Below, piece after piece: positions 1 through 64,000 of a stretch of DNA of 64,000 nt (position 1 is the stretch's first letter; every line of letters begins with the position of its first letter). The translations under genes and the position numbers were made by a program. The notes under the pieces are model-generated. The model saw only the letters and a list, made by a program, of their open reading frames with translations. It had not been told where the DNA came from and did no database searches. The DNA is from Candidatus Amesbacteria bacterium RIFCSPLOWO2_01_FULL_48_25 (GTDB taxonomy: Bacteria > Patescibacteriota > Microgenomatia > CAZETR01 > Amesbacteraceae), in the NCBI GenBank assembly GCA_001773695.1, contig MEXN01000001.1:41903-105902 (forward strand), written 5' to 3'.

Positions 1-788
1 GACAAACCGGATGCTTCCCACAATTTCGGGTACATAGAAATACTGGTAAACCCCGGCAGGGTATTAATTTCATTAATCACCAATTGTCCGTCTGGCCGCA
101 TAAACATATCCACTCTCGCCATCCCACCGCACTCCAAAACCTTAAACGCTCTTATCGCCAATTTTTGTATCTCGGACACCTGTTCCTTGGTTAATCTCGC
201 GGGTATTTTCAATTCCGCTCCATTTTCATCAATATATTTCGCTTCATAATCATAAAATTCATGCCTCTTAGCAATTACTTCTCCAGGAATCGACGCAATC
301 GGATCATCGTTTCCTAATACACTAACCTCTAACTCTCTCCCCTTCACCTCCTCCTCAATTATCGCCTTCGTATCATATTTAAAAGCCTGCTTTAAGCTAA
401 CGACTAACGACTTCTGACTAGCCGCTTTGCTTACTCCAACTGACGATCCCATATTCACCGGCTTCACAAATACAGGATACTTCAGCATTAATCTCTTAAT
501 TAACTCAATATCTTTCACTACTTCAAATTTAGCCACCGGAATTCCTGATTGCATTAGAAGTCTTTTTTGCACATCCTTATCCATCCCGACAGCCGACCCC
601 AGCACACCCGCCCCAACATACGCCACATCCATCAGCTCCAACAGTCCTTGTAAACTCCCATCCTCGCCATACGTCCCATGAATAATCGGGAACACTACAT
701 CCAACTTCTCATCTTGTGGCACCAACGACTTATCGCCAGACGGCAAACTTTTCATTTCAGATCCGCTCGGTAACCATTTCTGGTCCAT
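1..788 (-). CDS. ddl: D-alanine--D-alanine ligase (runs off window start; C-terminus missing)
   Basis: Own translation of the minus strand from the ATG at 786-788 gives MDQKWLPSGSEMK...VVFPIIHGTYGEDGSLQGLLELMDVAYVGAGVLGSAVGMDKDVQKRLL...PVFVKPVNMGSSVGVS..., an ATP-grasp Ddl pattern. Not in the ORF track because there is no stop inside the window. The listed 427..681 + ORF is its antisense shadow. Confidence 0.8.
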   Translation of the reverse strand, partial: MDQKWLPSGSEMKSLPSGDKSLVPQDEKLDVVFPIIHGTYGEDGSLQGLLELMDVAYVGAGVLGSAVGMDKDVQKRLLMQSGIPVAKFEVVKDIELIKRLMLKYPVFVKPVNMGSSVGVSKAASQKSLVVSLKQAFKYDTKAIIEEEVKGRELEVSVLGNDDPIASIPGEVIAKRHEFYDYEAKYIDENGAELKIPARLTKEQVSEIQKLAIRAFKVLECGGMARVDMFMRPDGQLVINEINTLPGFTSISMYPKLWEASGL

Positions 789-968
789 TCGATGCCACCT
801 CCCATTCTTATCCACTCCCAGCAAACTAACCTCATATTTATTCTTATCCAGCGCCCGATAAATACTCGCCGCCGACCGCACACTCACTTCATGCTCCCCA
901 CTCCTCCCCCCAAACACCACCCCCACCCTGATTTTTCCCATGCCTGGTTATTATATAATGGCCGCACA

Positions 969-1991
969 ATGCCTCTTTCTTTAATCCGCCTCTGGCTCGG
1001 GCCTTTACCTAAAGAAGAAATTTTCCCCGAGAAAAAACCAAATTTTTTCCTCCACTGGTTCGTCCATCCCATCAAACGCCGCCTGGCCAAATATTATTTA
1101 TTACTCCTCCAGAAAACCTTCGGACTGACTGTTATTGGCATCACCGGCTCAGTCGGAAAAACCACCACCAAAAGAATGCTCCAAGCCATTCTTCCCAATT
1201 CAATAGCTACAGCAGACAACATTACTCCCACCTACAACATCCCCACTACGATTTTGCATACTCCTCCTTGGACCAAATATTTAATCTTAGAAATGGGCGT
1301 CGAATATATTGGCGATATGGACTTTTACCTCTGGCTCGCCCGCCCAGATATCGCCATCATCACCCCCATCAATCTCACCCACACTGTTTATCTCAAAAAC
1401 CTAAAAACCATAACCAACGAAAAAGAAAAAATCACCAAATATGCTAAACATATAATCACCTACAAAGACGTCAAAGCCACGGGGTACGAGGTCAACAAAG
1501 CCTTAGTTACAAAGGTCGCCCACCTCCTCGGTATTACACCCAACTTCTCGTCTTACGCCCCCGCGCCTCACAGGATGAATTTCATCAATCTCAAAAACGG
1601 CAGCATCTTAATAGACGACACTTACAACGCCAACCCCCTGGCCACCCAAGAAGCCTTAAAAACCCTGGTCAGAACTGCCACAAATCACAAAAAGACCCCA
1701 GTTTTTGTTTTTGCCCAAATGAACGAGCTAGGCCAGTATGAAAAGAGTGCCCACCAAAAAATTGGTTTAGAAATTAGAAAATTAGGAATTAGAAATTTAT
1801 TTTGTCTCGGCCCGGCAACGAAACATACAATCCAGTCCGCCGGCTTCGGCGAATACTGCAAAAATCAAGAAAATTTATACAAAGCATTAATGAAAATTGG
1901 GATTTTGGATTTGGGATTTGTGACTTTGATTAAGGGTTCCCGCTCCTGGCACCTGGAAAATTTAGTCGAGAAACTCATTTTTTCTCCATAA
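969..1991 (+). CDS. murF: UDP-MurNAc-tripeptide--D-Ala-D-Ala ligase (MurF-like Mur ligase); start codon uncertain
   Basis: The Mur ligase central and C-terminal domains are readable (GITGSVGKTTTKRML P-loop; DDTYNANP). The proposed start is the ATG at 969 (MPLSLIRL). The listed ORF begins at 792 with implausible residues. The gene is divergent from ddl. Confidence 0.7.
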   Translation: MPLSLIRLWLGPLPKEEIFPEKKPNFFLHWFVHPIKRRLAKYYLLLLQKTFGLTVIGITGSVGKTTTKRMLQAILPNSIATADNITPTYNIPTTILHTPPWTKYLILEMGVEYIGDMDFYLWLARPDIAIITPINLTHTVYLKNLKTITNEKEKITKYAKHIITYKDVKATGYEVNKALVTKVAHLLGITPNFSSYAPAPHRMNFINLKNGSILIDDTYNANPLATQEALKTLVRTATNHKKTPVFVFAQMNELGQYEKSAHQKIGLEIRKLGIRNLFCLGPATKHTIQSAGFGEYCKNQENLYKALMKIGILDLGFVTLIKGSRSWHLENLVEKLIFSP

Positions 1992-2217
1992 TAATTTTCT
2001 TTTTCAAACTCAAAATCTCCCTTTTCAGTTCCAATTTACGGACAAACCACAAATTGTGCTGGTCCATAACCAGTTTAGCTCCTTCATTCTCCCGATAATC
2101 ATCCCCCATGTCCGCCAAGGTTCTTTTTATCCTGATTTCCTCCGCTCCCACAGTCTCCAGCTGATGCAGCTCCCCCCTCAACTTTTTCAACTTTTCTTCT
2201 AATTCTTGCAATTTCAT
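1975..2217 (-). CDS. GreA-like N-terminal coiled-coil domain protein (80 aa; function uncertain)
   Basis: The coiled-coil segment with MGDDYRENEGAKL resembles the GreA/GreB N-terminal domain motif (GDLSENAEY). There is no C-terminal FKBP-like domain. Confidence 0.3.
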   Translation of the reverse strand: MKLQELEEKLKKLRGELHQLETVGAEEIRIKRTLADMGDDYRENEGAKLVMDQHNLWFVRKLELKREILSLKKKIIMEKK

Positions 2218-2302
2218 GTCGCAATTTTACTATCTAAATTTGACTTGCTTCAATCCCCGTGGTTCAATATAGAATGTAAGCTGTTGAATAACAGCTTTAG
2301 AG

Positions 2303-2340
2303 GGGTCTGGAGACCCGAACCACCTGCAGGTGGTTTTTTA
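2303..2340 (+). terminator. Intrinsic terminator-like hairpins followed by a T-run
   Basis: GGGTCTGGAGACCC then ACCACCTGCAGGTGGT followed by TTTTTT. It is oriented for the plus strand although no plus-strand gene is annotated in the preceding 300 nt. Confidence 0.35.
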
Positions 2341-2527
2341 AACCAAAACAATGGAAACTTTAAAATCCGGTACACCCAAGCCCGAAGCCAAAAAAAACTT
2401 TTTTGAATCTCTCCCCATAGTTGGAATCGCAATAAACTGGATCATCACTCGATATTACAAATACAAAGCCTCTCAATTCGCAAAATACAATCCCGGATTC
2501 ATCGAATACGCAGATCACCTCTAACTA

Positions 2528-3868
2528 CTACCCTGCTTTCGTCAAGCTTTCCAAAAACTCATCATTATTTTTGGTCTTCTTCATTTTATTTATAAGAAGC
2601 TCGGTTCTCTCTTCAGCATCCAGAAGATCCAGCATTCGCCGCAGCTGATTAATTTTATCCAATCTCTTCCCCAAAAGCTTTTCTTCACCTCTAGTTCCTG
2701 ATACCAACAAATTAAACGATGGGTACACTCTCCGGTCGGCCAGCTTTCGGTCCAGATGCAACTCCATATTCCCCGTTCCTTTGAATTCCTCATATATGAG
2801 GTCATCCATCCGTGATCCCGTATCAACAAGGCATGTCCCAATAATCGTCAAGCTTCCCGCCCCGTCAATATTCCGAGCAGCGCCGAAGGCCTTCTTAGCA
2901 GGATAAATAGCCTCAGCCGAAAATCCACCCGACAGCATCCTTCCCGACTGTCCTCCAATCAGGTTATATGCCCGCGCCAGACGGGTTATGGAGTCCAAAA
3001 GCACGAACACGTCACGCCCCATCTCCACCAACCTCTTGGCCCTCTCCAAAGCCAGCTCGGCAATTCGCACCTGCTCCAGAGGTGGCTCATCAAAATGTGA
3101 TGCCGCCACTTCGCCCTTTAGGTTTCGCGTAATCTCCGTTACCTCTTCCGGTCGCTCGCCAATTAGTACCGCCATCAAATGCATTTTGGGATAATTCTTA
3201 GTGATCCCCTCGGCAATTTCGCGCATCAGCCAGGTTTTACCAGCCTTGGGTTGGGCCACAATCAAGCCCCGCTGTCCCCGACCAATCGGAGCAATCAAAT
3301 CAATAATCCGAGTAGAAAGCGGTTCTGGCCCAGTCTCCAGTATCACTTGTTCGTCCGGAAATATTGCCGTCATGGAATCAAAATCCGGCCGGCCGAGAGC
3401 CTCCTCAGGCGTCATTCCATTAATTTTTTCCACTTTTAGTAGACCCCAATACCTTTCGTTTTCTTTAGGCGCCCTGGCCTGACCTCCCACCATATCCCCA
3501 GGCCGAAGCGAAAACCGCCTCACCTGCGACGATGAAATATATACATCTTTAGACGACGGGATCATTTTGGGCCGCAAATATCCATGCCCGTCCGGCGTCA
3601 CATCCAGAAATCCCTCCACATATTCTGTCGGCAATCCCGCATCCGGAATAACCCGATCATCAACCGTGCCATCAAATTGCCCATATACCTGCCTACTCAC
3701 CGGCCTGGCAGCCCTTGGCGCTACTCTCCCAATCACTCGTACTACTCCCGGCCGCATCATCGACCTAATACCCGATCCCCCTGCCACCATTGGCCGGTCA
3801 TCCATGTTACTTTCACTGGACTCACTAGTAGCACTAGCCACGCCAGACACTTTGTCGTCGTCAGACAT
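2528..3868 (-). CDS. rho: Transcription termination factor Rho
   Basis: LIVAQPKAGKTWLMREIA...LIGERPEEVTEITR matches the Rho P-loop and core, and an OB-fold region lies upstream of it. There is an N-terminal extension. Confidence 0.9.
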   Translation of the reverse strand: MSDDDKVSGVASATSESSESNMDDRPMVAGGSGIRSMMRPGVVRVIGRVAPRAARPVSRQVYGQFDGTVDDRVIPDAGLPTEYVEGFLDVTPDGHGYLRPKMIPSSKDVYISSSQVRRFSLRPGDMVGGQARAPKENERYWGLLKVEKINGMTPEEALGRPDFDSMTAIFPDEQVILETGPEPLSTRIIDLIAPIGRGQRGLIVAQPKAGKTWLMREIAEGITKNYPKMHLMAVLIGERPEEVTEITRNLKGEVAASHFDEPPLEQVRIAELALERAKRLVEMGRDVFVLLDSITRLARAYNLIGGQSGRMLSGGFSAEAIYPAKKAFGAARNIDGAGSLTIIGTCLVDTGSRMDDLIYEEFKGTGNMELHLDRKLADRRVYPSFNLLVSGTRGEEKLLGKRLDKINQLRRMLDLLDAEERTELLINKMKKTKNNDEFLESLTKAG

Positions 3869-3949
3869 ACCAAGAAAAATTTAGAGGTTAGTCACAAAAT
3901 TTATAAGGAGAAATCAAGATATTTCCAGACAAACAGAAGAACCTAGAGC

Positions 3950-4678
3950 CTAGTATATCATTACCCGCCTGGCTGTCAATACCAGCCTTTTCCAAGCCGT
4001 CCCAGGGGGCCAGCAGGTCTGCAAAACCAAAATCTCTTCCTCATCCTGCGGCTTCAAATATCTCGTATCACTAGACGCTAGACGCTGAACGCTAGACACT
4101 TTGTATATAAACAACTTGCCCTTGTAAACCAACTGGACTTCATCACCCAGTATCAACCTATCAAGCAAATAAAACACCGCATTATATCTAGCAAAGTCAA
4201 TGGGTTGTGCCGAATGGGCAAACAAAAACGTCGTCCCCTTCTCCCCCGGATGAGCCAATCCTTTGGCCTGCGCCACCCCCAGCTTCAAAGCCGTCAAGTA
4301 CTCCTTCTCGCTCCCGGCATCTACATTCTCAATAACTTTAGATACAGCACCAATTTTGGGAATATATACCGAAAAATTCTCGTCCGGCACTTCCCATTTT
4401 GGGACTTGTGATTTAATTATTGGAATTTCACTGAGACTGGTGACTTGAGGTTTGGGATTTACGAAGTATCTAAATTCTTCTTTCGCTAATGGCCCAAATA
4501 TCACTATCATCGCTATAACCCCATATCCCACCATAACTATTCCCACAGCTTTCAACCCTCTCCCGACATTCTTCAAAACTGTCACCCTCTTCCCAATATC
4601 CACCACCCCCACCGCCCCTTTTCCATAAACTACCCCTGACTTCATTTCCAAACTCGTCTGGCCAATTTTTGAAACCAT
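3950..4678 (-). CDS. Sortase-family transpeptidase (probable true start at the Met near 4645)
   Basis: N-terminal TM segment; FLFAHS (His), LVLQTCWPPG (TLxTC Cys motif) and a C-terminal RR are sortase catalytic signatures. Confidence 0.75.
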   Translation of the reverse strand: MVSKIGQTSLEMKSGVVYGKGAVGVVDIGKRVTVLKNVGRGLKAVGIVMVGYGVIAMIVIFGPLAKEEFRYFVNPKPQVTSLSEIPIIKSQVPKWEVPDENFSVYIPKIGAVSKVIENVDAGSEKEYLTALKLGVAQAKGLAHPGEKGTTFLFAHSAQPIDFARYNAVFYLLDRLILGDEVQLVYKGKLFIYKVSSVQRLASSDTRYLKPQDEEEILVLQTCWPPGTAWKRLVLTARRVMIY

Positions 4679-5373
4679 AATCCAAAAACCACTACCCCCA
4701 CTGCCTCAGCAACCAACCACCCGCCCCCTCCAGTTTTAGGGGTCTTTTGGGCTACCGGGGAAAGTGTCGCACTGGGACTAGCAACTCCCGTTGATCTTAT
4801 GGTAACAGTCGGTCTAACCGTAAGCGTAGGCACGACTGTTGGTCGGAGTGTTGGTGTAGGGGTAGTCACGGTTGGCCGTATACTGGGCACAAGAGTGGGT
4901 ATAGTCTGTCTCGCTGTTGGAGAAACCGTCGGAACCTGCGTCAGCGTTGGAACCGCAGTTTGGATCTCACCTCCCGTACACTCCCCCGAATACCACACCA
5001 TATAATCCTTCAAATTGGCCTCATTACAAGTCCACCCCCCCACCCGGCAATTTTTATCAAAAACATTTAATGATACTGTCTTCCCGCACGGTATACCCGC
5101 TAGACTTTGGGAACTTGCCCAAGTCTCATTGTCTCCACACTCGGTCAGCTTTCCGTCACACACCCACTTGGCTACAAAAAAACTAGTAGCCTCACATTCT
5201 CCATTTACCGGATCACATTCTCCCGAACACCTGTGGACGTTGGCAGCTACTCCGCTCCCGCACAAATTAGTGTACACCCCCGCCCCGTAAGTGAGTGCCG
5301 GCCGACTTGGCCATTTCATTCCAAATACCGCCAGTATTGCGGTCAGTAGTGCCACAATTTTCGTCCTGATCAT
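4642..5373 (-). CDS. Secreted Cys-rich surface protein with Thr/Pro linker and C-terminal sorting-signal-like tail; candidate sortase substrate
   Basis: Signal peptide; about 12 Cys in the N-terminal domain; PT-rich linker. The C-terminus reads ...KTPKTGGGG-WLVAEAVGVVVFGLWF-QKLARRVWK (motif, hydrophobic span, basic tail). It overlaps the sortase gene immediately downstream on the same strand. Confidence 0.6.
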   Translation of the reverse strand: MIRTKIVALLTAILAVFGMKWPSRPALTYGAGVYTNLCGSGVAANVHRCSGECDPVNGECEATSFFVAKWVCDGKLTECGDNETWASSQSLAGIPCGKTVSLNVFDKNCRVGGWTCNEANLKDYMVWYSGECTGGEIQTAVPTLTQVPTVSPTARQTIPTLVPSIRPTVTTPTPTLRPTVVPTLTVRPTVTIRSTGVASPSATLSPVAQKTPKTGGGGWLVAEAVGVVVFGLWFQKLARRVWK

Positions 5374-5586
5374 ACCGAAATCTCGTGGGCTGGACTGGGA
5401 AGTGGTAAGCCTGCCCTACTCACCACCCCCCAGTTCAACCCGCGATCCTCACTCCACCCTCCCCGTGGCTAATTTATCCAAAATACAGCCGTGATTAGTC
5501 CTTATTTTTTCTTGACAAGCTTGTTTTATAAATGATATCACCATATCAAGTGACAATCGCCAGATCTGTCCAGGCGGTTTCATCCT

Positions 5587-5646
5587 AAAAGAGCATTGCT
5601 ACTCGTGGTCCTCATTTCCAGCGATGGCGATGCTCTTTTTTATCCA
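5587..5646. terminator. Hairpin AAAAGAGCATTGC...GCGATGCTCTTTT with flanking A- and T-runs (bidirectional terminator candidate)
   Basis: A roughly 13-bp stem with a long loop lies immediately 3' of small ORF A. A partial copy of the 3' arm (GGCGATGCTCTTTTTTT) also follows small ORF B at 5930-5948. Confidence 0.35.
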
Positions 5647-5852
5647 TTTCTTACCTTAGACAAATCGTGAGCATTTAAAGCCGCTGCGGAAACAGCTCCC
5701 AAAAGAGCGAGGAGAACCGCTGATTGCATCTTGCTTGAATATTCCGGAAAGGCAATCATCAATCCTAGTAACCCCAACTCCTCAGCCACAAATAAGACAG
5801 CCAACCCAGCTCTAAGTTTCATTCTTTTTATTATTTCAGTTTTTTCAATCAT
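5640..5852 (-). CDS. Small hydrophobic protein, paralogue A (about 71 aa from MIEKTEI)
   Basis: Two predicted TM helices. It is similar to the neighbouring ORF (KLRAGLAVLFVAEE / KMQSAVLLALLGAVSAAAL versus VRLVAGVMLALSGVE / PMQIAGVGAGVVAGPAL). A conserved 23-nt box lies about 20 nt upstream. Confidence 0.4.
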   Translation of the reverse strand: MIEKTEIIKRMKLRAGLAVLFVAEELGLLGLMIAFPEYSSKMQSAVLLALLGAVSAAALNAHDLSKVRNG

Positions 5853-5948
5853 ATTAGAAACGTCACCTCCCCACACTCATCGAAACAACTCCCTTGATGC
5901 ACTCTAACTTTGAATTCAACTTTACTCATGGCGATGCTCTTTTTTTGT

Positions 5949-6143
5949 CTAAATAAAACTTTTTAACACCCACAGGGCCCGCAAAACTAACGCTGGACCG
6001 GCAACCACACCCGCTCCCACTCCCGCAATCTGCATTGGCACATTACCCGCGTCCGCCCCCCACCTCACCATTTCCACACCCGAAAGCGCCAGCATCACCC
6101 CCGCTACCAACCTAACGCTCGGACTTCTTCTCCACCAGCCCAT
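5949..6143 (-). CDS. Small hydrophobic protein, paralogue B (about 65 aa from MGWWRR)
   Basis: Paralogous to 5640..5852; it shares the same upstream box CCRCACTCATCGAAAYAACTCCC (plus-strand reading). Confidence 0.4.
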   Translation of the reverse strand: MGWWRRSPSVRLVAGVMLALSGVEMVRWGADAGNVPMQIAGVGAGVVAGPALVLRALWVLKSFI

Positions 6144-6471
6144 ATTATCTACCCGCACTCATCGAAATAACTCCCAGGTTTCTTTTCAGCATCTTTACTA
6201 GCTGCCCACGCATCGATACTCCCGCTACTACCCTCCGCCCCCTGCGAACACCCCTTCTACCAAACAACGCGAGCAGTTTTTGCATATCTTGCTACTCTTT
6301 AGGTCCTCAATCAGTAGTTTATCACCGCTTGTCAACCCAGTCAACCTATAGTCAACTCATCACTTACCTATAGTAATATTAATATGCAAAATAATCCCGA
6401 AACAAGGGCCGATGTGTATAAACCCAACTTCAAACTTCGGACTTCAAATTTCAAATTTTGAAAGTGGATAA

Positions 6472-7767
6472 CTAGTGCAAAAGTTTCTTAATCGCCGCCG
6501 CCACACTTTTACCCGATTCCGCCGAGGCCACCCTATACCCCAGTTTTTTCGCCTCTTTCACCCTCTTTTCCAGCCCCCCCACCTTCCTCACTTCCCCCAA
6601 CAAGCCCACCTCCCCAACCGCCGCGATATTACCCGAAAGCGGTTTATTCAAAAACGCCGAGGCCACCGCCAGACATATTGCCAAGTCCACCCCCCGGTCA
6701 GCCAGTCTAATTCCGCTCGTCACATTTACATAAATGTCACTTGTCTCTAGATGTAATCCCGCCCGGCGGGTCAAAACCGCCACCAACATCTGAATTCTTG
6801 CCAGATCTACCCCAGTAGTCACCCTGCGAGGCACCACCAACTGACTCGGAACCACAAGTGATTGTATTTCCACCAAAAGCGGCCGCCTTCCCTCCAAAAC
6901 CACCGACACCACGCTCCCCGCAACCCCTATCACTCTCTCCGAAAGCAAAATTTCCGATGGGTTATTCACTCCACTCATTCCCTTCTCAGTCATATCAAAT
7001 ACTCCCACTTCATCCGTCGGTCCGAACCGATTTTTTACCGCCCGTACTACCCGCAAACGTTGCCCCCTTTCGCCCTCAAACCACAGCACGCAATCTACCA
7101 TGTGCTCAAGTACCCGCGGACCGGCAATACTCCCTTCCTTCGTCACGTGCCCAATTAAAAACAATGGCTTTCCGCGACTTTTTGCACTCGTCGCCAACCG
7201 CAAAGCACACTCCCTTACTTGCCCTACCGACCCCGCCGTTCCAGTCAAATCCGACGTTGTCAATGTCTGAATAGAATCTACAATTATCACCTCCGGACCC
7301 ACCTCCTCGATCTTTGCCACAATTGCATCCGCATCTGTACTCTCCAACAACAAAATATCCCCCTTCCCTCCCAATCTCTTCACTCTCAAAGCAACCTGCG
7401 ATGCAGACTCTTCACCACAGACATATAGTACCCGATTCAATTTCAAAGCCACTTGCGTTAGTAACGTCGATTTGCCTATCCCCGGCTCCCCAGCGACCAA
7501 AACAACCATACCTGGCACCAATCCTCCCCCCAACACGCTATCCAATTCTCTTTCCCCAGTTTTGATTCTTTCATTTTCATCAACTTTAATTTCTGATAAC
7601 TTGTAAATTTTTGAATTGTAATTTTGATTTTTGACTTTTGAGTTTTGAGCTTGCGATACAACAGTCTCGACAAGACTGTTCCATGTATCGCAGCTAGGGC
7701 ATCTCCCCGCCCACTGACTCTGTGCATATCCGCACTGCTGGCACACAAACTGAGATCGAGATTTCAT
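6472..7767 (-). CDS. radA: DNA repair protein RadA/Sms
   Basis: N-terminal C4 zinc finger (CQQCGYAQSQWAGRCPSCDTWN), Walker A GEPGIGKSTLL, the RadA-specific KNRFG motif, and a Lon-like C-terminal domain. It carries an in-frame low-complexity insert (QNSKVKNQNYNSKIYK). Confidence 0.9.
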   Translation of the reverse strand: MKSRSQFVCQQCGYAQSQWAGRCPSCDTWNSLVETVVSQAQNSKVKNQNYNSKIYKLSEIKVDENERIKTGERELDSVLGGGLVPGMVVLVAGEPGIGKSTLLTQVALKLNRVLYVCGEESASQVALRVKRLGGKGDILLLESTDADAIVAKIEEVGPEVIIVDSIQTLTTSDLTGTAGSVGQVRECALRLATSAKSRGKPLFLIGHVTKEGSIAGPRVLEHMVDCVLWFEGERGQRLRVVRAVKNRFGPTDEVGVFDMTEKGMSGVNNPSEILLSERVIGVAGSVVSVVLEGRRPLLVEIQSLVVPSQLVVPRRVTTGVDLARIQMLVAVLTRRAGLHLETSDIYVNVTSGIRLADRGVDLAICLAVASAFLNKPLSGNIAAVGEVGLLGEVRKVGGLEKRVKEAKKLGYRVASAESGKSVAAAIKKLLH

Positions 7768-7775
7768 AAGGATCT

Positions 7776-8897
7776 CTATTTATACCCTACAGGCTTCTCG
7801 GAAAGTACCACTCCCAAGCTCAGACGCCTTTTATCCAAATCCACCGACTCAACAAACGTCTCAACGGCCTGCCCTTCAGAAAAGGCCATATCAGCAGGCA
7901 TTTTAGACGCATGAATTAGTCCCTCAATCCCCTTATCCAGTTTGACCAGCACCCCATAAGGAGCAATCTTAGTCACCACTCCCTTGTGCTTACTGTCCGT
8001 CTTATACTTTTTAGCCACCACCAGCCACGGGTCATCTGACAACCGCTTCATAGACAAGGCCAATTTCCCACTCTCTTCATCCGTCCCGATTACCTGCACT
8101 TTTACTACATCGCCATCCTTTAAGGCTTTATTTACATCATCAACTTTTTCCCAAGATATCTCGGAAATATGCACCAACCCTTCCAATTTTTCCTCCCCAT
8201 CCAAGCCAATCTCCACGAACGCTCCAAACGGTACTATTCCCACTACCCGACCCTCATAACTCCCACCCATCTTCACTTTAGACAACGACGCCTTCCGTTT
8301 ACCGATCTCTTCTTCCTCGGTCACCGCCTTCTCACTCATTACCAATCGGTTTTGTCCCCGGTCCACCTCCACTACCTTCACCGCAAACGTCCGGCCCACC
8401 AGTCCCGCCACATTTCCCTCCCACTCGCGGGACAGCTGAGACGCTGGCACAAATCCGTAAATACCCTCCACATCGACAAGTAGTCCCCCCCGTGTCGCTT
8501 CCCGACCCACCACACTTACCACGTCACCCTCCTCAAACGCCTTATCCATAGCTTTCCACCGGCTGTCGGTAACTGCCCGCTTGAGAGACAAGACCACCTG
8601 CCCCGAGTCTGACTCCGGCACCACCACCACTCCCGTAACAGTATCCCCCACTTTCAAAGCCTTCAAATAATCCCGGGACAAATCGTATTCCTGGTCCGAA
8701 ACCGTCGCTTCCGCTTTGCCTCCAATATCAATCGAAATCGCCCGCCCGGCAATAGCCACCACCCGGCCAGTTACCACACTTCCTCGCCTAAAGCCCTTTA
8801 TTTTATACCCCGTCGAAGCCAGTAGCTCCTCCATCGTGGAGGGTTCTCCACTACCAGACCCGGTTTTGACTTTTGACTTTTGACTTTTGACTTTCAA
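7776..8897 (-). CDS. rpsA: S1 RNA-binding domain protein (ribosomal protein S1-like, about 4 S1 repeats)
   Basis: Repeated S1 domain pattern (G.VV.G.V..I...GAFV.I). The N-terminal MKVKSQKSKVKT is encoded by a TTTTGAC tandem repeat; the true start may be MEELL near 8834. Confidence 0.7.
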   Translation of the reverse strand: MKVKSQKSKVKTGSGSGEPSTMEELLASTGYKIKGFRRGSVVTGRVVAIAGRAISIDIGGKAEATVSDQEYDLSRDYLKALKVGDTVTGVVVVPESDSGQVVLSLKRAVTDSRWKAMDKAFEEGDVVSVVGREATRGGLLVDVEGIYGFVPASQLSREWEGNVAGLVGRTFAVKVVEVDRGQNRLVMSEKAVTEEEEIGKRKASLSKVKMGGSYEGRVVGIVPFGAFVEIGLDGEEKLEGLVHISEISWEKVDDVNKALKDGDVVKVQVIGTDEESGKLALSMKRLSDDPWLVVAKKYKTDSKHKGVVTKIAPYGVLVKLDKGIEGLIHASKMPADMAFSEGQAVETFVESVDLDKRRLSLGVVLSEKPVGYK

Positions 8898-8900
8898 GCC
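8862..8900. repeat. TTTTGAC x4 tandem repeat inside the S1-protein coding region
   Basis: ggttttgacttttgacttttgacttttgactttc encodes KVKSQKSKVK. Confidence 0.8.
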
Positions 8901-8969
8901 TCATTTCCGCCTTTCTTTAAGAATTAAGCAATTATATATCAACTTCCAATTCAAGTCTAATCCTCCTTC

Positions 8970-8998
8970 TTGACATCCCAATCCCTCGCCCTATAAAT
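8970..8998 (+). promoter_or_regulatory. Sigma70-like promoter TTGACA-16-TATAAA, 6 nt before the ATG at 9004 (leaderless mRNA)
   Basis: TTGACA at 8970-8975 and TATAAA at 8992-8997. Confidence 0.5.
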
Positions 8999-9003
8999 CT
9001 CCC

Positions 9004-9312
9004 ATGTCCCGCGTCCGCAAAGAACAGTTAACCGACATGGCCCTGACCAACCTGATTCAAGACATCCAACATCTCAGTCCGGAATCAGACCTCCAAAAAC
9101 TGAAAGCCATGAGCCCTGAAGCCCTTGTCGCTTACCTTCTTAGCCTGGAACATGAACAAGGTCTCCCTGCCATTTCCCAACCTGAACCTCTAGATCAACA
9201 CCTAATCGAAACCGCCGAAAAGGGCGGCGACGGCCTTCTCCTCCCCCACCGCGCCGGCAGCCCCGAAGACCGGCGGTTCACCCACTCTCCCCAAAAACGA
9301 AAGAGGAATTAA
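9004..9312 (+). CDS. Hypothetical protein (102 aa)
   Basis: The ORF is immediately preceded by a near-consensus promoter. No recognisable domain. Confidence 0.35.
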   Translation: MSRVRKEQLTDMALTNLIQDIQHLSPESDLQKLKAMSPEALVAYLLSLEHEQGLPAISQPEPLDQHLIETAEKGGDGLLLPHRAGSPEDRRFTHSPQKRKRN

Positions 9313-9586
9313 CCAAATCCACTTTCTCTCTCTCAAACTTCACCCCTTCCGCCACTAGTCTTTTCTTCTGCTCCTCTAGCCCCCCAAATGCATACCCTGG
9401 GGCCAAAGACCCGTCGGCAAAAACTACGCGATGACAAGGCACATTCCTGTCTTTATTCGCATGCAGCGCCTGCCCCACCCGTCTAGCGTCACGAGTCCCA
9501 ATTGCCCTCGCCACCTGCCCATACGTCATTATCTCCCCCTGAGGAATCTCTTTCACTACTCTATATACATCCTCAAAAAAACTCAT
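9278..9586 (-). CDS. ogt: Methylated-DNA--protein-cysteine methyltransferase, DNA-binding domain (MGMT/Ogt family)
   Basis: PCHRVV active-site motif in the context TYGQVARAIGTRDARRVGQALHANKDRNVPCHRVV. Confidence 0.75.
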   Translation of the reverse strand: MSFFEDVYRVVKEIPQGEIMTYGQVARAIGTRDARRVGQALHANKDRNVPCHRVVFADGSLAPGYAFGGLEEQKKRLVAEGVKFEREKVDLVNSSFVFGESG

Positions 9587-9590
9587 CGTT

Positions 9591-10424
9591 TCACCTCCAT
9601 AAATATATTAGCGCCAAACACGCTACCATCACCTGGGTCAACGGCTTGGTAAATCGAACATAACTTTGCATCGACTTCACCTGGACGTCCAGCGACGGCA
9701 TTTTCATCCACCGCCCATATTGCCACATTATATATGTTGTCAACAGTACAAAAGCCCACGACCACCAGGCCAACCTATCAATCCGCCCGACTAAAAATAA
9801 TATCCACGCCCCGACCCCCGTCATAAATCCCAAAATCAAACTTTTCCTCATTCCCAACCACACATGAGTAGGTTTCAGTCCGGCTTTCAAATCGGCTTTG
9901 ATATCTGCCATCTGATAAGGGAAAAACCCGCACCACATCACACATCCTCCAAAACCAGTCAACGTTACCAATTGCCATGGATCAACTTTTCCCCAGGTTA
10001 CGCCCAAAAACGGAATCGCCCACCATACCGCCTCCTGCGACAAAACATCCACCACTGGTCGGGCCTTAAGTCGAACCATCGGCAACGAATACATCATCGC
10101 CAATACATACATGCCCAATCCCCAAAAAAGTTTACCCGCAAAATAAGCCGTTGCCAAACCTGCTATCGATAATATCGCAAATAATAATCCAGCCAATGTC
10201 AGGCTAACTTCGTTTTTGACATGCACTTTGTTCCAGCTAAACCTATCCACATCTCCTCTGTCCACTAGTTCATTAACAATAAACGTCGGGCACGAAAGCA
10301 GCACTGTAGCCAAAAGCCACCACCACACTTCGCCACTTCCCCGCACCAGCCACCCCCCGGCCAACACCGCACCTACTTGGAAATACTGATCCCCAAGTCT
10401 CAGCAGCCTTATATATCTCAGCAT
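9591..10424 (-). CDS. UbiA-family prenyltransferase (polytopic membrane protein)
   Basis: About 8 TM helices; NELVDRGDVDR resembles the UbiA NDxxDxxxD motif, with a second D-rich motif (YQMADIKADLK). Confidence 0.55.
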   Translation of the reverse strand: MLRYIRLLRLGDQYFQVGAVLAGGWLVRGSGEVWWWLLATVLLSCPTFIVNELVDRGDVDRFSWNKVHVKNEVSLTLAGLLFAILSIAGLATAYFAGKLFWGLGMYVLAMMYSLPMVRLKARPVVDVLSQEAVWWAIPFLGVTWGKVDPWQLVTLTGFGGCVMWCGFFPYQMADIKADLKAGLKPTHVWLGMRKSLILGFMTGVGAWILFLVGRIDRLAWWSWAFVLLTTYIMWQYGRWMKMPSLDVQVKSMQSYVRFTKPLTQVMVACLALIYLWR

Positions 10425-10433
10425 TTTTCAATC

Positions 10434-12128
10434 TTACGTTAACTTCCCCGCCGCCTCAATAAATGATACAAATATTGGGTGCGGGGACAATGGCCGAGAT
10501 TTGTATTCAGGATGAAACTGCGTTCCTACAAAAAACGGATGGGTTTTTTGGGGCAACTCTATCGCCTCCACCAGCTTCCCATCCGGGCTCACTCCCGAAA
10601 CCACCAACCCCTTTTTCTCCAAAACCTCCCGATATTTATTATTTACCTCATATCTATGCCTATGCCTTTCATAAACTAAGTTTTGAATTTTGGATTTGGA
10701 ATTTGGGATTTGCTTAGAATTTAGATATTCGGATTTAGAGTTTTTATATGAATTAAAAATAATTGCTCCCTCTTTCAAAACGCACGGCCACGCCCCCAAC
10801 CGAATCGTCCCTCCATACTGGTGAGCATCTAAATATTTTTTTTGATCTGGCATGATATGAATCACTGGGAATTTTGTCTTTGCATCTACCTCCGTAGAAT
10901 TCGCACCCTTCATTCCACACATATTCCGGGCGTATTCGATAACCGCCATCTGCATTCCAAAACACAAGCCCAGATATGGCACCTTTTTCTCCCTGGCAAA
11001 TTTCACCGCTGCAATTTTCCCCTCCACCCCCCGGCTCCCCCACCCCTGCGGCACAATTACACCATCGAAGCCTTCCAACGCCTTACTCATATCGCCCACC
11101 TCATCACTGTTAAACCAATCCATAATCAGCTTTACTCCACACTTCGCCGCGGCGTGGTTAAGCGCTTCAATCACACAAATATACGAGTCTTTAAGCACAT
11201 AACTCCCAGTCGCAAAATATTTACCCACCATCGCAATCTTTACCTGTTTCTTTCCTCTCTCCAATTTCCTGACAAATGCTCCCCAGTCACCCAAATCCCG
11301 TTTTCCGGGTTTCATCGCCAACTTTTTCAATACCTTATCAGTCAACCCCTGCTCATCTAAAAACAACGGCACTTGATAAATATTGGTCAAATCCGGATTG
11401 GCAATGATATCTCCGTCATGCATATTACAAAACAACGCCAACCTTTCCCGACGTCTCGCATCTATCTCTTGTTCACTTCGAGCCACCAAAAAATCTGGCT
11501 GGATCCCCATAGAATTAAGCACATGTACCGACTGCTGAGTAGGCTTACTTTTAAGTTCTCCCACACTTCTAATCACCGGCAAATACGACACGTGCACATG
11601 CAACACATTCTCCGGCTCTCTTAACTTCATTATCCGGTTCGCTTCAAAAAACAGCCCATTTTGATATTCCCCCACCGTCCCCCCCAGTTCCACCACCACG
11701 ATCTGCGCCTGGTTCACCTCTCCCGCCCGCACAATCCGACCAATTATTTCATCGGTCACATGTGGAATAGCCTCCACATCCTCCCCGTTATATCCAAATG
11801 CCCTCTCCCGATCGATCACCGTTTTATATACTTGGCCCGTAGTCATATAGTTCTCCCGCTTCAACGACTCATTCAAAAACCGCTCGTAGTGGCCTATATC
11901 CTGATCCGTCTCAATCCCGTCGTCGGTTACAAATACTTCCCCGTGTTCCTGCGGCCTTATTGTTCCCGCATCCACATTCAAATACATATCAATCTTCACA
12001 TTCGTTACCCGAATCCCCCGGGATTTCAAAAGCATTCCAATAGACGCCGCTGTTATCCCCTTCCCCAGTCCGGAAATCACCCCCCCCGAAACAAAAATAT
12101 ACTTAGTCTTGCTCTTTACCCTAGGCAC
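10434..12128 (-). CDS. pyrG: CTP synthase
   Basis: N-terminal synthetase domain (KYIFVSGGVISGLGKGITAASIG) plus a C-terminal glutamine amidotransferase domain (GLCFGMQ; H-E pair). It contains an in-frame low-complexity insert (NSKSEYLNSKQIPNSKSKIQN). Confidence 0.92.
   Translation of the reverse strand: MPRVKSKTKYIFVSGGVISGLGKGITAASIGMLLKSRGIRVTNVKIDMYLNVDAGTIRPQEHGEVFVTDDGIETDQDIGHYERFLNESLKRENYMTTGQVYKTVIDRERAFGYNGEDVEAIPHVTDEIIGRIVRAGEVNQAQIVVVELGGTVGEYQNGLFFEANRIMKLREPENVLHVHVSYLPVIRSVGELKSKPTQQSVHVLNSMGIQPDFLVARSEQEIDARRRERLALFCNMHDGDIIANPDLTNIYQVPLFLDEQGLTDKVLKKLAMKPGKRDLGDWGAFVRKLERGKKQVKIAMVGKYFATGSYVLKDSYICVIEALNHAAAKCGVKLIMDWFNSDEVGDMSKALEGFDGVIVPQGWGSRGVEGKIAAVKFAREKKVPYLGLCFGMQMAVIEYARNMCGMKGANSTEVDAKTKFPVIHIMPDQKKYLDAHQYGGTIRLGAWPCVLKEGAIIFNSYKNSKSEYLNSKQIPNSKSKIQNLVYERHRHRYEVNNKYREVLEKKGLVVSGVSPDGKLVEAIELPQKTHPFFVGTQFHPEYKSRPLSPHPIFVSFIEAAGKLT
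10680..10750. repeat. Degenerate TTTGGRA/TTTAGA tandem repeats inside pyrG
   Basis: ttttgaattttggatttggaatttgggatttgcttagaatttagatattcggatttagag. Confidence 0.8.
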
Positions 12129-12137
12129 CTACAAGTT

Positions 12138-13145
12138 TTACCAGGATTTACGATAAAACTCAATTGCCCGATTAACCGCCTCCGTCCAACCCAGGCTCAA
12201 ATTATGATCCGCCCCGGGATACTCCACATATTCCACATTCTTCATTTTCCCAGCCAGACCCCGACTCCATCTCACTGGTACCTGGTCATCCGCAGTTCCT
12301 TGTTGCAACAAAACTGGAGCCGTAATCAGGTCTAAATAGTTCTGGAGAGAATATTGCTCCACATCATAATCCTTTTCAAATTGAGCCAATTCTTTCCTTA
12401 ATAACTTCCCGTGATCAAGAATATCATCTGTGTAGTAAAGCACGGAGTAAGGAAACGGGGCCGTCACCGGCGCCCACAAAACTGTCGGGTATTCCTTCCC
12501 CGAAATTTCCAAAACAGTCAGGGCAACTTGTCCTCCATTGCTGTGCCCCCAAATACCAATATTTTCGGTATTCTCCCATCTCTCAATTGCCGCCAGTAAA
12601 TTCAGAGCAGTTGTGTAGGTTTCAAATCTGGCCTCCCACACATTAGCCGATGGCGACGCTGATCCGCCGTACCCTAAAAAATCAGGGGCTAGGGAAATAA
12701 ACCCGGCCTCGGCAAACTTTTGCGCCGTTCGCCTCGTCCCATCCCCGGTTTTATATTTCTCTACATCCTGATACCCCCTAAACTGGGCTATCACGGGACA
12801 TTTCCGGGATATACACTGCTTGTCAGTGGATATAACCGGGCATTTATTGCAACTATTTGGTAAATGCGCTAGCCCGTTTACTCTTCTCCCATCGCTACTG
12901 AAATGAAATTTATAAACAGTAAAACCGGCTACGCCCGCCGTAGCCTTTGGCGAAGGCTGGGCTTCATCTAAAAATATCTCAGAATCATACACTCTCTTTC
13001 CCAAATTCCCAATCGTATATTTCAGAAACGGCAACTCTTTCCTAACCTCAACAATATCCGGTCTCTGCCAGCTCGCGTATCCCACCACCCCCAAAACTCC
13101 CACCAAAATTCCCAACAGAATAACCAACACTAATCTCACATCCAA
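12138..13145 (-). CDS. Alpha/beta hydrolase-fold esterase/peptidase (S9 or dienelactone-hydrolase-like)
   Basis: GHSNGG nucleophile elbow (GxSxG), N-terminal TM anchor, and D/H later in the sequence. Confidence 0.65.
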   Translation of the reverse strand: MDVRLVLVILLGILVGVLGVVGYASWQRPDIVEVRKELPFLKYTIGNLGKRVYDSEIFLDEAQPSPKATAGVAGFTVYKFHFSSDGRRVNGLAHLPNSCNKCPVISTDKQCISRKCPVIAQFRGYQDVEKYKTGDGTRRTAQKFAEAGFISLAPDFLGYGGSASPSANVWEARFETYTTALNLLAAIERWENTENIGIWGHSNGGQVALTVLEISGKEYPTVLWAPVTAPFPYSVLYYTDDILDHGKLLRKELAQFEKDYDVEQYSLQNYLDLITAPVLLQQGTADDQVPVRWSRGLAGKMKNVEYVEYPGADHNLSLGWTEAVNRAIEFYRKSW

Positions 13146-13173
13146 AAGTTTACCACCAAAAAAGCACGAATTT

Positions 13174-13288
13174 CCCGGCCACGACCTATTTTCACGGAGA
13201 GTTGCCCCTCAGCTATTGTCAGCGCTGGCGCGTTTTACGGTCCAGTTCGGAATGGGATGGAGTAGTTCCACGCCGCTCCAGTGACCGG
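13174..13288 (-). rRNA. rrf: 5S rRNA
   Basis: The minus-strand reading CCGGTCACTGGAGCGGCGTGGAACTACTCCATCCCATTCCGAACTGGACCGTAAAACGCGCCAGCG...GTCGTGGCCGGG has helix I end-pairing and the CCGAAC loop-C signature. Confidence 0.8.
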
Positions 13289-13506
13289 AAAATTCGTGCT
13301 TTCTTAAGTTTTCAACCAGGCGTTTATTCCCTGGAAAGTGAAGAGAATGTTTGTAATAGATCACGCAAATCTACTTCAATAAGACCGATTAGTACAGGTT
13401 CGCTAAACGCGTTACCGCGCTTACACGGCCTGCCTCTATTACGGGGTATTCTTCCCCGGGTCTTCTGTCCACCTTGCGGTGAACATGAGCTCCTTATCTT
13501 GGGTAG

Positions 13507-13539
<33 letters not shown>

Positions 13540-13678
13540 CGTAGGCACTTAGCTACCCGGCGATGCCGCAAGACGCGACAACCGGCACACCAGAGGTACC
13601 TCCACCCTGGTCCTCTCGTACTGAGGGCAGACCCCCTCAAGAGCTCCCCGACTCTACTGGATAGAGACCGACATTCAT

Positions 13679-14479
13679 CCCGCATATCACTATACGGATT
13701 CGACCATATCTTCACTTCATAGCTCATTCTGAGCATAGTAGTGTCTGACGTATGGCCTGTGAGGATTCTAGTCACCAAAGCTTCGGAGTATTTTTTCCCT
13801 TGAAAACTTTCGCTTACCCGTATTCATGGAATAGGCGATCTCCAAAACTTTAGCCATCCCCTTTCTATGTAAATGCTGTCTTGATTTTACTAGCTCAACG
13901 ACTCGACAAAATTTATCAAAGTCTTCAGCCTTTTTAGTCAGCAATTTATTTCGAAAAAATGGGATTACTTTATCGACAATGCTTGGCAAATCTCTTACAA
14001 CATAAGCCAAACTTTTATCGGTTTTATCAGTTAGACTATTCTGTTTAATATAGCCGCAGTCTAATTTTCGTTTAAGTTTTTCCAAAACTATCCTCCCAGA
14101 AGGGTTCTGTGAAACTTTGAAAAAATAAACCACTTGCCAATGGGTAATTGTTTCCTGGCTTCTAACTATTCCTACATAGAAACAACCTTCGCCTTCAACA
14201 AAACCCACCAAATAATCATCACTGATCATTCGACTAGTCTTTCCTGCTGATAATCTTGCCTTCGTTCTCACACAAAGTGGTTTTACATTTTTACTAGTAT
14301 ACAAATACTACACTAGTAGCAAAACATTTACAAGGTTTTCCAGCATATAGTCAAATTTTATCCACACTTGGGTTGGTGGAATCATCTAATAACAGTTTCT
14401 CGCATAATTTAAATTAACATTCAAAAACGGTGGATGATAGACAGCTCGAAATTGTCACCTATTAGAATTACTTTAGGTC
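13679..14479 (-). mobile_element. Group I intron in 23S rRNA domain V (insertion after ...GAGACAGT, before TCGGTC...)
   Basis: Exon continuity GTGAGACAGT | TCGGTCTCTATCC is broken by about 800 nt that contain a LAGLIDADG ORF. The 5' exon ends in U and the intron ends in G, as expected for group I introns. Confidence 0.75.
13768..14304 (-). CDS. LAGLIDADG homing endonuclease (intron-encoded)
   Basis: LVGFVEGEGCFYVGIV is a LAGLIDADG motif variant. The ORF lies entirely inside the 23S rRNA intron. Confidence 0.8.
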   Translation of the reverse strand: MYTSKNVKPLCVRTKARLSAGKTSRMISDDYLVGFVEGEGCFYVGIVRSQETITHWQVVYFFKVSQNPSGRIVLEKLKRKLDCGYIKQNSLTDKTDKSLAYVVRDLPSIVDKVIPFFRNKLLTKKAEDFDKFCRVVELVKSRQHLHRKGMAKVLEIAYSMNTGKRKFSREKILRSFGD

Positions 14480-14516
<37 letters not shown>

Positions 14517-15105
14517 CTTTTAACCGGCGAACAGCCGGACCTTTGGGAGGTACTGCCCCCCCTGGATAGGATGAGCCGACATCGAGGTGCCAAACCGCCG
14601 CGTCGATATGGACTCTTGGCGGCGATCAGCCTGTTATCCCTAGGGTAGCTTTTATCCGTTAAGCTCGCCGCCACCCACGTGGCATGCGAGGATCACTACG
14701 GCCTGCTTTCGCACCTGCTCGAGCTGACACTCTCACAGTCAAGCACACTTTTGCCGTTACACGACCCGTTCGATTTCCATCCGAACTTAAGTGTACCTTG
14801 GCACTCCTGCGTTACCTTTTAGCAGGATACCTCCCCAGTAAAACTGCCCCCCAGACCTTGTCCCCTCCGACGTTTCCAGTCGGAATAAGTAAGTCTTGAG
14901 ATTTTAAAACGAGAGGTGTTTCACTTTCTCCCAAAGCCTTGCGGCCAAAGGATACCTCCTACTCTAAACTATCTCAAAATCCAAAACAGGGCCTGAGTAC
15001 AGTAAAGCTCCATAGGGTCTTTTTGTCCTAGTAGAGTTAGGCCGCATCTTCACAGCCATTTCAATTTCGCCGGGTAACAGTTCAAGACAGTTGCTCTGTC
15101 GTTAA

Positions 15106-15141
<36 letters not shown>

Positions 15142-16700
15142 CTTCGCTACCATAGAACAGTTATAGTTACTGCTGCCGTTCACTCGAGCTTCATTTCAAG
15201 TCTTCGCCCTTGCGGGCTAAACCATCCACTTAACTTACGAGCACTGGGCAGGCTTCAGCCTGTATACTGCCTCTTTCGAGTTTGCACAGACCTGTGTTTT
15301 AGTTAAACAGTCGCAGAGCAATCTTTCGCTGCGGTCCGCCAAATGGCGGACAGGACATCTTGCTAACTTACGTCCAGCTTTTTTGCCGAGTTCCTTGAAC
15401 TGCCTTCTCCCGATCGCCTTGGTCTACTCGACCATCCCACCAGTGTCGGTTTGCGGTACGGCAAAGTAAACGTCTCGTCACGAACTTTTTCTCGAAAACA
15501 AAAACATTCCGGATCATCAACTCAATTTCTCAAGTCAACTCTTCATCACCACTCAATTAAACGCCATGCCGGATTTTCCAGGCACAACTGTTTCATGGCT
15601 TAAACGCGCATTCACTGCACACGCCCAGATGTTCTCGTTTTGTCTATCCCTGACTATTAACGACGTCCACTCTGTAGCCGAATATTCACGGCTCGTCCAT
15701 CAGCTACGGCCACTACGCCCTCGCCTTAGGTGCCGACTCACCCTGGGCCAAACAATGTCGCCCAGGAAACCTTGGGATTTCGGCGGTCCGAATTCTCATC
15801 GGACTTACGCTACTCATTCCGGCATTCTCACTTGAAACCGCTCCAAACCGGTTTACACCAGCCCTTCGCAGCAATTTCAACGCTCCCCTACCGATTCGTG
15901 CGCAGCACGAAAGTTACTAAGTATTCCAGTTAACCAGTTGCACAGTTGATTTAAACTGACAAACTGGAAAACTGTCGAACTGAATAACTTTTGTGCTACA
16001 CACAAATCCTGTGTCTTCGGCAAAACGCTTCAGCCTCGGTTCATTTTCCGCGCCAAACTCCAAATTCGACCAGTGAGCTGTTACGCTTTCTTTAAAGGAT
16101 GGCTGCTTCTGAGCCAACCTCCTGGCTGTCTGAGGAATTTGACTACGTTCAACACTAAGCGTTCATTTAGAGGCCTTAGACGACAGTCTGGGTTGTTTCC
16201 CTTTAGATCGGCCCGCTTAGCCGGGTCGTTCTGACTCCCTCGTAAGTTCTTACCAGCATTCGGAGTTTGATTGAATATTACAACTTGCGCTGCAACACCC
16301 ATCCAGTGCTCTACCTCTGATAAGTTTTTAACGAGAGGCTATACCTATATATATTTCGGGGAGAGCCAGCTATCTCCTGGTTCGATTGGCATATTACCCC
16401 TAATCACAAGTCGTCCCACAGGTTTGTAACCCTGACGGGTACGGGCCTCCCTCCGGTTTTCACCGGAGCTCACCCTGCTCATGATTAGCTCACCAGGTTT
16501 CGGGTCTTCCAGCTGCTGCTTTTCGCCCTATTCAGACTCGCTTTCGCTCCGCCTACTCCCGATTTAATCGGGATTAAACTCGCAACAACCGAAAACTCGC
16601 CGGATCATTCTTCAATAGGCACGCGATCATCCGCCAGATGGCGGACTCTCACTGCTTGTTAGCAGACAATTTCAGGTTCTATTTCACTCGGGTTTCGCCC

Positions 16701-16742
<42 letters not shown>

Positions 16743-17356
16743 ATGCCAAAGTATTTAGCCTTGGAGCGTGGTTGCCCCGGATTCCCACAAAGTATGTGCT
16801 TCATGGTACTTGGGAACAAGCTAGGGTGGATTTAGATTTCACCTACGCGGCTATCACGCGCTCTGGCCTGACTTTCCAGACAGTTCGGCTATCCAAAACC
16901 CAATCCCACATTACTTGCCCCGCAACACCACTCCATAGCCCTTACGGGCAACGGGTGGTTTAGGCTTTTCCGATTTCGCTCACCGCTACTCACGGAATCT
17001 CTTTGATTTATTTTCCAGTCCCTACTTAGATGTTTCAGTTCGAGACGTTCCCCCCACGTTCATTTAACTGAACGTGGTCTCCATATAGGAGGGGTTTCCC
17101 CATTCGGAAACCGCCGGATCAGCGCTTCTTGGCAGCTCCCCGACGACTATCGCGGCCCTGTACGTCCTTCTTCGGCTTTGACATCCTAGGCATCCATTGT
17201 CTGCATTACGGAAGTATAAAATGCGGCTCTACTACAAAATTCTCTTCACTTTTCAAAGAGCAAACATTCCTCAGCCGTTGATGGCTGATCTCGGCCTCCC
17301 CACGAAAGGGAAACCGGGATCAACTCTCAAAGCTTGCCCTGAGCACGGTCGAATGG

Positions 17357-17431
17357 GTGGACTCGGAGGGATTCGAACCCTCGACCTCATCATTGCAAAT
17401 GATGCGCTCTAGCCAACTAAGCTACGAGCCC
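17357..17431 (-). tRNA. tRNA-Ala (anticodon UGC)
   Basis: GGGCTCGTAGCTTAGTTGGCTAGAGCGCATCATTTGCAATGATGAGGTCGAGGGTTCGAATCCCTCCGAGTCCA has a G3:U70 pair, a UGC anticodon and a canonical T-loop. It sits immediately upstream of the 23S. Confidence 0.85.
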
Positions 17432-17442
17432 TCCGAATCTAA

Positions 17443-17471
17443 ATTGTCAAAAAAACACCTCCTTTCGGAGG
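17443..17471 (-). terminator. Intrinsic terminator (CCTCCGAAAGGAGG + U-run) upstream of tRNA-Ala
   Basis: Minus-strand hairpin followed by TGTTTTTTTG. It would separate the upstream protein genes from the tRNA-Ala-23S-5S unit. Confidence 0.45.
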
Positions 17472-17605
17472 CCACGATTACCTTGCTTTATAGGTGCTCT
17501 AGGACACGCCCGACACCAAGTTGATTAGATTTAAAAGCAAAGTCCTCATGAATTCAAACCACCCTCGAAAGGTAATCCTGATATTACCTTCCCCTTCCCT
17601 CCCTG

Positions 17606-17908
17606 TCAAGCCCGTCCACTATGGTTATGCATAAGTTTTGGCTGTGAAGCAAGTATCCTAACCAGTTCCCTCCTAGCCTTTTCGGCAACAAGTATGTTCG
17701 CATTGACCAACCTCCTATCAATATTTGCCTCCGAAACCCCTTCGGTAACCCCGGGATCCAACTCATAATAGTCACCGGATTTATCCTTTAATTCTTTCAG
17801 CCTGGCCAGCTTAACTGAATACGAAACCCCACTTAGTACATCGGCATCAAAAGATCCCAGCATCTCCTCACGTCTCATTCTTTCATCAAACTGAGCATCA
17901 GTTTCCAT
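17606..17908 (-). CDS. Hypothetical protein (100 aa), last gene of the HlyD/MacB-like cluster
   Basis: Acidic, non-repetitive composition; no motif recognised. Confidence 0.3.
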   Translation of the reverse strand: METDAQFDERMRREEMLGSFDADVLSGVSYSVKLARLKELKDKSGDYYELDPGVTEGVSEANIDRRLVNANILVAEKARRELVRILASQPKLMHNHSGRA

Positions 17909-17940
17909 GGCTATATTTTAAAATCCCTTCCAGTCAACTC

Positions 17941-19179
17941 TTATTCATACCTCAAGGCCTCAATCGGGTCTAAACGCGCGGCCCGTACCGCCGGCGCCAG
18001 TCCCGATACTATCCCCACCACGGCCGACACCCCAAAAGCCAAGAGTACCGATCCCAAGCTCACCTGAGTCTCGATAAACCTTCCCAAAATTAGAGAAAAC
18101 CCGGCCCCTATGCCTATTCCCATTCCCCCCCCCAGTACCGACAATACTATCGCCTCAATCAAAAATTGCAGCAGTATATCTCTTTTAGTCGCCCCCACCG
18201 CTTTGCGAAGTCCAATCTCCCGCGTCCTCTCCGTCACCGACACCAGCATAATATTGGCAATCCCAATTCCGCCCACAACCAGAGAAATTGCCGCAATCCC
18301 AGACAATGCCCCCGTCACCACCCCCAAAAATGAATTAATCGTCTCCAATAGTTCCTTAGGCTCAAGTATCGTAAAGTCGTCATCCGTCAAATTCTTGCGG
18401 TAAAAATAGTTTTTAATTTTCCGGGCAGCCACCGCCGTCCCCGCAGCATCCACTGTCCTCACCATTACTGCCGCCGGTTTTTTAATCCCCGTTACCCGAG
18501 ATGCCGTAGTCACCGGCATCAGCACAAAAGTATTTTCATCACTATTTCCTCCTATCCCCCCGCCTTTCTCCTTCAAAACTCCGACAATAGTCATCTGCGA
18601 TCCCACCACGTCAATCTCCTTTCCCACCGCATCGCCGACCCCGCCAAATAGTTCCTCATAAACCTTGTGTCCAATTACCACTACCATCTGGCTCCGTTCC
18701 AGCATACTTTTAGTAAAAAACCTGCCCATTTCCACCTCCACGTTGCCGTAATCCAAATACTCCTCGCTTACCCCCGCGATATTTCCGTAAAAGGTTTCAG
18801 AGCGGTATTTTAGTGTCCCCCCCCGGGAAATCATCCCCGACGCCTTCACTATCGGGTCTCCCAAATCGCCTATTTCTTTTATGTCGTTAAAATCAAACTT
18901 CGCCTCTACGTTTCTTGGCGGTCCGCCAGAAAAACTCACTTTCCCAGGCGATATCAAAAGGATATTCGACCCCAAGGACTCAAATTCACGCGTCACAAAT
19001 GCCTGCAGCCCGTTGCCAATAGACACCAAAAGAATGACCGACGCCACCCCGATAATAATCCCCAACGTAGTCAAAACCGACCGCGTTTTATTGGTTCTAA
19101 TAGCAATCCCGGCCGTCCTAAATAACTCGACTCTATCCATACTATCTGATGACGATCCTTTCGCCTTCTTTAAGCCCAA
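17941..19179 (-). CDS. ABC transporter permease, MacB/FtsX family (MacB periplasmic core domain + FtsX)
   Basis: N-terminal TM, a large periplasmic domain, then a C-terminal FtsX-type 3-TM bundle (TERTREIGLRKAVGATKRDIL). No ATPase gene is adjacent. Confidence 0.8.
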   Translation of the reverse strand: MGLKKAKGSSSDSMDRVELFRTAGIAIRTNKTRSVLTTLGIIIGVASVILLVSIGNGLQAFVTREFESLGSNILLISPGKVSFSGGPPRNVEAKFDFNDIKEIGDLGDPIVKASGMISRGGTLKYRSETFYGNIAGVSEEYLDYGNVEVEMGRFFTKSMLERSQMVVVIGHKVYEELFGGVGDAVGKEIDVVGSQMTIVGVLKEKGGGIGGNSDENTFVLMPVTTASRVTGIKKPAAVMVRTVDAAGTAVAARKIKNYFYRKNLTDDDFTILEPKELLETINSFLGVVTGALSGIAAISLVVGGIGIANIMLVSVTERTREIGLRKAVGATKRDILLQFLIEAIVLSVLGGGMGIGIGAGFSLILGRFIETQVSLGSVLLAFGVSAVVGIVSGLAPAVRAARLDPIEALRYE

Positions 19180-20137
19180 CTTTTACTTCTATCAAATCAT
19201 CCCCCTCAATCCCTATCTCCACTTTCCTCTTCCCTCCACCCTCCATCTCTGCCTCACCATCCACCACGGCTTCAATCGGCAACTTCAATACATTTTTCGC
19301 CTCCGAAACGACAAGTGTCGCATCCCCGTTCATCCCCACCCTTAATATCTCAATATCCTCTTCACTTATCTTGACTCTCACCGAAAACACTGTCGCCCCG
19401 GCATCTGAAATATGGGCCACAAACTCAATTATTTTTATTTCCCCTTCAAATTCTTTATCCGGATATGCATCCAGCTCAACCTTCACTTTCTTCCCAATAG
19501 TTACCATGGACAAATCCGCCTCATCTACCTCGGCCTCAAAATACAGCGAGTCGGGATCCACTACATCCACTCCATCGGTAACCCCCGCCGCCTGCCCTAC
19601 CACATTCACAGTCACCCTGGCCACAACCCCGTCAAATGGCGCGATCAAACTGGCATTATTCTTGGCCCGGATCGCGCTCTGCCACGTATCATAAGCTTTA
19701 TCCCTGACGGTCTGTGCCGCCACCCGCTTGTTTTTCAGAACAAATGTCTCGTCATTATCATGGCCTTTTACTTCGTCCTCCACCTGTTTGGCATTAGCAT
19801 CCGCCGCGATATAACTATAATAGGCGGCCGTTTCGGCAGCAGCCAAATCCCGCACGTCCAATCCCATCATAGCCGTCCCCTTTTTCACCTCGTCTCCCTC
19901 GCGGGCCTTCACATACCCCAGCTTACCCGGACTCAAGAATCGTAAATGCGCTTCTTTCTCCGCTTTGATTTTCCCCGATAGTGCCAGAGTCCTAACCACG
20001 TCACCCTTCTCCACGCTCACAATCCTTGTATTCTTGTTGTTGTTGCTTTTACTCCTCATCCACAACCACCACCCCGCCCCAACGACAAGTATTAAAATAG
20101 CAATCGCTATGTTGCGCCGCCTCATAGACTTACCCAT
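19142..20137 (-). CDS. Efflux/secretion periplasmic adaptor (HlyD/MacA family membrane fusion protein)
   Basis: N-terminal TM anchor, coiled-coil segment, lipoyl/beta-barrel segments. It overlaps the permease gene. Confidence 0.75.
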   Translation of the reverse strand: MGKSMRRRNIAIAILILVVGAGWWLWMRSKSNNNKNTRIVSVEKGDVVRTLALSGKIKAEKEAHLRFLSPGKLGYVKAREGDEVKKGTAMMGLDVRDLAAAETAAYYSYIAADANAKQVEDEVKGHDNDETFVLKNKRVAAQTVRDKAYDTWQSAIRAKNNASLIAPFDGVVARVTVNVVGQAAGVTDGVDVVDPDSLYFEAEVDEADLSMVTIGKKVKVELDAYPDKEFEGEIKIIEFVAHISDAGATVFSVRVKISEEDIEILRVGMNGDATLVVSEAKNVLKLPIEAVVDGEAEMEGGGKRKVEIGIEGDDLIEVKVGLKEGERIVIR

Positions 20138-20419
20138 TTTAACTCACCGTGCTAAACTTAAATAAGATTATGAAACCAACCACAGTCGTCTTTAGTCTCA
20201 TAGCCACCATCGCTGTCGTTTTTCTTGTGGCGGCCATTGGTTCCTTCCTCTACGGCATATTCATCCTCCCCAAACTCAACCGCGGCATTTTTTGTATTCA
20301 ATCCCTCTCCCGTTCCTGCTTTCTTGGTTCCACTATCTGTTACAATTTCCCCAATCCCTGCTCCGCCCCACCCCTCTGGTACCCCAGATCCCGCTAGTTA
20401 AGATATAATTCACCTGTTC

Positions 20420-20491
20420 GGGTCGCTGGTTCAGCGGTAGAACGTCGTCCTGATAAGACGAAAACGCCAGGTCCGACTCCTGGGCGACCCA
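20420..20491 (+). tRNA. tRNA-Ile (anticodon GAU)
   Basis: GGGTCGCTGGTTCAGCGGTAGAACGTCGTCCTGATAAGACGAAAACGCCAGGTCCGACTCCTGGGCGACCCA folds as a cloverleaf only on the plus strand. Anticodon loop CTGATAA; T-loop TCCGACT is non-canonical; a TATAAT box lies 10 nt upstream. Confidence 0.7.
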
Positions 20492-20504
20492 CTAAAACTA
20501 TCCA

Positions 20505-20741
20505 TCACTCTACTAGAGTAAATCCAATCATTCGCCCCTCTTTATTCACCACCTCATCAAACTTTCGGCCATTTGGTAATTGCCACCTTGTCTTTTTTTC
20601 CCCATCCTTATCTCTACACCAAACAGCCTCCCACCCCCACCGCTTCCTATCCTCAGCAATTGCAAACTCCTTTTCCAGCCGCCGCCTATTTATCAAGCCC
20701 ATAAGACGAAGATACTCCAAATCGCCTATCTCCTTCATCAA
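20505..20741 (-). CDS. Hypothetical small protein (78 aa)
   Basis: ORF between tRNA-Ile and the 16S; basic/acidic mix; no motif. Confidence 0.3.
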   Translation of the reverse strand: MMKEIGDLEYLRLMGLINRRRLEKEFAIAEDRKRWGWEAVWCRDKDGEKKTRWQLPNGRKFDEVVNKEGRMIGFTLVE

Positions 20742-20992
20742 ATATCTGTTTTTAAGCTCTTCCGTTTCTGTTCTCCAACCCGGAAATCTCCCTCTCGAGT
20801 CCCTCCACCATATCTTTATAAACCATAAATTCCGTATACCGCAGTTCGGAAAGAGAATTCTCGTGCCGCACGCCCCGGAATTTTCTCTTGGCCTCCAAAT
20901 ATTTCGGCTTATATTTCGCCAGCTGCTCCTCCAAATATTTCAGCCTCGTCTGAGTGTCCATACCCCATTTTAACCCTCCGACCAACAGTAAC

Positions 20993-21235
20993 CTACTGCC
21001 TAAAAAGCAACACACCCAAAAGGCGAGCCAACACCGACTCTCTTGGATTTACACGCATCCAATATCCCCTACGAACCCTATCTACTACTCCCCTCATGTG
21101 ACATTGGGTACAACTAAATTCTCTGCCCGCCAGCCCTTCCGCAGCTTTCTTCTTCAATATCTCAGGCAACGGACAATCGCTCTCTTGTTGACAACCCACA
21201 ATTACTAATGGCACTCCTAACCTCATTTCTATCAT
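20993..21235 (-). CDS. Hypothetical small Cys-containing protein (80 aa; C..C...C..C.H zinc-ribbon-like)
   Basis: CQQESDCPLPE...CTQCHMRG. It sits just after the bidirectional terminator that follows the 16S. Confidence 0.3.
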   Translation of the reverse strand: MIEMRLGVPLVIVGCQQESDCPLPEILKKKAAEGLAGREFSCTQCHMRGVVDRVRRGYWMRVNPRESVLARLLGVLLFRQ

Positions 21236-21261
21236 ACTCAGATTATATCAATAACAAGGCC

Positions 21262-21291
21262 AAAAAACCCGCCAAATAGGCGGGCTTTTTT
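21262..21291. terminator. Bidirectional intrinsic terminator AAAAAACCCGCCAAATAGGCGGGCTTTTTT
   Basis: Perfect 6-bp GC stem flanked by an A6 run and a T7 run, located about 180 nt past the 16S 3' end. Confidence 0.75.
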
Positions 21292-21470
21292 GCTTGTACT
21301 CTAAAAAGTGGTAGGAAATATAAGTAGCGGGAAACTGCTTTTGACGTGTGCTGCTTCCCCTACCTGCGGGTCCCGTTATTTTAATGTGGACGGTTTCCAA
21401 TGACCACAGGGTGATTTCCACTACGGCTCTGAAAAAATTAATTTTCTAAGCCTACCGTGATTAACTCCTA

Positions 21471-22965
<1,495 letters not shown>

Positions 22966-23200
22966 GAATTGCGTGTTTACGCAAATCATTAATTTCCTAT
23001 AACCAACACCCGTAAGGGTGGAGGTTATATCGAACCGAAAGGCGAATGCCATAAAGCTCTACCTAATGATTCGATACCACTTCTTAAAGTATAAGAAGTG
23101 TACCTTACTCATATAAACGCCAATTTTCAAAGAGCCACGATCCAGAAGCGAAGCCAATTCTACATCAATAATTTATAAATTACAACCGCCGCGGCCAGGC

Positions 23201-23449
23201 CTACTGATAGTGGTCATTTATATCTACCACTTCCACTTCGCCATCTCCGGTCACAATAAAAACCGCTCTGTATTTTCTATCAATTCTAAACGAATACAAC
23301 TTCAGACTTCTAGGTTCCAGTAATTCCGTGTTCAAAGACGGATAATTTTGGTCCATTTCAAACAAACCGCGCTGTTTTTCAAATTTTCTGGCCAACCCCC
23401 TCTTTTTCAAGTACTTTATCAAGTCGTCCCTCAACGGTCTAACTCGCAT
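23201..23449 (-). CDS. Type II toxin, RelE/ParE superfamily
   Basis: 82 aa with basic/hydrophobic RelE-like pattern (RKYRAVFIVTGDGEVEVVDI). It overlaps the upstream antitoxin gene by 11 nt. Confidence 0.65.
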   Translation of the reverse strand: MRVRPLRDDLIKYLKKRGLARKFEKQRGLFEMDQNYPSLNTELLEPRSLKLYSFRIDRKYRAVFIVTGDGEVEVVDINDHYQ

Positions 23450-23702
23450 AAGCGCTCGACTTCCCCAATCCTCTCACCACGCTATCTATAAACTTCTCAC
23501 TGTATCTGCCGGTCTTAGCTAGCTCCAGCTTTATCTCACCCAAAGGTCGTGCATCAAAACTCTCCAATTTCAATTGACCGGAAAAATATTTCCTTAATAA
23601 GTTCCTGAAAAACTCAGACCGTGTAGCAAATCTCCCCCGCTTAACTTCGGAGTCGATTTGCTGGGTAATCTGACTAGGTACAGAAATGGTCAATGTTGCC
23701 AT
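23439..23702 (-). CDS. Antitoxin, ribbon-helix-helix/ParD-like (start MATLTISVP)
   Basis: N-terminal beta-strand plus two helices, TISVPSQITQQIDSEVKRGRFATRSEFFRNLLRKY. Confidence 0.55.
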   Translation of the reverse strand: MATLTISVPSQITQQIDSEVKRGRFATRSEFFRNLLRKYFSGQLKLESFDARPLGEIKLELAKTGRYSEKFIDSVVRGLGKSSAYAS

Positions 23703-23708
23703 AAGAAC

Positions 23709-23737
23709 ATTTAAGAACATTTCTTATATTTTGTCAA
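23709..23737 (-). promoter_or_regulatory. Promoter TTGACA-17-TTAAAT for the toxin-antitoxin operon, with tandem AAATGTTCTT direct repeats (operator candidate); leaderless
   Basis: In minus-strand reading: cgcTTGACAaaatataagaaatgttcTTAAATgttcttATGGCAACA. The 10-nt direct repeat occurs twice, overlapping the -10 box and the start codon. Confidence 0.55.
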
Positions 23738-23799
23738 GCGTCTTATAAACCACAACCGCCGCCGCCACATACACATTCAGCGATTTACCCAAAATCAAA

Positions 23800-24009
23800 T
23801 CACCTATTTTTCCCCTGCTCAACACCCGGGCCCGACATCAAAGACAAGTCATCTCCTATTTCCACCTGCCCGTTAGCCACCATTCTCCACATCCTCCTTC
23901 TTACTTCTACCGATCTAACATTTAGCTCATCCGCCAATTCTCTAAACATTCCCACCACATCACTCACCGGGATGCGTTTAAGAATCCCCTTCTCAATCAG
24001 TAACCCCAT
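23800..24009 (-). CDS. Hypothetical small protein (69 aa)
   Basis: The ORF is bounded on both sides by duplicated spoU 3'-end remnants. Confidence 0.3.
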   Translation of the reverse strand: MGLLIEKGILKRIPVSDVVGMFRELADELNVRSVEVRRRMWRMVANGQVEIGDDLSLMSGPGVEQGKNR

Positions 24010-24018
24010 ACCAAAATA

Positions 24019-24564
24019 CTACATCCCTTCCAAAATTTTGTAAACCACCGCCGCCGCAGCCACATGCACATTCAGGCTTTTATTTATTCCATACATCGGT
24101 ATCTCTACAATCACATCCGCCATGTCCAAAACCTCCTCATAAATCCCCTCGGTCTCATGGCCAACCACGATGGCCACCGGCCATCCAGCTAATAGCTTAT
24201 GGCTAATAGCTGATAGCTGAATTGCCCTCGAATCTTGCTCTACGGCTATGATTTTAAGACTTGGGATTTGGGATTTGAGGCTTGCCAGCGCGGAAACCGC
24301 ATCCGGCTCGTACTTCCAGGGAACCCAGGTCTCGGTGCCAACCGCGGCTTTATGAATACGAGAGCTGGGTGGTCTCTCCGTCCCCCCACAAAGTATTACT
24401 TCACGAGCCGCCACCGCATCCGCCAGGCGAAACAACGACCCGATATTATATGTATCCAACACGTTATCCAAAACCAAATACATCGGTTTCCTCTCAATTT
24501 TGGCCAACTCTTCCTCCGTCGGCCTTCTCACCCTCAACTGCTTCGCATTCAACTTCATCCCCAA
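24019..24564 (-). CDS. SpoU/TrmH-family RNA 2'-O-methyltransferase
   Basis: SPOUT motifs (IVVGHETEGIYEEV...IVEIPMYGINKSLNVHVAAAAVVY). It contains an in-frame insert from GCTAATAGCT and TTGGGAT repeats. Confidence 0.8.
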   Translation of the reverse strand: MGMKLNAKQLRVRRPTEEELAKIERKPMYLVLDNVLDTYNIGSLFRLADAVAAREVILCGGTERPPSSRIHKAAVGTETWVPWKYEPDAVSALASLKSQIPSLKIIAVEQDSRAIQLSAISHKLLAGWPVAIVVGHETEGIYEEVLDMADVIVEIPMYGINKSLNVHVAAAAVVYKILEGM

Positions 24565-24614
24565 ATTCTACCACCACCTTGATTTAAAAAACCCATAGTA
24601 ATAAAATTGCATTC

Positions 24615-24926
24615 ATGAATCTTTCTAAAATCAAAGAAACCATAAATTCGGTTGATGCGGTCGAATCCCCGCTCAAACCAATTCTCAATTGTGGCTGTAT
24701 GGCAGCGGCATATCTCGGACTGTCCGCTTGTTGTGTAGTACCTGCAGCTACCGCCGTTTGGTCAGCATCCAATGAAGCTGTAAAAAGTCTGACTCCGAAT
24801 TTGCTTCCCCCAGGAACTGAGCTGCCCATGGCTACATTTATCGCTGCATTTGCCGTTATGATAGGTCTTCCCCTCGCGAAATTTACCGCTGAAGTGTTCT
24901 TTCCAACCCGAGTCAACGCCAAATAG
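24615..24926 (+). CDS. Hypothetical small Cys-containing membrane protein (strand uncertain; fully overlapped by an antisense ORF)
   Basis: The plus-frame product has a charged N-terminus and hydrophobic segments with CGC...CC. The antisense 24584..24922 ORF is Ala/Gly/Ser-rich and less gene-like. Confidence 0.25.
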   Translation: MNLSKIKETINSVDAVESPLKPILNCGCMAAAYLGLSACCVVPAATAVWSASNEAVKSLTPNLLPPGTELPMATFIAAFAVMIGLPLAKFTAEVFFPTRVNAK

Positions 24927-24947
24927 ACTCAATTCTCGCGTTCAACT

Positions 24948-25763
24948 TCACGTTTGCGGCAGGTTTGCCCACTGTGTCTGATCCTCAAACAATTTGTCAT
25001 GGAATTCCCAGAACTTTCCCTGATCCTTAGCACACTCTGCCGCTTCAGCAGACTTCTGAGCATTAGGATGAATCTGAGACAGTGGGAAGTGTTTATAAGC
25101 AAACAGGACTTTACCGCTATATTCTTTCAAAATCTGTTGCACCGTCGGAAACGCCCTGGAACAAAACGGGCATTGGAAGTCGGAATATTCTATCAAGGTG
25201 ATCGGCGCCCCCTTAGTCCCCTGCGTCGGCGCATTCCCCACACTCACCGTCGCCCGAGTCACCGACTTATCCGCTTTCCCAGTCAACTCCTCATCGATAA
25301 TCTTTTTAAACTCCTCAAACGGATACGCCCCCGCCAGAAGCCTGCCATTTATAAAAAACCCTGGCGTCCCCTGCACTCCCACCTTACCGCCTTCAGCCAA
25401 GTCCGCATCAACTATGGCCTTCTTACTCCCCGAGTTCACACAACTCATCAACTTATTTCCGTCCACGCTTGTCTGTTTAGCATAATCCTTCATCGCCTCG
25501 GCAAAACTCTTATATTTGGAATTGACATTTGGCGCAGCGACATTGCCCGCCTGTCCAGTCGTAGTCCCACTCGGAGCGGAGGAGGACTCCAGGTATTTAA
25601 GTTTGCTCCACATCGATCCCAACACAAACGCTCCAATCACGATAACCACAGCCATTACCGGCGCCATCTTTTCCAATAGACTCTTCTGCGGTATACCCCT
25701 CGAAGCTTCATCGTAGTAGGGCATCACTTCTGGTTCTACAACTTTTCTTGTTCTCACTGCCAT
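24948..25763 (-). CDS. DsbA-like thiol:disulfide oxidoreductase (membrane-anchored thioredoxin fold)
   Basis: N-terminal TM; CPFC active site (FQCPFCSRAFP). Confidence 0.75.
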   Translation of the reverse strand: MAVRTRKVVEPEVMPYYDEASRGIPQKSLLEKMAPVMAVVIVIGAFVLGSMWSKLKYLESSSAPSGTTTGQAGNVAAPNVNSKYKSFAEAMKDYAKQTSVDGNKLMSCVNSGSKKAIVDADLAEGGKVGVQGTPGFFINGRLLAGAYPFEEFKKIIDEELTGKADKSVTRATVSVGNAPTQGTKGAPITLIEYSDFQCPFCSRAFPTVQQILKEYSGKVLFAYKHFPLSQIHPNAQKSAEAAECAKDQGKFWEFHDKLFEDQTQWANLPQT

Positions 25764-25812
25764 GCCAGCCTTTATATCAAATAAATAGCCAACTATGCAA
25801 CTACCAATCTAA

Positions 25813-26721
25813 TTAACTTTTCTGCTCCTCCAACCACCTTTCCGCATCCAATGCTGCCTCACATCCATAACCGGCAGCCGTGACTGCTTGCCGGTATATA
25901 TGATCATGCACATCCCCGGACACAAATACTCCCGGCACATTACTCATCGTCCGATACTTATAGCCTTCCCTCTGGACATAACCCCTACTTCCCAAGTTAA
26001 CCTTGCCCGCAAAAATCTTCGTCGCCGGGCTATGCCCGATTGCTACAAACAATCCATCGGTCACCAATGTTTGCCCGTCAGACAATACTACTCCCTCCAC
26101 TTTATCCGCCCCCAATACATCTTTCACTTCCGCATTCCAAATTATCCGGATCTTAGGGTCAGCCATCACCCGATCCTGCATTATCTTGCTCGCCCGAAAC
26201 ATGTCTCTTCTGTGCACGATAACTATCTCTGTCGCGTGTCGAGACAAGACCAACGCCTCCTCCATCGCCGCGTCCCCCCCACCTACTACCACCACTTTTT
26301 TACCTTTAAAAAACGCCGCGTCGCATGTAGCGCAGCTGGAAACCCCCCTTCCAATCAATCTCTGCTCATTTGGTAAATTCAACCAATTAAACTCCGCCCC
26401 CGTGGCGATAATCACCGACCGCCCCAAATAGCCGTTGACCCTAAACGGCTTCACCCCAAAATCCACTTCGGTTGCGTTCTCCTCCTTCACCTCCACCCCA
26501 AATTTCTCCGCCTGTTTTCGCATAGCCGCCATCAAATCCGGCCCTTGAATCCCCTCAGAAAACCCCGGATAGTTTTCAACCAATGTAGTCAACATCAACT
26601 GTCCGCCCCATTTTTCCCCAGCCACACACAGCGTCTTCAAGTTCGCCCGGGATGTATACAACCCCGCCGTCAACCCCGCCGGCCCACTCCCAATAATAAT
26701 TACGTCATAAACCTCATTCAT
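25813..26721 (-). CDS. trxB: Thioredoxin reductase
   Basis: FAD-binding GSGPAG, redox-active CATCD, and NADPH-binding GGGDAAMEEA. Confidence 0.92.
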   Translation of the reverse strand: MNEVYDVIIIGSGPAGLTAGLYTSRANLKTLCVAGEKWGGQLMLTTLVENYPGFSEGIQGPDLMAAMRKQAEKFGVEVKEENATEVDFGVKPFRVNGYLGRSVIIATGAEFNWLNLPNEQRLIGRGVSSCATCDAAFFKGKKVVVVGGGDAAMEEALVLSRHATEIVIVHRRDMFRASKIMQDRVMADPKIRIIWNAEVKDVLGADKVEGVVLSDGQTLVTDGLFVAIGHSPATKIFAGKVNLGSRGYVQREGYKYRTMSNVPGVFVSGDVHDHIYRQAVTAAGYGCEAALDAERWLEEQKS

Positions 26722-26764
26722 ATTTAACAGTTTTTACAACTTTTTGAAGCTAATTTAACAAGTT

Positions 26765-27097
26765 TTAACCAGTTTTTACAAGCAAATTCACATACCCCTG
26801 GCGACCGGCATATCCCACTTGCCGAGCCACCTCAGCTCCATCCTTAAACAGGATCACGGTGGGAATGCTCATGGTATTAAACCTAGAAGCCAGATCGGGA
26901 TGGGCATCCACATCTACCTTAGCTACCAGAACTCGGCCCTGATATTGTGTCGCCAGTTCCTCGATTATCGGCGCCGCCATTTTGCACGGCCCGCACCACT
27001 CCGCCCAAAAGTCAACTAGAACCCACCCTGTCTTCACTTTGTCGTCAAAATCGTCCTTAGTTAGATTTACTGCCACTCCCATAACCAGACCCACCAT
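26765..27097 (-). CDS. trxA: Thioredoxin
   Basis: WAEWCGPCK active site. Confidence 0.9.
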   Translation of the reverse strand: MVGLVMGVAVNLTKDDFDDKVKTGWVLVDFWAEWCGPCKMAAPIIEELATQYQGRVLVAKVDVDAHPDLASRFNTMSIPTVILFKDGAEVARQVGYAGRQGYVNLLVKTG

Positions 27098-27107
27098 ACC
27101 ACACCTC

Positions 27108-27674
27108 CTATATTCTTATCAACGTCCACCCTTGCAGCCCGATCAGCCCCGCCCACATCCAAACCACTATCCTATTCTCAGTTGCCGTAAACTTCCGGGC
27201 AAACACCCAATACCACTTCTGGTAATCAGTTTCGTGAACCAGCCCTATCCATAGCCTTACAGACAACCCCAACACCACTCCCGCCCCCAAAAAACTCCCC
27301 GAGCTGGAAATCACCCACCAGCCCACAATTCCCACGACAAGACCAGTCAATATATTGTGAACCGGCAATTTTTCCCGCGAAGATCGCGTCACCATTACCA
27401 TCTCCCGTGCTTCCCGCCATTTGCCCGTTTTAAGCAGTCCCACCACCCGCTGGCTATCTAGTTCGTGCGGCCGGGTAATTAGCGCGTAATACCAATCATC
27501 CAAATCAGATAAAAAGTATCCGATCGCCCATCCCACAAACAACACCAGATTGTTCAAAAAAAATCCCAAACTTAGTACTTTATACTTAGCACTTAGCCCT
27601 CTCGCTATCATCAATACCAAGAGAGCGATACTCCTCATCCCAAATTTTCTCAGCTCAGGACTTACCTTCACCAT
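27108..27674 (-). CDS. Hypothetical polytopic membrane protein
   Basis: 5-6 hydrophobic helices; no motif. Confidence 0.45.
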   Translation of the reverse strand: MVKVSPELRKFGMRSIALLVLMIARGLSAKYKVLSLGFFLNNLVLFVGWAIGYFLSDLDDWYYALITRPHELDSQRVVGLLKTGKWREAREMVMVTRSSREKLPVHNILTGLVVGIVGWWVISSSGSFLGAGVVLGLSVRLWIGLVHETDYQKWYWVFARKFTATENRIVVWMWAGLIGLQGWTLIRI

Positions 27675-28399
27675 TACTTCAAGTATAACTCCTCTTCCGC
27701 CCTATCGCACAAGCTCTGTCCTCCTGCTTCCAACCATTCCTGCAATCGTCCGCTGTCTCCCGCGTAAATTCCGCTCCCCCAATAGACGTATCTTTTAGTC
27801 TCTTCCGGCCATAAAGAAGAGTCCTTGCCAATCTGGCTATGTCCCCCATTGTATCCCGCCAGTGCCAATTCTATATTTCCCCCCGCTCGTTCAAGTCCTA
27901 ATGCCAAATACGCCAACCCCTTATCCGCATTCGTATCCGGATCTAACATATCATCATCTTCATCAAAGTGAAACGGCATCACTTGGAAAATCCCTTGCGC
28001 CCCCGCCGAGGATACCGCACCAGGCAACCCGCACGATTCAATCTGCATGACAGTCGCCACCAAGTTCGGATCCAAGCCAAATTCACCCGCCCATTTTTTT
28101 ATATCCTGCCCCCAATACTGGACACTGGGCGTAAATATCAGTGAAATCGCCACCCCTTGCGCCTCCACCGCCAGTGCCGTCCCCGTCGCCGCCGCAGTTC
28201 TCTCCACTACCACCCGACCATTCCCCTCCGCCTCCTGTGCCACCAATAAAGCGGACACCGCCAAGACTGTCCAACCAAAAAGTAATGCTATTGCCTTATC
28301 ATTTCGTAGTTCTACCTCCCTCGCCATTGTGTCGCCCCCCATTTCAATAATTCGGTTCCCCCTCGCACCGTCGGTTCCACTCCTGCCATTATTCCCCAT
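27674..28399 (-). CDS. Lytic transglycosylase (SLT domain)
   Basis: GIFQVMPFHF...DPDTNADKGLAYL in an SLT catalytic-domain context, with an N-terminal TM/signal. The start is probably an internal Met (MGGDTM or MAREV). Confidence 0.72.
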   Translation of the reverse strand: MGNNGRSGTDGARGNRIIEMGGDTMAREVELRNDKAIALLFGWTVLAVSALLVAQEAEGNGRVVVERTAAATGTALAVEAQGVAISLIFTPSVQYWGQDIKKWAGEFGLDPNLVATVMQIESCGLPGAVSSAGAQGIFQVMPFHFDEDDDMLDPDTNADKGLAYLALGLERAGGNIELALAGYNGGHSQIGKDSSLWPEETKRYVYWGSGIYAGDSGRLQEWLEAGGQSLCDRAEEELYLK

Positions 28400-28983
28400 A
28401 GCCCAATTGGGATATATGCCAAAGACAGCGTCTGTAATGGATCCAGCTCCTCCAATCTTCCTGCATACTTCATCCCCTCCAACATCAACTTCCCTCCAAA
28501 CCCCACCGCTACCGGCCCCAAAATCCCGCCTTGTACCAATTCCTTACACATCATCTCGGAAGCTTTAGCTGCCGACCTCACATACAAATACACCGACCAA
28601 CCAACCATCTCTACGCCTGCCTCGGCTATTTTTCGTGCCCACCTCACCCCCGATATTTCTTTACCCTTCCCAATCGCCCCCAGTTCAGGCTGCGCCAACA
28701 CTTCCCCCTCAGAAGCTACTTCTACCTCTCCCGGGGGACTATGTCCATTGCCGTTTTTCAAGGCAGTCTTCTTCGCCCCCACTAACTAAATTATACCCCT
28801 TCCTTCAACTCCTTTCCCAACCATCTTTTTTATCCACACAATCTTGGCTCTCAATGCTGCTACACAAAGCGCCACCCATCTTTTTTCCGGATCCCGAGCC
28901 CCTTCCACCGGCTGCGTTTCTACTATACCGATATACGTCTCTAGCTCCTCAACACTCTTTCTTTTCAACTTTGCTTCTTTCAT
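28312..28983 (-). pseudogene. Single reading frame interrupted by one in-frame TAG (28786-28788): 65-aa and 156-aa ORFs in the same frame
   Basis: 28983 - 28782 = 201, so the two ORFs share a frame. The downstream part begins with GTG immediately after the stop. No homology recognised. Confidence 0.3.
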
Positions 28984-29051
28984 AGTTTATTTTAACCCTT
29001 GACTTCTCCTTCATCTAGTAGCTTAAACTGTCCCGATGCCCCAACTTTCCA

Positions 29052-31043
29052 ATGCTTGAAGCAGACACAACCACTCGCCCCATTTTTCAATTCGATCCCG
29101 GCGCTTTCACCCCCGAATCAGAAATCCACCAAGCCAGAAAAGAAAAGCTCAAAGCCGCCAGAAATTTAGCAATCCTCACCACCGGCAAGACCGAAGTTAC
29201 CGCCAGACTTTCTTCAGGCGGAGTCTGGCATATACTCAAAATTGGAGATATTCATGAAGGTGACACAGCCGTTGACCACGACGAGGTTGAAGAAATTGTC
29301 CCTTATTGTCATGAATCCCCCAAAAGACTTTTAGTCCTCCTGGGTGACGAGTACAACGGTGTCAACCCTGAACAACTGGGAACTACCATGAGACAACTTG
29401 CTCTAGCTCTCGAAGAACAAATTGCTCACTTCGAGGAAGGACTTCTTAAACCACTTGCTGGTCGCATTTTAGGCATGCCCTGGTTCTATCACGGTCATAC
29501 AGAATGGTCCAATAAAAAGGTCATGTTCGACAATTGGCGCGTTGGTACCCGAAACGGCATTCCCATTCTCATCCCTGGAGGTAATATTGTCACTCCATTT
29601 CCAACCGGCGAACAACTCCGATTCAAGGTTTTTCATAACGCCGGTCGAGCTCCCAAAGCCAATCCACTAGCCAGCGCTCTGGCCCACGGAGCCGTCTACC
29701 CACTCAATCACCCTTTCATTCCAGACGAAGTCTGCGTTGGCAACAGCCACTATAATAGCTGTGCTATCGTCACCCGCTCCGGGTCAATCCGCCAAGCTGC
29801 TTCCATGTGCGGCACCTACAAAGGCAGCACTCCCGAACTCAGAGACAGGTTCGCCATGGAAAGCCAAGCCGGCCGCATCTACGACCAACCAGGCGCCAAC
29901 ACTATTATCTGGACCAAAAACGGCCAACCCCGACTCTACCCCTGCACCGACTTAGACCGGGGAGAGCTTGTTTTTCAAGCTCTCACTTTTCGCGACAATC
30001 TCCCAGACTGGCTCGCCACAGAGCTTCAGAAAATGATCAATGCCGTTGAACCCCGGCCAGATATCTCCATTAACTCACAGTTTGGTGCCGCCTCCGATTC
30101 CCCCCACCCCGAGGCCCCGCCAGGCCAACAGACAACAGATCAGCCTTCCCAACAAGCCACTCAGTACGAAAAGGTCGTTATCGACGCTGCTTCATCTCGC
30201 CCGATTCTCTTCTTTCCATTCGGCAACACCCGTTTCGGTGCTGAAAATTCCCTCGCCTTCGAGACTCAAAATGCAGCGGAAATCGATTTTCTTCTAGCCC
30301 ATCCCCACTCCCTGGTTGCCATCCTCCGCCGCACCCTCGACCCAGACGTCCCGAGCGACGTTTCCCGCGTCTTCGTTCTGGACCACATTATTAACCTTTT
30401 CTCGTCCTTGGCCCAAAACCGGCAACTTGTAGCCATTATGCTAGACAAAGTCCTCCGCGACAAAAAATGGAAAAGGGGAGTCGGTGAAAAAGACAAGGAT
30501 GGAACCTTCGAAAGTTCACCGATCAAGCCTGGCACCTATCTTTCCGAAAGTCTCAATAATACTCCCCTCATGACAAATAATTATGGCCGAATTGAGGTAA
30601 ACATTCACCCGCCAGATTCAACCGTTAGTCAAAAGTACGTCATTATGTGCATGGATGGCACCGCCGGTTCAGGCTCCACTCACAACCCATTTCTCTCTCT
30701 CCGCCGGGCTTATGACTGGGGTGCCCAAGTCGACTTCCCTGACCTCACTATAGGCGGGCTCAACCCCAACGGCGGCTTCCAAACCTTCATGGATCGCCTC
30801 AACCTCAATACCCCCTGGCCCACCCTCATGTCTATGGGCTGGAGATCCAAAGTCGACAGTTGGGGCAAAGGCAACGTGAGAGCCGGTGCCGAAGCTGGCG
30901 TCGGCGCCATCCTCCTTCCCGACCGTCACATGCTCTTCCCAACTGCTTATTTTGAACAAACCAAAGAAATATTTGAAGCCCTCGACTTGTATCTGGGTGC
31001 CGGGCTTCTTGGCCTCGTTGAAAAAACTACAACCTCAAACTAA
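29052..31043 (+). CDS. Large hypothetical protein (663 aa) with a weak metallophosphoesterase-like N-terminal signature
   Basis: KIGDIHEGD ... LLGDEYNG ... FYHGHTEW resemble degenerate calcineurin-like phosphoesterase motifs I-III. There is a Gln/Pro-rich linker and no TM. Local GC (52-63%) is above the neighbourhood (about 45%). Confidence 0.55.
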   Translation: MLEADTTTRPIFQFDPGAFTPESEIHQARKEKLKAARNLAILTTGKTEVTARLSSGGVWHILKIGDIHEGDTAVDHDEVEEIVPYCHESPKRLLVLLGDEYNGVNPEQLGTTMRQLALALEEQIAHFEEGLLKPLAGRILGMPWFYHGHTEWSNKKVMFDNWRVGTRNGIPILIPGGNIVTPFPTGEQLRFKVFHNAGRAPKANPLASALAHGAVYPLNHPFIPDEVCVGNSHYNSCAIVTRSGSIRQAASMCGTYKGSTPELRDRFAMESQAGRIYDQPGANTIIWTKNGQPRLYPCTDLDRGELVFQALTFRDNLPDWLATELQKMINAVEPRPDISINSQFGAASDSPHPEAPPGQQTTDQPSQQATQYEKVVIDAASSRPILFFPFGNTRFGAENSLAFETQNAAEIDFLLAHPHSLVAILRRTLDPDVPSDVSRVFVLDHIINLFSSLAQNRQLVAIMLDKVLRDKKWKRGVGEKDKDGTFESSPIKPGTYLSESLNNTPLMTNNYGRIEVNIHPPDSTVSQKYVIMCMDGTAGSGSTHNPFLSLRRAYDWGAQVDFPDLTIGGLNPNGGFQTFMDRLNLNTPWPTLMSMGWRSKVDSWGKGNVRAGAEAGVGAILLPDRHMLFPTAYFEQTKEIFEALDLYLGAGLLGLVEKTTTSN

Positions 31044-31067
31044 TTTTTTCAACTCCCCATCTTTCGC

Positions 31068-31457
31068 TCACCTCTCCTTCCCCCGCCGTGATCGTCTTGT
31101 CCTCTCCTCTTCCGCAATAACCCCCGCCAGAATCTCTTCCCAATCGACATGAAGTTCCCTACTCTCCTCACCTCTTCTTCTCTTCTCTTCATCCCCATTA
31201 AATTTCTTACTCCCCCATAAAACGTCAACCCCTCCCACAGTATCACTCACCATGAAACGCTCATAGGTTCCCTTTCTATAAAAAACTGCATAGTCAAAAC
31301 AGTTAATGCGCGCATCGGGATCATACAGACTGACTCCGGATAGGCCATATTTCGTCCTGTTCTGATACCTGACCACACAATAAGCCATTCTGTCCCCCTT
31401 GTATCTCCCATTCCTTTCGACCAGCTCCTCAGCCAATTGTCTATTAATCGTTGCCAC
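31068..31457 (-). CDS. Hypothetical protein (129 aa)
   Basis: Long ORF with a charged C-terminal tail (EEKRRRGEESRE...RRSRRGKER); no motif. Confidence 0.35.
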   Translation of the reverse strand: MATINRQLAEELVERNGRYKGDRMAYCVVRYQNRTKYGLSGVSLYDPDARINCFDYAVFYRKGTYERFMVSDTVGGVDVLWGSKKFNGDEEKRRRGEESRELHVDWEEILAGVIAEEERTRRSRRGKER

Positions 31458-31478
31458 AAAAGTATTGTACCAGCCGTG

Positions 31479-31772
31479 TCAACCCAAAGATTTCCGACCT
31501 TTTTTTAACTCCCCCATCTTCCACATAAACAGCGCCCCTTTGTTATCCGCATTCGAATCTACCACAAATCTTCTCACCTGTTCCAATAGCGCCCGGTCAA
31601 CCGTCTTGGCCATCTTTATATATAAGGACTTATGCCCCTCATCCCCCAACTCCCGGGCCAGCCTATATCCATAGTCCTGAAACTCCCGCGTCACATACCT
31701 GCCTGCCGGCAGGCCAGGCTTATTCGTTTCGGGTTTAGCCCTCTCGTCGAAAATTTGTTTCAATGATTTCAT
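31479..31772 (-). CDS. Hypothetical protein (97 aa)
   Basis: Non-repetitive, gene-like composition; no motif. Confidence 0.35.
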   Translation of the reverse strand: MKSLKQIFDERAKPETNKPGLPAGRYVTREFQDYGYRLARELGDEGHKSLYIKMAKTVDRALLEQVRRFVVDSNADNKGALFMWKMGELKKGRKSLG

Positions 31773-31841
31773 AGCGAGGACAAAGTCCGAGATATATGAA
31801 AGGATCCCGAAGCGTCAGCGACAGGTAGTTCTCCCTTCATA

Positions 31842-32342
31842 TCAACTCAATCCCAAAATTATTCTTTCAAGTACTCCCTCCAACATTCCTTTCTCCTCAC
31901 TCGTAAACTTCCCCAACACATAATTTTCCCCATTCTCTCTATCTCTATCTCTATTCTCTATCCCTATCCGTATTCTCCAAAAATCCTTGGTTTTTAAAGC
32001 ATTCTCTACCGACTCCACTCCATTATGCTCCTTCGGCCCTTTACCATTTTGGATCTTATATTCCCCCAACTTTATATCCAAATCATCATGTGCCACCCAC
32101 AATTCACTTTCCGGCAGCCCCTGCAATAATCTCCCCGATTCGTTCATAAACACACCTTTCGTTTTTACTAACCACAAATCAGCAGTTTTAAATACCAAAG
32201 CATCATAATGCTTCCTCCACTCATAGTCGCTGTTCAACCTCTCCGCGAACTTCTCCACCAACATCACCCCCGCATTATGTCTTGTATTTTGATATTCCGC
32301 CCCCGGATTCCCCAGCCCAATAATCACCCTCATCGTTAGCAT
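31842..32342 (-). CDS. pth: Peptidyl-tRNA hydrolase
   Basis: GLGNPG...YQNTRHNAG N-terminal signature, plus HDDLD. Confidence 0.85.
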   Translation of the reverse strand: MLTMRVIIGLGNPGAEYQNTRHNAGVMLVEKFAERLNSDYEWRKHYDALVFKTADLWLVKTKGVFMNESGRLLQGLPESELWVAHDDLDIKLGEYKIQNGKGPKEHNGVESVENALKTKDFWRIRIGIENRDRDRENGENYVLGKFTSEEKGMLEGVLERIILGLS

Positions 32343-32369
32343 TATAGCTTAGTGTTCTCACCACCTCAG

Positions 32370-33032
32370 TCATTTCCCCACAACTTCCACTATTCCCTCA
32401 TCCCCCTCAGCCCTGACTAATACTCTCACGCCGTGAGGAATCCGTTTTGTGCCATTGCCAGTGCCCACTATCGCCACAATTCCCAGCTCTCTGGCAATAA
32501 TCGCCGGATGCGACATAATACCACCGTTGTCAGTCACCAACGCCCGCACTTGGCCAGCCAGCAAGAACTGGGTCTGATCAGGCTTGACAAACTCCGCCAC
32601 CAATACTCCCGTCCTAAAGTCCCCCAGCTCGTGCTCACCGGAAACAACATAAGATACATCTTCTACCCGTCCCGGCACTGCCACTCTTCCTTTAATCGGC
32701 CCACCGGAAGCGGCCTCTCTCCTCTTCCAATCCCTATCCTGCCAATTTTTCAGCCCCGCCTCCAAGGCCTCTTCATTTGAAACTCCCCTCGCCACGCTCA
32801 AGCTTAATGCTTGGATCAACAACTGCCCCAGGGCCAAAACCTCCTCTTGTCTCGATCCATGCGGTCGGGCCAAAGGATTTAACTTTTGGTCATGAGTAAC
32901 GTATTTAGTCGCATCTCCCAACTCAGTCAAAACGAGCAAGGCCCTGAAAAAAGCTTCCGGATGAGCCTCTTCCGCCATCAACTTCCTCACCTCGTTTTCC
33001 CACCATCCGATTGGTTTGTTCTCAAACGCCAT
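32370..33032 (-). CDS. PEP-utilizing enzyme mobile (phosphohistidine swivel) domain protein, stand-alone
   Basis: TDNGGIMSHPAIIARELGIVAIVGT matches the PEP-utilisers mobile domain. The probable start is MAFENK at 33032; the longer listed ORF has an implausible N-terminus. Confidence 0.6.
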   Translation of the reverse strand: MAFENKPIGWWENEVRKLMAEEAHPEAFFRALLVLTELGDATKYVTHDQKLNPLARPHGSRQEEVLALGQLLIQALSLSVARGVSNEEALEAGLKNWQDRDWKRREAASGGPIKGRVAVPGRVEDVSYVVSGEHELGDFRTGVLVAEFVKPDQTQFLLAGQVRALVTDNGGIMSHPAIIARELGIVAIVGTGNGTKRIPHGVRVLVRAEGDEGIVEVVGK

Positions 33033-33039
33033 TATTATT

Positions 33040-33067
33040 TGACAAAAATAAAATAAGCAATAGAATC
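33040..33067 (+). promoter_or_regulatory. Promoter TTGACA-16-TAGAAT for the 33095 gene
   Basis: tTTGACAaaaataaaataagcaaTAGAATcc. Two further TTGACA copies lie downstream at 33088 and 33109. Confidence 0.4.
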
Positions 33068-33094
33068 CATATACTCGCTTTATAAGACCGTTTC

Positions 33095-34156
33095 TTGACA
33101 AAAAGTTCCCTTGTTTTTGACATGTCTTTGACATCCACCAGTTTCGCCCAAAATCTTCCGCAGGATTTTTATTATCCCCAACTGGCAAAGGAAGTCCTGG
33201 ACAAGCTCTCCCTGTACGAAAATGTCCTCGTCGGTGGCATTTATGGTTGCGGCATTCACACTTTTCTTGATTGCTTCACCGCCCTCGCCCAACAGTCCCC
33301 GGCATTCAACTCCATCTCCATTCTCGAATCGACCAAGCCAATAAGCTCAATCAAAAAAACCACCGGTATATCAGGGAAAAAGCTTGTCGTTATCCACACC
33401 TTCGAGCAGATAGCTCATCCAAACAATTATCTCGAAAAACTTCACCGTCTCCGTCTGCCAGATCCGTCACTGCTCACATATCTAGTCATTTCCGATCACA
33501 CCGTAGTAACCCGACCATCACAATACTTCGCCACTACCACCGCTTTTTTCAACTATCGATTCCTCGTCACCCCTTTCGATCCTGCCCTCACCCACCGGAT
33601 GATCGAAATCGACACGCAATTCTTTGGCTGGAAAGTCCCCAAAGACCTCATCGATCAAATCTACACTCTCAGCGGTGGAGTCCAAAGGCTTACTAAGCAC
33701 ATCTGCAAGCTCACCCACAAAAACCAATCATCTATTCCCAGTACTGAAAAAATACTCGCCGACCCCTCAATCGGCTTCCAGCTCAAGATGCTTACCAACA
33801 TCCTCTGTCAGTCACCTTCACCCGCTCTCCACACACTGGGAATCACCGATCACAAAGGCCAAATCAAGTCAAAGCTCCTCCAGACATACATCCAGGATCA
33901 CTTCCGAACCGACGTCGCCAATTACTTCCCCACTCTTTCCGCCCTAGAGGGGAACCTCTTTGCGCTCCTTTATCAAAATCTGGATTCTCTCATCACCCTC
34001 GATCGAATCGGCGACGTAATGGAACTTCTGGGTCACGATTTCTCCCCCTGGGCCATTTACAAACTCATCTCTCGCCTCAAACTCAAAATAGCACCCCAAT
34101 TTACTATCAAATCATTCAAGAGTCGCGGCTATTTACTCTCCAAAGCGCTACACTAG
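33095..34156 (+). CDS. Hypothetical protein (353 aa)
   Basis: Long plus-strand ORF with its own promoter; no motif recognised. Confidence 0.5.
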   Translation: MTKSSLVFDMSLTSTSFAQNLPQDFYYPQLAKEVLDKLSLYENVLVGGIYGCGIHTFLDCFTALAQQSPAFNSISILESTKPISSIKKTTGISGKKLVVIHTFEQIAHPNNYLEKLHRLRLPDPSLLTYLVISDHTVVTRPSQYFATTTAFFNYRFLVTPFDPALTHRMIEIDTQFFGWKVPKDLIDQIYTLSGGVQRLTKHICKLTHKNQSSIPSTEKILADPSIGFQLKMLTNILCQSPSPALHTLGITDHKGQIKSKLLQTYIQDHFRTDVANYFPTLSALEGNLFALLYQNLDSLITLDRIGDVMELLGHDFSPWAIYKLISRLKLKIAPQFTIKSFKSRGYLLSKALH

Positions 34157-34753
34157 CGGCACGAAGCTAAAACTGCCCAGCTTCTCCCATATTATTTTCC
34201 CATCTCTTTTCTCCCCTCTCATCATCTCTCCCTTAACCGGAATTACTATTCTCCCCCCGCTGATTAACTGATTAACCAATTCACTTGGTACTTCATCTGC
34301 CATTGCCGCCACGATTATCCCGTCATACGGCGCGTATCTCGGCCATCCTTCCTTCCCATCCCCGACTTTTATTTTTACATTTTCAAATTTCAAATTTCTA
34401 ATTTCAAATTCCGCCCTTCGGGCTAGCTCTGGAACCACTTCCACGGAATAAACTTTATCAAACAATTTAGCTAGTAAGGCAGTTTGGTACCCGCTCCCCG
34501 TCCCAATTTCTAATACCCTTCCATATTTTTGACTTTTGCCTTTTGACTTTTGAATTAGTAATTCGCACATCCGTGCGACTGTATACGGCTGGCTTATCGT
34601 CTGCCCGTATCCAATCGGCAGTGGCCTATCCTCATATGCCAAGTGGCCGTATTCTTCCGGCACAAACGATCTTCTATCTACCTCCGCCATCGCCGCCAAC
34701 ACCCGCTCATCCCTCACTCCATATTCTCGAACCGTGTCCAACATCCTCTTCAT
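34148..34753 (-). CDS. pcm: Protein-L-isoaspartate O-methyltransferase
   Basis: VLEIGTGSGYQTALLA SAM-binding motif in PCMT architecture. It contains an in-frame insert (KSKGKSQKYG) from a TTTTGAC repeat. Confidence 0.88.
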   Translation of the reverse strand: MKRMLDTVREYGVRDERVLAAMAEVDRRSFVPEEYGHLAYEDRPLPIGYGQTISQPYTVARMCELLIQKSKGKSQKYGRVLEIGTGSGYQTALLAKLFDKVYSVEVVPELARRAEFEIRNLKFENVKIKVGDGKEGWPRYAPYDGIIVAAMADEVPSELVNQLISGGRIVIPVKGEMMRGEKRDGKIIWEKLGSFSFVPLV

Positions 34754-35160
34754 TTCACTATCTTATCCGCCCACGCCCCCAGTATCGGCAACCTTACTTT
34801 TTTTCCTTGATTCGTTTCCATTGCCATCCATAGCCACAACCCCAAAAATCCTACTCCCGACAGACCAGACACCAAAGCCGCCACAGGCACCAACACAATT
34901 GTCGCTCTCAGCATCGGCGCCACCGCCTGAGTAAGAGCCAAAAACACGCTATACGTCAAAAGCGACTGCACCCCGTGCCACCGCAACTCCCGATCTTTTT
35001 CCAGCGCCAACGCCACCACAGCCGCCATCCACCCCACAAACGGCACGTAAACCAAGGCAGACATAACTTTTACCGGCACCCCCAGAACCCCTTTTGCCCC
35101 ATCCTCACCTGGCATACTGCAAAGTATACAACCTTTTAAGTTCTTCCACACTAGTCGCAT
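34750..35160 (-). CDS. Hypothetical membrane protein (DUF4870-like, 3 TM)
   Basis: Hydrophobic helices of the MSALVYVPFVGWMAAVVAL type; the N-terminus may be over-extended. Confidence 0.4.
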   Translation of the reverse strand: MRLVWKNLKGCILCSMPGEDGAKGVLGVPVKVMSALVYVPFVGWMAAVVALALEKDRELRWHGVQSLLTYSVFLALTQAVAPMLRATIVLVPVAALVSGLSGVGFLGLWLWMAMETNQGKKVRLPILGAWADKIVK

Positions 35161-36793
35161 CCTCAGGCTTTTTCTTTCTAAAGCTCACTAGCCTTGGAAA
35201 CCTCAAGGCGTATCCCGCTGTATGCATAGGCGAGCTGGTTATCTCGTCCGCCTTAATCTCCACGACCAGTTTCGGCTCCACCCAAAAGTCACAATTCATC
35301 TGCTTGCCCACTTCATAATTTTCCGGCTTTACTGTCAACTGATAATTGTCAACTGTCAACTTAATTTTCCGCCACTCCTCATCAGTGAGTCCCGTCCCGA
35401 TCTTGGCTACAGTCAAATACTTGTCAGCCTCTGGCTGATACACTCCCGCCAAAAAATCCCCAATTCCAAACCCTGCTCTTTTCCCCTGACCCACGTCGTA
35501 CCCCAAGACCACCAGGTCCAACGTGTCCGAAAGTGCCGATTTATCATAACTTTTCTTGTACTTTATCCAGTTAAAATCCCGTGCCCCCGCCGCATATACC
35601 CCGTCCAGTTTCTTGGCAATTACCCCCTCGCACCCGTCAGCGAGTGCTTTTCTAAAAAACCTCTCTATCTCCGTCTCATTCTCTACTTTCTCCATCGGCA
35701 TCAGTTTCACGATATTTCCCGCATTCACCAGCTTTTCCAGTTCACCCCTTCTCTCCATATACGTCTTATTTGTCATATTTGTCCTATCCGTCATAAGTAC
35801 ATCAAATAAATATATTGTCAGGGGAACTTTTTCAGCCATTTCCGCAATACCATATTTCCGCTTTCTTTGCACTGTCTCCTGAAACGGCAAAAACTTTCCG
35901 TTTTTACCCAGGGCGATCATCTCCCCCTCCACAATGCAATCTTTTTTAATTTGTTTTTTCAGCCCCTCCACCACATCCGGGTACATGCTCGTCACATTCT
36001 CCAACCCCCGTGAAAACAAGCTCACTGAGCGCTGAATATGCGCTTGAATTCTCAATCCATCCAACTTGTATTCCACAGCGCACTCCCCATTCCTTTTCCA
36101 AATCTCCGCTGCATCTTTCGCCCTTTCACATCTGGCCATCAGTACCGGCGTCCCGATCTCCGGTTCAATTTTCCTTGGCTTCTTGTGCCTAACTATTTCT
36201 TCTGCTATTTCGCCCAAATCCGCCCTGACATTATACATATTCTCTATTGCGGGACGCAATTTTTTATCTCCTCCAATCATCCACGACAACGCATCCAGTA
36301 CCGTCATATCCGAAAACCCCGTTCGCAATTTCCCCAACACCATCTTCACCGCGTACTTGGCCTCTTTCCCACTTAACCGATTAACTAATTCACCGATCAA
36401 CTTTACTTTAAGTTCCTGGCTCCCCTCCCCCCCCGCAAGTGCAATTTCCATCAATTGCTTGTAAACTTGTGAAATTGTTAAGTTGTGATTTGTTTGGGAT
36501 TTGTGGCTTGAGTCTTGAGACTTAATTGTTTCTACAGTTCTCCCCAAATCCCCAGTCTTCTTAAAATTTTCTCCCGCTCCTTCCCCCAACGCCCGAATCA
36601 TCATCTTGTCTGCAACCCCAAAGTCAGGACTACGATATGCCGGCCCCAACCTCCCTTGCGTCATATACGCTACCAGTCTGGCATCCTCGGGACTCGTCTC
36701 CCTGAAAAGCTGCGCCAAAATCCGCGTCATTTCCAGTCTGCTCGCCGTCCCCTCCAACTTCTCCAAATACCCCGCCAGTTCCGAAAACAACAT
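35105..36793 (-). CDS. ATP-dependent DNA ligase
   Basis: KxDG adenylation motif (EYKLDGLRIQAH), followed by OB-fold region motifs. In-frame low-complexity insert (SQDSSHKSQTNHNLTISQ). Confidence 0.88.
   Translation of the reverse strand: MLFSELAGYLEKLEGTASRLEMTRILAQLFRETSPEDARLVAYMTQGRLGPAYRSPDFGVADKMMIRALGEGAGENFKKTGDLGRTVETIKSQDSSHKSQTNHNLTISQVYKQLMEIALAGGEGSQELKVKLIGELVNRLSGKEAKYAVKMVLGKLRTGFSDMTVLDALSWMIGGDKKLRPAIENMYNVRADLGEIAEEIVRHKKPRKIEPEIGTPVLMARCERAKDAAEIWKRNGECAVEYKLDGLRIQAHIQRSVSLFSRGLENVTSMYPDVVEGLKKQIKKDCIVEGEMIALGKNGKFLPFQETVQRKRKYGIAEMAEKVPLTIYLFDVLMTDRTNMTNKTYMERRGELEKLVNAGNIVKLMPMEKVENETEIERFFRKALADGCEGVIAKKLDGVYAAGARDFNWIKYKKSYDKSALSDTLDLVVLGYDVGQGKRAGFGIGDFLAGVYQPEADKYLTVAKIGTGLTDEEWRKIKLTVDNYQLTVKPENYEVGKQMNCDFWVEPKLVVEIKADEITSSPMHTAGYALRFPRLVSFRKKKPEDATSVEELKRLYTLQYAR
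36463..36525. repeat. Degenerate TTGTGR/TTGRGA repeats inside the DNA ligase gene
   Basis: aaacttgtgaaattgttaagttgtgatttgtttgggatttgtggcttgagtcttgagactt. Confidence 0.8.
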
Positions 36794-37026
36794 GAGCCAA
36801 TAATAACTTATACTCTTACACTCTTCTACTCTCCCGCTCTACTTCACATACCCCACTAGGTAAAAATACCCAAACGCCACGCCGGCTAAAAATATCACTC
36901 CCAACACCACGTTTATCCACCCCTCTTGGTAATGCGATATTTTATATACCCCTTCACCCATCAGGGTCAACCCAAAAAGAGTAGGCAAAACGAGCATTAC
37001 ATACAAAAATTCGGCGTTAATCATAA

Positions 37027-38112
37027 TTATTTTTTCAGAAAATATTTTGCCGCCTTAGTCGACCCTCTCTTAACTATCACTCCTTTTTGCAGCAGATATT
37101 TAAACTCCCGCAAAATCGTGTCTTCGGATACCATAGACAACATTTTCCTCGCCTCGGCCATTGTAATTTGCCCGTTGCTGTTTAAATACTCGACCAGCTT
37201 CATCTGCCGCGGCGACAGCGCCACCTGCTGCCCCACCCTCTCTTTAATTTTTATGTCGACAGATAACTCCTTCACTTTCAGCTTTATCCGTGTCAATTCA
37301 TCAGCCAGTGCCTTGGTAAAAACAGTCAGCCAAGCCGTCAAATCCCGGTCTTCCAGCCTAGGGGCCAGGTTAGACACCTCCATCAAAGCCCCGAAGTAAT
37401 CATCCGCATGCTGGTCAAAGTATTCCTCCAGGGCAAAAAATCTCCTGATGTCGTACCCTTCCCGATGCAGCATCAGCGTTGCAAACGCCCTAGCTGTCCG
37501 TCCGTTACCCTCCGTAAACGGGTGTACCGCCGCCACCACATAATGAGCCACCCCAGCCCGCAAAATCGGGTGTTCCCGCCCCCCCAGTTCGCTATTTATA
37601 TACCGGAAAAAATCATCCATCAGATACGGCACTTCCATAGCCAGGGGAGGCCGGAAACCCACCTCCCCCGTCACCGAGTTTCTCAAAACCACTTGCACCT
37701 GCCGGTACTTGCCCACCTGCTCAGCCGGCACAATTTTATCGACAACCAGCCTGTGGATCTCCCACAACTCCTCGCGCGTATACGCATTCACCCCACTCTT
37801 TTCCAAATACTCCAACACTTTCCTATAATTAATTACTTCCTGCACGTCCCGTTCTCGGGCAGCCACTCCCTCGGCAGCCGCTTCAGCCGGCGTCTCCACT
37901 TCCCGCTCCAAAATAATCTTCGCCTCTCCCAAGCTTAAATCATTGCCTTCCAAAGCAGTCCCATAATGCACCGCCCGCAGTCTGGCATCATCCCGGAACT
38001 TTGCCTCCCACATAGGCACCAGCGGCGCATTTTCAATTACTTCCCTGGCCGCCTCAATCTGCCCAATGTTCTTCAAAATATCGGTGATAATGATATATTT
38101 AGGTGTATACAT
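37027..38112 (-). CDS. Fic-family protein (AMPylator/Doc family) with C-terminal winged-helix
   Basis: HPFTEGNGRTARAF matches the Fic core motif HPFx[DE]GNGR. The probable start is MYTPKY at 38112; the listed N-terminal extension is translation of the leader element. Confidence 0.8.
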   Translation of the reverse strand: MYTPKYIIITDILKNIGQIEAAREVIENAPLVPMWEAKFRDDARLRAVHYGTALEGNDLSLGEAKIILEREVETPAEAAAEGVAARERDVQEVINYRKVLEYLEKSGVNAYTREELWEIHRLVVDKIVPAEQVGKYRQVQVVLRNSVTGEVGFRPPLAMEVPYLMDDFFRYINSELGGREHPILRAGVAHYVVAAVHPFTEGNGRTARAFATLMLHREGYDIRRFFALEEYFDQHADDYFGALMEVSNLAPRLEDRDLTAWLTVFTKALADELTRIKLKVKELSVDIKIKERVGQQVALSPRQMKLVEYLNSNGQITMAEARKMLSMVSEDTILREFKYLLQKGVIVKRGSTKAAKYFLKK

Positions 38113-38130
38113 TCCTAAAAATTCGGTGCA

Positions 38131-38205
38131 GGCGAGATGCAAAATGCGCCCGCAGCCGGACGCCGGCAAACGCCAGGCAGTCGAGGACGTAATTTTGCGC
38201 TCGCC
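38131..38205 (-). promoter_or_regulatory. Conserved GC-rich leader element copy 1 (structured RNA or operator candidate), about 25 nt upstream of fic
   Basis: It shares the core GCAGCCGGACRCCGGCAAACGMCCAGGCAGTCGAGSACG with 58421..58493. Outer arms GGCGAG/CTCGCC and GCAAAAT/ATTTTGC bracket the core. Confidence 0.45.
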
Positions 38206-38252
38206 GAACCGACCCTGCGTTAATTCTACGGTTAATATGCGGGAAATACAAT

Positions 38253-38507
38253 ATGGCTAGTAAAAAACTCCACCTGGAAATCATCACCCAGATGCTGTCC
38301 CTTTCCTCCTCCGCCTTCGGTTTAGTCGCCGCCCTAGCCTGGAACACCGTCATCCAAACTTTCATAAACGACTTTATAAAGCCCTTTTTACCAGCCGGCG
38401 GCTCACTTATTATTTCCCAACTCATCTATGCCACCGTCATTACCATGCTAGTCGTCACCATCACTCTCAAGCTCTCCCAAATCAAAGACCGCCTAGAATC
38501 TAATTGA
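38253..38507 (+). CDS. Small membrane protein (84 aa, 2 TM)
   Basis: Two clear hydrophobic helices. The ATG is 25 nt downstream of the conserved element, so that element could alternatively be its leader. Confidence 0.4.
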   Translation: MASKKLHLEIITQMLSLSSSAFGLVAALAWNTVIQTFINDFIKPFLPAGGSLIISQLIYATVITMLVVTITLKLSQIKDRLESN

Positions 38508-39035
38508 CTTTTTAAACTTTAGAAGTGCCCGGGATCGCATTGAAAATTTGTTCTTTTCTTGCAAATCCATCTCCCCAAAAGTCTTTTTAGAACCTCTTGG
38601 CATAAAGATCGGGTCCCAGCCAAAACCCCCACCTCGCAGCTCCCAGGCAATATCACCCATGGTTTTACCCACAAATAAGTGCTCACCGCCTTTCTCATCC
38701 ACGTAAACAATCGTCGTTTGTGCGGTCGCAGTTCTCAATTTATAGCCTTTGAGCATTTCCAAAATTCCTTCATTACCCAGCGCCTTCATAAACGCGTCTA
38801 TGTATGTCCCCGGCAATCCATTAATTGAGTCAATAAAAAGTGCCACATCTTCAACAAATAATGGTTTTTTAAGGGCGGACCAGTAACTTCGGGCCTTTTT
38901 TACCGCCACTTCAATCGGGTCCAACGATTGTATTTCATCTATTTCTAGTGGTATCCCCACCACATCAACGTCCAGGATTGCCCCAGCTTCTTTTAACTTT
39001 CCTTTATTCGTGGTTGCAAAATATATCGTCTCCAT
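38493..39035 (-). CDS. rdgB: Non-canonical purine NTP pyrophosphatase (Ham1/RdgB family)
   Basis: IYFATTNKGKLKE N-terminal motif and FGWDPIF signature. Start at METIYF. Confidence 0.8.
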   Translation of the reverse strand: METIYFATTNKGKLKEAGAILDVDVVGIPLEIDEIQSLDPIEVAVKKARSYWSALKKPLFVEDVALFIDSINGLPGTYIDAFMKALGNEGILEMLKGYKLRTATAQTTIVYVDEKGGEHLFVGKTMGDIAWELRGGGFGWDPIFMPRGSKKTFGEMDLQEKNKFSMRSRALLKFKKSIRF

Positions 39036-40578
39036 TAATATTACTGATGATATCATCGTGACCACCAAATCCGAAACTAACCACCTAGAAAATCTTAGAG
39101 CAGATTTTTTTAAACTTCTCGACCCAGAATATGGCACCAGCCATATTACAAAACTCCTGAGGAAACAAGAAAACGATGGTTCGTATCTCCAAAGATGGTA
39201 CAGCTTCAGCCGGAAGGCCCAGGACGTTTATCCCAGCCAGGGACTTCTCCAAACTCCGTACGACTACCTCGACTATCAAATGAGCCAGGTCCTCCCACAG
39301 GATATTTTGATCGAAACCTTAAGGATCAGAAGGTATTTTCTTGAAATTTCCAATCACCCCTACCGACTCCATTTTTTAAAAAAAGTCAACGATTCAAAAT
39401 TCATCGCCCCCCCAAAAATCAGCTGTCTTCCTATCGAATCCGCCATAAAAAACGGTTTGTCGCTAGCCATCGGCGATCTGGGAGCTACCCCGGCCGGCTC
39501 CCAAAATCCCAGAATAAGCCGTAGAGAAAGATACGCCCAAGGGCCTTTCGTCAAGCTCGGTAAACAAGCCAGAGCCCTATTTATAGGCTCCTCATCTCCG
39601 GACGTCTGGAACAGTTCAGCCGCCATTGCCACTATGGCCGCCTGCCACTGTCTCACCGCGATCCCCAGAAACGGTCTCCTTTCTGATATCAAAAGACAGT
39701 CGGATTTAGCCAAAGATGTTTTTAAATGGCTTGAAAATATGGCAGACGAACTACTTGCCGGCAGGCAAGACAGGCAAGAAATAAGTAAATATTGGGAAAA
39801 CAACGTCATGGGCACGCTGGAAGCGTCCGAAGAAAAAGCTCTAAAAAGAGCCGAATCGCTAATAAAAGCCGGAGTGAGGGTCTTTAGAATTTATTCCCCC
39901 GAACCAGGCACCGGAACGGTTGACACTGTAAAAAAGCTGCGCCAACATTTCGGCCGCAAAATTGAGATCTTCACCAGTCTTATTGTCAGCACAACACAAG
40001 CAAAAAGCGCCCAAGAAGCCGGTGCAGATGGAATATTTGTAGGCATTGGCGGCGGTGGGAGATGCACGACGGGTGTCAGAAGCGGAAGTGCAATTGACTG
40101 GCCGGAACTTGTATACAAACTGCGAGGTGAAATAGAGATCCCCATAATTGTCGAGGGGGGAGCAACCGATCACGTCGCCGTGTCCCTCCTTTTAGGCGCC
40201 AGCGGCATAAGCGTATCCCGGGCTGTCGCGGGCGGAACCATCGAATCGCCCGGAGGCGCCATGTTTCTGTCCGACGATAAGGGCCAACTATTCAAGCCAT
40301 ACGGGGGCGAAGCCTCAGCCAGAGCCAAATTCATTGAAGGAAAACTCTTAGCTTTCAACATTCCCTCATTCATAGAGGGCGAAACCGGTAAGGCCTATTT
40401 AAACTTTAGTAAGCACTCATTTCCCACACTCACGCTAAATCTACATACTCTTGCTGAAGATGCGACCCTGGCCATGGTATTCAAAGGTGTAGCTAATATC
40501 CACGAATTACATGCCATCAATCCTTCCCCTTTAAGGCAAATCACTACCTTCGGCGACTTTCAAAGAAACTCACACTAA
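39010..40578 (+). CDS. IMP dehydrogenase/GMP reductase-family protein with a divergent N-terminal half (start uncertain; an alternative Met lies at 39280)
   Basis: C-terminal half: AGADGIFVGIGGGGRCTTGVRSG...IIVEGGATDHV...ESPGG matches the IMPDH catalytic loop GIGxGSICTT and the flap. The N-terminal 260 aa do not resemble the IMPDH N-terminus or CBS domains. Confidence 0.55.
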   Translation: MVAKYIVSINITDDIIVTTKSETNHLENLRADFFKLLDPEYGTSHITKLLRKQENDGSYLQRWYSFSRKAQDVYPSQGLLQTPYDYLDYQMSQVLPQDILIETLRIRRYFLEISNHPYRLHFLKKVNDSKFIAPPKISCLPIESAIKNGLSLAIGDLGATPAGSQNPRISRRERYAQGPFVKLGKQARALFIGSSSPDVWNSSAAIATMAACHCLTAIPRNGLLSDIKRQSDLAKDVFKWLENMADELLAGRQDRQEISKYWENNVMGTLEASEEKALKRAESLIKAGVRVFRIYSPEPGTGTVDTVKKLRQHFGRKIEIFTSLIVSTTQAKSAQEAGADGIFVGIGGGGRCTTGVRSGSAIDWPELVYKLRGEIEIPIIVEGGATDHVAVSLLLGASGISVSRAVAGGTIESPGGAMFLSDDKGQLFKPYGGEASARAKFIEGKLLAFNIPSFIEGETGKAYLNFSKHSFPTLTLNLHTLAEDATLAMVFKGVANIHELHAINPSPLRQITTFGDFQRNSH

Positions 40579-41385
40579 AAATACTTCTTCTGCCAGGTCA
40601 TCGGCGTTGAAGTTATATCCCACTTTCTTGTACAGCTTTTCAGCTGTTTTTTTAACCAGATATGTTCCGGCCGCCGCGGCCAAAAGTGGCGGATTTTTAG
40701 CCGCCAAGCCCACTATCACCCCCGCCAACACATCTCCCGTCCCGCCTTTGGTCAACCCCGCATTTCCCCCAGTTACCTCATAAGTCGTCTCCCCATCACT
40801 CACATACGCCACCGGCCCCTTATACACAATTATGCATTTATATTTTTGGGAAATTGATTTCAAATTTCGCTCGCGAAGCGCTGGCTCCGCCAGCAATTCA
40901 AATTTCAAATTAAAGAGCATTTCGTACTCCTTGCTGTTGGGGGTAATAATTGCCCCCTTCGGTATCCACCCCGCTTCCATTACCTGCAAACTTCCCCCAT
41001 CTATTACCCATTTTTTCTCCGGAAATTTTCTCAATAAGTTTTCTGTCACCTTTTTTGTCTCATCTCCCCCTCCATCTCCGATCTCCATCCGATATCTCAT
41101 CATCCCCGGTCCAATTAATACCGCGTCTGATTTAGCCACATAATCTTCAACTTCCCCCCACGGCACCCACACAAACGAATTCAACTTAGCGATCTTTTCC
41201 AAATCCCGCTCGGTAGATCCAAAAAAAACCATATCCACCAATCTGGATGCTGCCTTTACCGCCAACATCGGTGCGCCATGAAACAAAGCTGATCCCCCAA
41301 TTATCGTTACCTGCCCATTATCCTCGCCACTGGAATCCTCCCTCGGCCTCCACAATTTTTTCAAGTCGTCAGGTCCAAAAATCAT
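40570..41385 (-). CDS. nnrD: ADP-dependent NAD(P)H-hydrate dehydratase (YjeF C-terminal/Nnr family)
   Basis: GGTGDVLAGVIVGLAA motif in a carbohydrate-kinase fold. Confidence 0.75.
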   Translation of the reverse strand: MIFGPDDLKKLWRPREDSSGEDNGQVTIIGGSALFHGAPMLAVKAASRLVDMVFFGSTERDLEKIAKLNSFVWVPWGEVEDYVAKSDAVLIGPGMMRYRMEIGDGGGDETKKVTENLLRKFPEKKWVIDGGSLQVMEAGWIPKGAIITPNSKEYEMLFNLKFELLAEPALRERNLKSISQKYKCIIVYKGPVAYVSDGETTYEVTGGNAGLTKGGTGDVLAGVIVGLAAKNPPLLAAAAGTYLVKKTAEKLYKKVGYNFNADDLAEEVFLV

Positions 41386-42353
41386 AGCTTAATCACTTTA
41401 AAATCTTTCTCCCCAGGAATCAAATGTTCATCGGCACTAGTAATAACCGCCTGTCCCCCATAATTCTCCGCTAACTTCATCACTTCCTCCCGATGTTTAT
41501 GGTCCAACTCCGAAAATATATCGTCAAGAAGTAATATTGGGCTTCCCCCCAAGTATTCTATTTCCCTCCGCTTCAACCCCAACACCGTCATCCTCTGCTC
41601 TCCCCGACTCCCGTATTTAGATACGTCACGCCCACCAGCCATCAAAACAAAGTCATCCCTATGGGGTCCCACCAAAGTACTCCCCGCCAGCACTTCTTGT
41701 TGTTCATACTGCTTTAATCTTGCCTCCGAGATAACACTTTTGTCATAGAGAAACTCCATCGCCGCCAAAAACTCGGCCCTTTTTTGCGTCAAATACTCGC
41801 CATTTTTAATCAGAAGTTTATCCCAAAAAAATAGTTGGCTCCTACCCGCCCTACCGTCTCTAATCAAATCTAGAAGCCTATTCCTCTGGCGCAATCCCTT
41901 TTCGTAGCTCACCGCCGCTCTTCTATATTCCCGGTCCACCTGGGCTATCACAAAATCCAAATACCTGCGCCTTACAGAAGGACTTCCGGTAACCAACTCC
42001 ATATCCCCAGGCCCGAAACAAACTGCTCGCAAATTCCCCACAAAATCCATCATTCTCCGTGGAACCCCATTCACTTCAAACTTTTTTCTATCAGTGATTG
42101 TGACTTGTAAACTTATAATTTGGTCATCCATTGAGACTTGTGACTTGAGAATTGTAAATTGTTCCCCATATCTCACCATCTCGAAATCCCTCTCCGCCCT
42201 AAAACTCTTCCCCGTAGCCAACAGATAAACAGCCTCAACCAAATTACTCTTCCCACTCCCATTCTCTCCCAACACCAAAGTCCTCCTACCCAGCTCAAAC
42301 TCCCCCCTCCCATAGCTCCTGAAGTTAACCAGTCTGACACTTCGGACATACAT
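41382..42353 (-). CDS. recF: DNA replication and repair protein RecF
   Basis: N-terminal Walker A LVLGENGSGKSNL, SMC-like signature, and the C-terminal D-loop LLLDDIFSELD. In-frame low-complexity insert. Confidence 0.9.
   Translation of the reverse strand: MYVRSVRLVNFRSYGRGEFELGRRTLVLGENGSGKSNLVEAVYLLATGKSFRAERDFEMVRYGEQFTILKSQVSMDDQIISLQVTITDRKKFEVNGVPRRMMDFVGNLRAVCFGPGDMELVTGSPSVRRRYLDFVIAQVDREYRRAAVSYEKGLRQRNRLLDLIRDGRAGRSQLFFWDKLLIKNGEYLTQKRAEFLAAMEFLYDKSVISEARLKQYEQQEVLAGSTLVGPHRDDFVLMAGGRDVSKYGSRGEQRMTVLGLKRREIEYLGGSPILLLDDIFSELDHKHREEVMKLAENYGGQAVITSADEHLIPGEKDFKVIKL
42094..42163. repeat. Degenerate TTGTGAC/TTGAGA repeats inside recF
   Basis: gtgattgtgacttgtaaacttataatttggtcatccattgagacttgtgacttgagaattgtaaattg. 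Confidence 0.8.
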
Positions 42354-43155
42354 ACGTCCCCCTGCCTCCTAACTCAAATTTCTTAATTACACCCTTACAC
42401 CGTCTACACTCTTGCCCCTCCCGGTCGTACACCCGAAAGTGCTCCTGGTAATGCCCACCCAACCCGTGCAAGTCGATGTATTTAGCGTCGGCCGCAGTCG
42501 CCCCCCCGTATTTAATTCCTTCGCTCAATACGAGTTTTATTTTCTCCAGCAAAACTGTCAACTGTTCCCCTTGGAGCTTGTGGCTTGGGGTTTGTGGATT
42601 GGTTTTGGCTTCCCAAAGCGCGTCATTTGCATAAATATTCCCCACCCCAGATATTACTTCCTGGTCCATAATCGCAACCTTAATAGGTTTTCTTAATCTA
42701 CCTAATCTCTTAATAAACTCAGTCTCGTTTATCTCAAACGGTTCCGGCCCCAGCTTTTCCACAAATTTCGGATTCACCTCCACCCACCCGAACAATCTCT
42801 GGTCATTGAAATAAAGTGTCCCCTTACTGAAATAAAATATCGCCCTTGTGTGTCCGCTTGGCATCCTGGCCACAAAATCCTCCGTCGGATGCCCGCCTAC
42901 CACTCTCTTGCCTTTTTCTTCATATATTAATTGGCCAGTCATTTTGAAATGAAAACCTAGTTTTAATCCCGGACCAAAATTTATCAATAACACCTTCCCC
43001 CTTCTCTCGACACCTTTTACACCTTTATGCTTTATGCTATCGAGATTCCCCTTAATCACTTTATGATTTAATATCTTAATATCTTTGCAAACCTGTCCCA
43101 TCAGCACCCTCCCCAACTGCACCCTCACCGTCTCAATCTCAGGCAATTCCGGCAT
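42325..43155 (-). CDS. mutM: Formamidopyrimidine-DNA glycosylase
   Basis: MPELPEIETV N-terminus (Pro2/Glu3 catalytic), H2TH, and a C-terminal zinc finger CRRCKG...CPKCQ. Confidence 0.9.
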   Translation of the reverse strand: MPELPEIETVRVQLGRVLMGQVCKDIKILNHKVIKGNLDSIKHKGVKGVERRGKVLLINFGPGLKLGFHFKMTGQLIYEEKGKRVVGGHPTEDFVARMPSGHTRAIFYFSKGTLYFNDQRLFGWVEVNPKFVEKLGPEPFEINETEFIKRLGRLRKPIKVAIMDQEVISGVGNIYANDALWEAKTNPQTPSHKLQGEQLTVLLEKIKLVLSEGIKYGGATAADAKYIDLHGLGGHYQEHFRVYDREGQECRRCKGVIKKFELGGRGTYVCPKCQTG

Positions 43156-43167
43156 GAACCAATCTTA

Positions 43168-43668
43168 TCACTGCTCCCCCATTATCCTGCCTATCACTCC
43201 CAAAGCTTCTTTATCTTTCTCTCTCAACCCCCTAAACCCGATATATCTACTCCGAGCTGAACTCTCTTCAGAGTCTGGTGGCCTGCCCAACCTATCCAAC
43301 AACCCCCCAACCCGAAAACTAAATGGCACTCCTTTAAATTCGTCTCTAATCCTATCGCCATACTCCCCCTGAATAAACACATCGTTGGCACTTATCAAGC
43401 ACTCGATCCCTTTCTCCCCCTGATACAAATGACCGCTCAGTTTCACTCCTCCCTCATGTCTTTTTTTGTCAATGACACTAAAACCCCCGTGACCCATCGT
43501 TATCCTCTTCCAATAACACCACCCACCTACCCCCAACATCACTAACATCATGTTCAGACTTTTTTTTAACTCTACGCGACTCTCGATCAGGTGCATATCC
43601 ATATCGATCCAATATCCCCCCAATCTTCTCCCACAATTCCACCGTCGCCTCTTCAGGCAATGGCTCAC
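43168..43668 (-). CDS. Hypothetical membrane-anchored protein
   Basis: Probable start at MDMH or MMLVML; one TM; no motif. Confidence 0.35.
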   Translation of the reverse strand: MSHCLKRRRWNCGRRLGGYWIDMDMHLIESRVELKKSLNMMLVMLGVGGWCYWKRITMGHGGFSVIDKKRHEGGVKLSGHLYQGEKGIECLISANDVFIQGEYGDRIRDEFKGVPFSFRVGGLLDRLGRPPDSEESSARSRYIGFRGLREKDKEALGVIGRIMGEQ

Positions 43669-43813
43669 CCCACTTCTTTGTCAATATATCCTCCTTTATT
43701 TTATTTCTCCTCGCCATCAAACCCCGCAGCTCTTCTTCCCTATTTATCCCCCTTAAACGGTCAGCAACCTGACCCAATTTCTGATCGATTTCCCCACCAA
43801 TATACCTAAACAT
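43478..43813 (-). CDS. Hypothetical protein (111 aa); overlaps the downstream ORF in another frame
   Basis: Charged helical composition. The overlap suggests a mis-called start or a frameshift. Confidence 0.3.
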   Translation of the reverse strand: MFRYIGGEIDQKLGQVADRLRGINREEELRGLMARRNKIKEDILTKKWGEPLPEEATVELWEKIGGILDRYGYAPDRESRRVKKKSEHDVSDVGGRWVVLLEEDNDGSRGF

Positions 43814-44939
43814 ATCCCTTCACCAATTCTACCATATCGTTCTTAAATCTCTCTTTCGAAAATTTTCCCGCCCATTTTCTAATCTCTGTTTTGTCCCACT
43901 CCACCCCCCTTGCCTCTTTTATCGCCTTCCACAATCCCTCCGGTGTCAACTCGTCAAAAAATATTCCGGTTGCCCGCCCTGAGCCCGTCGAAGGGTCTAC
44001 CACCGTCTCCAAATATCCTCCATTCCTAAAAGCAATCGCCGGGGTTCCATACATCATCGGCTCGACCGTAGTCATCCCAAAGTCAGATTCAGACTCCAAT
44101 GCCAAAAATCCCTTCGCGCCAGCCAATAATTCCTGTTTCTGTTCCTCCGTTACTTCTCCTAAATACTCGACAGTCGGCCCCTTTATTTCAGAAGCAATTT
44201 TTTCACCCGCCGACCCAATCGGTCTCCCCGCCACTTTAAGTTTAAATTTATATTTATTAGCAGCCATCACCGCCAGCTCAATATTCTTACTCCCCACAAT
44301 TCTTGAGACAATTAGATAATAATCCCCATAATCATTCTCACCTCTTAGATTAAGAGGGGGGGAGGGGGGCGTTATGGGTGGATATACAACTCTTGCTTCC
44401 CTCCTATAAAACTTTCTTATCCTATTTGCCACGTTCTTAGAATTTGCCACAAACACGCCAGGCCTCTGGGCCCATTTAAAATCCACCATCCGCAACACAT
44501 GATCTACAATCAGGGAAATCGGCCGGAAATACCATTTATTTCTTTCCTGCCGCGCAGTCGGGTACCCGTACAAAAATCGCGGTGGCGTATGACAGTAAGT
44601 AATAATTTTAGTCCCACTCCCCACCTTAATACCGTTGGGAAAATACCCACCCGTCGCCGAAATTATCACCACGTCGTAACTAGACAAATCTAAGTATTTA
44701 AAAAATAACGGCGAAATTATCGTGTAATAGCTCAATAGTTTATCGGCCCATGGTAAATATCCTCCCCAACTCTCTCTAATATCCCAACTCTCCAATATCG
44801 CTCGGTATTCTCCCCAATACTTCGGGAATTTATAAGCCGTAAAAACCGGTGCCTCAGGCCAAATTTCCTTTAACGCCATCAGCACCTTCTCCGCCCCTCC
44901 AACTTCCTTCAAATAATCATGGACCAATGCCACCTTCAT
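43806..44939 (-). CDS. Glycosyltransferase family 4 (GT-B, group 1)
   Basis: C-terminal EX7E-type motif ESDFGMTTVEPMMYGTPAIAFRNGGYLE. Confidence 0.8.
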   Translation of the reverse strand: MKVALVHDYLKEVGGAEKVLMALKEIWPEAPVFTAYKFPKYWGEYRAILESWDIRESWGGYLPWADKLLSYYTIISPLFFKYLDLSSYDVVIISATGGYFPNGIKVGSGTKIITYCHTPPRFLYGYPTARQERNKWYFRPISLIVDHVLRMVDFKWAQRPGVFVANSKNVANRIRKFYRREARVVYPPITPPSPPLNLRGENDYGDYYLIVSRIVGSKNIELAVMAANKYKFKLKVAGRPIGSAGEKIASEIKGPTVEYLGEVTEEQKQELLAGAKGFLALESESDFGMTTVEPMMYGTPAIAFRNGGYLETVVDPSTGSGRATGIFFDELTPEGLWKAIKEARGVEWDKTEIRKWAGKFSKERFKNDMVELVKGYV

Positions 44940-45820
44940 GTCCCAACCCTTTCAAACAAACTTCCCTGAGTATCTACTTTTATTTCTTCACCCGTCATCC
45001 TTTTAACTAACGATTTATATCCCAGCTCTTTAAAAACTTCTGTAATTTTATCCACGCTTGGCACTTCGCACTTAGTCCTATCAAGCCTCACCGGTGCATC
45101 GGTCCTAATCTCCGCTAGTCTTTTAGATAGTTCTCCCCCCTCATACCCATCGATCACTTTCTGGTTTCCCGATTTTTTCACCACATTTTCAAACGTTTTG
45201 AAATTTTCCAGCAGCTTTACTGCCGTCTTAGGGCCTATTCCAACTACTCCGGGATAATTATCGCTTGAATCCCCAACTAACGCTTTATAATCAACCACCT
45301 GCTCGGGCCACACCCCAAGTCGTTCCTTTACTTTATCCCTATCAACAATTATCCCATCGGATAGTCCCTTCTGCGGCATATACAGACTGACATTATCATC
45401 AACAAGCTGCATAAGGTCTCTATCACCGGTAATAATAATTACCCCTTGTTTACTTTTCTTTGCAATCGTCCCAATGACATCGTCGGCCTCAAAACTGGGT
45501 ATAGCATATACGGGCACTCCCATTTTTTCAAAAACGGTCTTTAGCTTCTCCACTTGTCCCCAGATATCCTCACTTATCTGCCTATCTTTTTCTCTATTCG
45601 TCTGGTACCCCACATACATGTTGTGCCGAAAAGTCGGCTCCGGACAATCAAACACTACCGCCAAATGCGTCGGTTTCAGTTCTTCAATCGCCTTCAAAAG
45701 CATAGACAAAAATCCATAAACTCCCGCCGTCGCCTCACCTGAGCGGTTCCGCCAATCCGGCAGGGCATAATACGCCCTATGCAACACCGAATTCCCATCC
45801 AATATCAGCAACTTACTCAT
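44936..45820 (-). CDS. 5'-3' exonuclease (stand-alone Pol I N-terminal/FEN-like domain)
   Basis: LLILDGNSVLHRAYYAL N-terminus, metal-binding acidic clusters, H3TH region. Confidence 0.85.
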   Translation of the reverse strand: MSKLLILDGNSVLHRAYYALPDWRNRSGEATAGVYGFLSMLLKAIEELKPTHLAVVFDCPEPTFRHNMYVGYQTNREKDRQISEDIWGQVEKLKTVFEKMGVPVYAIPSFEADDVIGTIAKKSKQGVIIITGDRDLMQLVDDNVSLYMPQKGLSDGIIVDRDKVKERLGVWPEQVVDYKALVGDSSDNYPGVVGIGPKTAVKLLENFKTFENVVKKSGNQKVIDGYEGGELSKRLAEIRTDAPVRLDRTKCEVPSVDKITEVFKELGYKSLVKRMTGEEIKVDTQGSLFERVGT

Positions 45821-46061
45821 TACTCAATTCTACTCCCGACGGAACAAAATCTCCCCCACCACGGCCTATCCACATTTCAGGATGGTTAATGTCGGTTCTC
45901 ATTCTACAAACGGCCATAGCAGCTCCACATCCTGTACCACCTCCACACCGCTTCAACATCTTGATTGCAGCCGCATACTCAAGCAAGTCTGGGTCAACCC
46001 CCAATAATCTATCTAACCAGCTTCCTTCTCCACTCAGGCCACAGGTTTCACATTTAATCAT
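45813..46061 (-). CDS. Small Cys-containing protein, DUF1858/redox-disulfide-like (tentative)
   Basis: CETCG...CGGGTGCGAAMAVC pattern; it overlaps the exonuclease gene by 8 nt. Confidence 0.35.
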   Translation of the reverse strand: MIKCETCGLSGEGSWLDRLLGVDPDLLEYAAAIKMLKRCGGGTGCGAAMAVCRMRTDINHPEMWIGRGGGDFVPSGVELSNE

Positions 46062-46065
46062 TAAA

Positions 46066-46105
46066 AATTGTTTAGAAATTAGAAATTAAGATTTAGAAAT
46101 TTTAT
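46066..46105. repeat. TAGAAAT-type tandem repeats in the intergenic region downstream of ftsH
   Basis: tttagaaattagaaattaagatttagaaatttta. Confidence 0.7.
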
Positions 46106-48003
46106 TAAGCCTTCATCATTTTCTCAAACTCATCTCCATCCATATTCTCAATCTCCAAAAGCCGCATCGATACCTCATCCAACTTCTTCCGGTATTTCTT
46201 TAGCAACTTCACCGCCGTATCGTACCCAGCATCCACAAATCTCTTAACTTCCATATCGATTTTGCCTTGCATATCCTGAGATACCTGCGCCGGCTCATAA
46301 AACGCTTTCCCCCACTCCACTACGTCCTGTCGCGACCCGTAATTAATCGGCCCTAAATCACTCATCCCATACTCCATTACCATGTTCCTGGCTACTTCTG
46401 TCGCCTTATCAATGTCATTAGCCGCCCCCGTAGTCGTCTCCGAAAACACCAGTTCCTCAGCCGCCCGCCCCCCCAGCATCATGGCAATCTGGGCAATCAA
46501 TCGCTTTTTCGTCTCATGCACCCGGTCCGTCGCCGGCGGAATCAACGTGTGACCCAAAGTCATCCCCCGCGACACAATAGAAATCCGATGCACCGGATCC
46601 ATTCCCGGCTGCGCCCAAGACACAACGGCGTGCCCTACTTCATGATACGCCGTCATCTTCCGGTCTTCCTCGCTTTGCAATCTCTTTTTTTGCGGCCCCA
46701 GCTTCACTTTAGTCGCCGCTTCCTCAATATCTTTCATTTCAATCAGCTTCTTGTTCTCGCGAGCGGCAGTAATCGCCGCCTCATTAAGCATGTTTTCCAA
46801 ATCTGCCCCAGAAAATCCTACCGTCCGCTTGGCCACCGCCTCCCAATTTACTTCACCGGCAAACGGCTTGTTTTTAGCGTATATCCCCAAAATAGCTTTT
46901 CTACCTTCAATATCAGGCATATCCACAACCACCCGCCTATCAAACCTCCCTGGCCTAAGAAGTGCCGGGTCCAAAAGATCACCGCGATTCGTGGCTGCCA
47001 AAACTACCACATTATCATTTGGCGTAAACCCGTCCATCTCCACCAATATCTGATTCAAAGTTTGCTCCCGTTCGTCATGTCCACCCATAATCCCATATCC
47101 CCTCTGCCGTCCGATGGCATCAATTTCATCAATAAAAATTATGGCCGGTGCCGTTTTTTTAGCCGTAGCAAACAAATCCCTTACCCGAGCCGATCCCACC
47201 CCGACCAACATCTCCATAAATTCAGATCCGGCCATAGAGTAAAACGGCACATTGGCCTCACCCGCCACGGCTTTTGCCAACAGCGTTTTCCCCACTCCGG
47301 ACGGACCCACCAACAATGCTCCCTTGGGCGTCCTCGCCCCCACTGCTTTATATTTAGCCGGGTTTTTCAAAAAGTCCACCACCTCTTCCAGCTCTTTTTT
47401 TGCCTCATCCACTCCGGCCACATCAACAAATTTTACCGATGGTTTCCCCTTATCAAATAACTTCGCCCGCGATTGGCCAAACGAAAACAGGCTATCCTGC
47501 GCTCCTCTGGCTTGCCGGAACATATACAACAGTACGACCAAAACTATTCCAGTCCCAATAATTGATGGCAAAACCGCCAGCATCAATTGCCCCAGAGTCT
47601 GATCGCGAATCTCGTAAGAAACCGTAGTCGGGTCGATCTTCGCCCGGTCCAATATCTCCGTAAAACTTTCATTACCCTCTTTGCGGGAGAAAAATATCTG
47701 GTCGTCTCCGCCTTTATACTTAAGCATCAACCGGTCGGCATAGACCTCGATTTTTTCCACCTTCCCATCCTTAATGTCCAAAAGAGCCTGGGACAATTGC
47801 ACTTCCTGGTTCGCCTGTTTACCCGTATTCCACAGTTCAAAAAGCGACAACATCATTAATATCACCACTCCCAGCCAAAGAAGCTTCTGCAAATCAAAAT
47901 GCATCTGGATAAACAGCCCCTTCACCGGCAATTTCTTCTTGCCGTTCACGCCTCCGTTCTTCTTCGGCAACTCCGGTAACTTCAACTTTTGCTCACTCGC
48001 CAT
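46105..48003 (-). CDS. ftsH: ATP-dependent zinc metalloprotease FtsH
   Basis: Two N-terminal TM helices, AAA+ Walker [22 protein letters not shown], and HEVGHAVV zinc motif. Confidence 0.95.
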
Positions 48004-48015
48004 AACCCGTCAATT

Positions 48016-48345
48016 TTACCTTACTTTGCTTCCAACTACCACCTCCTCCGCAGGAATCACAAAGATGGGTTTCTCTTCCCCCACCGCCAAAATCATCCCC
48101 CGGCTCTCTTCACCCGTGATCTTCTTGTACTCCAAATTCGTCACGAAAATAAACTTTTTGTTCAAAAAATATTCCGGCGTATACCCAAACAGCCTCACCG
48201 CCGTAAAAATAACTCGCTTATCATCCAAGCCAAAATCAACAATTAACTTAATCAACTTAGTACTCTTCTCTACTTCACTTGCCTCCACCACCAGCCCCAC
48301 CCGCATTTCTACCTGTTTAAATTGGTCTATTGAGATTTGGGCCAT
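48016..48345 (-). CDS. tRNA-binding protein (CsaA/Trbp111/EMAP-like OB-fold)
   Basis: Myf-domain pattern VGLVVEA...KLIKLIVDFG...IFVTNL. Confidence 0.72.
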   Translation of the reverse strand: MAQISIDQFKQVEMRVGLVVEASEVEKSTKLIKLIVDFGLDDKRVIFTAVRLFGYTPEYFLNKKFIFVTNLEYKKITGEESRGMILAVGEEKPIFVIPAEEVVVGSKVR

Positions 48346-48351
48346 TGAAAA

Positions 48352-49362
<1,011 letters not shown>

Positions 49363-49495
49363 TTACCAAACTATTTATTTTCGTGATCATTTCTTGAATC
49401 TCATGCTCATCGGGGTGTTTTCTATCTCTGAGAATCTGTTCGATCAAATACATAGTTCTAATTTTATCTCCTATGCAAAAATCACCTGTACCATC

Positions 49496-49876
49496 TCAAT
49501 ACGGCACAATCAAGTCCAAACGCGGAATACCCCTAAAATGCCTGCTGTTTTTCGTAACTAACTCCTCCCCTCTCACCATCGCCGTCGCCCCAATAAATGA
49601 ATCTATTATCCCCAAACTCTGAGAAAACCAATATTGGGAAAAAATTTCCCCCGCCACAACTGATATCTCCCCGTCCACCTCCACTACCTCTACCGGTCCC
49701 AACGCTTTCAATTGGCGCATCAACTTATTTAACTCCACCATTGATTTAGCTCCTTTTATCAATTCCATCACCGTCAACCTGCTAACCCTGATGGATCCCT
49801 GCACACCCAAAATATAATCAGCGGCTCTTGACTCTCCCCTAATCACATCCACCAACACTCCCGTGTCAACCACCAT
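49496..49876 (-). CDS. PIN-domain ribonuclease toxin (VapC-like); start MVVDTG
   Basis: An N-terminal acidic Asp (VVDTGVLV) and later conserved D/E residues in a PIN fold of about 125 aa. Confidence 0.65.
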   Translation of the reverse strand: MVVDTGVLVDVIRGESRAADYILGVQGSIRVSRLTVMELIKGAKSMVELNKLMRQLKALGPVEVVEVDGEISVVAGEIFSQYWFSQSLGIIDSFIGATAMVRGEELVTKNSRHFRGIPRLDLIVPY

Positions 49877-50132
49877 AGCTTCGCATCTCTTCCTTTCGTC
49901 TCCACTCATCCACAATGTCCACCGAGGACTTACTTGCCGGCCACCTGTCTTTCCACATCCCAAAAACCTCAGGCAAGATCCTTCTTTTCACTATCTTTTT
50001 CTCCTTTCTTACGGGGGATATCCGGGCCATCACTATCCTGTTTTTAGTCACCAGAAACTCTTCCCCAGCGTATGCTCGGTTCAAAATTTGTAAGAAATCC
50101 TGCCTAGCCTGGGAAGCGTTAATCTGTGTCAT
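49866..50132 (-). CDS. Antitoxin, Phd/YefM-like
   Basis: SQARQDFLQILNRAYAGEEFLVTKNRIVMARI matches the Phd/YefM N-terminal fold. It lies upstream of and overlapping the PIN gene. Confidence 0.55.
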   Translation of the reverse strand: MTQINASQARQDFLQILNRAYAGEEFLVTKNRIVMARISPVRKEKKIVKRRILPEVFGMWKDRWPASKSSVDIVDEWRRKEEMRSYGG

Positions 50133-50156
50133 GCCTCAATTGTACACTTTTGTACA

Positions 50157-50732
50157 CTACTTGTCAAGCAGTCTCTTCTCATACTTCAACTCTCCCCTGT
50201 CTTTATATACTTCGACCCCAGCCAACCCTGTCCTGACCATCTCCTCTTGCACCAGTTTCCCCTTTTTGCACCCCTCGGGGTTTTCTTTTAACCCCTCCCG
50301 CGAACGGTTATAAGTCAAATGCATATAATCTGCAGGTAAAAACTTAGGATTTTGACACCCTACCCATACCCAGGCCAAAATTCGTCCAAACTTATCATCC
50401 AGATACCTGTCGTACTCCAACCAAACTTTTTTATTTTTTATTAGATCACCTAATTTATTTTTGCTTTCTTCGTCATTCGTGGGAGCGTTGATCCCAACCA
50501 TTCTTACTCTCACCCCGTTTTGCAGCTCAAACGTATCCCCGTCAGTTATTACTCTTACTACCCCGCTATCCGGAAAGGCCTGTTTATTTTTATAAATATC
50601 AGGCCCCAAATCCCGCCAGTTTTTCACTCCCAACACTGCCACCGTGACTATAATCCCCGGTATCAGCACCTCTTTCACTCCAATCTTTCGTAGCCAGTCA
50701 GCCGTCAATCTCTTGGGCGTTATTTTTTTCAT
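50157..50732 (-). CDS. Thermonuclease (staphylococcal nuclease, SNase-like), membrane-anchored
   Basis: VVRVITDGDTFELQNGVRVRMVGINAP matches the SNase core (DGDT...R..GIDAPE), with an N-terminal TM. Confidence 0.75.
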   Translation of the reverse strand: MKKITPKRLTADWLRKIGVKEVLIPGIIVTVAVLGVKNWRDLGPDIYKNKQAFPDSGVVRVITDGDTFELQNGVRVRMVGINAPTNDEESKNKLGDLIKNKKVWLEYDRYLDDKFGRILAWVWVGCQNPKFLPADYMHLTYNRSREGLKENPEGCKKGKLVQEEMVRTGLAGVEVYKDRGELKYEKRLLDK

Positions 50733-51360
50733 CCGGAATCACCACCTCCCCCACCATTCCCACCATCAATCCCTCCCAACTATCCAAACTCGCATCAACT
50801 ACCAATTTTTTCCCATCCGGCCTTGGCAAACCCGTCTTCCCGGCTAACTCTTTACCATTGATTTTTACCATCACCTCCCCTGGTTCCATAAACCCGTCCA
50901 GTTCTGTCTCAAATCTCAAAGCGTCCAAATCCAATATTTTAAAGGCGTTCGAGGCTGGACTCACATTCAGTCCGACTCTATTTCCCCCATCGTCCACCAC
51001 CGTCCCATTTACCGGCGATATCAACGTCGCCTGATCCATTTTGGCTTTAGCGATTTCTACTTCTTTGACGCTGGCATTCAATTGCGCCTGCTCAATCTGC
51101 TTAGCATACTTGGTCAGATCATCACCCGGATTAGGATTTCTCTTGGCAAATATCTCAAACTCAGCTCTTTTCCTTTCGTAATCGGCCAGCTGTAAATCCA
51201 GCTCCATCTGTAACATCTTGGTATCCAAAGCCGCCAGCACTTCACCTTTCTTAACCGTATCCCCCCTCTTCTTCTTCACCACCGCCACCTTTCCCGAAAA
51301 CGCATACCGCACCTCAATCTCATCAGCGGTCACCATCCCCAACCTTCCCTTCCCAACCAT
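50698..51360 (-). CDS. HlyD-like periplasmic adaptor fragment/short paralogue
   Basis: Lipoyl-like and coiled-coil segments similar to membrane-fusion proteins; no N-terminal TM. Confidence 0.5.
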   Translation of the reverse strand: MVGKGRLGMVTADEIEVRYAFSGKVAVVKKKRGDTVKKGEVLAALDTKMLQMELDLQLADYERKRAEFEIFAKRNPNPGDDLTKYAKQIEQAQLNASVKEVEIAKAKMDQATLISPVNGTVVDDGGNRVGLNVSPASNAFKILDLDALRFETELDGFMEPGEVMVKINGKELAGKTGLPRPDGKKLVVDASLDSWEGLMVGMVGEVVIPDEKNNAQEIDG

Positions 51361-51440
51361 CTACTAAATATTACCACTCCCGCGAGGACTTCATGAAATC
51401 AATTTTTGGAATCCGCAAAGCCAGCTTCGAATGGTATAAT

Positions 51441-51446
51441 AAGAAT
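51441..51446 (+). promoter_or_regulatory. -10 box TATAAT about 10 nt upstream of the GC-rich ORF-free region
   Basis: cttcgaatggTATAATaagaattg. Confidence 0.35.
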
Positions 51447-51454
51447 TGTTCTTT

Positions 51455-51745
51455 CAAAAAGACGTGCGGGGTAGTGTAGAGTTGCACGGAAGGCTAGTAG
51501 TATGGGCCCCGCCGACAGTAATGTCGGTGTGCAAACTTGGCTATATCGGTGGACACCCCGGTGTAATACCGGGACAATACCGAGGCAATCCCGAAAGGGC
51601 GAGTCCGTAGAGACTAAACGCCAAGTCCCCCCGAAGCTTCATGCGAAGGGGGAATGATATAGTCCGACACTCAAAGTAATTTGAGATTACAGATCAGCAT
51701 AATCTTCCAGGCCGGGCGCGACTCCCGGCCCCGCAACAAGTAAAA
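51455..51745 (+). ncRNA. Unidentified structured RNA candidate (about 290 nt, GC-rich, ORF-free)
   Basis: No ORF in any frame across about 350 nt, and GC markedly above the flanks. Many local hairpins with GNRA-type loops: GCGGGG...CCCCGC, CCGACA-GTAA-TGTCGG, CCGGT-GTAAT-ACCGG, CCC-GAAA-GGG, CTCAAA-GTAAT-TTGAG, GCCGGG...CCCGGC. Confidence 0.35.
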
Positions 51746-51806
51746 TTTAGCTTCAAAAACCGAGAGATGGGAGTGATAGGATCACGCCTGGTGTATAATT
51801 TAACAG

Positions 51807-52178
51807 GTGAAGCTTAAGAAAATTCTGGATAAATTACTCGAAATATACTTTTTGGGAATGGGAGTGTTCTTTGTGTTCGGGTCTGTGGTATCTTTCTTTG
51901 TATTTCTTTCCCAAAAGGTCGAAGTAGGCCTTATAACACCCGTTAAAACCCTAGTATTTGGACTCCTTTTTCTTTATTCAGGTGTTAGTTTAATGAGAAA
52001 GAAAGCCCACGGATACCAATATTGTCTTCTGGCATTGGCGATAGTTTTCCTTGTATCAACCCTGCATAGATTGTTTTTTGTAACAAGTTTCAGATTAGAG
52101 CGGGTGGATTTTAATAACTTACTTTTGTTTGGAATCCCGTTCCTGGTCACCCTCCTCTCGAATAAATTAGAAATATGA
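51807..52178 (+). CDS. Hypothetical membrane protein (123 aa, 4 TM), GTG start
   Basis: Hydrophobic helices; GTGTATAAT lies about 10 nt upstream. Confidence 0.4.
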   Translation: MKLKKILDKLLEIYFLGMGVFFVFGSVVSFFVFLSQKVEVGLITPVKTLVFGLLFLYSGVSLMRKKAHGYQYCLLALAIVFLVSTLHRLFFVTSFRLERVDFNNLLLFGIPFLVTLLSNKLEI

Positions 52179-52195
52179 TCGTATCGGTTTTGATA

Positions 52196-52225
52196 AAAAC
52201 CAGGTTCTGATTTCATCCAACCCCC
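52196..52225. repeat. Direct repeat copy 1 (AAAACCAGGTTCTGATTTCATCCAACCCCC)
   Basis: About 30 nt with 27/30 identity to 53236..53267; it lies immediately 3' of the fic gene. Confidence 0.7.
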
Positions 52226-52228
52226 AAA

Positions 52229-53188
52229 TTAGGTTGACAATTTTCGCTGCCTTTGCCGCCCTTTAACATATCTTTCTATAGCTTCTTGAGTGGCAACCCA
52301 AATGCGCTTTTCCTTGTGTGCTTCGATTTTTCCGAAACGGGCCAAAAGATTGAGATATTTCTTTGAGTAAGGAGTTAAATTTACCAACGAAGACAGTGGT
52401 TGATATTTTTTCCCGGCATCTACTTCGGGAGACAGGGTTTTTAGGTAAATATTCAACGATCGTTCTATCGCTTGGGCCACAAAGCGAATCAACGGAGCAA
52501 GCTTCCCTTTGTCCGCATCTGCCAAAACCCGATAATATTTTTGCCTGTCGTTTTTTAGAATAACCACCAGAGGATAGCCTCTGTTTAGTAAGACAAGGTT
52601 CATAACCAAACGGGCAGTTCGTCCGTTACCATCCACAAAGGGGTGGATGTAAACCAGTTTGTGATGCAGAATAGCCGCGAATTCAACAGGATGGAGCTTT
52701 TGAATATTCTCCCCGGCCCAGGATATCAAATCGCTCATCTCAAACGAAACTTCACTCGAATCCGGTGGTAAATGGTCGGAACCGGTAATCATGACATTGG
52801 TTTGTCTATAACTTCCGGCTTGGTCCGCTTCCGTTTCCCGAACTACCAGCTTGTGCAGGTTTCTGATTAAAACTTCCGAAATTGTTTGTTGGGAGTTTTT
52901 TTCAACTAACTCATAGAGGTAATCCAACGCGTCGTAATGATCACGTGCTTCCAGATGGTCTTTAAGCGGTTTACCCTTGATAGTCAGGCCGTCTTTAATA
53001 ACCCAAGCCGTTTCTTTGAGAGTTAAGGAATTGCCCTCAATCGCGTTGGAATTGTAAGTCATTTCTATGGCAAACTGTTCCCGCAGCTTAGCCACAGCAG
53101 ATGTAGACAACGGTCTTTGAGGGTTAAGTTTGGCCAGTTTTTCATCAATTCTAGCCTGAATTCGAGAGTCTAATATGGTATAGACCAT
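52229..53188 (-). CDS. Fic-family protein
   Basis: HPFVDGNGRTARLV core motif; C-terminal helical domain. Confidence 0.8.
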   Translation of the reverse strand: MVYTILDSRIQARIDEKLAKLNPQRPLSTSAVAKLREQFAIEMTYNSNAIEGNSLTLKETAWVIKDGLTIKGKPLKDHLEARDHYDALDYLYELVEKNSQQTISEVLIRNLHKLVVRETEADQAGSYRQTNVMITGSDHLPPDSSEVSFEMSDLISWAGENIQKLHPVEFAAILHHKLVYIHPFVDGNGRTARLVMNLVLLNRGYPLVVILKNDRQKYYRVLADADKGKLAPLIRFVAQAIERSLNIYLKTLSPEVDAGKKYQPLSSLVNLTPYSKKYLNLLARFGKIEAHKEKRIWVATQEAIERYVKGRQRQRKLST

Positions 53189-53235
53189 ATTTCTTCTTAT
53201 ACCATGTTAAGAACTGGATTGCAAGCAGGTAGTGA

Positions 53236-53267
53236 GAGAAAATAGGTTCTGATTTCATCCAATCCCC
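53236..53267. repeat. Direct repeat copy 2 (AAAATAGGTTCTGATTTCATCCAATCCCCG)
   Basis: Matches 52196..52225; it lies immediately 5' of the fic gene. Confidence 0.7.
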
Positions 53268-53276
53268 GCAACCAAG

Positions 53277-53304
53277 TCAAAACCCGCTTCACGGCGGGTT
53301 TTTT
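53277..53304. terminator. Bidirectional intrinsic terminator AAAACCCGCTTCACGGCGGGTTTTTT
   Basis: GC stem CCCGC/GCGGG flanked by an A-run and a T-run. Confidence 0.6.
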
Positions 53305-53322
53305 AGTCCCTCATCCTAAGGT

Positions 53323-53328
53323 ATAATC
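53323..53328 (+). promoter_or_regulatory. -10 box TATAAT, 11 nt upstream of the tRNA 5' fragment
   Basis: cctaaggTATAATcaaggctaaatcGGCTACG. Confidence 0.4.
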
Positions 53329-53339
53329 AAGGCTAAATC

Positions 53340-53358
53340 GGCTACGTAGCTCAATGGT
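53340..53358 (+). repeat. Duplicated tRNA-Met 5' segment (acceptor and D-arm, 19 nt: GGCTACGTAGCTCAATGGT)
   Basis: 17/19 identical to positions 1-19 of the intact tRNA at 54095; tRNA-like sequence does not continue beyond it. Confidence 0.7.
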
Positions 53359-53426
53359 GTATTTTAAAAACGTTGGTTGTAAGAAATGCGAACCGATGAT
53401 ACAATAAACCATAGATATCGTTTTCT

Positions 53427-54104
53427 ATGGCAAAATCGTACCTTAAAAACAGGGCCATCGAGCTTCGTAAATCCGGCCTGAGTGTCAAGAATATCGCTGA
53501 ATCCCTAGGAGTCTCCAAAAGCACCGCAAGTTTGTGGGTCAGAGACATAGTCCTTTCTCTTGAACAAGAGGAGTCTCTAAAACAAAGATCCTTAAAAGGA
53601 GCGGAAAAGGGTCGCACAATCGGATCGCTAGTTCAAAAACAAAGACGGCTCAAACTGCTAGAAACAGAGAAAAAAATCGGGATAAAAGAGGTGGGGCAAC
53701 TCACCAAAAATGAGCTTAAAGTCGGCGGCTTAGCTCTGTACTGGGCCGAAGGATCCAAAAAGAACCGCAGAGTCGAACTTTGCAACTCGGATCCCTTCGT
53801 TATCAAGTTCTTCATCAACTGGCTCATTAATACTTTCGACATACCCATAAAGGAACTCTCTTGCTATGTCGGTATTAATGAGGCTCACAGGGCTAGAGAA
53901 GTCAAAGTGAAAAAATACTGGTCGCTCTTAACGAAAATTCCCCTCACCAGCTTCACTAAAACTAGCTTCAAAAAGTATCCCCTCAAAAAAGAATATCCAA
54001 ACTTTGACGAACACTATGGCACACTTTCAGTTCGTGTGCGGAAACCGGCACGAATTTACTATAAAATCCTAGGTGGAATCCACGGACTGTCCATGGCTAC
54101 GTAG
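53427..54104 (+). CDS. HTH + LAGLIDADG-like putative homing endonuclease (225 aa)
   Basis: N-terminal HTH (LRKSGLSVKNIAESLGVSKSTASLWV) and a LAGLIDADG-like motif GGLALYWAEGSK. The stop codon TAG lies within nucleotides 8-10 of the downstream tRNA (GGCTACGTAG). Confidence 0.45.
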   Translation: MAKSYLKNRAIELRKSGLSVKNIAESLGVSKSTASLWVRDIVLSLEQEESLKQRSLKGAEKGRTIGSLVQKQRRLKLLETEKKIGIKEVGQLTKNELKVGGLALYWAEGSKKNRRVELCNSDPFVIKFFINWLINTFDIPIKELSCYVGINEAHRAREVKVKKYWSLLTKIPLTSFTKTSFKKYPLKKEYPNFDEHYGTLSVRVRKPARIYYKILGGIHGLSMAT

Positions 54105-54167
54105 CTCAGCGGTTAGAGCGCACGCTTCATAAGCGTGATGTCGCTGGTCCGATCCCAGCCGTAGCCA
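54095..54167 (+). tRNA. tRNA-Met (anticodon CAU; elongator type or tRNA-Ile-lysidine, not initiator-like)
   Basis: GGCTACGTAGCTCAGCGGTTAGAGCGCACGCTTCATAAGCGTGATGTCGCTGGTCCGATCCCAGCCGTAGCCA is a complete cloverleaf. G1-C72 and the absence of three G-C pairs in the anticodon stem argue against an initiator. T-loop TCCGATC. Confidence 0.85.
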
Positions 54168-54431
54168 CATGTCCAAAGATATTCTGTTCCGGATCCGCCA
54201 ACCCCAAAAACCAGGGCCAACAACTTTTCTCAATGGTATCCCATACTCACGAATAAGACACGCATACAATCTAAGCAATCAAGCCCCTGTTGAAGAATCA
54301 CCCTCCTCAATAACCCTTTTCGAGAGAGTTGTTACTAGTAAAACCAGTTGGATAAGGCCATGTCGCGTAATTACGCCACGCGAATGGCTGGTATCTCAAT
54401 TAATCAAACTCTTTCCCAACGAAAAAGTGGT

Positions 54432-54776
54432 CTAAATCCCCACATACAACTCCCACCATTTGCGCCAATTTGCCTCGGTATTGGAATTTGTGGCTTGAGA
54501 TTTAAGATTTGGAGGACTTGGTACAATCACAACAACCTCTCCTAGCTTTCCCAAGCCTAGTTTCTCCCTCGCCTCCCGCTCCACAAAATCATCCGATTTT
54601 ACCTCCTCTAACTTCTGCTGCAGCTGCTTGTTTTCAACCTCAGCCGCCGCCACTTCAGACTGGGCTCGTTTCACCCTCTCCCCCGCCCGGATTAGTCTCC
54701 ACACATTCCCCCCCAGCCTCACCGTGACACCAATACTCAATATCAATACCAGCCATCTAACCCATCTCTTTCCCAT
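54432..54776 (-). CDS. Septum formation initiator (FtsB/DivIC-like)
   Basis: Single TM plus a coiled coil (RAQSEVAAAEVENKQLQQKLEEVKSDDFVEREAREKLGL). Start at MGKRW. The C-terminus contains a repeat-derived insert. Confidence 0.5.
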   Translation of the reverse strand: MGKRWVRWLVLILSIGVTVRLGGNVWRLIRAGERVKRAQSEVAAAEVENKQLQQKLEEVKSDDFVEREAREKLGLGKLGEVVVIVPSPPNLKSQATNSNTEANWRKWWELYVGI

Positions 54777-54803
54777 ATTTCCATTGTACCAGGCACGACT
54801 CTC

Positions 54804-55742
54804 TTGCAATCTCCACCCCAACCAGGTACAATTCATCAATTAACCTGTCCCATAGTCAATTTACAAATGGCCTCACTTCCCGACCCAATTAGCTTTGATA
54901 CTGCCCTGGAGAAATTTACCAGCCACCTTAAAAGTCAACACCGCTCTTCCTCCACCTCAATAGCCTATATCGGCGACCTGGCCCAACTCCGCTCCTACCT
55001 GGAAACTCACCGCATTACCCAAGCTACTACCGTCCAAACCCAGCACTTAGAGGAGTTTGTCACCCAGCTGGGAGAAAAAAACTACACTCCCAAGTCTATA
55101 AGCCGCAAGATCAACTCACTCAAGACTTTTTTCAAATTCCTCCATCAAACCGGCCTCCACAACTCCAACCCCGCCTCTCCCCTCACCCACCCCAAATACA
55201 CCACTCCCCCACCCCGCATATTAACCCAAGAAGAATACTCCAAGCTGCGCGACGCCTGCCGACTGGATATTAGGGTTTGCGCCATCGTCGAGATCCTTCT
55301 CCAAACCGGCATGCGCATTTCCGAGCTGGCCAACCTCAGGCTGGAAGACATCAAGAAAAACGAGCTTTTCATCCGCCCTCTAGAAAACAATCCGGAGCGT
55401 TCCATCCCCTTAAACCGCCAGGCTACCATCGCCATTCAGAACTACCTGAGCCTGCGTCCCACCACTGCCGATACCCATCTTTTCGTCACCAAAACCGGCC
55501 GGCCGCTACTGATTAGAAATATCAGAACCAGTATCGATCGCTATTTCAAAAAGGCCGGCCTGAGCAACATCAAAGTCAACGATCTTCGGCACACCTTTAT
55601 AGCCCACCAGCTAAGTAACGGCGTCCTGCCCGAAGTCATCCACAAACACGTCGGTCACCGCCGGATCAGTTCCACCGAAAAATACCTCGAATTTATAAAG
55701 ATCACCGCCACTACCACCTCCTCCAAACTCCTGGAATTGTAA
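54804..55742 (+). CDS. Tyrosine site-specific recombinase (XerC/XerD/integrase family); likely start MASLPD near 54870
   Basis: N-terminal SAM-like core-binding domain; catalytic R...HxxR...Y (LRHTFIAHQL, HVGHRRISSTEKYLEF). Confidence 0.8.
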   Translation: MQSPPQPGTIHQLTCPIVNLQMASLPDPISFDTALEKFTSHLKSQHRSSSTSIAYIGDLAQLRSYLETHRITQATTVQTQHLEEFVTQLGEKNYTPKSISRKINSLKTFFKFLHQTGLHNSNPASPLTHPKYTTPPPRILTQEEYSKLRDACRLDIRVCAIVEILLQTGMRISELANLRLEDIKKNELFIRPLENNPERSIPLNRQATIAIQNYLSLRPTTADTHLFVTKTGRPLLIRNIRTSIDRYFKKAGLSNIKVNDLRHTFIAHQLSNGVLPEVIHKHVGHRRISSTEKYLEFIKITATTTSSKLLEL

Positions 55743-55751
55743 ATTAACTAA

Positions 55752-55889
55752 TTAACCAATCACCTTTCTAATCTTCTTCCGTTCTTTGCTCCTAAACGCC
55801 CAGATCCCAACTAGCAGTATCAGTATCACCACAATCGTCCATCCCCCCGCCTTAAATAATTTAAACGCCAGCTTCCAAAAACCCAACAT
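55752..55889 (-). CDS. Small membrane protein (about 45 aa from MLGFWK)
   Basis: One TM plus a basic tail; the longer listed ORF abuts the tRNA. Confidence 0.25.
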   Translation of the reverse strand: MLGFWKLAFKLFKAGGWTIVVILILLVGIWAFRSKERKKIRKVIG

Positions 55890-55949
55890 CTTATAGTCCA
55901 AAGACAAATCTGTCAGCGATTGGGTTATGAAATGAGCCAAACGTATCAT

Positions 55950-56024
55950 TGGTGACTCGACGGGGAATCGGACCCCGATTACGGGGATGAAAGCCCCGTG
56001 TCCTAGCCGTTAGACGATCGAGCC
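55950..56024 (-). tRNA. tRNA-Glu (anticodon UUC), CCA encoded
   Basis: The minus-strand read GGCTCGATCGTCTAACGGCTAGGACACGGGGCTTTCATCCCCGTAATCGGGGTCCGATTCCCCGTCGAGTCACCA has anticodon loop CTTTCAT and T-loop TCCGATT. Confidence 0.8.
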
Positions 56025-56043
56025 GTAGAAGCTAATTTTACCA

Positions 56044-58389
56044 TTACAGCTTCGCTCTCGCCGCAATCTCACTCTCGACCAGGCGCACATCCCGACCATA
56101 TTTCAGTCTCGACAGCTGCTTTATAGCTTCGGCCAGCTTCTCATTGCGCATCCCCCGCTCAGCCGTTATATCCTTAGTCACGTCCATAGTAAACGGCGTC
56201 ACCGGCTCGTTTCTCACAATAGTTTTGATAAACACGTTAAACCTCTCAATATTCAGTAAGTCCGCCTCGTTAAAAGTAGGCGTATACTCATGCTGCAAAT
56301 AGTTAGCGTCCCCCACTCCCACCCGGAAGGAAACCAAAGTTCCCACATTCCCAAACACCGCGTTTTTCACCTCGTCCTCCATCTGAGAAGTAAACTGGTT
56401 GGCTACGATCAAATTCAGCTTGTATTTCCTAGCTTCCGACAAAATAGTAGCAAAATCCGGCGTGGCAAAATTCTGAAACTCGTCCACGTACAAGTAAAAC
56501 GGCCGTCTGTCTTTTTCTAAAATATCAGCTCTACTCATAGCCGCAGACAAAAGTCTGGGTACCAATACCAACCCCAGAAAATTACTATTTTCCTCTCCCA
56601 ATTTTCCCTTGGACAAATTGACAATCAAAATTTTCCCCTCGTCCATCACCGCCCGGAAATCAAATGCCGATTGAGGCTGGCCGATAATATTTCTTATCGT
56701 CCGGTTAGTCACGAACCGGCCAAACTTGGACACAATATAATCCAGCACTTCGGATTTATGAAAGTCGGAGGTTTGGGCAATCTGGTCGGTCCAATACCGC
56801 CTCACAATTGGGTCTTTCACCCGCGGCAACATCTCCTGGACAAACTCAGGTCGCTGCAGCGCCTGCACCACCTCGATAAACGTTCCCCCCGGCACTGCGT
56901 CCATGACGGTCAACATTGCATTCCTGATCGCGTGTTCAAACCTCGGCCCAATAATCCCGGTTTTATGTGGATCGTACAGCTTGTACATCATCCCAATCAC
57001 GGCATTAGTAGCCATATGCCGCTCCTGGTCGGACCTGGCCTCGATCAAGTTCAACCCCATCGGCCGCTCCGTATCCGACGGATCAAAAAAGACCACATCC
57101 TCCGCCCGCTCGGGCGGGATATAACCAAGCAAGTCCTCTGCTAGATCATGCGGGTCGATGACACAAACTCCCTTCCCCGCCCGGATATCCTGGAGAATCA
57201 TCGTCTTCAAAAATTCCGTCTTTCCCGTCCCCGTCCGCCCGATAATATATATGTGCCGTTCCCGGTCCATATCTGAGGTATAAACCGGCCGTGTCACTCC
57301 TCTAAAAACTGACTTGCCTAAATACAGCCCTTCCGTAGGTATCCCCTGCGGCGCCGGCGCCCGCTTGGCATTCAGCCAAAAAATATGCGGCGTCTCCACG
57401 GATTTATTCGGGAAGTGGTAAATAGTAGCCAGCTCCTCGGAATTTAATACCGTCCAATTTCCCCACCAGACCATCGGCTGATACCTGTAGATAAAGTCCA
57501 CCATAAAGCTGGTTTTCAGTCGGATTTTCTTGCCCTTAAATCCATTCAAATCCCCATTAAACTGCTCAAACGCCGCCTTAATATTGGCCAAGTGCGCACG
57601 GGCCGAGTCACGGTTAACCGAAGACACCACAATCCGTATTGTCGTGGCAAATCCGTTTTTAGACACTTTGTTATCCACTGCCTCCAGAACTTTAGGGTCC
57701 ACTTTATAACTGGCCTTCTCCGGATCGGACTCGCTCTTTTTAGTCTTTCCAATCCACGTCCTACCTTTTTTCTTCCATCCCGCCTCGGCCGGTGCCAACA
57801 CTATCTGCACGTGCGCTCCCTCCCCATCTCCCATTTTAGCCAGCGCCGAGGTCACAGCCGCCATGGGATCCGTCGTCAAATTTTTAAATATCTGGATAGG
57901 ATAATACGACGCGTTTCGTAGTATCAGCCAAGCAAACTCCACACGGCCGTCAACTGTAAATATATTCGGCTCCTCCACCACCTTAATTTCAGCCCCCGAA
58001 TACCCGCCATGGATTTGCTTCTCTACCAAGTCCCGCAATTTCTCAGGCAGCATGATATAAAACCGGATGTCTTCCTTTCGGGCCAATATTTCAAAAGAGA
58101 TATGTGGCTGCACCTGCAAAAATGAAAACCACCCAAACGGCCCCAATCCCCCCCTCTTGATCGAATACAGGCTGCTAATTATCTGTTCCATGGCATCAAT
58201 TTTTATTTCGTTATCCCGCGGCACCGCCACCTGCAGGCACACCATCTCCAGACTCTTATCTTCCCTGTCCCGGTGCCGGTACCACACCACCAGCAAATAC
58301 CCCACCAATGTCATCAGCACCACAAACACACCCAAAATAACGACCAGTAATACTATCGGCCCAATCAAACTCGCCACATACGGATTCAT
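56044..58389 (-). CDS. VirB4/TraG-like (AAA_10/DUF87-type) membrane-anchored P-loop ATPase, type IV secretion/conjugation-like
   Basis: N-terminal TM; Walker A IIGRTGTGKTEF followed by VIDPHDLAEDL (the hDP+GE-like signature of VirB4/TraC/TraG ATPases); Walker B LYVDEFQNF. Confidence 0.65.
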   Translation of the reverse strand: MNPYVASLIGPIVLLVVILGVFVVLMTLVGYLLVVWYRHRDREDKSLEMVCLQVAVPRDNEIKIDAMEQIISSLYSIKRGGLGPFGWFSFLQVQPHISFEILARKEDIRFYIMLPEKLRDLVEKQIHGGYSGAEIKVVEEPNIFTVDGRVEFAWLILRNASYYPIQIFKNLTTDPMAAVTSALAKMGDGEGAHVQIVLAPAEAGWKKKGRTWIGKTKKSESDPEKASYKVDPKVLEAVDNKVSKNGFATTIRIVVSSVNRDSARAHLANIKAAFEQFNGDLNGFKGKKIRLKTSFMVDFIYRYQPMVWWGNWTVLNSEELATIYHFPNKSVETPHIFWLNAKRAPAPQGIPTEGLYLGKSVFRGVTRPVYTSDMDRERHIYIIGRTGTGKTEFLKTMILQDIRAGKGVCVIDPHDLAEDLLGYIPPERAEDVVFFDPSDTERPMGLNLIEARSDQERHMATNAVIGMMYKLYDPHKTGIIGPRFEHAIRNAMLTVMDAVPGGTFIEVVQALQRPEFVQEMLPRVKDPIVRRYWTDQIAQTSDFHKSEVLDYIVSKFGRFVTNRTIRNIIGQPQSAFDFRAVMDEGKILIVNLSKGKLGEENSNFLGLVLVPRLLSAAMSRADILEKDRRPFYLYVDEFQNFATPDFATILSEARKYKLNLIVANQFTSQMEDEVKNAVFGNVGTLVSFRVGVGDANYLQHEYTPTFNEADLLNIERFNVFIKTIVRNEPVTPFTMDVTKDITAERGMRNEKLAEAIKQLSRLKYGRDVRLVESEIAARAKL

Positions 58390-58420
58390 ATATTCATGAT
58401 ATCAAAATAACAAAGGCACA

Positions 58421-58493
58421 GGCATGCTAGCAAAGTCGCGCGCAGCCGGACACCGGCAACGACCAGGCAGTCGAGCACGACCTTTGCGCATGC
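58421..58493 (-). promoter_or_regulatory. Conserved GC-rich leader element copy 2, about 32 nt upstream of the ATPase gene
   Basis: Same core as 38131..38205, with compensatory outer arms GGCATGC/GCATGCC and GCAAAG/CTTTGC. Confidence 0.45.
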
Positions 58494-58507
58494 CGAGCCT
58501 GATAACT

Positions 58508-59029
58508 CTACTTCTTAGTTTTTACAGGTATCGGCATTCCCAATTTTTTCATCTGCCGGATGCACCACACTGCCAACCACCTGATCGCCTCCCACACTTT
58601 GTGATGTAACCCCTGGGTAATCTGGTCATCGGTCAGGGGTATGGTAACTTTAGGGTTTTGGGGGTTGGCCGATCCCATCAGTACCTGCCCCACATAGTCG
58701 TCCGTCCCAGCTTGTCCCAGCTCTGCCTCCTTCTCCACTTTTTCTATCCACCCCTCCCGCTCAAGTTTCGGCTCCACCTCCGGCTCTGCCGGTACTTCCT
58801 CCACCTCTTCAATAACTCTCTCCTTTCTTATTCTCCCAGCAGCGACCTCCAGCTGCTCTTTAAAATGCCCTCCCGCGTTGTACATCGCCTGCGGATCCCA
58901 TTGTTTCTCCTCGTACTCCTCCACATCATCTGCCATACTTGGCACCGGATTGGCAGTCAGCTCATCCAGATCCTGCGCGGCTTGTGGTTTACTTGGAACT
59001 TGTGGCTTGGGATTTGGGATTTGATTCAT
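58508..59029 (-). CDS. Hypothetical acidic protein (173 aa)
   Basis: Glu-rich central region; the N-terminus is encoded by a TTGGGAT/CTTGTGG repeat; no motif. Confidence 0.4.
   Translation of the reverse strand: MNQIPNPKPQVPSKPQAAQDLDELTANPVPSMADDVEEYEEKQWDPQAMYNAGGHFKEQLEVAAGRIRKERVIEEVEEVPAEPEVEPKLEREGWIEKVEKEAELGQAGTDDYVGQVLMGSANPQNPKVTIPLTDDQITQGLHHKVWEAIRWLAVWCIRQMKKLGMPIPVKTKK
58981..59026. repeat. CTTGTGG/TTTGGGA repeats at the 5' end of the acidic-protein ORF
   Basis: cttgtggtttacttggaacttgtggcttgggatttgggatttgattc. Confidence 0.8.
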
Positions 59030-59245
59030 CCCCCCATCTTACCAACTTGACACCCCCAAGAACAAGAAATAACATCTCCTTATGCCTCCCAGCCTTGATG
59101 CACCACAGACTCAAACATCTTTTCCTGACCAACTGGCAAACCCGAGGCTCAGGTCAAAAGCAAGATATGGCCCCATCGGCCACTTGCTAGACCAAGAAAA
59201 TCAGAAAAAGAACCTCGCCCAAGATTCAACTCCACTCTGAAAGAT

Positions 59246-59623
59246 ATGGCCGACCGGATCGCCAACACCAAGCCCTCTGGACTGGACACAACCACAAATC
59301 CCAGCTGGAGTAATAATCCGGAATCTACAATCCAAGAATACGGTGGGTATTACGATTGTTACTATCATGGAGCTACTGAAGAACAAATTTTCCGCGTTTT
59401 CAAAAATAGCTCCTTGGCAGAGGTTTGGAGAAGACCAAAAGAGAACAACCTGGAAAAAAGGCCGGAATGGACTAGAGATCTTCAAACTAAAGGAGCACCC
59501 AACAACAAAATCAAAGTTTGGAGTGAGACCCCCCTCCCCACCCAAATCGCTTTAAACATTGTACACGACCTTGTCACTCAAATCACCCACAAGCCTCCAA
59601 TCCCTCAGAAGGTTAGTCTTTAA
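59246..59623 (+). CDS. Hypothetical protein (125 aa); the antisense 59201..59545 ORF is rejected
   Basis: The plus frame has gene-like composition; the minus frame is Phe/Ser-rich and repetitive. Confidence 0.3.
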   Translation: MADRIANTKPSGLDTTTNPSWSNNPESTIQEYGGYYDCYYHGATEEQIFRVFKNSSLAEVWRRPKENNLEKRPEWTRDLQTKGAPNNKIKVWSETPLPTQIALNIVHDLVTQITHKPPIPQKVSL

Positions 59624-59697
59624 AGGAGTATCCCTTTAAATCCACCGCATTCAAGCCGGCAATTGACAACACGTACCATTAGATGTACGATATCCAC

Positions 59698-59967
59698 ATG
59701 ACCCAATTAAGTACCACCCTCACCGCCAGTAATGCTCGCTCAAATTTCTACCAAATCCTTGCCAACGCAGTCGACAATTTAAATCGATTCACAATAAAAA
59801 TACGCGGCAAGGGCGATGCAATCATCATGTCAAAAGAAGAGCTCGAAAGCTGGGAAGAGACACTGGATATCTTATCCAACAAAAAACTTGCAAACAGTTT
59901 ACGAAAGGCCCTGAGATCCAAAAAAACCTATACCCAAGAAGAAGTTTACAAAAAACTGGGGTGGTAA
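59698..59967 (+). CDS. Antitoxin Phd/YefM family
   Basis: LTASNARSNFYQILANAVDNLNRFTIKIRGKGDAIIMSKEELESWEETLDIL matches the Phd/YefM fold. Confidence 0.7.
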   Translation: MTQLSTTLTASNARSNFYQILANAVDNLNRFTIKIRGKGDAIIMSKEELESWEETLDILSNKKLANSLRKALRSKKTYTQEEVYKKLGW

Positions 59968-59976
59968 TACAAACCC

Positions 59977-60225
59977 GTGAAACTAATTTTCAAGTCTGAG
60001 GCTGAAAAGAAGATGGCCAAGATTGGAGCCAGGGATATACCCAAAATCAAACGAAAACTCGCCTCGCTATTAGATGATCCTCTCTCCGGCAAATTGCTAT
60101 CGGGAGAATTTTCAGGCATTCGCAGTATACGAGCCTGGCCACTGCGTATACTTTATTCTTTTAATCCAAAATCCCAGACAATCACCATCGAAGCCGTCGA
60201 CTACCGCGGCCAGGTCTATAAATAA
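59977..60225 (+). CDS. Toxin, RelE/ParE (YoeB/Txe-like) family; GTG start
   Basis: 82 aa; ...RAWPLRILYSFNPKSQTITIEAVDYRGQVYK has the RelE-like C-terminal pattern. It is immediately downstream of the Phd-like gene. Confidence 0.65.
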   Translation: MKLIFKSEAEKKMAKIGARDIPKIKRKLASLLDDPLSGKLLSGEFSGIRSIRAWPLRILYSFNPKSQTITIEAVDYRGQVYK

Positions 60226-60732
60226 TCATCCTCTCCATACCTCCTCCGGAATTTTGAGCTTGTGGTTTATCCACCTCCCCATCACAAACAGCGCGTCGGA
60301 CAACCTGTTTAAATATTTCAACGTGTTTTTTTCTTTTATCCCCAATGCCACCACCCTACGCTCCGCTCTTCTGCACACACTTCTGGCTACTTGTAGCTCC
60401 CCCACCGGATAAACAAAATTGGCCAATTTCGGTAAATCCCGGGTCCACTTATCAATCTTATTCTCTAAATTCTTAATTTCCTGATATCTTAACTTCAATC
60501 CGCTCCCCGCCAATCCCGACCCAATAGTCAGTAAATTTGTTTGAATTCTTTTTAATTCTTTTTCAATGACTGAATCTTGAATTTTGAATCTTGAATTTTC
60601 CCTGCATGTTCCCACCCATGAATTTAATTCATCAATTGCTCCCAGCGCCTCCGCCAATTGGTCGCCCTTACCCATCCGCCCATAAAACGTCCCCGTCCTC
60701 CCTCGATCCCCAGTTTTAGTGTAAATTTTCAT
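60226..60732 (-). CDS. PduO-type ATP:cob(I)alamin adenosyltransferase family protein
   Basis: MKIYTKTGDRGRTGTFYG N-terminal signature. A repeat-derived insert is present. Confidence 0.72.
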   Translation of the reverse strand: MKIYTKTGDRGRTGTFYGRMGKGDQLAEALGAIDELNSWVGTCRENSRFKIQDSVIEKELKRIQTNLLTIGSGLAGSGLKLRYQEIKNLENKIDKWTRDLPKLANFVYPVGELQVARSVCRRAERRVVALGIKEKNTLKYLNRLSDALFVMGRWINHKLKIPEEVWRG

Positions 60733-61369
60733 TCTTCTTCAATATCTTCAGCGCTTCTACCAAATAGTGATGAATTTCACTGTGTACTCCCTCCACATAT
60801 CCATAATGATCAACCGGTACCAAAACTGGCACGTCCACTATTTTCAGCATTTTTCCCCCGGAAAATCCCAACAATCCCGCCGTCGTCGCCCCAACCTCGT
60901 TGGCATATTCGATCGCCTTCACCACATTCATACTATTTCCACTCCCGGAAATTCCCACTACCACGTCTCCCTTTTTTACAAAATTTTTCAACTGTTCCAC
61001 AAAAATATCTTCATAAGACAGATCATTTCCCAACGCCGTCATCCATGCCACGTTGTCAGTCAGCGCCACCGTCTTAAATCTCCTTTTACTATTACTATTT
61101 ACTATTACTGTGTTCTTACCTATATCAGCGGCCAAATGGGTAGCGGTACTCGCACTCCCCCCATTACCCATAAAAAATATCGTCTTGTCAGATTTGTATG
61201 CTTTCCAAATCACATTCACCATCTTCTCCATTTGCTTATAATCCAGCTTGTCCAACACTCCCCTCAGCTCTCTAAAATACTCTTCAGAAAATCCCAACTT
61301 TTGATTTTTGAGTAGTGTTTTTGCTCGCATGCGAAGATGTTTTTGACTTTTAATTCTTGACTTGGTCAT
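60716..61369 (-). CDS. gmhA: Phosphoheptose isomerase (SIS domain, GmhA-like)
   Basis: IFFMGNGGSASTATHLAADI SIS motif. In-frame insert (NSNSKRRFKT) from a TACTATT repeat. Confidence 0.78.
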   Translation of the reverse strand: MTKSRIKSQKHLRMRAKTLLKNQKLGFSEEYFRELRGVLDKLDYKQMEKMVNVIWKAYKSDKTIFFMGNGGSASTATHLAADIGKNTVIVNSNSKRRFKTVALTDNVAWMTALGNDLSYEDIFVEQLKNFVKKGDVVVGISGSGNSMNVVKAIEYANEVGATTAGLLGFSGGKMLKIVDVPVLVPVDHYGYVEGVHSEIHHYLVEALKILKKNENLH

Positions 61370-62343
61370 CGGTTAATGTTGAATATAACCTTACTTCCGT
61401 CTTTTGCCAAGCCCACCGGCATTTCCCGAAGGCCATTCATAGCCCTTCGGACCGAGTCCCGCTTACTAGTGGGGACAAATAAAGTCATAAATCCCCCACC
61501 CCCCGCTCCAGAAATCTTCCCCCCAAACGCCCCGGCCTTTTTAGCCGCCGCATACATCTTATCAATCTCACTATCAGTAATTTTACTAGCCAACGTCTTT
61601 TTCAGTTTCCATCCCTCATCAAGTAGCTTACCCAGCTGGGCAATTTTTCCATTCTGTAAAAGCCTCCTCCCGGCTCTAGCCTGCTGGGCCATCTCGGACA
61701 AAACCTCATTCTTTTTATCGATGTTTTCCTTCTGTTCTTTCAAAACTACGTCGGCCTTCCTAGTCTTGCCGGTAAAAAATATCATCATGGACGATTCCAG
61801 GTCGGCCCTCAACTCTTCCGGTAGGCCCAACGGTTCTACCGATACGACGCCGTCTTTGCGAAACTCTATAAAATCCACTCCCCCATACGCCGCAATATAT
61901 TGATCCTGCACCCCTATCGGCTTACCCAAAATCTCAATCTCAATTTCACACGCCTCCCGGGCTAACCTCTCCGCTTCTATCGCCCGCCCGGTATATTGAT
62001 ACAGCGCGTTCAGAACCCCCACCGTCACGCTCGAAGACGACCCCAATCCCGTCCCGGCCGCCGGCACGTCAGACAAAAACGTTATCTCCACCCCCCGGTC
62101 TACCCCCGTCCTCTTCATCGCCTCCCGCACCAGTTCGTGTTCCAGCATATCTACTTTCTCCACCCACTCTTTTTTGGAATACCCGACAACAATCATCTCA
62201 TCAAATCTTTTCTGGACTATGCAATACACATACTTATCAATTGCCGTCGTCAACACGCACCCGCCATGCTCCCGATAAAACTGGAGAAAGTCCGTCCCCC
62301 CTCCCAAAAAACTTATCCGCAGCGGCGTCTGCGTAATAATCAT
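61366..62343 (-). CDS. hddA: GHMP kinase, D-glycero-D-manno-heptose 7-phosphate kinase-like (HddA)
   Basis: PLRISFLGGGTDF N-terminus and PAAGTGLGSSSS GHMP motif. It is adjacent to gmhA. Confidence 0.72.
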   Translation of the reverse strand: MIITQTPLRISFLGGGTDFLQFYREHGGCVLTTAIDKYVYCIVQKRFDEMIVVGYSKKEWVEKVDMLEHELVREAMKRTGVDRGVEITFLSDVPAAGTGLGSSSSVTVGVLNALYQYTGRAIEAERLAREACEIEIEILGKPIGVQDQYIAAYGGVDFIEFRKDGVVSVEPLGLPEELRADLESSMMIFFTGKTRKADVVLKEQKENIDKKNEVLSEMAQQARAGRRLLQNGKIAQLGKLLDEGWKLKKTLASKITDSEIDKMYAAAKKAGAFGGKISGAGGGGFMTLFVPTSKRDSVRRAMNGLREMPVGLAKDGSKVIFNINR

Positions 62344-62678
62344 AAAAATTTCAAAATTTTAAATCTTATTATTTTCACCAGAGTATCTCGTTCCACTTTT
62401 CTCCCATAATAATCGCTGTAAGCTCTATACATATCAGGATATTGTTCATGTCCCATAAAATCGTTGTCATTCTCACGAATTTGCCCAAACAATTTTTCCT
62501 TCACATTTACTAATTCAGCTTCAGCGAATGGCAGCATTTCCGGCTTTTTAATAAATATCACCACGTCGCCCACCTGAAAATCTTTATCGTCCCACAATCT
62601 CCACGTTGCGGTTTTTTCTCCGGAAATAATCAGAGGTACTAATTGGGAACTAAATTTGATGGTTTTCCCACCGTTCAT
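62340..62678 (-). CDS. ASCH-domain protein
   Basis: LIISGEKTATWRL matches the ASCH beta-barrel N-terminal motif. Confidence 0.55.
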   Translation of the reverse strand: MNGGKTIKFSSQLVPLIISGEKTATWRLWDDKDFQVGDVVIFIKKPEMLPFAEAELVNVKEKLFGQIRENDNDFMGHEQYPDMYRAYSDYYGRKVERDTLVKIIRFKILKFL

Positions 62679-62685
62679 GCGCCGA

Positions 62686-63105
62686 TTATACCCCAGTCAC
62701 CAGATCAAACCCCCGTTTTCTATAAAAACTGTCAAAGCTAAAAATCTCCTTTGTGTCGTGTCTATCCGCGACTGCTGCTACTATGCAATCGAAGACGGTA
62801 TTTTTTTTGGTTCCTAAAGAGTTAAAGTAATTTCTGACCGCTCGTTCCAAATCGCGGCGTTCAATCTCATATACTAAAACGTGTGGATAAAAAAATGAAC
62901 TCATCACCGCTTGCGATAATCTCCCATTACCCAGTACTCTCTGAATAAACGCTCCAGCTTCGACGATCGCCGTGATTGGATATACCAACTTTGCTTCTCT
63001 TAAACTCAGCTTTTTAGCAATCTCAACAGCCTTAATGTGATTGGGGTCATCGACACACGTCTGAGCCACAATCGCATCCGCATCCACAACTACCACATTC
63101 TTCAT
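62686..63105 (-). CDS. vapC: PIN-domain toxin (VapC)
   Basis: VVVDADAIVA with N-terminal Asp, plus FDCIVAAVA and FSFD acidic residues. Confidence 0.7.
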   Translation of the reverse strand: MKNVVVVDADAIVAQTCVDDPNHIKAVEIAKKLSLREAKLVYPITAIVEAGAFIQRVLGNGRLSQAVMSSFFYPHVLVYEIERRDLERAVRNYFNSLGTKKNTVFDCIVAAVADRHDTKEIFSFDSFYRKRGFDLVTGV

Positions 63106-63106
63106 C

Positions 63107-63367
63107 TTATATTTCCCATTTATCCCACAAATATTTATCCATGTTCCCAGATCCGTCTCTAGGACCTTTCAACCTATACTTCTTGCCCAACTCAGTCAAT
63201 TTAAATAACACATCGATGGAAGCTTTCCTGCCAATGTCGTCAGTTTCTACGATACCCCTCTCTATCGCATCACGAATCACTTTCGCCTTGCTCGTTTTTC
63301 TAGCCGCAACTGCCCTATCGATCTTCTCCTCCAACTCCTCCGGCAAATACACATAAGTTCTCAGCAT
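63107..63367 (-). CDS. vapB: Antitoxin, ribbon-helix-helix (VapB/CopG-like)
   Basis: TYVYLPEELEEKIDRAVAARKTSKAKVIRDAIERGI is an RHH pattern, immediately upstream of the PIN gene. Confidence 0.6.
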   Translation of the reverse strand: MLRTYVYLPEELEEKIDRAVAARKTSKAKVIRDAIERGIVETDDIGRKASIDVLFKLTELGKKYRLKGPRDGSGNMDKYLWDKWEI

Positions 63368-63398
63368 AAAACTATCCTATCATGTGATATCACATGTG

Positions 63399-63626
63399 TC
63401 AATACCTAAATTCAATCTCTCCTATTTCTTGCCCATTCTTAATCAACTTTGCCAACTGATAAACAATTCCCCCGCGCTTTACCGGGGTTAATAACTCTCC
63501 GACAGTAATCCCCTGAACCGCATAATGTTTATATATTTCCCTTGGATTATCTGGAGCAACTGCAACTACGTGAACATTTGGGGACTTGTCAAAAGTAGTT
63601 GTCACTATTCTCGGCCTTTCAGCCAT
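63399..63626 (-). CDS. Hypothetical protein (75 aa)
   Basis: Gene-like composition; no motif. Confidence 0.3.
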   Translation of the reverse strand: MAERPRIVTTTFDKSPNVHVVAVAPDNPREIYKHYAVQGITVGELLTPVKRGGIVYQLAKLIKNGQEIGEIEFRY

Positions 63627-63761
63627 GTCCTCATCTTAGCGCGTATAATTTCCTCATGTCAAAAACAACCACCCACCTAAAACAAATCCTCCAATTCACC
63701 CACCTGCTATACCAAACCAATCTTCTCGAATCCGAAGGACTAAAAATGATTAGGCCAAATC

Positions 63762-63965
63762 CTAAACCACCTGAAACCTCTTGACGCTTTTCCCATCAAT
63801 TTCTACCCCTTCCAAAAAATTCTCCAGTGTTCTCACCCACAAAATCCCCTTGCCATACAACGCTCTATATCCCACGCACACTTCTTCCGAATTTTCCAAT
63901 ACCCCCACGAACTCCACCACATAATACTTTTCCGGATGTTTGTAGTGGTAATACATCCCTCCCAC
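63762..63965 (-). CDS. DUF1653-like small protein
   Basis: YYHYKHPEKYYVVEFVGVLENSEE...ALYGKGILWVRTLENF matches the DUF1653 pattern. Confidence 0.5.
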   Translation of the reverse strand: MGGMYYHYKHPEKYYVVEFVGVLENSEEVCVGYRALYGKGILWVRTLENFLEGVEIDGKSVKRFQVV

Positions 63966-64000
63966 TTTTACCTCCCCCAGGGCTACCTCAACCCCTTTTT

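Follow-up and report, generated by a model that had tools for sequence, protein, structure and literature searches.

Direct repeats around a Fic gene as probable att-type junctions of a two-unit array behind tRNA(CAU) in Candidatus Amesbacteria

The direct repeats that enclose a Fic gene in an Amesbacteria genome are probably att-type junctions, produced by site-specific integration at the 3' end of a tRNA(CAU) gene and delimiting a two-unit array of non-autonomous, CIME-like cassettes. The window, to which all unlabelled coordinates refer, is the whole 64,000-nucleotide stretch of DNA that was analysed. The two units are regarded as non-autonomous and CIME-like because neither encodes a recombinase; they hold just a 123-aa ORF or Fic, and no integration or transfer genes. 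The coordinates of the array and its surroundings are collected in Table 1.

A repeat search of the window returned a direct repeat of 40 nt (52186-52225 and 53228-53267) with 83% identity and a spacing of 1042 bp. Its 24-nt core (52202-52225 and 53244-53267) differs by a single mismatch between the copies, and this core, AGGTTCTGATTTCATCCAAYCCCC, occurs exactly twice in the 64 kb with up to three mismatches allowed, against none expected from 100 shuffles. The repeat flanking Fic is real and non-random. The likeness of DR2 to copies elsewhere reaches rightwards to 53272 (CCCCGCAAC). Fic is the sole gene between DR1 and DR2. Its product matches Pfam PF02661 (E = 9e-23, 81.3 bits) and contains HPFVDGNGRTAR, corresponding to the Fic/DOC family motif HxFx(D/E)GNGRxxR, as well as an inhibitory-type motif, SNAIEGN; homologues number in the thousands in Patescibacteria. 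The Fic stop codon lies only 3 nt from DR1, and the Fic ATG stands about 50 nt away from DR2. The latter gap, inside the interval bounded by the repeats, carries a promoter-like TTGCAA-17 nt-TATAAG (53224-53196, minus strand) upstream of Fic. This promoter region is kept in the related contigs L010, L011, L012 and L063; it was not listed by a consensus promoter and terminator scan, which is uninformative for the region. A sequence-only reading had described the Fic ORF (52229-53188) as bracketed by repeats of about 30 bp with little spare sequence, and both points hold. The start of its second 30-mer has to be moved to 53239 from 53236. Its statement that a second Fic gene has no repeats is borne out, with the extent of that gene corrected from 37027-38112 to 37027-38169 on the minus strand.

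Table 1. Features of the tRNA(CAU)-anchored array and its flanks in the window
Feature	Position	Strand	Description
Possible degenerate inverted repeat relic	51382..51409	-	GCGAGGACTTCATGAAATCAATTTTTGG; about 68% identity to the opposite-strand repeat; low confidence
tRNA(CAU) exon 1 (positions 1-33)	51465..51495	+	Proposed integration target, attB side
Group I intron, inserted in the anticodon loop after U33 and before C34	51496..51697	+	Rfam RF00028, 62 bits
tRNA(CAU) exon 2	51698..51736	+	Ends ...CTCCCGG-CCCCGCA-A, the identity segment O common with the repeats
Trailer (proposed P' arm, unit 1)	51737..51806	+	GTAAAATTTAGCTTCAAAAAC...GGATCACGCC, then TGGTGTATAAT
123-aa ORF	51807..52178	+	Unit 1 cargo; hydrophobic; no family match
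DR1	52186..52225	+	P arm + truncated O: GGTTTTGATAAAAACC-AGGTTCTGATTTCATCC-AACCCCC; proposed right junction of unit 1
Fic-domain protein, 319 aa	52229..53188	-	Cargo of unit 2; Pfam Fic
Putative Fic promoter region inside the unit	53189..53227	-	-10 TATAAG 53201-53196; -35 TTGCAA 53224-53219; read from sequence
DR2	53228..53272	+	Full P arm + O: GGTAGTGAGAGAAAAT-AGGTTCTGATTTCATCC-AATCCCCGCAAC; proposed distal (attR-like) array junction
B' flank	53273..53306	+	CAAGTC + terminator hairpin, stem CCCGC 53283-53287 / GCGGG 53294-53298, then T run
Xer-like tyrosine recombinase	54867..55742	+	Pfam Phage_integrase + SAM-like N-domain; conserved backbone

Further copies of the 30-mer, which the sequence-only reading had proposed to look for in relatives, are present: 13 copies from seven related loci were aligned and give the consensus GAGAGAAAnTAGGTTCTGATTTCATCCAATCCCCGCAAC with an invariant core, A.GTTC.GATTTC.T. 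Fic homologues 80-85% identical to that of the window are found on contigs L010, L011 and L012. In the orientation of Fic the motif reads (GTT)GCGGGGAyTGGATGAAATCAGAACCT, and it stands on both sides of Fic in L011 and L012, with a third copy in L011 past an 88-aa ORF. L010 has a single copy at the stop-codon side of Fic together with a degenerate upstream relic (4 mismatches). The homology of the window to L011 and to L012 is bounded by the repeats. L040 and L039, obtained from a metagenome scan, represent one relative with about 70% DNA identity to the window across FtsH, SNase, DivIC and tRNA-Met; in L040, two repeats bracket geneB, a 171-aa gene (179-aa ORF, 1338-1877) unrelated to any gene of the window. 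With the Xer gene as anchor, six further lineages were recovered. Among them, L058 has two repeat copies flanking an 83-aa gene, and L061 has three copies of a 73%-identical variant, two of which bracket Fic (34 nt, 82%, spacing 1087). Repeats are absent from L057, L059/L060, L065 and L066, that is, from four of the eight related lineages examined. The gene set at the locus is variable in L057, L059, L065 and L066 despite this complete lack of repeats, and turnover at the hotspot is therefore independent of them.

Where repeats occur, inserted DNA varies between relatives or interrupts synteny, with breakpoints at the repeats. L012 and L058 share 80.5% identity for 1328 nt as far as a position within the repeat, past which Fic follows in L012 and the 83-aa gene in L058. 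All arrays with sufficient contig lie downstream of the orthologous tRNA(CAU) in the same orientation, and each of the five arrays that contain Fic has it as the tRNA-distal unit. The 17-nt core of the repeat is strictly conserved across the lineages, although the backbone DNA of the syntenic relative L040 is only about 70% identical, and this speaks for selection still acting on the repeat. Such conservation would fit continuing mobility in trans, and also another binding function.

A 22-mer of the repeat has no match in species-representative genomes, and an 18-mer has 26 matches there, essentially all of them chance matches in unrelated phyla; only L020, a solitary copy in Patescibacteria, looks genuine. 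Within the window's own population, the segment 51301-54200 is 100% identical in nine contigs from several samples, so that these offer no contrast of occupied and empty sites and no sign of present mobility. Exact-protein look-ups of Fic and of the 123-aa ORF returned only this clonal population, with no variation.

The tRNA(CAU) gene (51465-51736) lies 0.5 kb upstream of DR1. The sequence-only reading had missed this target, as well as the position of Fic as second unit of an array. The gene was missed by ARAGORN because it is split by an intron; the Rfam group I intron match spans about 51428-51686. Its borders were set from intron-less orthologues, by blast of 51447-51495 and 51698-51802 against L040 733-885, and the same exon junction is found in L057, L058 and L059. 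The window gene aligns with L040 751-821, an intron-less tRNA-Met(CAT) gene recognised by ARAGORN as well as by Rfam (tRNA, 48.3 bits). The group I intron is not part of the cassette system. The trailer behind the tRNA and its counterpart in L040 share 81% identity, and the genes that follow them are unrelated, those of L040 taking the position of the 123-aa ORF. As read from the sequence, the trailer contains TATAAT, and TGGTGTATAAT stands about 7 nt ahead of a GTG start, which suggests a leaderless-type promoter. We read the product of the 123-aa ORF as a probable membrane protein. Beyond the B' flank the backbone continues with the tRNA-Met promoter, tRNA-Met, DivIC and Xer. On the other side of the tRNA gene, the candidate relic listed in Table 1 is based on an inverted-repeat pair, I2 (20 nt, 80%), and sits at the edge of a segment whose orientation is reversed in comparison with L040.

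At its right end the full-length repeat reads CCCCGCAAC, the sequence of the tRNA(CAU) acceptor 3' strand with its discriminator. The end of DR2 matches this gene by an exact 9-mer and by 12 of 16 positions overall, and a like arrangement is seen in L040, L058 and L061. A match of 12/16 has about ten other occurrences in the C-rich window, so the O match by itself is weak and the tRNA argument rests on extended homologies of the flanks. The segment 53258-53303, comprising DR2 sequence and the terminator, aligns with the tRNA(CAU) 3' end and terminator of L059 (8793-8742) at 78.8% over 52 nt (E = 8e-5). By this alignment the terminator after DR2 is the displaced native downstream sequence of tRNA(CAU), here termed B'. 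Behind DR_A, one of the repeats of L061, 43 nt reproduce the tRNA 3' end and terminator exactly, and behind the repeat DRx of L058 the tRNA trailer of the same genome recurs. L011 has one repeat followed by the 19-mer AAAATTTAGCTTCAAAAAC and more, sequence which in the window comes directly after the tRNA; in L011 this trailer 19-mer (7208-7190) thus follows a repeat and not a tRNA. The combination of repeat and trailer in L011 may be considered a P-O-P' junction, the form that would be expected where two tandem units meet.

The left 25-30 nt of the repeat, the P arm, have no counterpart in the tRNA (about 36% identity to the tRNA body by our own count), as expected for attP arms. Taken together, the arrangements P-O-B', B-O-P' and P-O-P' correspond to the pattern that repeated site-specific integration at a tRNA 3' end would be expected to give. 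The trailer is conserved directly after the tRNA in both the window and L040, and could be fixed chromosomal sequence and not a P' arm. Two other identities of the repeat were considered and rejected. It is not a T-arm, D-arm or tmRNA end, as no canonical arm fits by eye and there is no Rfam match at the position; nor is it the start of a small ORF (ATGAAATCAGAACCT, translated as MKSEP), the reading frames not being conserved between copies. RNAalifold on the 13 copies predicted no RNA structure (0 pairs).

In the proposed mechanism, successive site-specific integrations at the tRNA 3' end would have led to tandem accretion. Each full-length repeat consists of a P arm of about 25-30 nt (GAGAGAAAAT-AGGTTCTGATTTCATCC), which would be element-derived, and the identity segment O (..TCCCCGCAAC), a copy of the last part of the T-stem together with the acceptor 3' strand and discriminator. 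Unit 1 would comprise the trailer with its promoter (P'), the 123-aa gene and DR1; unit 2 would comprise Fic, which lies on the opposite strand under a promoter of its own, and DR2, followed by B', the terminator that would once have stood directly behind the tRNA. Fic may be considered the oldest unit, because it is tRNA-distal in each Fic-bearing array seen and in the usual model newcomers enter at the tRNA. DR1 is fused straight onto the 3' end of Fic, a state that would have arisen by deletion of its O segment and of the following P'. The junction at the Fic stop codon is intact and followed by a trailer in L011, and is progressively shorter in L012, the window and L010; this graded erosion indicates the decay of an internal junction. 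The sequence-only reading had proposed site-specific recombination sites or attL/attR; comparison with relatives supports att-type recombination sites, and DR1 is better understood as the right junction of the preceding unit than as the attL of Fic. Excision of Fic would leave an empty or recombined site ...GATAAAAACCAGGTTCTGATTTCATCCAATCCCCGCAACCAAGTC (left part of DR1, right part of DR2), and the excised circle would carry the junction ...GAGAGAAAATAGGTTCTGATTTCATCCAACCCCCAAATTAGG (left part of DR2, right part of DR1). Neither the unoccupied site nor the circle junction suggested earlier as a check was found, in a weak search: the empty-site pattern had no match in JGI metagenome contigs, where a query with the repeat also missed the parent contig.

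The window holds a single tyrosine recombinase gene. The sequence-only reading had pointed to a neighbouring tyrosine recombinase; the gene is confirmed by Pfam, its start is moved from 54804 to 54867 in agreement with public gene calls (291 aa), and the implied link to the repeats is not supported. XerD, XerC and XerA are its best models, below cut-off. Its homologues are 60-87% identical across Amesbacteria, always beside DivIC, and this arrangement was found in eight of the eight relatives examined, including the four without repeats; the gene is thus conserved with or without repeats, and its presence does not track them. In every relative whose contig spans both it and the tRNA(CAU) gene, the two are 1-6 kb apart. 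On position only, the Xer-like enzyme is a candidate for a trans-acting recombinase. Cassette genes of six loci gave no match to a recombinase family in Pfam, NCBIfam and PHROGs. No cognate integrase was found in the seven array loci, and no autonomous P-O-P' element in viral contigs or in phage and plasmid collections: the 18-mer gave only chance matches inside phage genes in IMG/VR, the Fic protein gave nothing in IMG/VR, and the P-O-P' junction gave nothing in the phage and plasmid collections. In a further arrangement, a host recombinase acting in trans, possibly the Xer-like enzyme, would serve the tRNA gene as an integron-like capture platform, with single-gene cassettes (P'-gene-P-O) under their own leaderless-type promoters entering, leaving and being swapped just behind the tRNA(CAU) 3' end. 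The recombinase would then bind the 17-nt core, which is strictly conserved. This arrangement may be entertained as a minor possibility.

Conservation of the core at about 70% backbone identity, which implies selection on the motif itself, would also suit a native intergenic functional motif, protein-binding or regulatory, without any dedicated site-specific recombinase; the gene content between copies would then change through homologous recombination, or through illegitimate insertions and deletions, with the motif and the tRNA as conserved anchors. That no recombinase was found agrees with such a motif, as do the hypervariability of the locus in relatives lacking it and the divergence of the L061 variant roughly in step with its host. 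The copy of the tRNA acceptor strand at the distal end of the motif is left unexplained, however, and so are the duplicates of the tRNA's own downstream sequence after the copies. Orientation is moreover fixed relative to the tRNA and not to the flanked genes or promoters, and no conserved RNA structure was found, so that a native motif is judged unlikely. Very unlikely is an origin of the repeats as dif-like Xer sites, with the Fic unit as an IMEX-type element integrated by the neighbouring Xer. The Xer-like gene is 1.6 kb from DR2, and the length of 28-40 bp and the direct orientation resemble dif/IMEX junctions, which are of comparable length and likewise direct; the window-type repeat even has a weak dyad, GAGAAAAT-N8-ATTTCATC (6/8, by our own reading). 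This dyad is absent from L061-type copies, however, the identity segment is a tRNA 3' end, and Xer is present irrespective of repeats. GC skew runs from -0.16 to -0.44 across the whole 64 kb with no sign change, and the window is therefore not a terminus.

Single-gene units separated by a conserved repeat, gene content exchangeable between relatives and a tyrosine recombinase nearby also recall an integron-like platform, with the repeats as attC-type sites and cassette capture at an attI beside the tRNA. But the repeat has no internal inverted repeat, foldable structure or inverted-repeat partner, and the recombinase scores 67.8 bits with the integron-integrase model TIGR02249 against a cut-off of 265. 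The cassettes, moreover, occur in both orientations with their own promoters. Membership among integrons is largely refuted by these data, and the platform so defined is highly improbable. Hardly any credence attaches to a local tandem duplication or a transposon target-site duplication, which would account for one gene flanked by two direct copies: the unit has neither a transposase nor terminal inverted repeats, and 40 nt is far beyond known target duplications, transposon target duplications being much shorter. Other genomes have the identical repeat type around different genes. The earlier exclusion of a target duplication is upheld, since the repeat is conserved at the edges of unrelated genes, homology breaks at it and it copies a tRNA 3' end; a tandem duplication confined to this locus, with the 30-mer found only here, is contradicted by the copies in related loci.

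Integration at the tRNA(CAU) 3' end, the favoured reading, has parallels in several known systems. CIMEs of the Streptococcus ICESt1 family are bounded by attL and attR, have lost or lack integration and transfer genes, and form tandem stacks at the 3' end of the target gene (PMC5704250). The Amesbacteria units resemble CIME accretion (PMC5704250) in all three respects, their att-type boundaries, their lack of integration and transfer genes and their tandem arrangement at the target 3' end; they differ in being single genes of 0.4-1.1 kb in a CPR host, and in that no integrase-bearing ICE/IME relative is known for them and their mobilisation is putative. The ssrA islands of Dehalococcoides lie in tandem behind a tRNA-like gene, and a direct repeat of the 3' end of that gene forms their boundaries (PMC3146451); alongside stands a conserved motif that shows no alignment to the gene, and 15 islands are without an integration module (PMC3146451). 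Tandem order, 3'-end repeat, non-aligning conserved motif and lack of an integration module are thus common to both systems. Dehalococcoides islands, however, measure kilobases, and in many of them there is an integration module with a serine recombinase, whereas the Amesbacteria array consists of single genes at tRNA(CAU) with no recombinase seen.

Prochlorococcus tycheposons have attachment sites in tRNA genes, including tRNA-Met(cat); their successive integrations are parted only by partial tRNA copies, with older elements pushed outwards, and degenerate remnants build variable islands with associated inversions (bioRxiv 10.1101/2020.12.28.424599). The tRNA att sites and stacked integrations are shared with the array described here. 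Unlike the remnant-sized Amesbacteria units, which have a long conserved non-tRNA arm, tycheposons bring a tyrosine recombinase and replication genes of their own. With integron cassettes and chromosomal attC arrays the locus shares single genes between conserved repeats and content exchangeable among relatives, but it has neither an attC hairpin nor an IntI-type integrase, its repeat ends in a tRNA fragment, and its cassettes have their own promoters and stand in either orientation. Tandem islands anchored at tRNA or tmRNA genes are already known; their single-gene scale in CPR is new.

CPR/Patescibacteria genomes are tiny, and the gain and loss of their accessory genes are poorly known. The locus represents a concrete and recurrent route, a tRNA(CAU)-anchored hotspot at which single genes are stacked and swapped at a conserved junction of about 40 nt, the genes here being a Fic-type AMPylase and small ORFans. 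It differs from published cases in its single-gene units, in the apparent absence of an integrase-bearing relative and in its CPR host. If the cassettes are only scars, the locus would be a neat but unremarkable case of tandem accretion behind a tRNA gene. If the cassettes are still mobile and driven in trans, they would form a miniature tRNA-based analogue of an integron in a lineage without cultured genetics, and the repeat would then be a handy marker for mining accessory genes from Microgenomates metagenomes.

Over the whole window (1-64000) the GC skew is very strong and negative throughout, ranging from -0.16 to -0.44, and is weakest at 50-56 kb, the position of the hotspot in which two units, one with a 123-aa gene and one with a Fic gene, are stacked behind tRNA(CAU). 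The 16S and 23S rRNA genes (rRNA region 13173-22965) are separated by about 4 kb although both lie on the minus strand, and the interval contains two long ORFs (17941-19179 and 19142-20137) and a tRNA-Ile gene on the opposite strand. According to the L001 gene table for the neighbourhood, the regions at 56044-58389 and 59-62 kb encode ParE/Phd and PIN/RHH toxin-antitoxin pairs and a 781-aa ATPase of the TraG/VirD4-like type (DUF8128) whose conservation extends to every relative.

Features of the array locus and the rRNA region (window coordinates)
Feature	Position	Strand	Remark
23S rRNA	14406-17220	-	
16S rRNA	21472-22965	-	
tRNA(CAU) gene	51465-51736		split gene
Group I intron, 202 nt	51496-51697		inside tRNA(CAU), between U33 and C34
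HTH_23 ORF, 225 aa	53427-54104		within region 53320-54168

The entire segment comprising tRNA(CAU) and the array is flipped in some lineages relative to the backbone that runs from SNase to tRNA-Met, DivIC and Xer (window 51382-53306 versus 733-1907 in the related locus L040). One orientation is shared by the window and the related loci L057, L058 and L012, and the opposite is found in L040, L059, L061 and L065. At 51382-51409 there is a possible relic, weakly similar and in inverted orientation, of the repeat that brackets the Fic gene. The tRNA(CAU) intron is absent from the orthologues in L040, L057, L058, L059, L061, L065 and L066 and present in L010. The tRNA itself has a U1-A72 pair and an unusual T-loop (CGCGACU/UGCGAUU) without the usual T54-Psi55, and in L066 (198-521) a GIY-YIG gene begins 5 nt downstream of it.

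An inverted repeat of 10-13 nt (ATATGGTATA...TATACCATAT; 53176-53212) encloses the -10 box and start codon of Fic and is conserved in this Fic family (L011 6184-6216, L061 and L063), where it may serve as an operator or as a hairpin sequestering the start codon. In L063 (7111-9873) the Fic gene, 69% identical, lies within a znuABC-type transporter operon and has no flanking repeats. A single copy of the repeat core (AATAGGTTCTGATTTCATCCACAATCCCGC) occurs at 813-836 of L020, from another Patescibacteria MAG, in an intergenic position downstream of an HU gene and more than 8 kb from any tRNA. This copy could be a scar, or the similarity could be due to chance.

The tRNA-Met gene, uninterrupted in L040 and L012, is interrupted in its 5' part in the window by an insertion (53359-54094) carrying the HTH_23 ORF. 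What remains at 53320-53358 is the native tRNA-Met promoter followed by 19 nt that repeat positions 1-19 of the tRNA, and the stop codon of the ORF overlaps the rebuilt tRNA-Met. A paralogue in L010, 43% identical, adjoins a 3' fragment of tRNA(CAU). Comparison of a confident AlphaFold model with the PDB gave no significant match, and the family is found solely in Microgenomates. The ORF looks like a selfish gene that invades tRNA genes.
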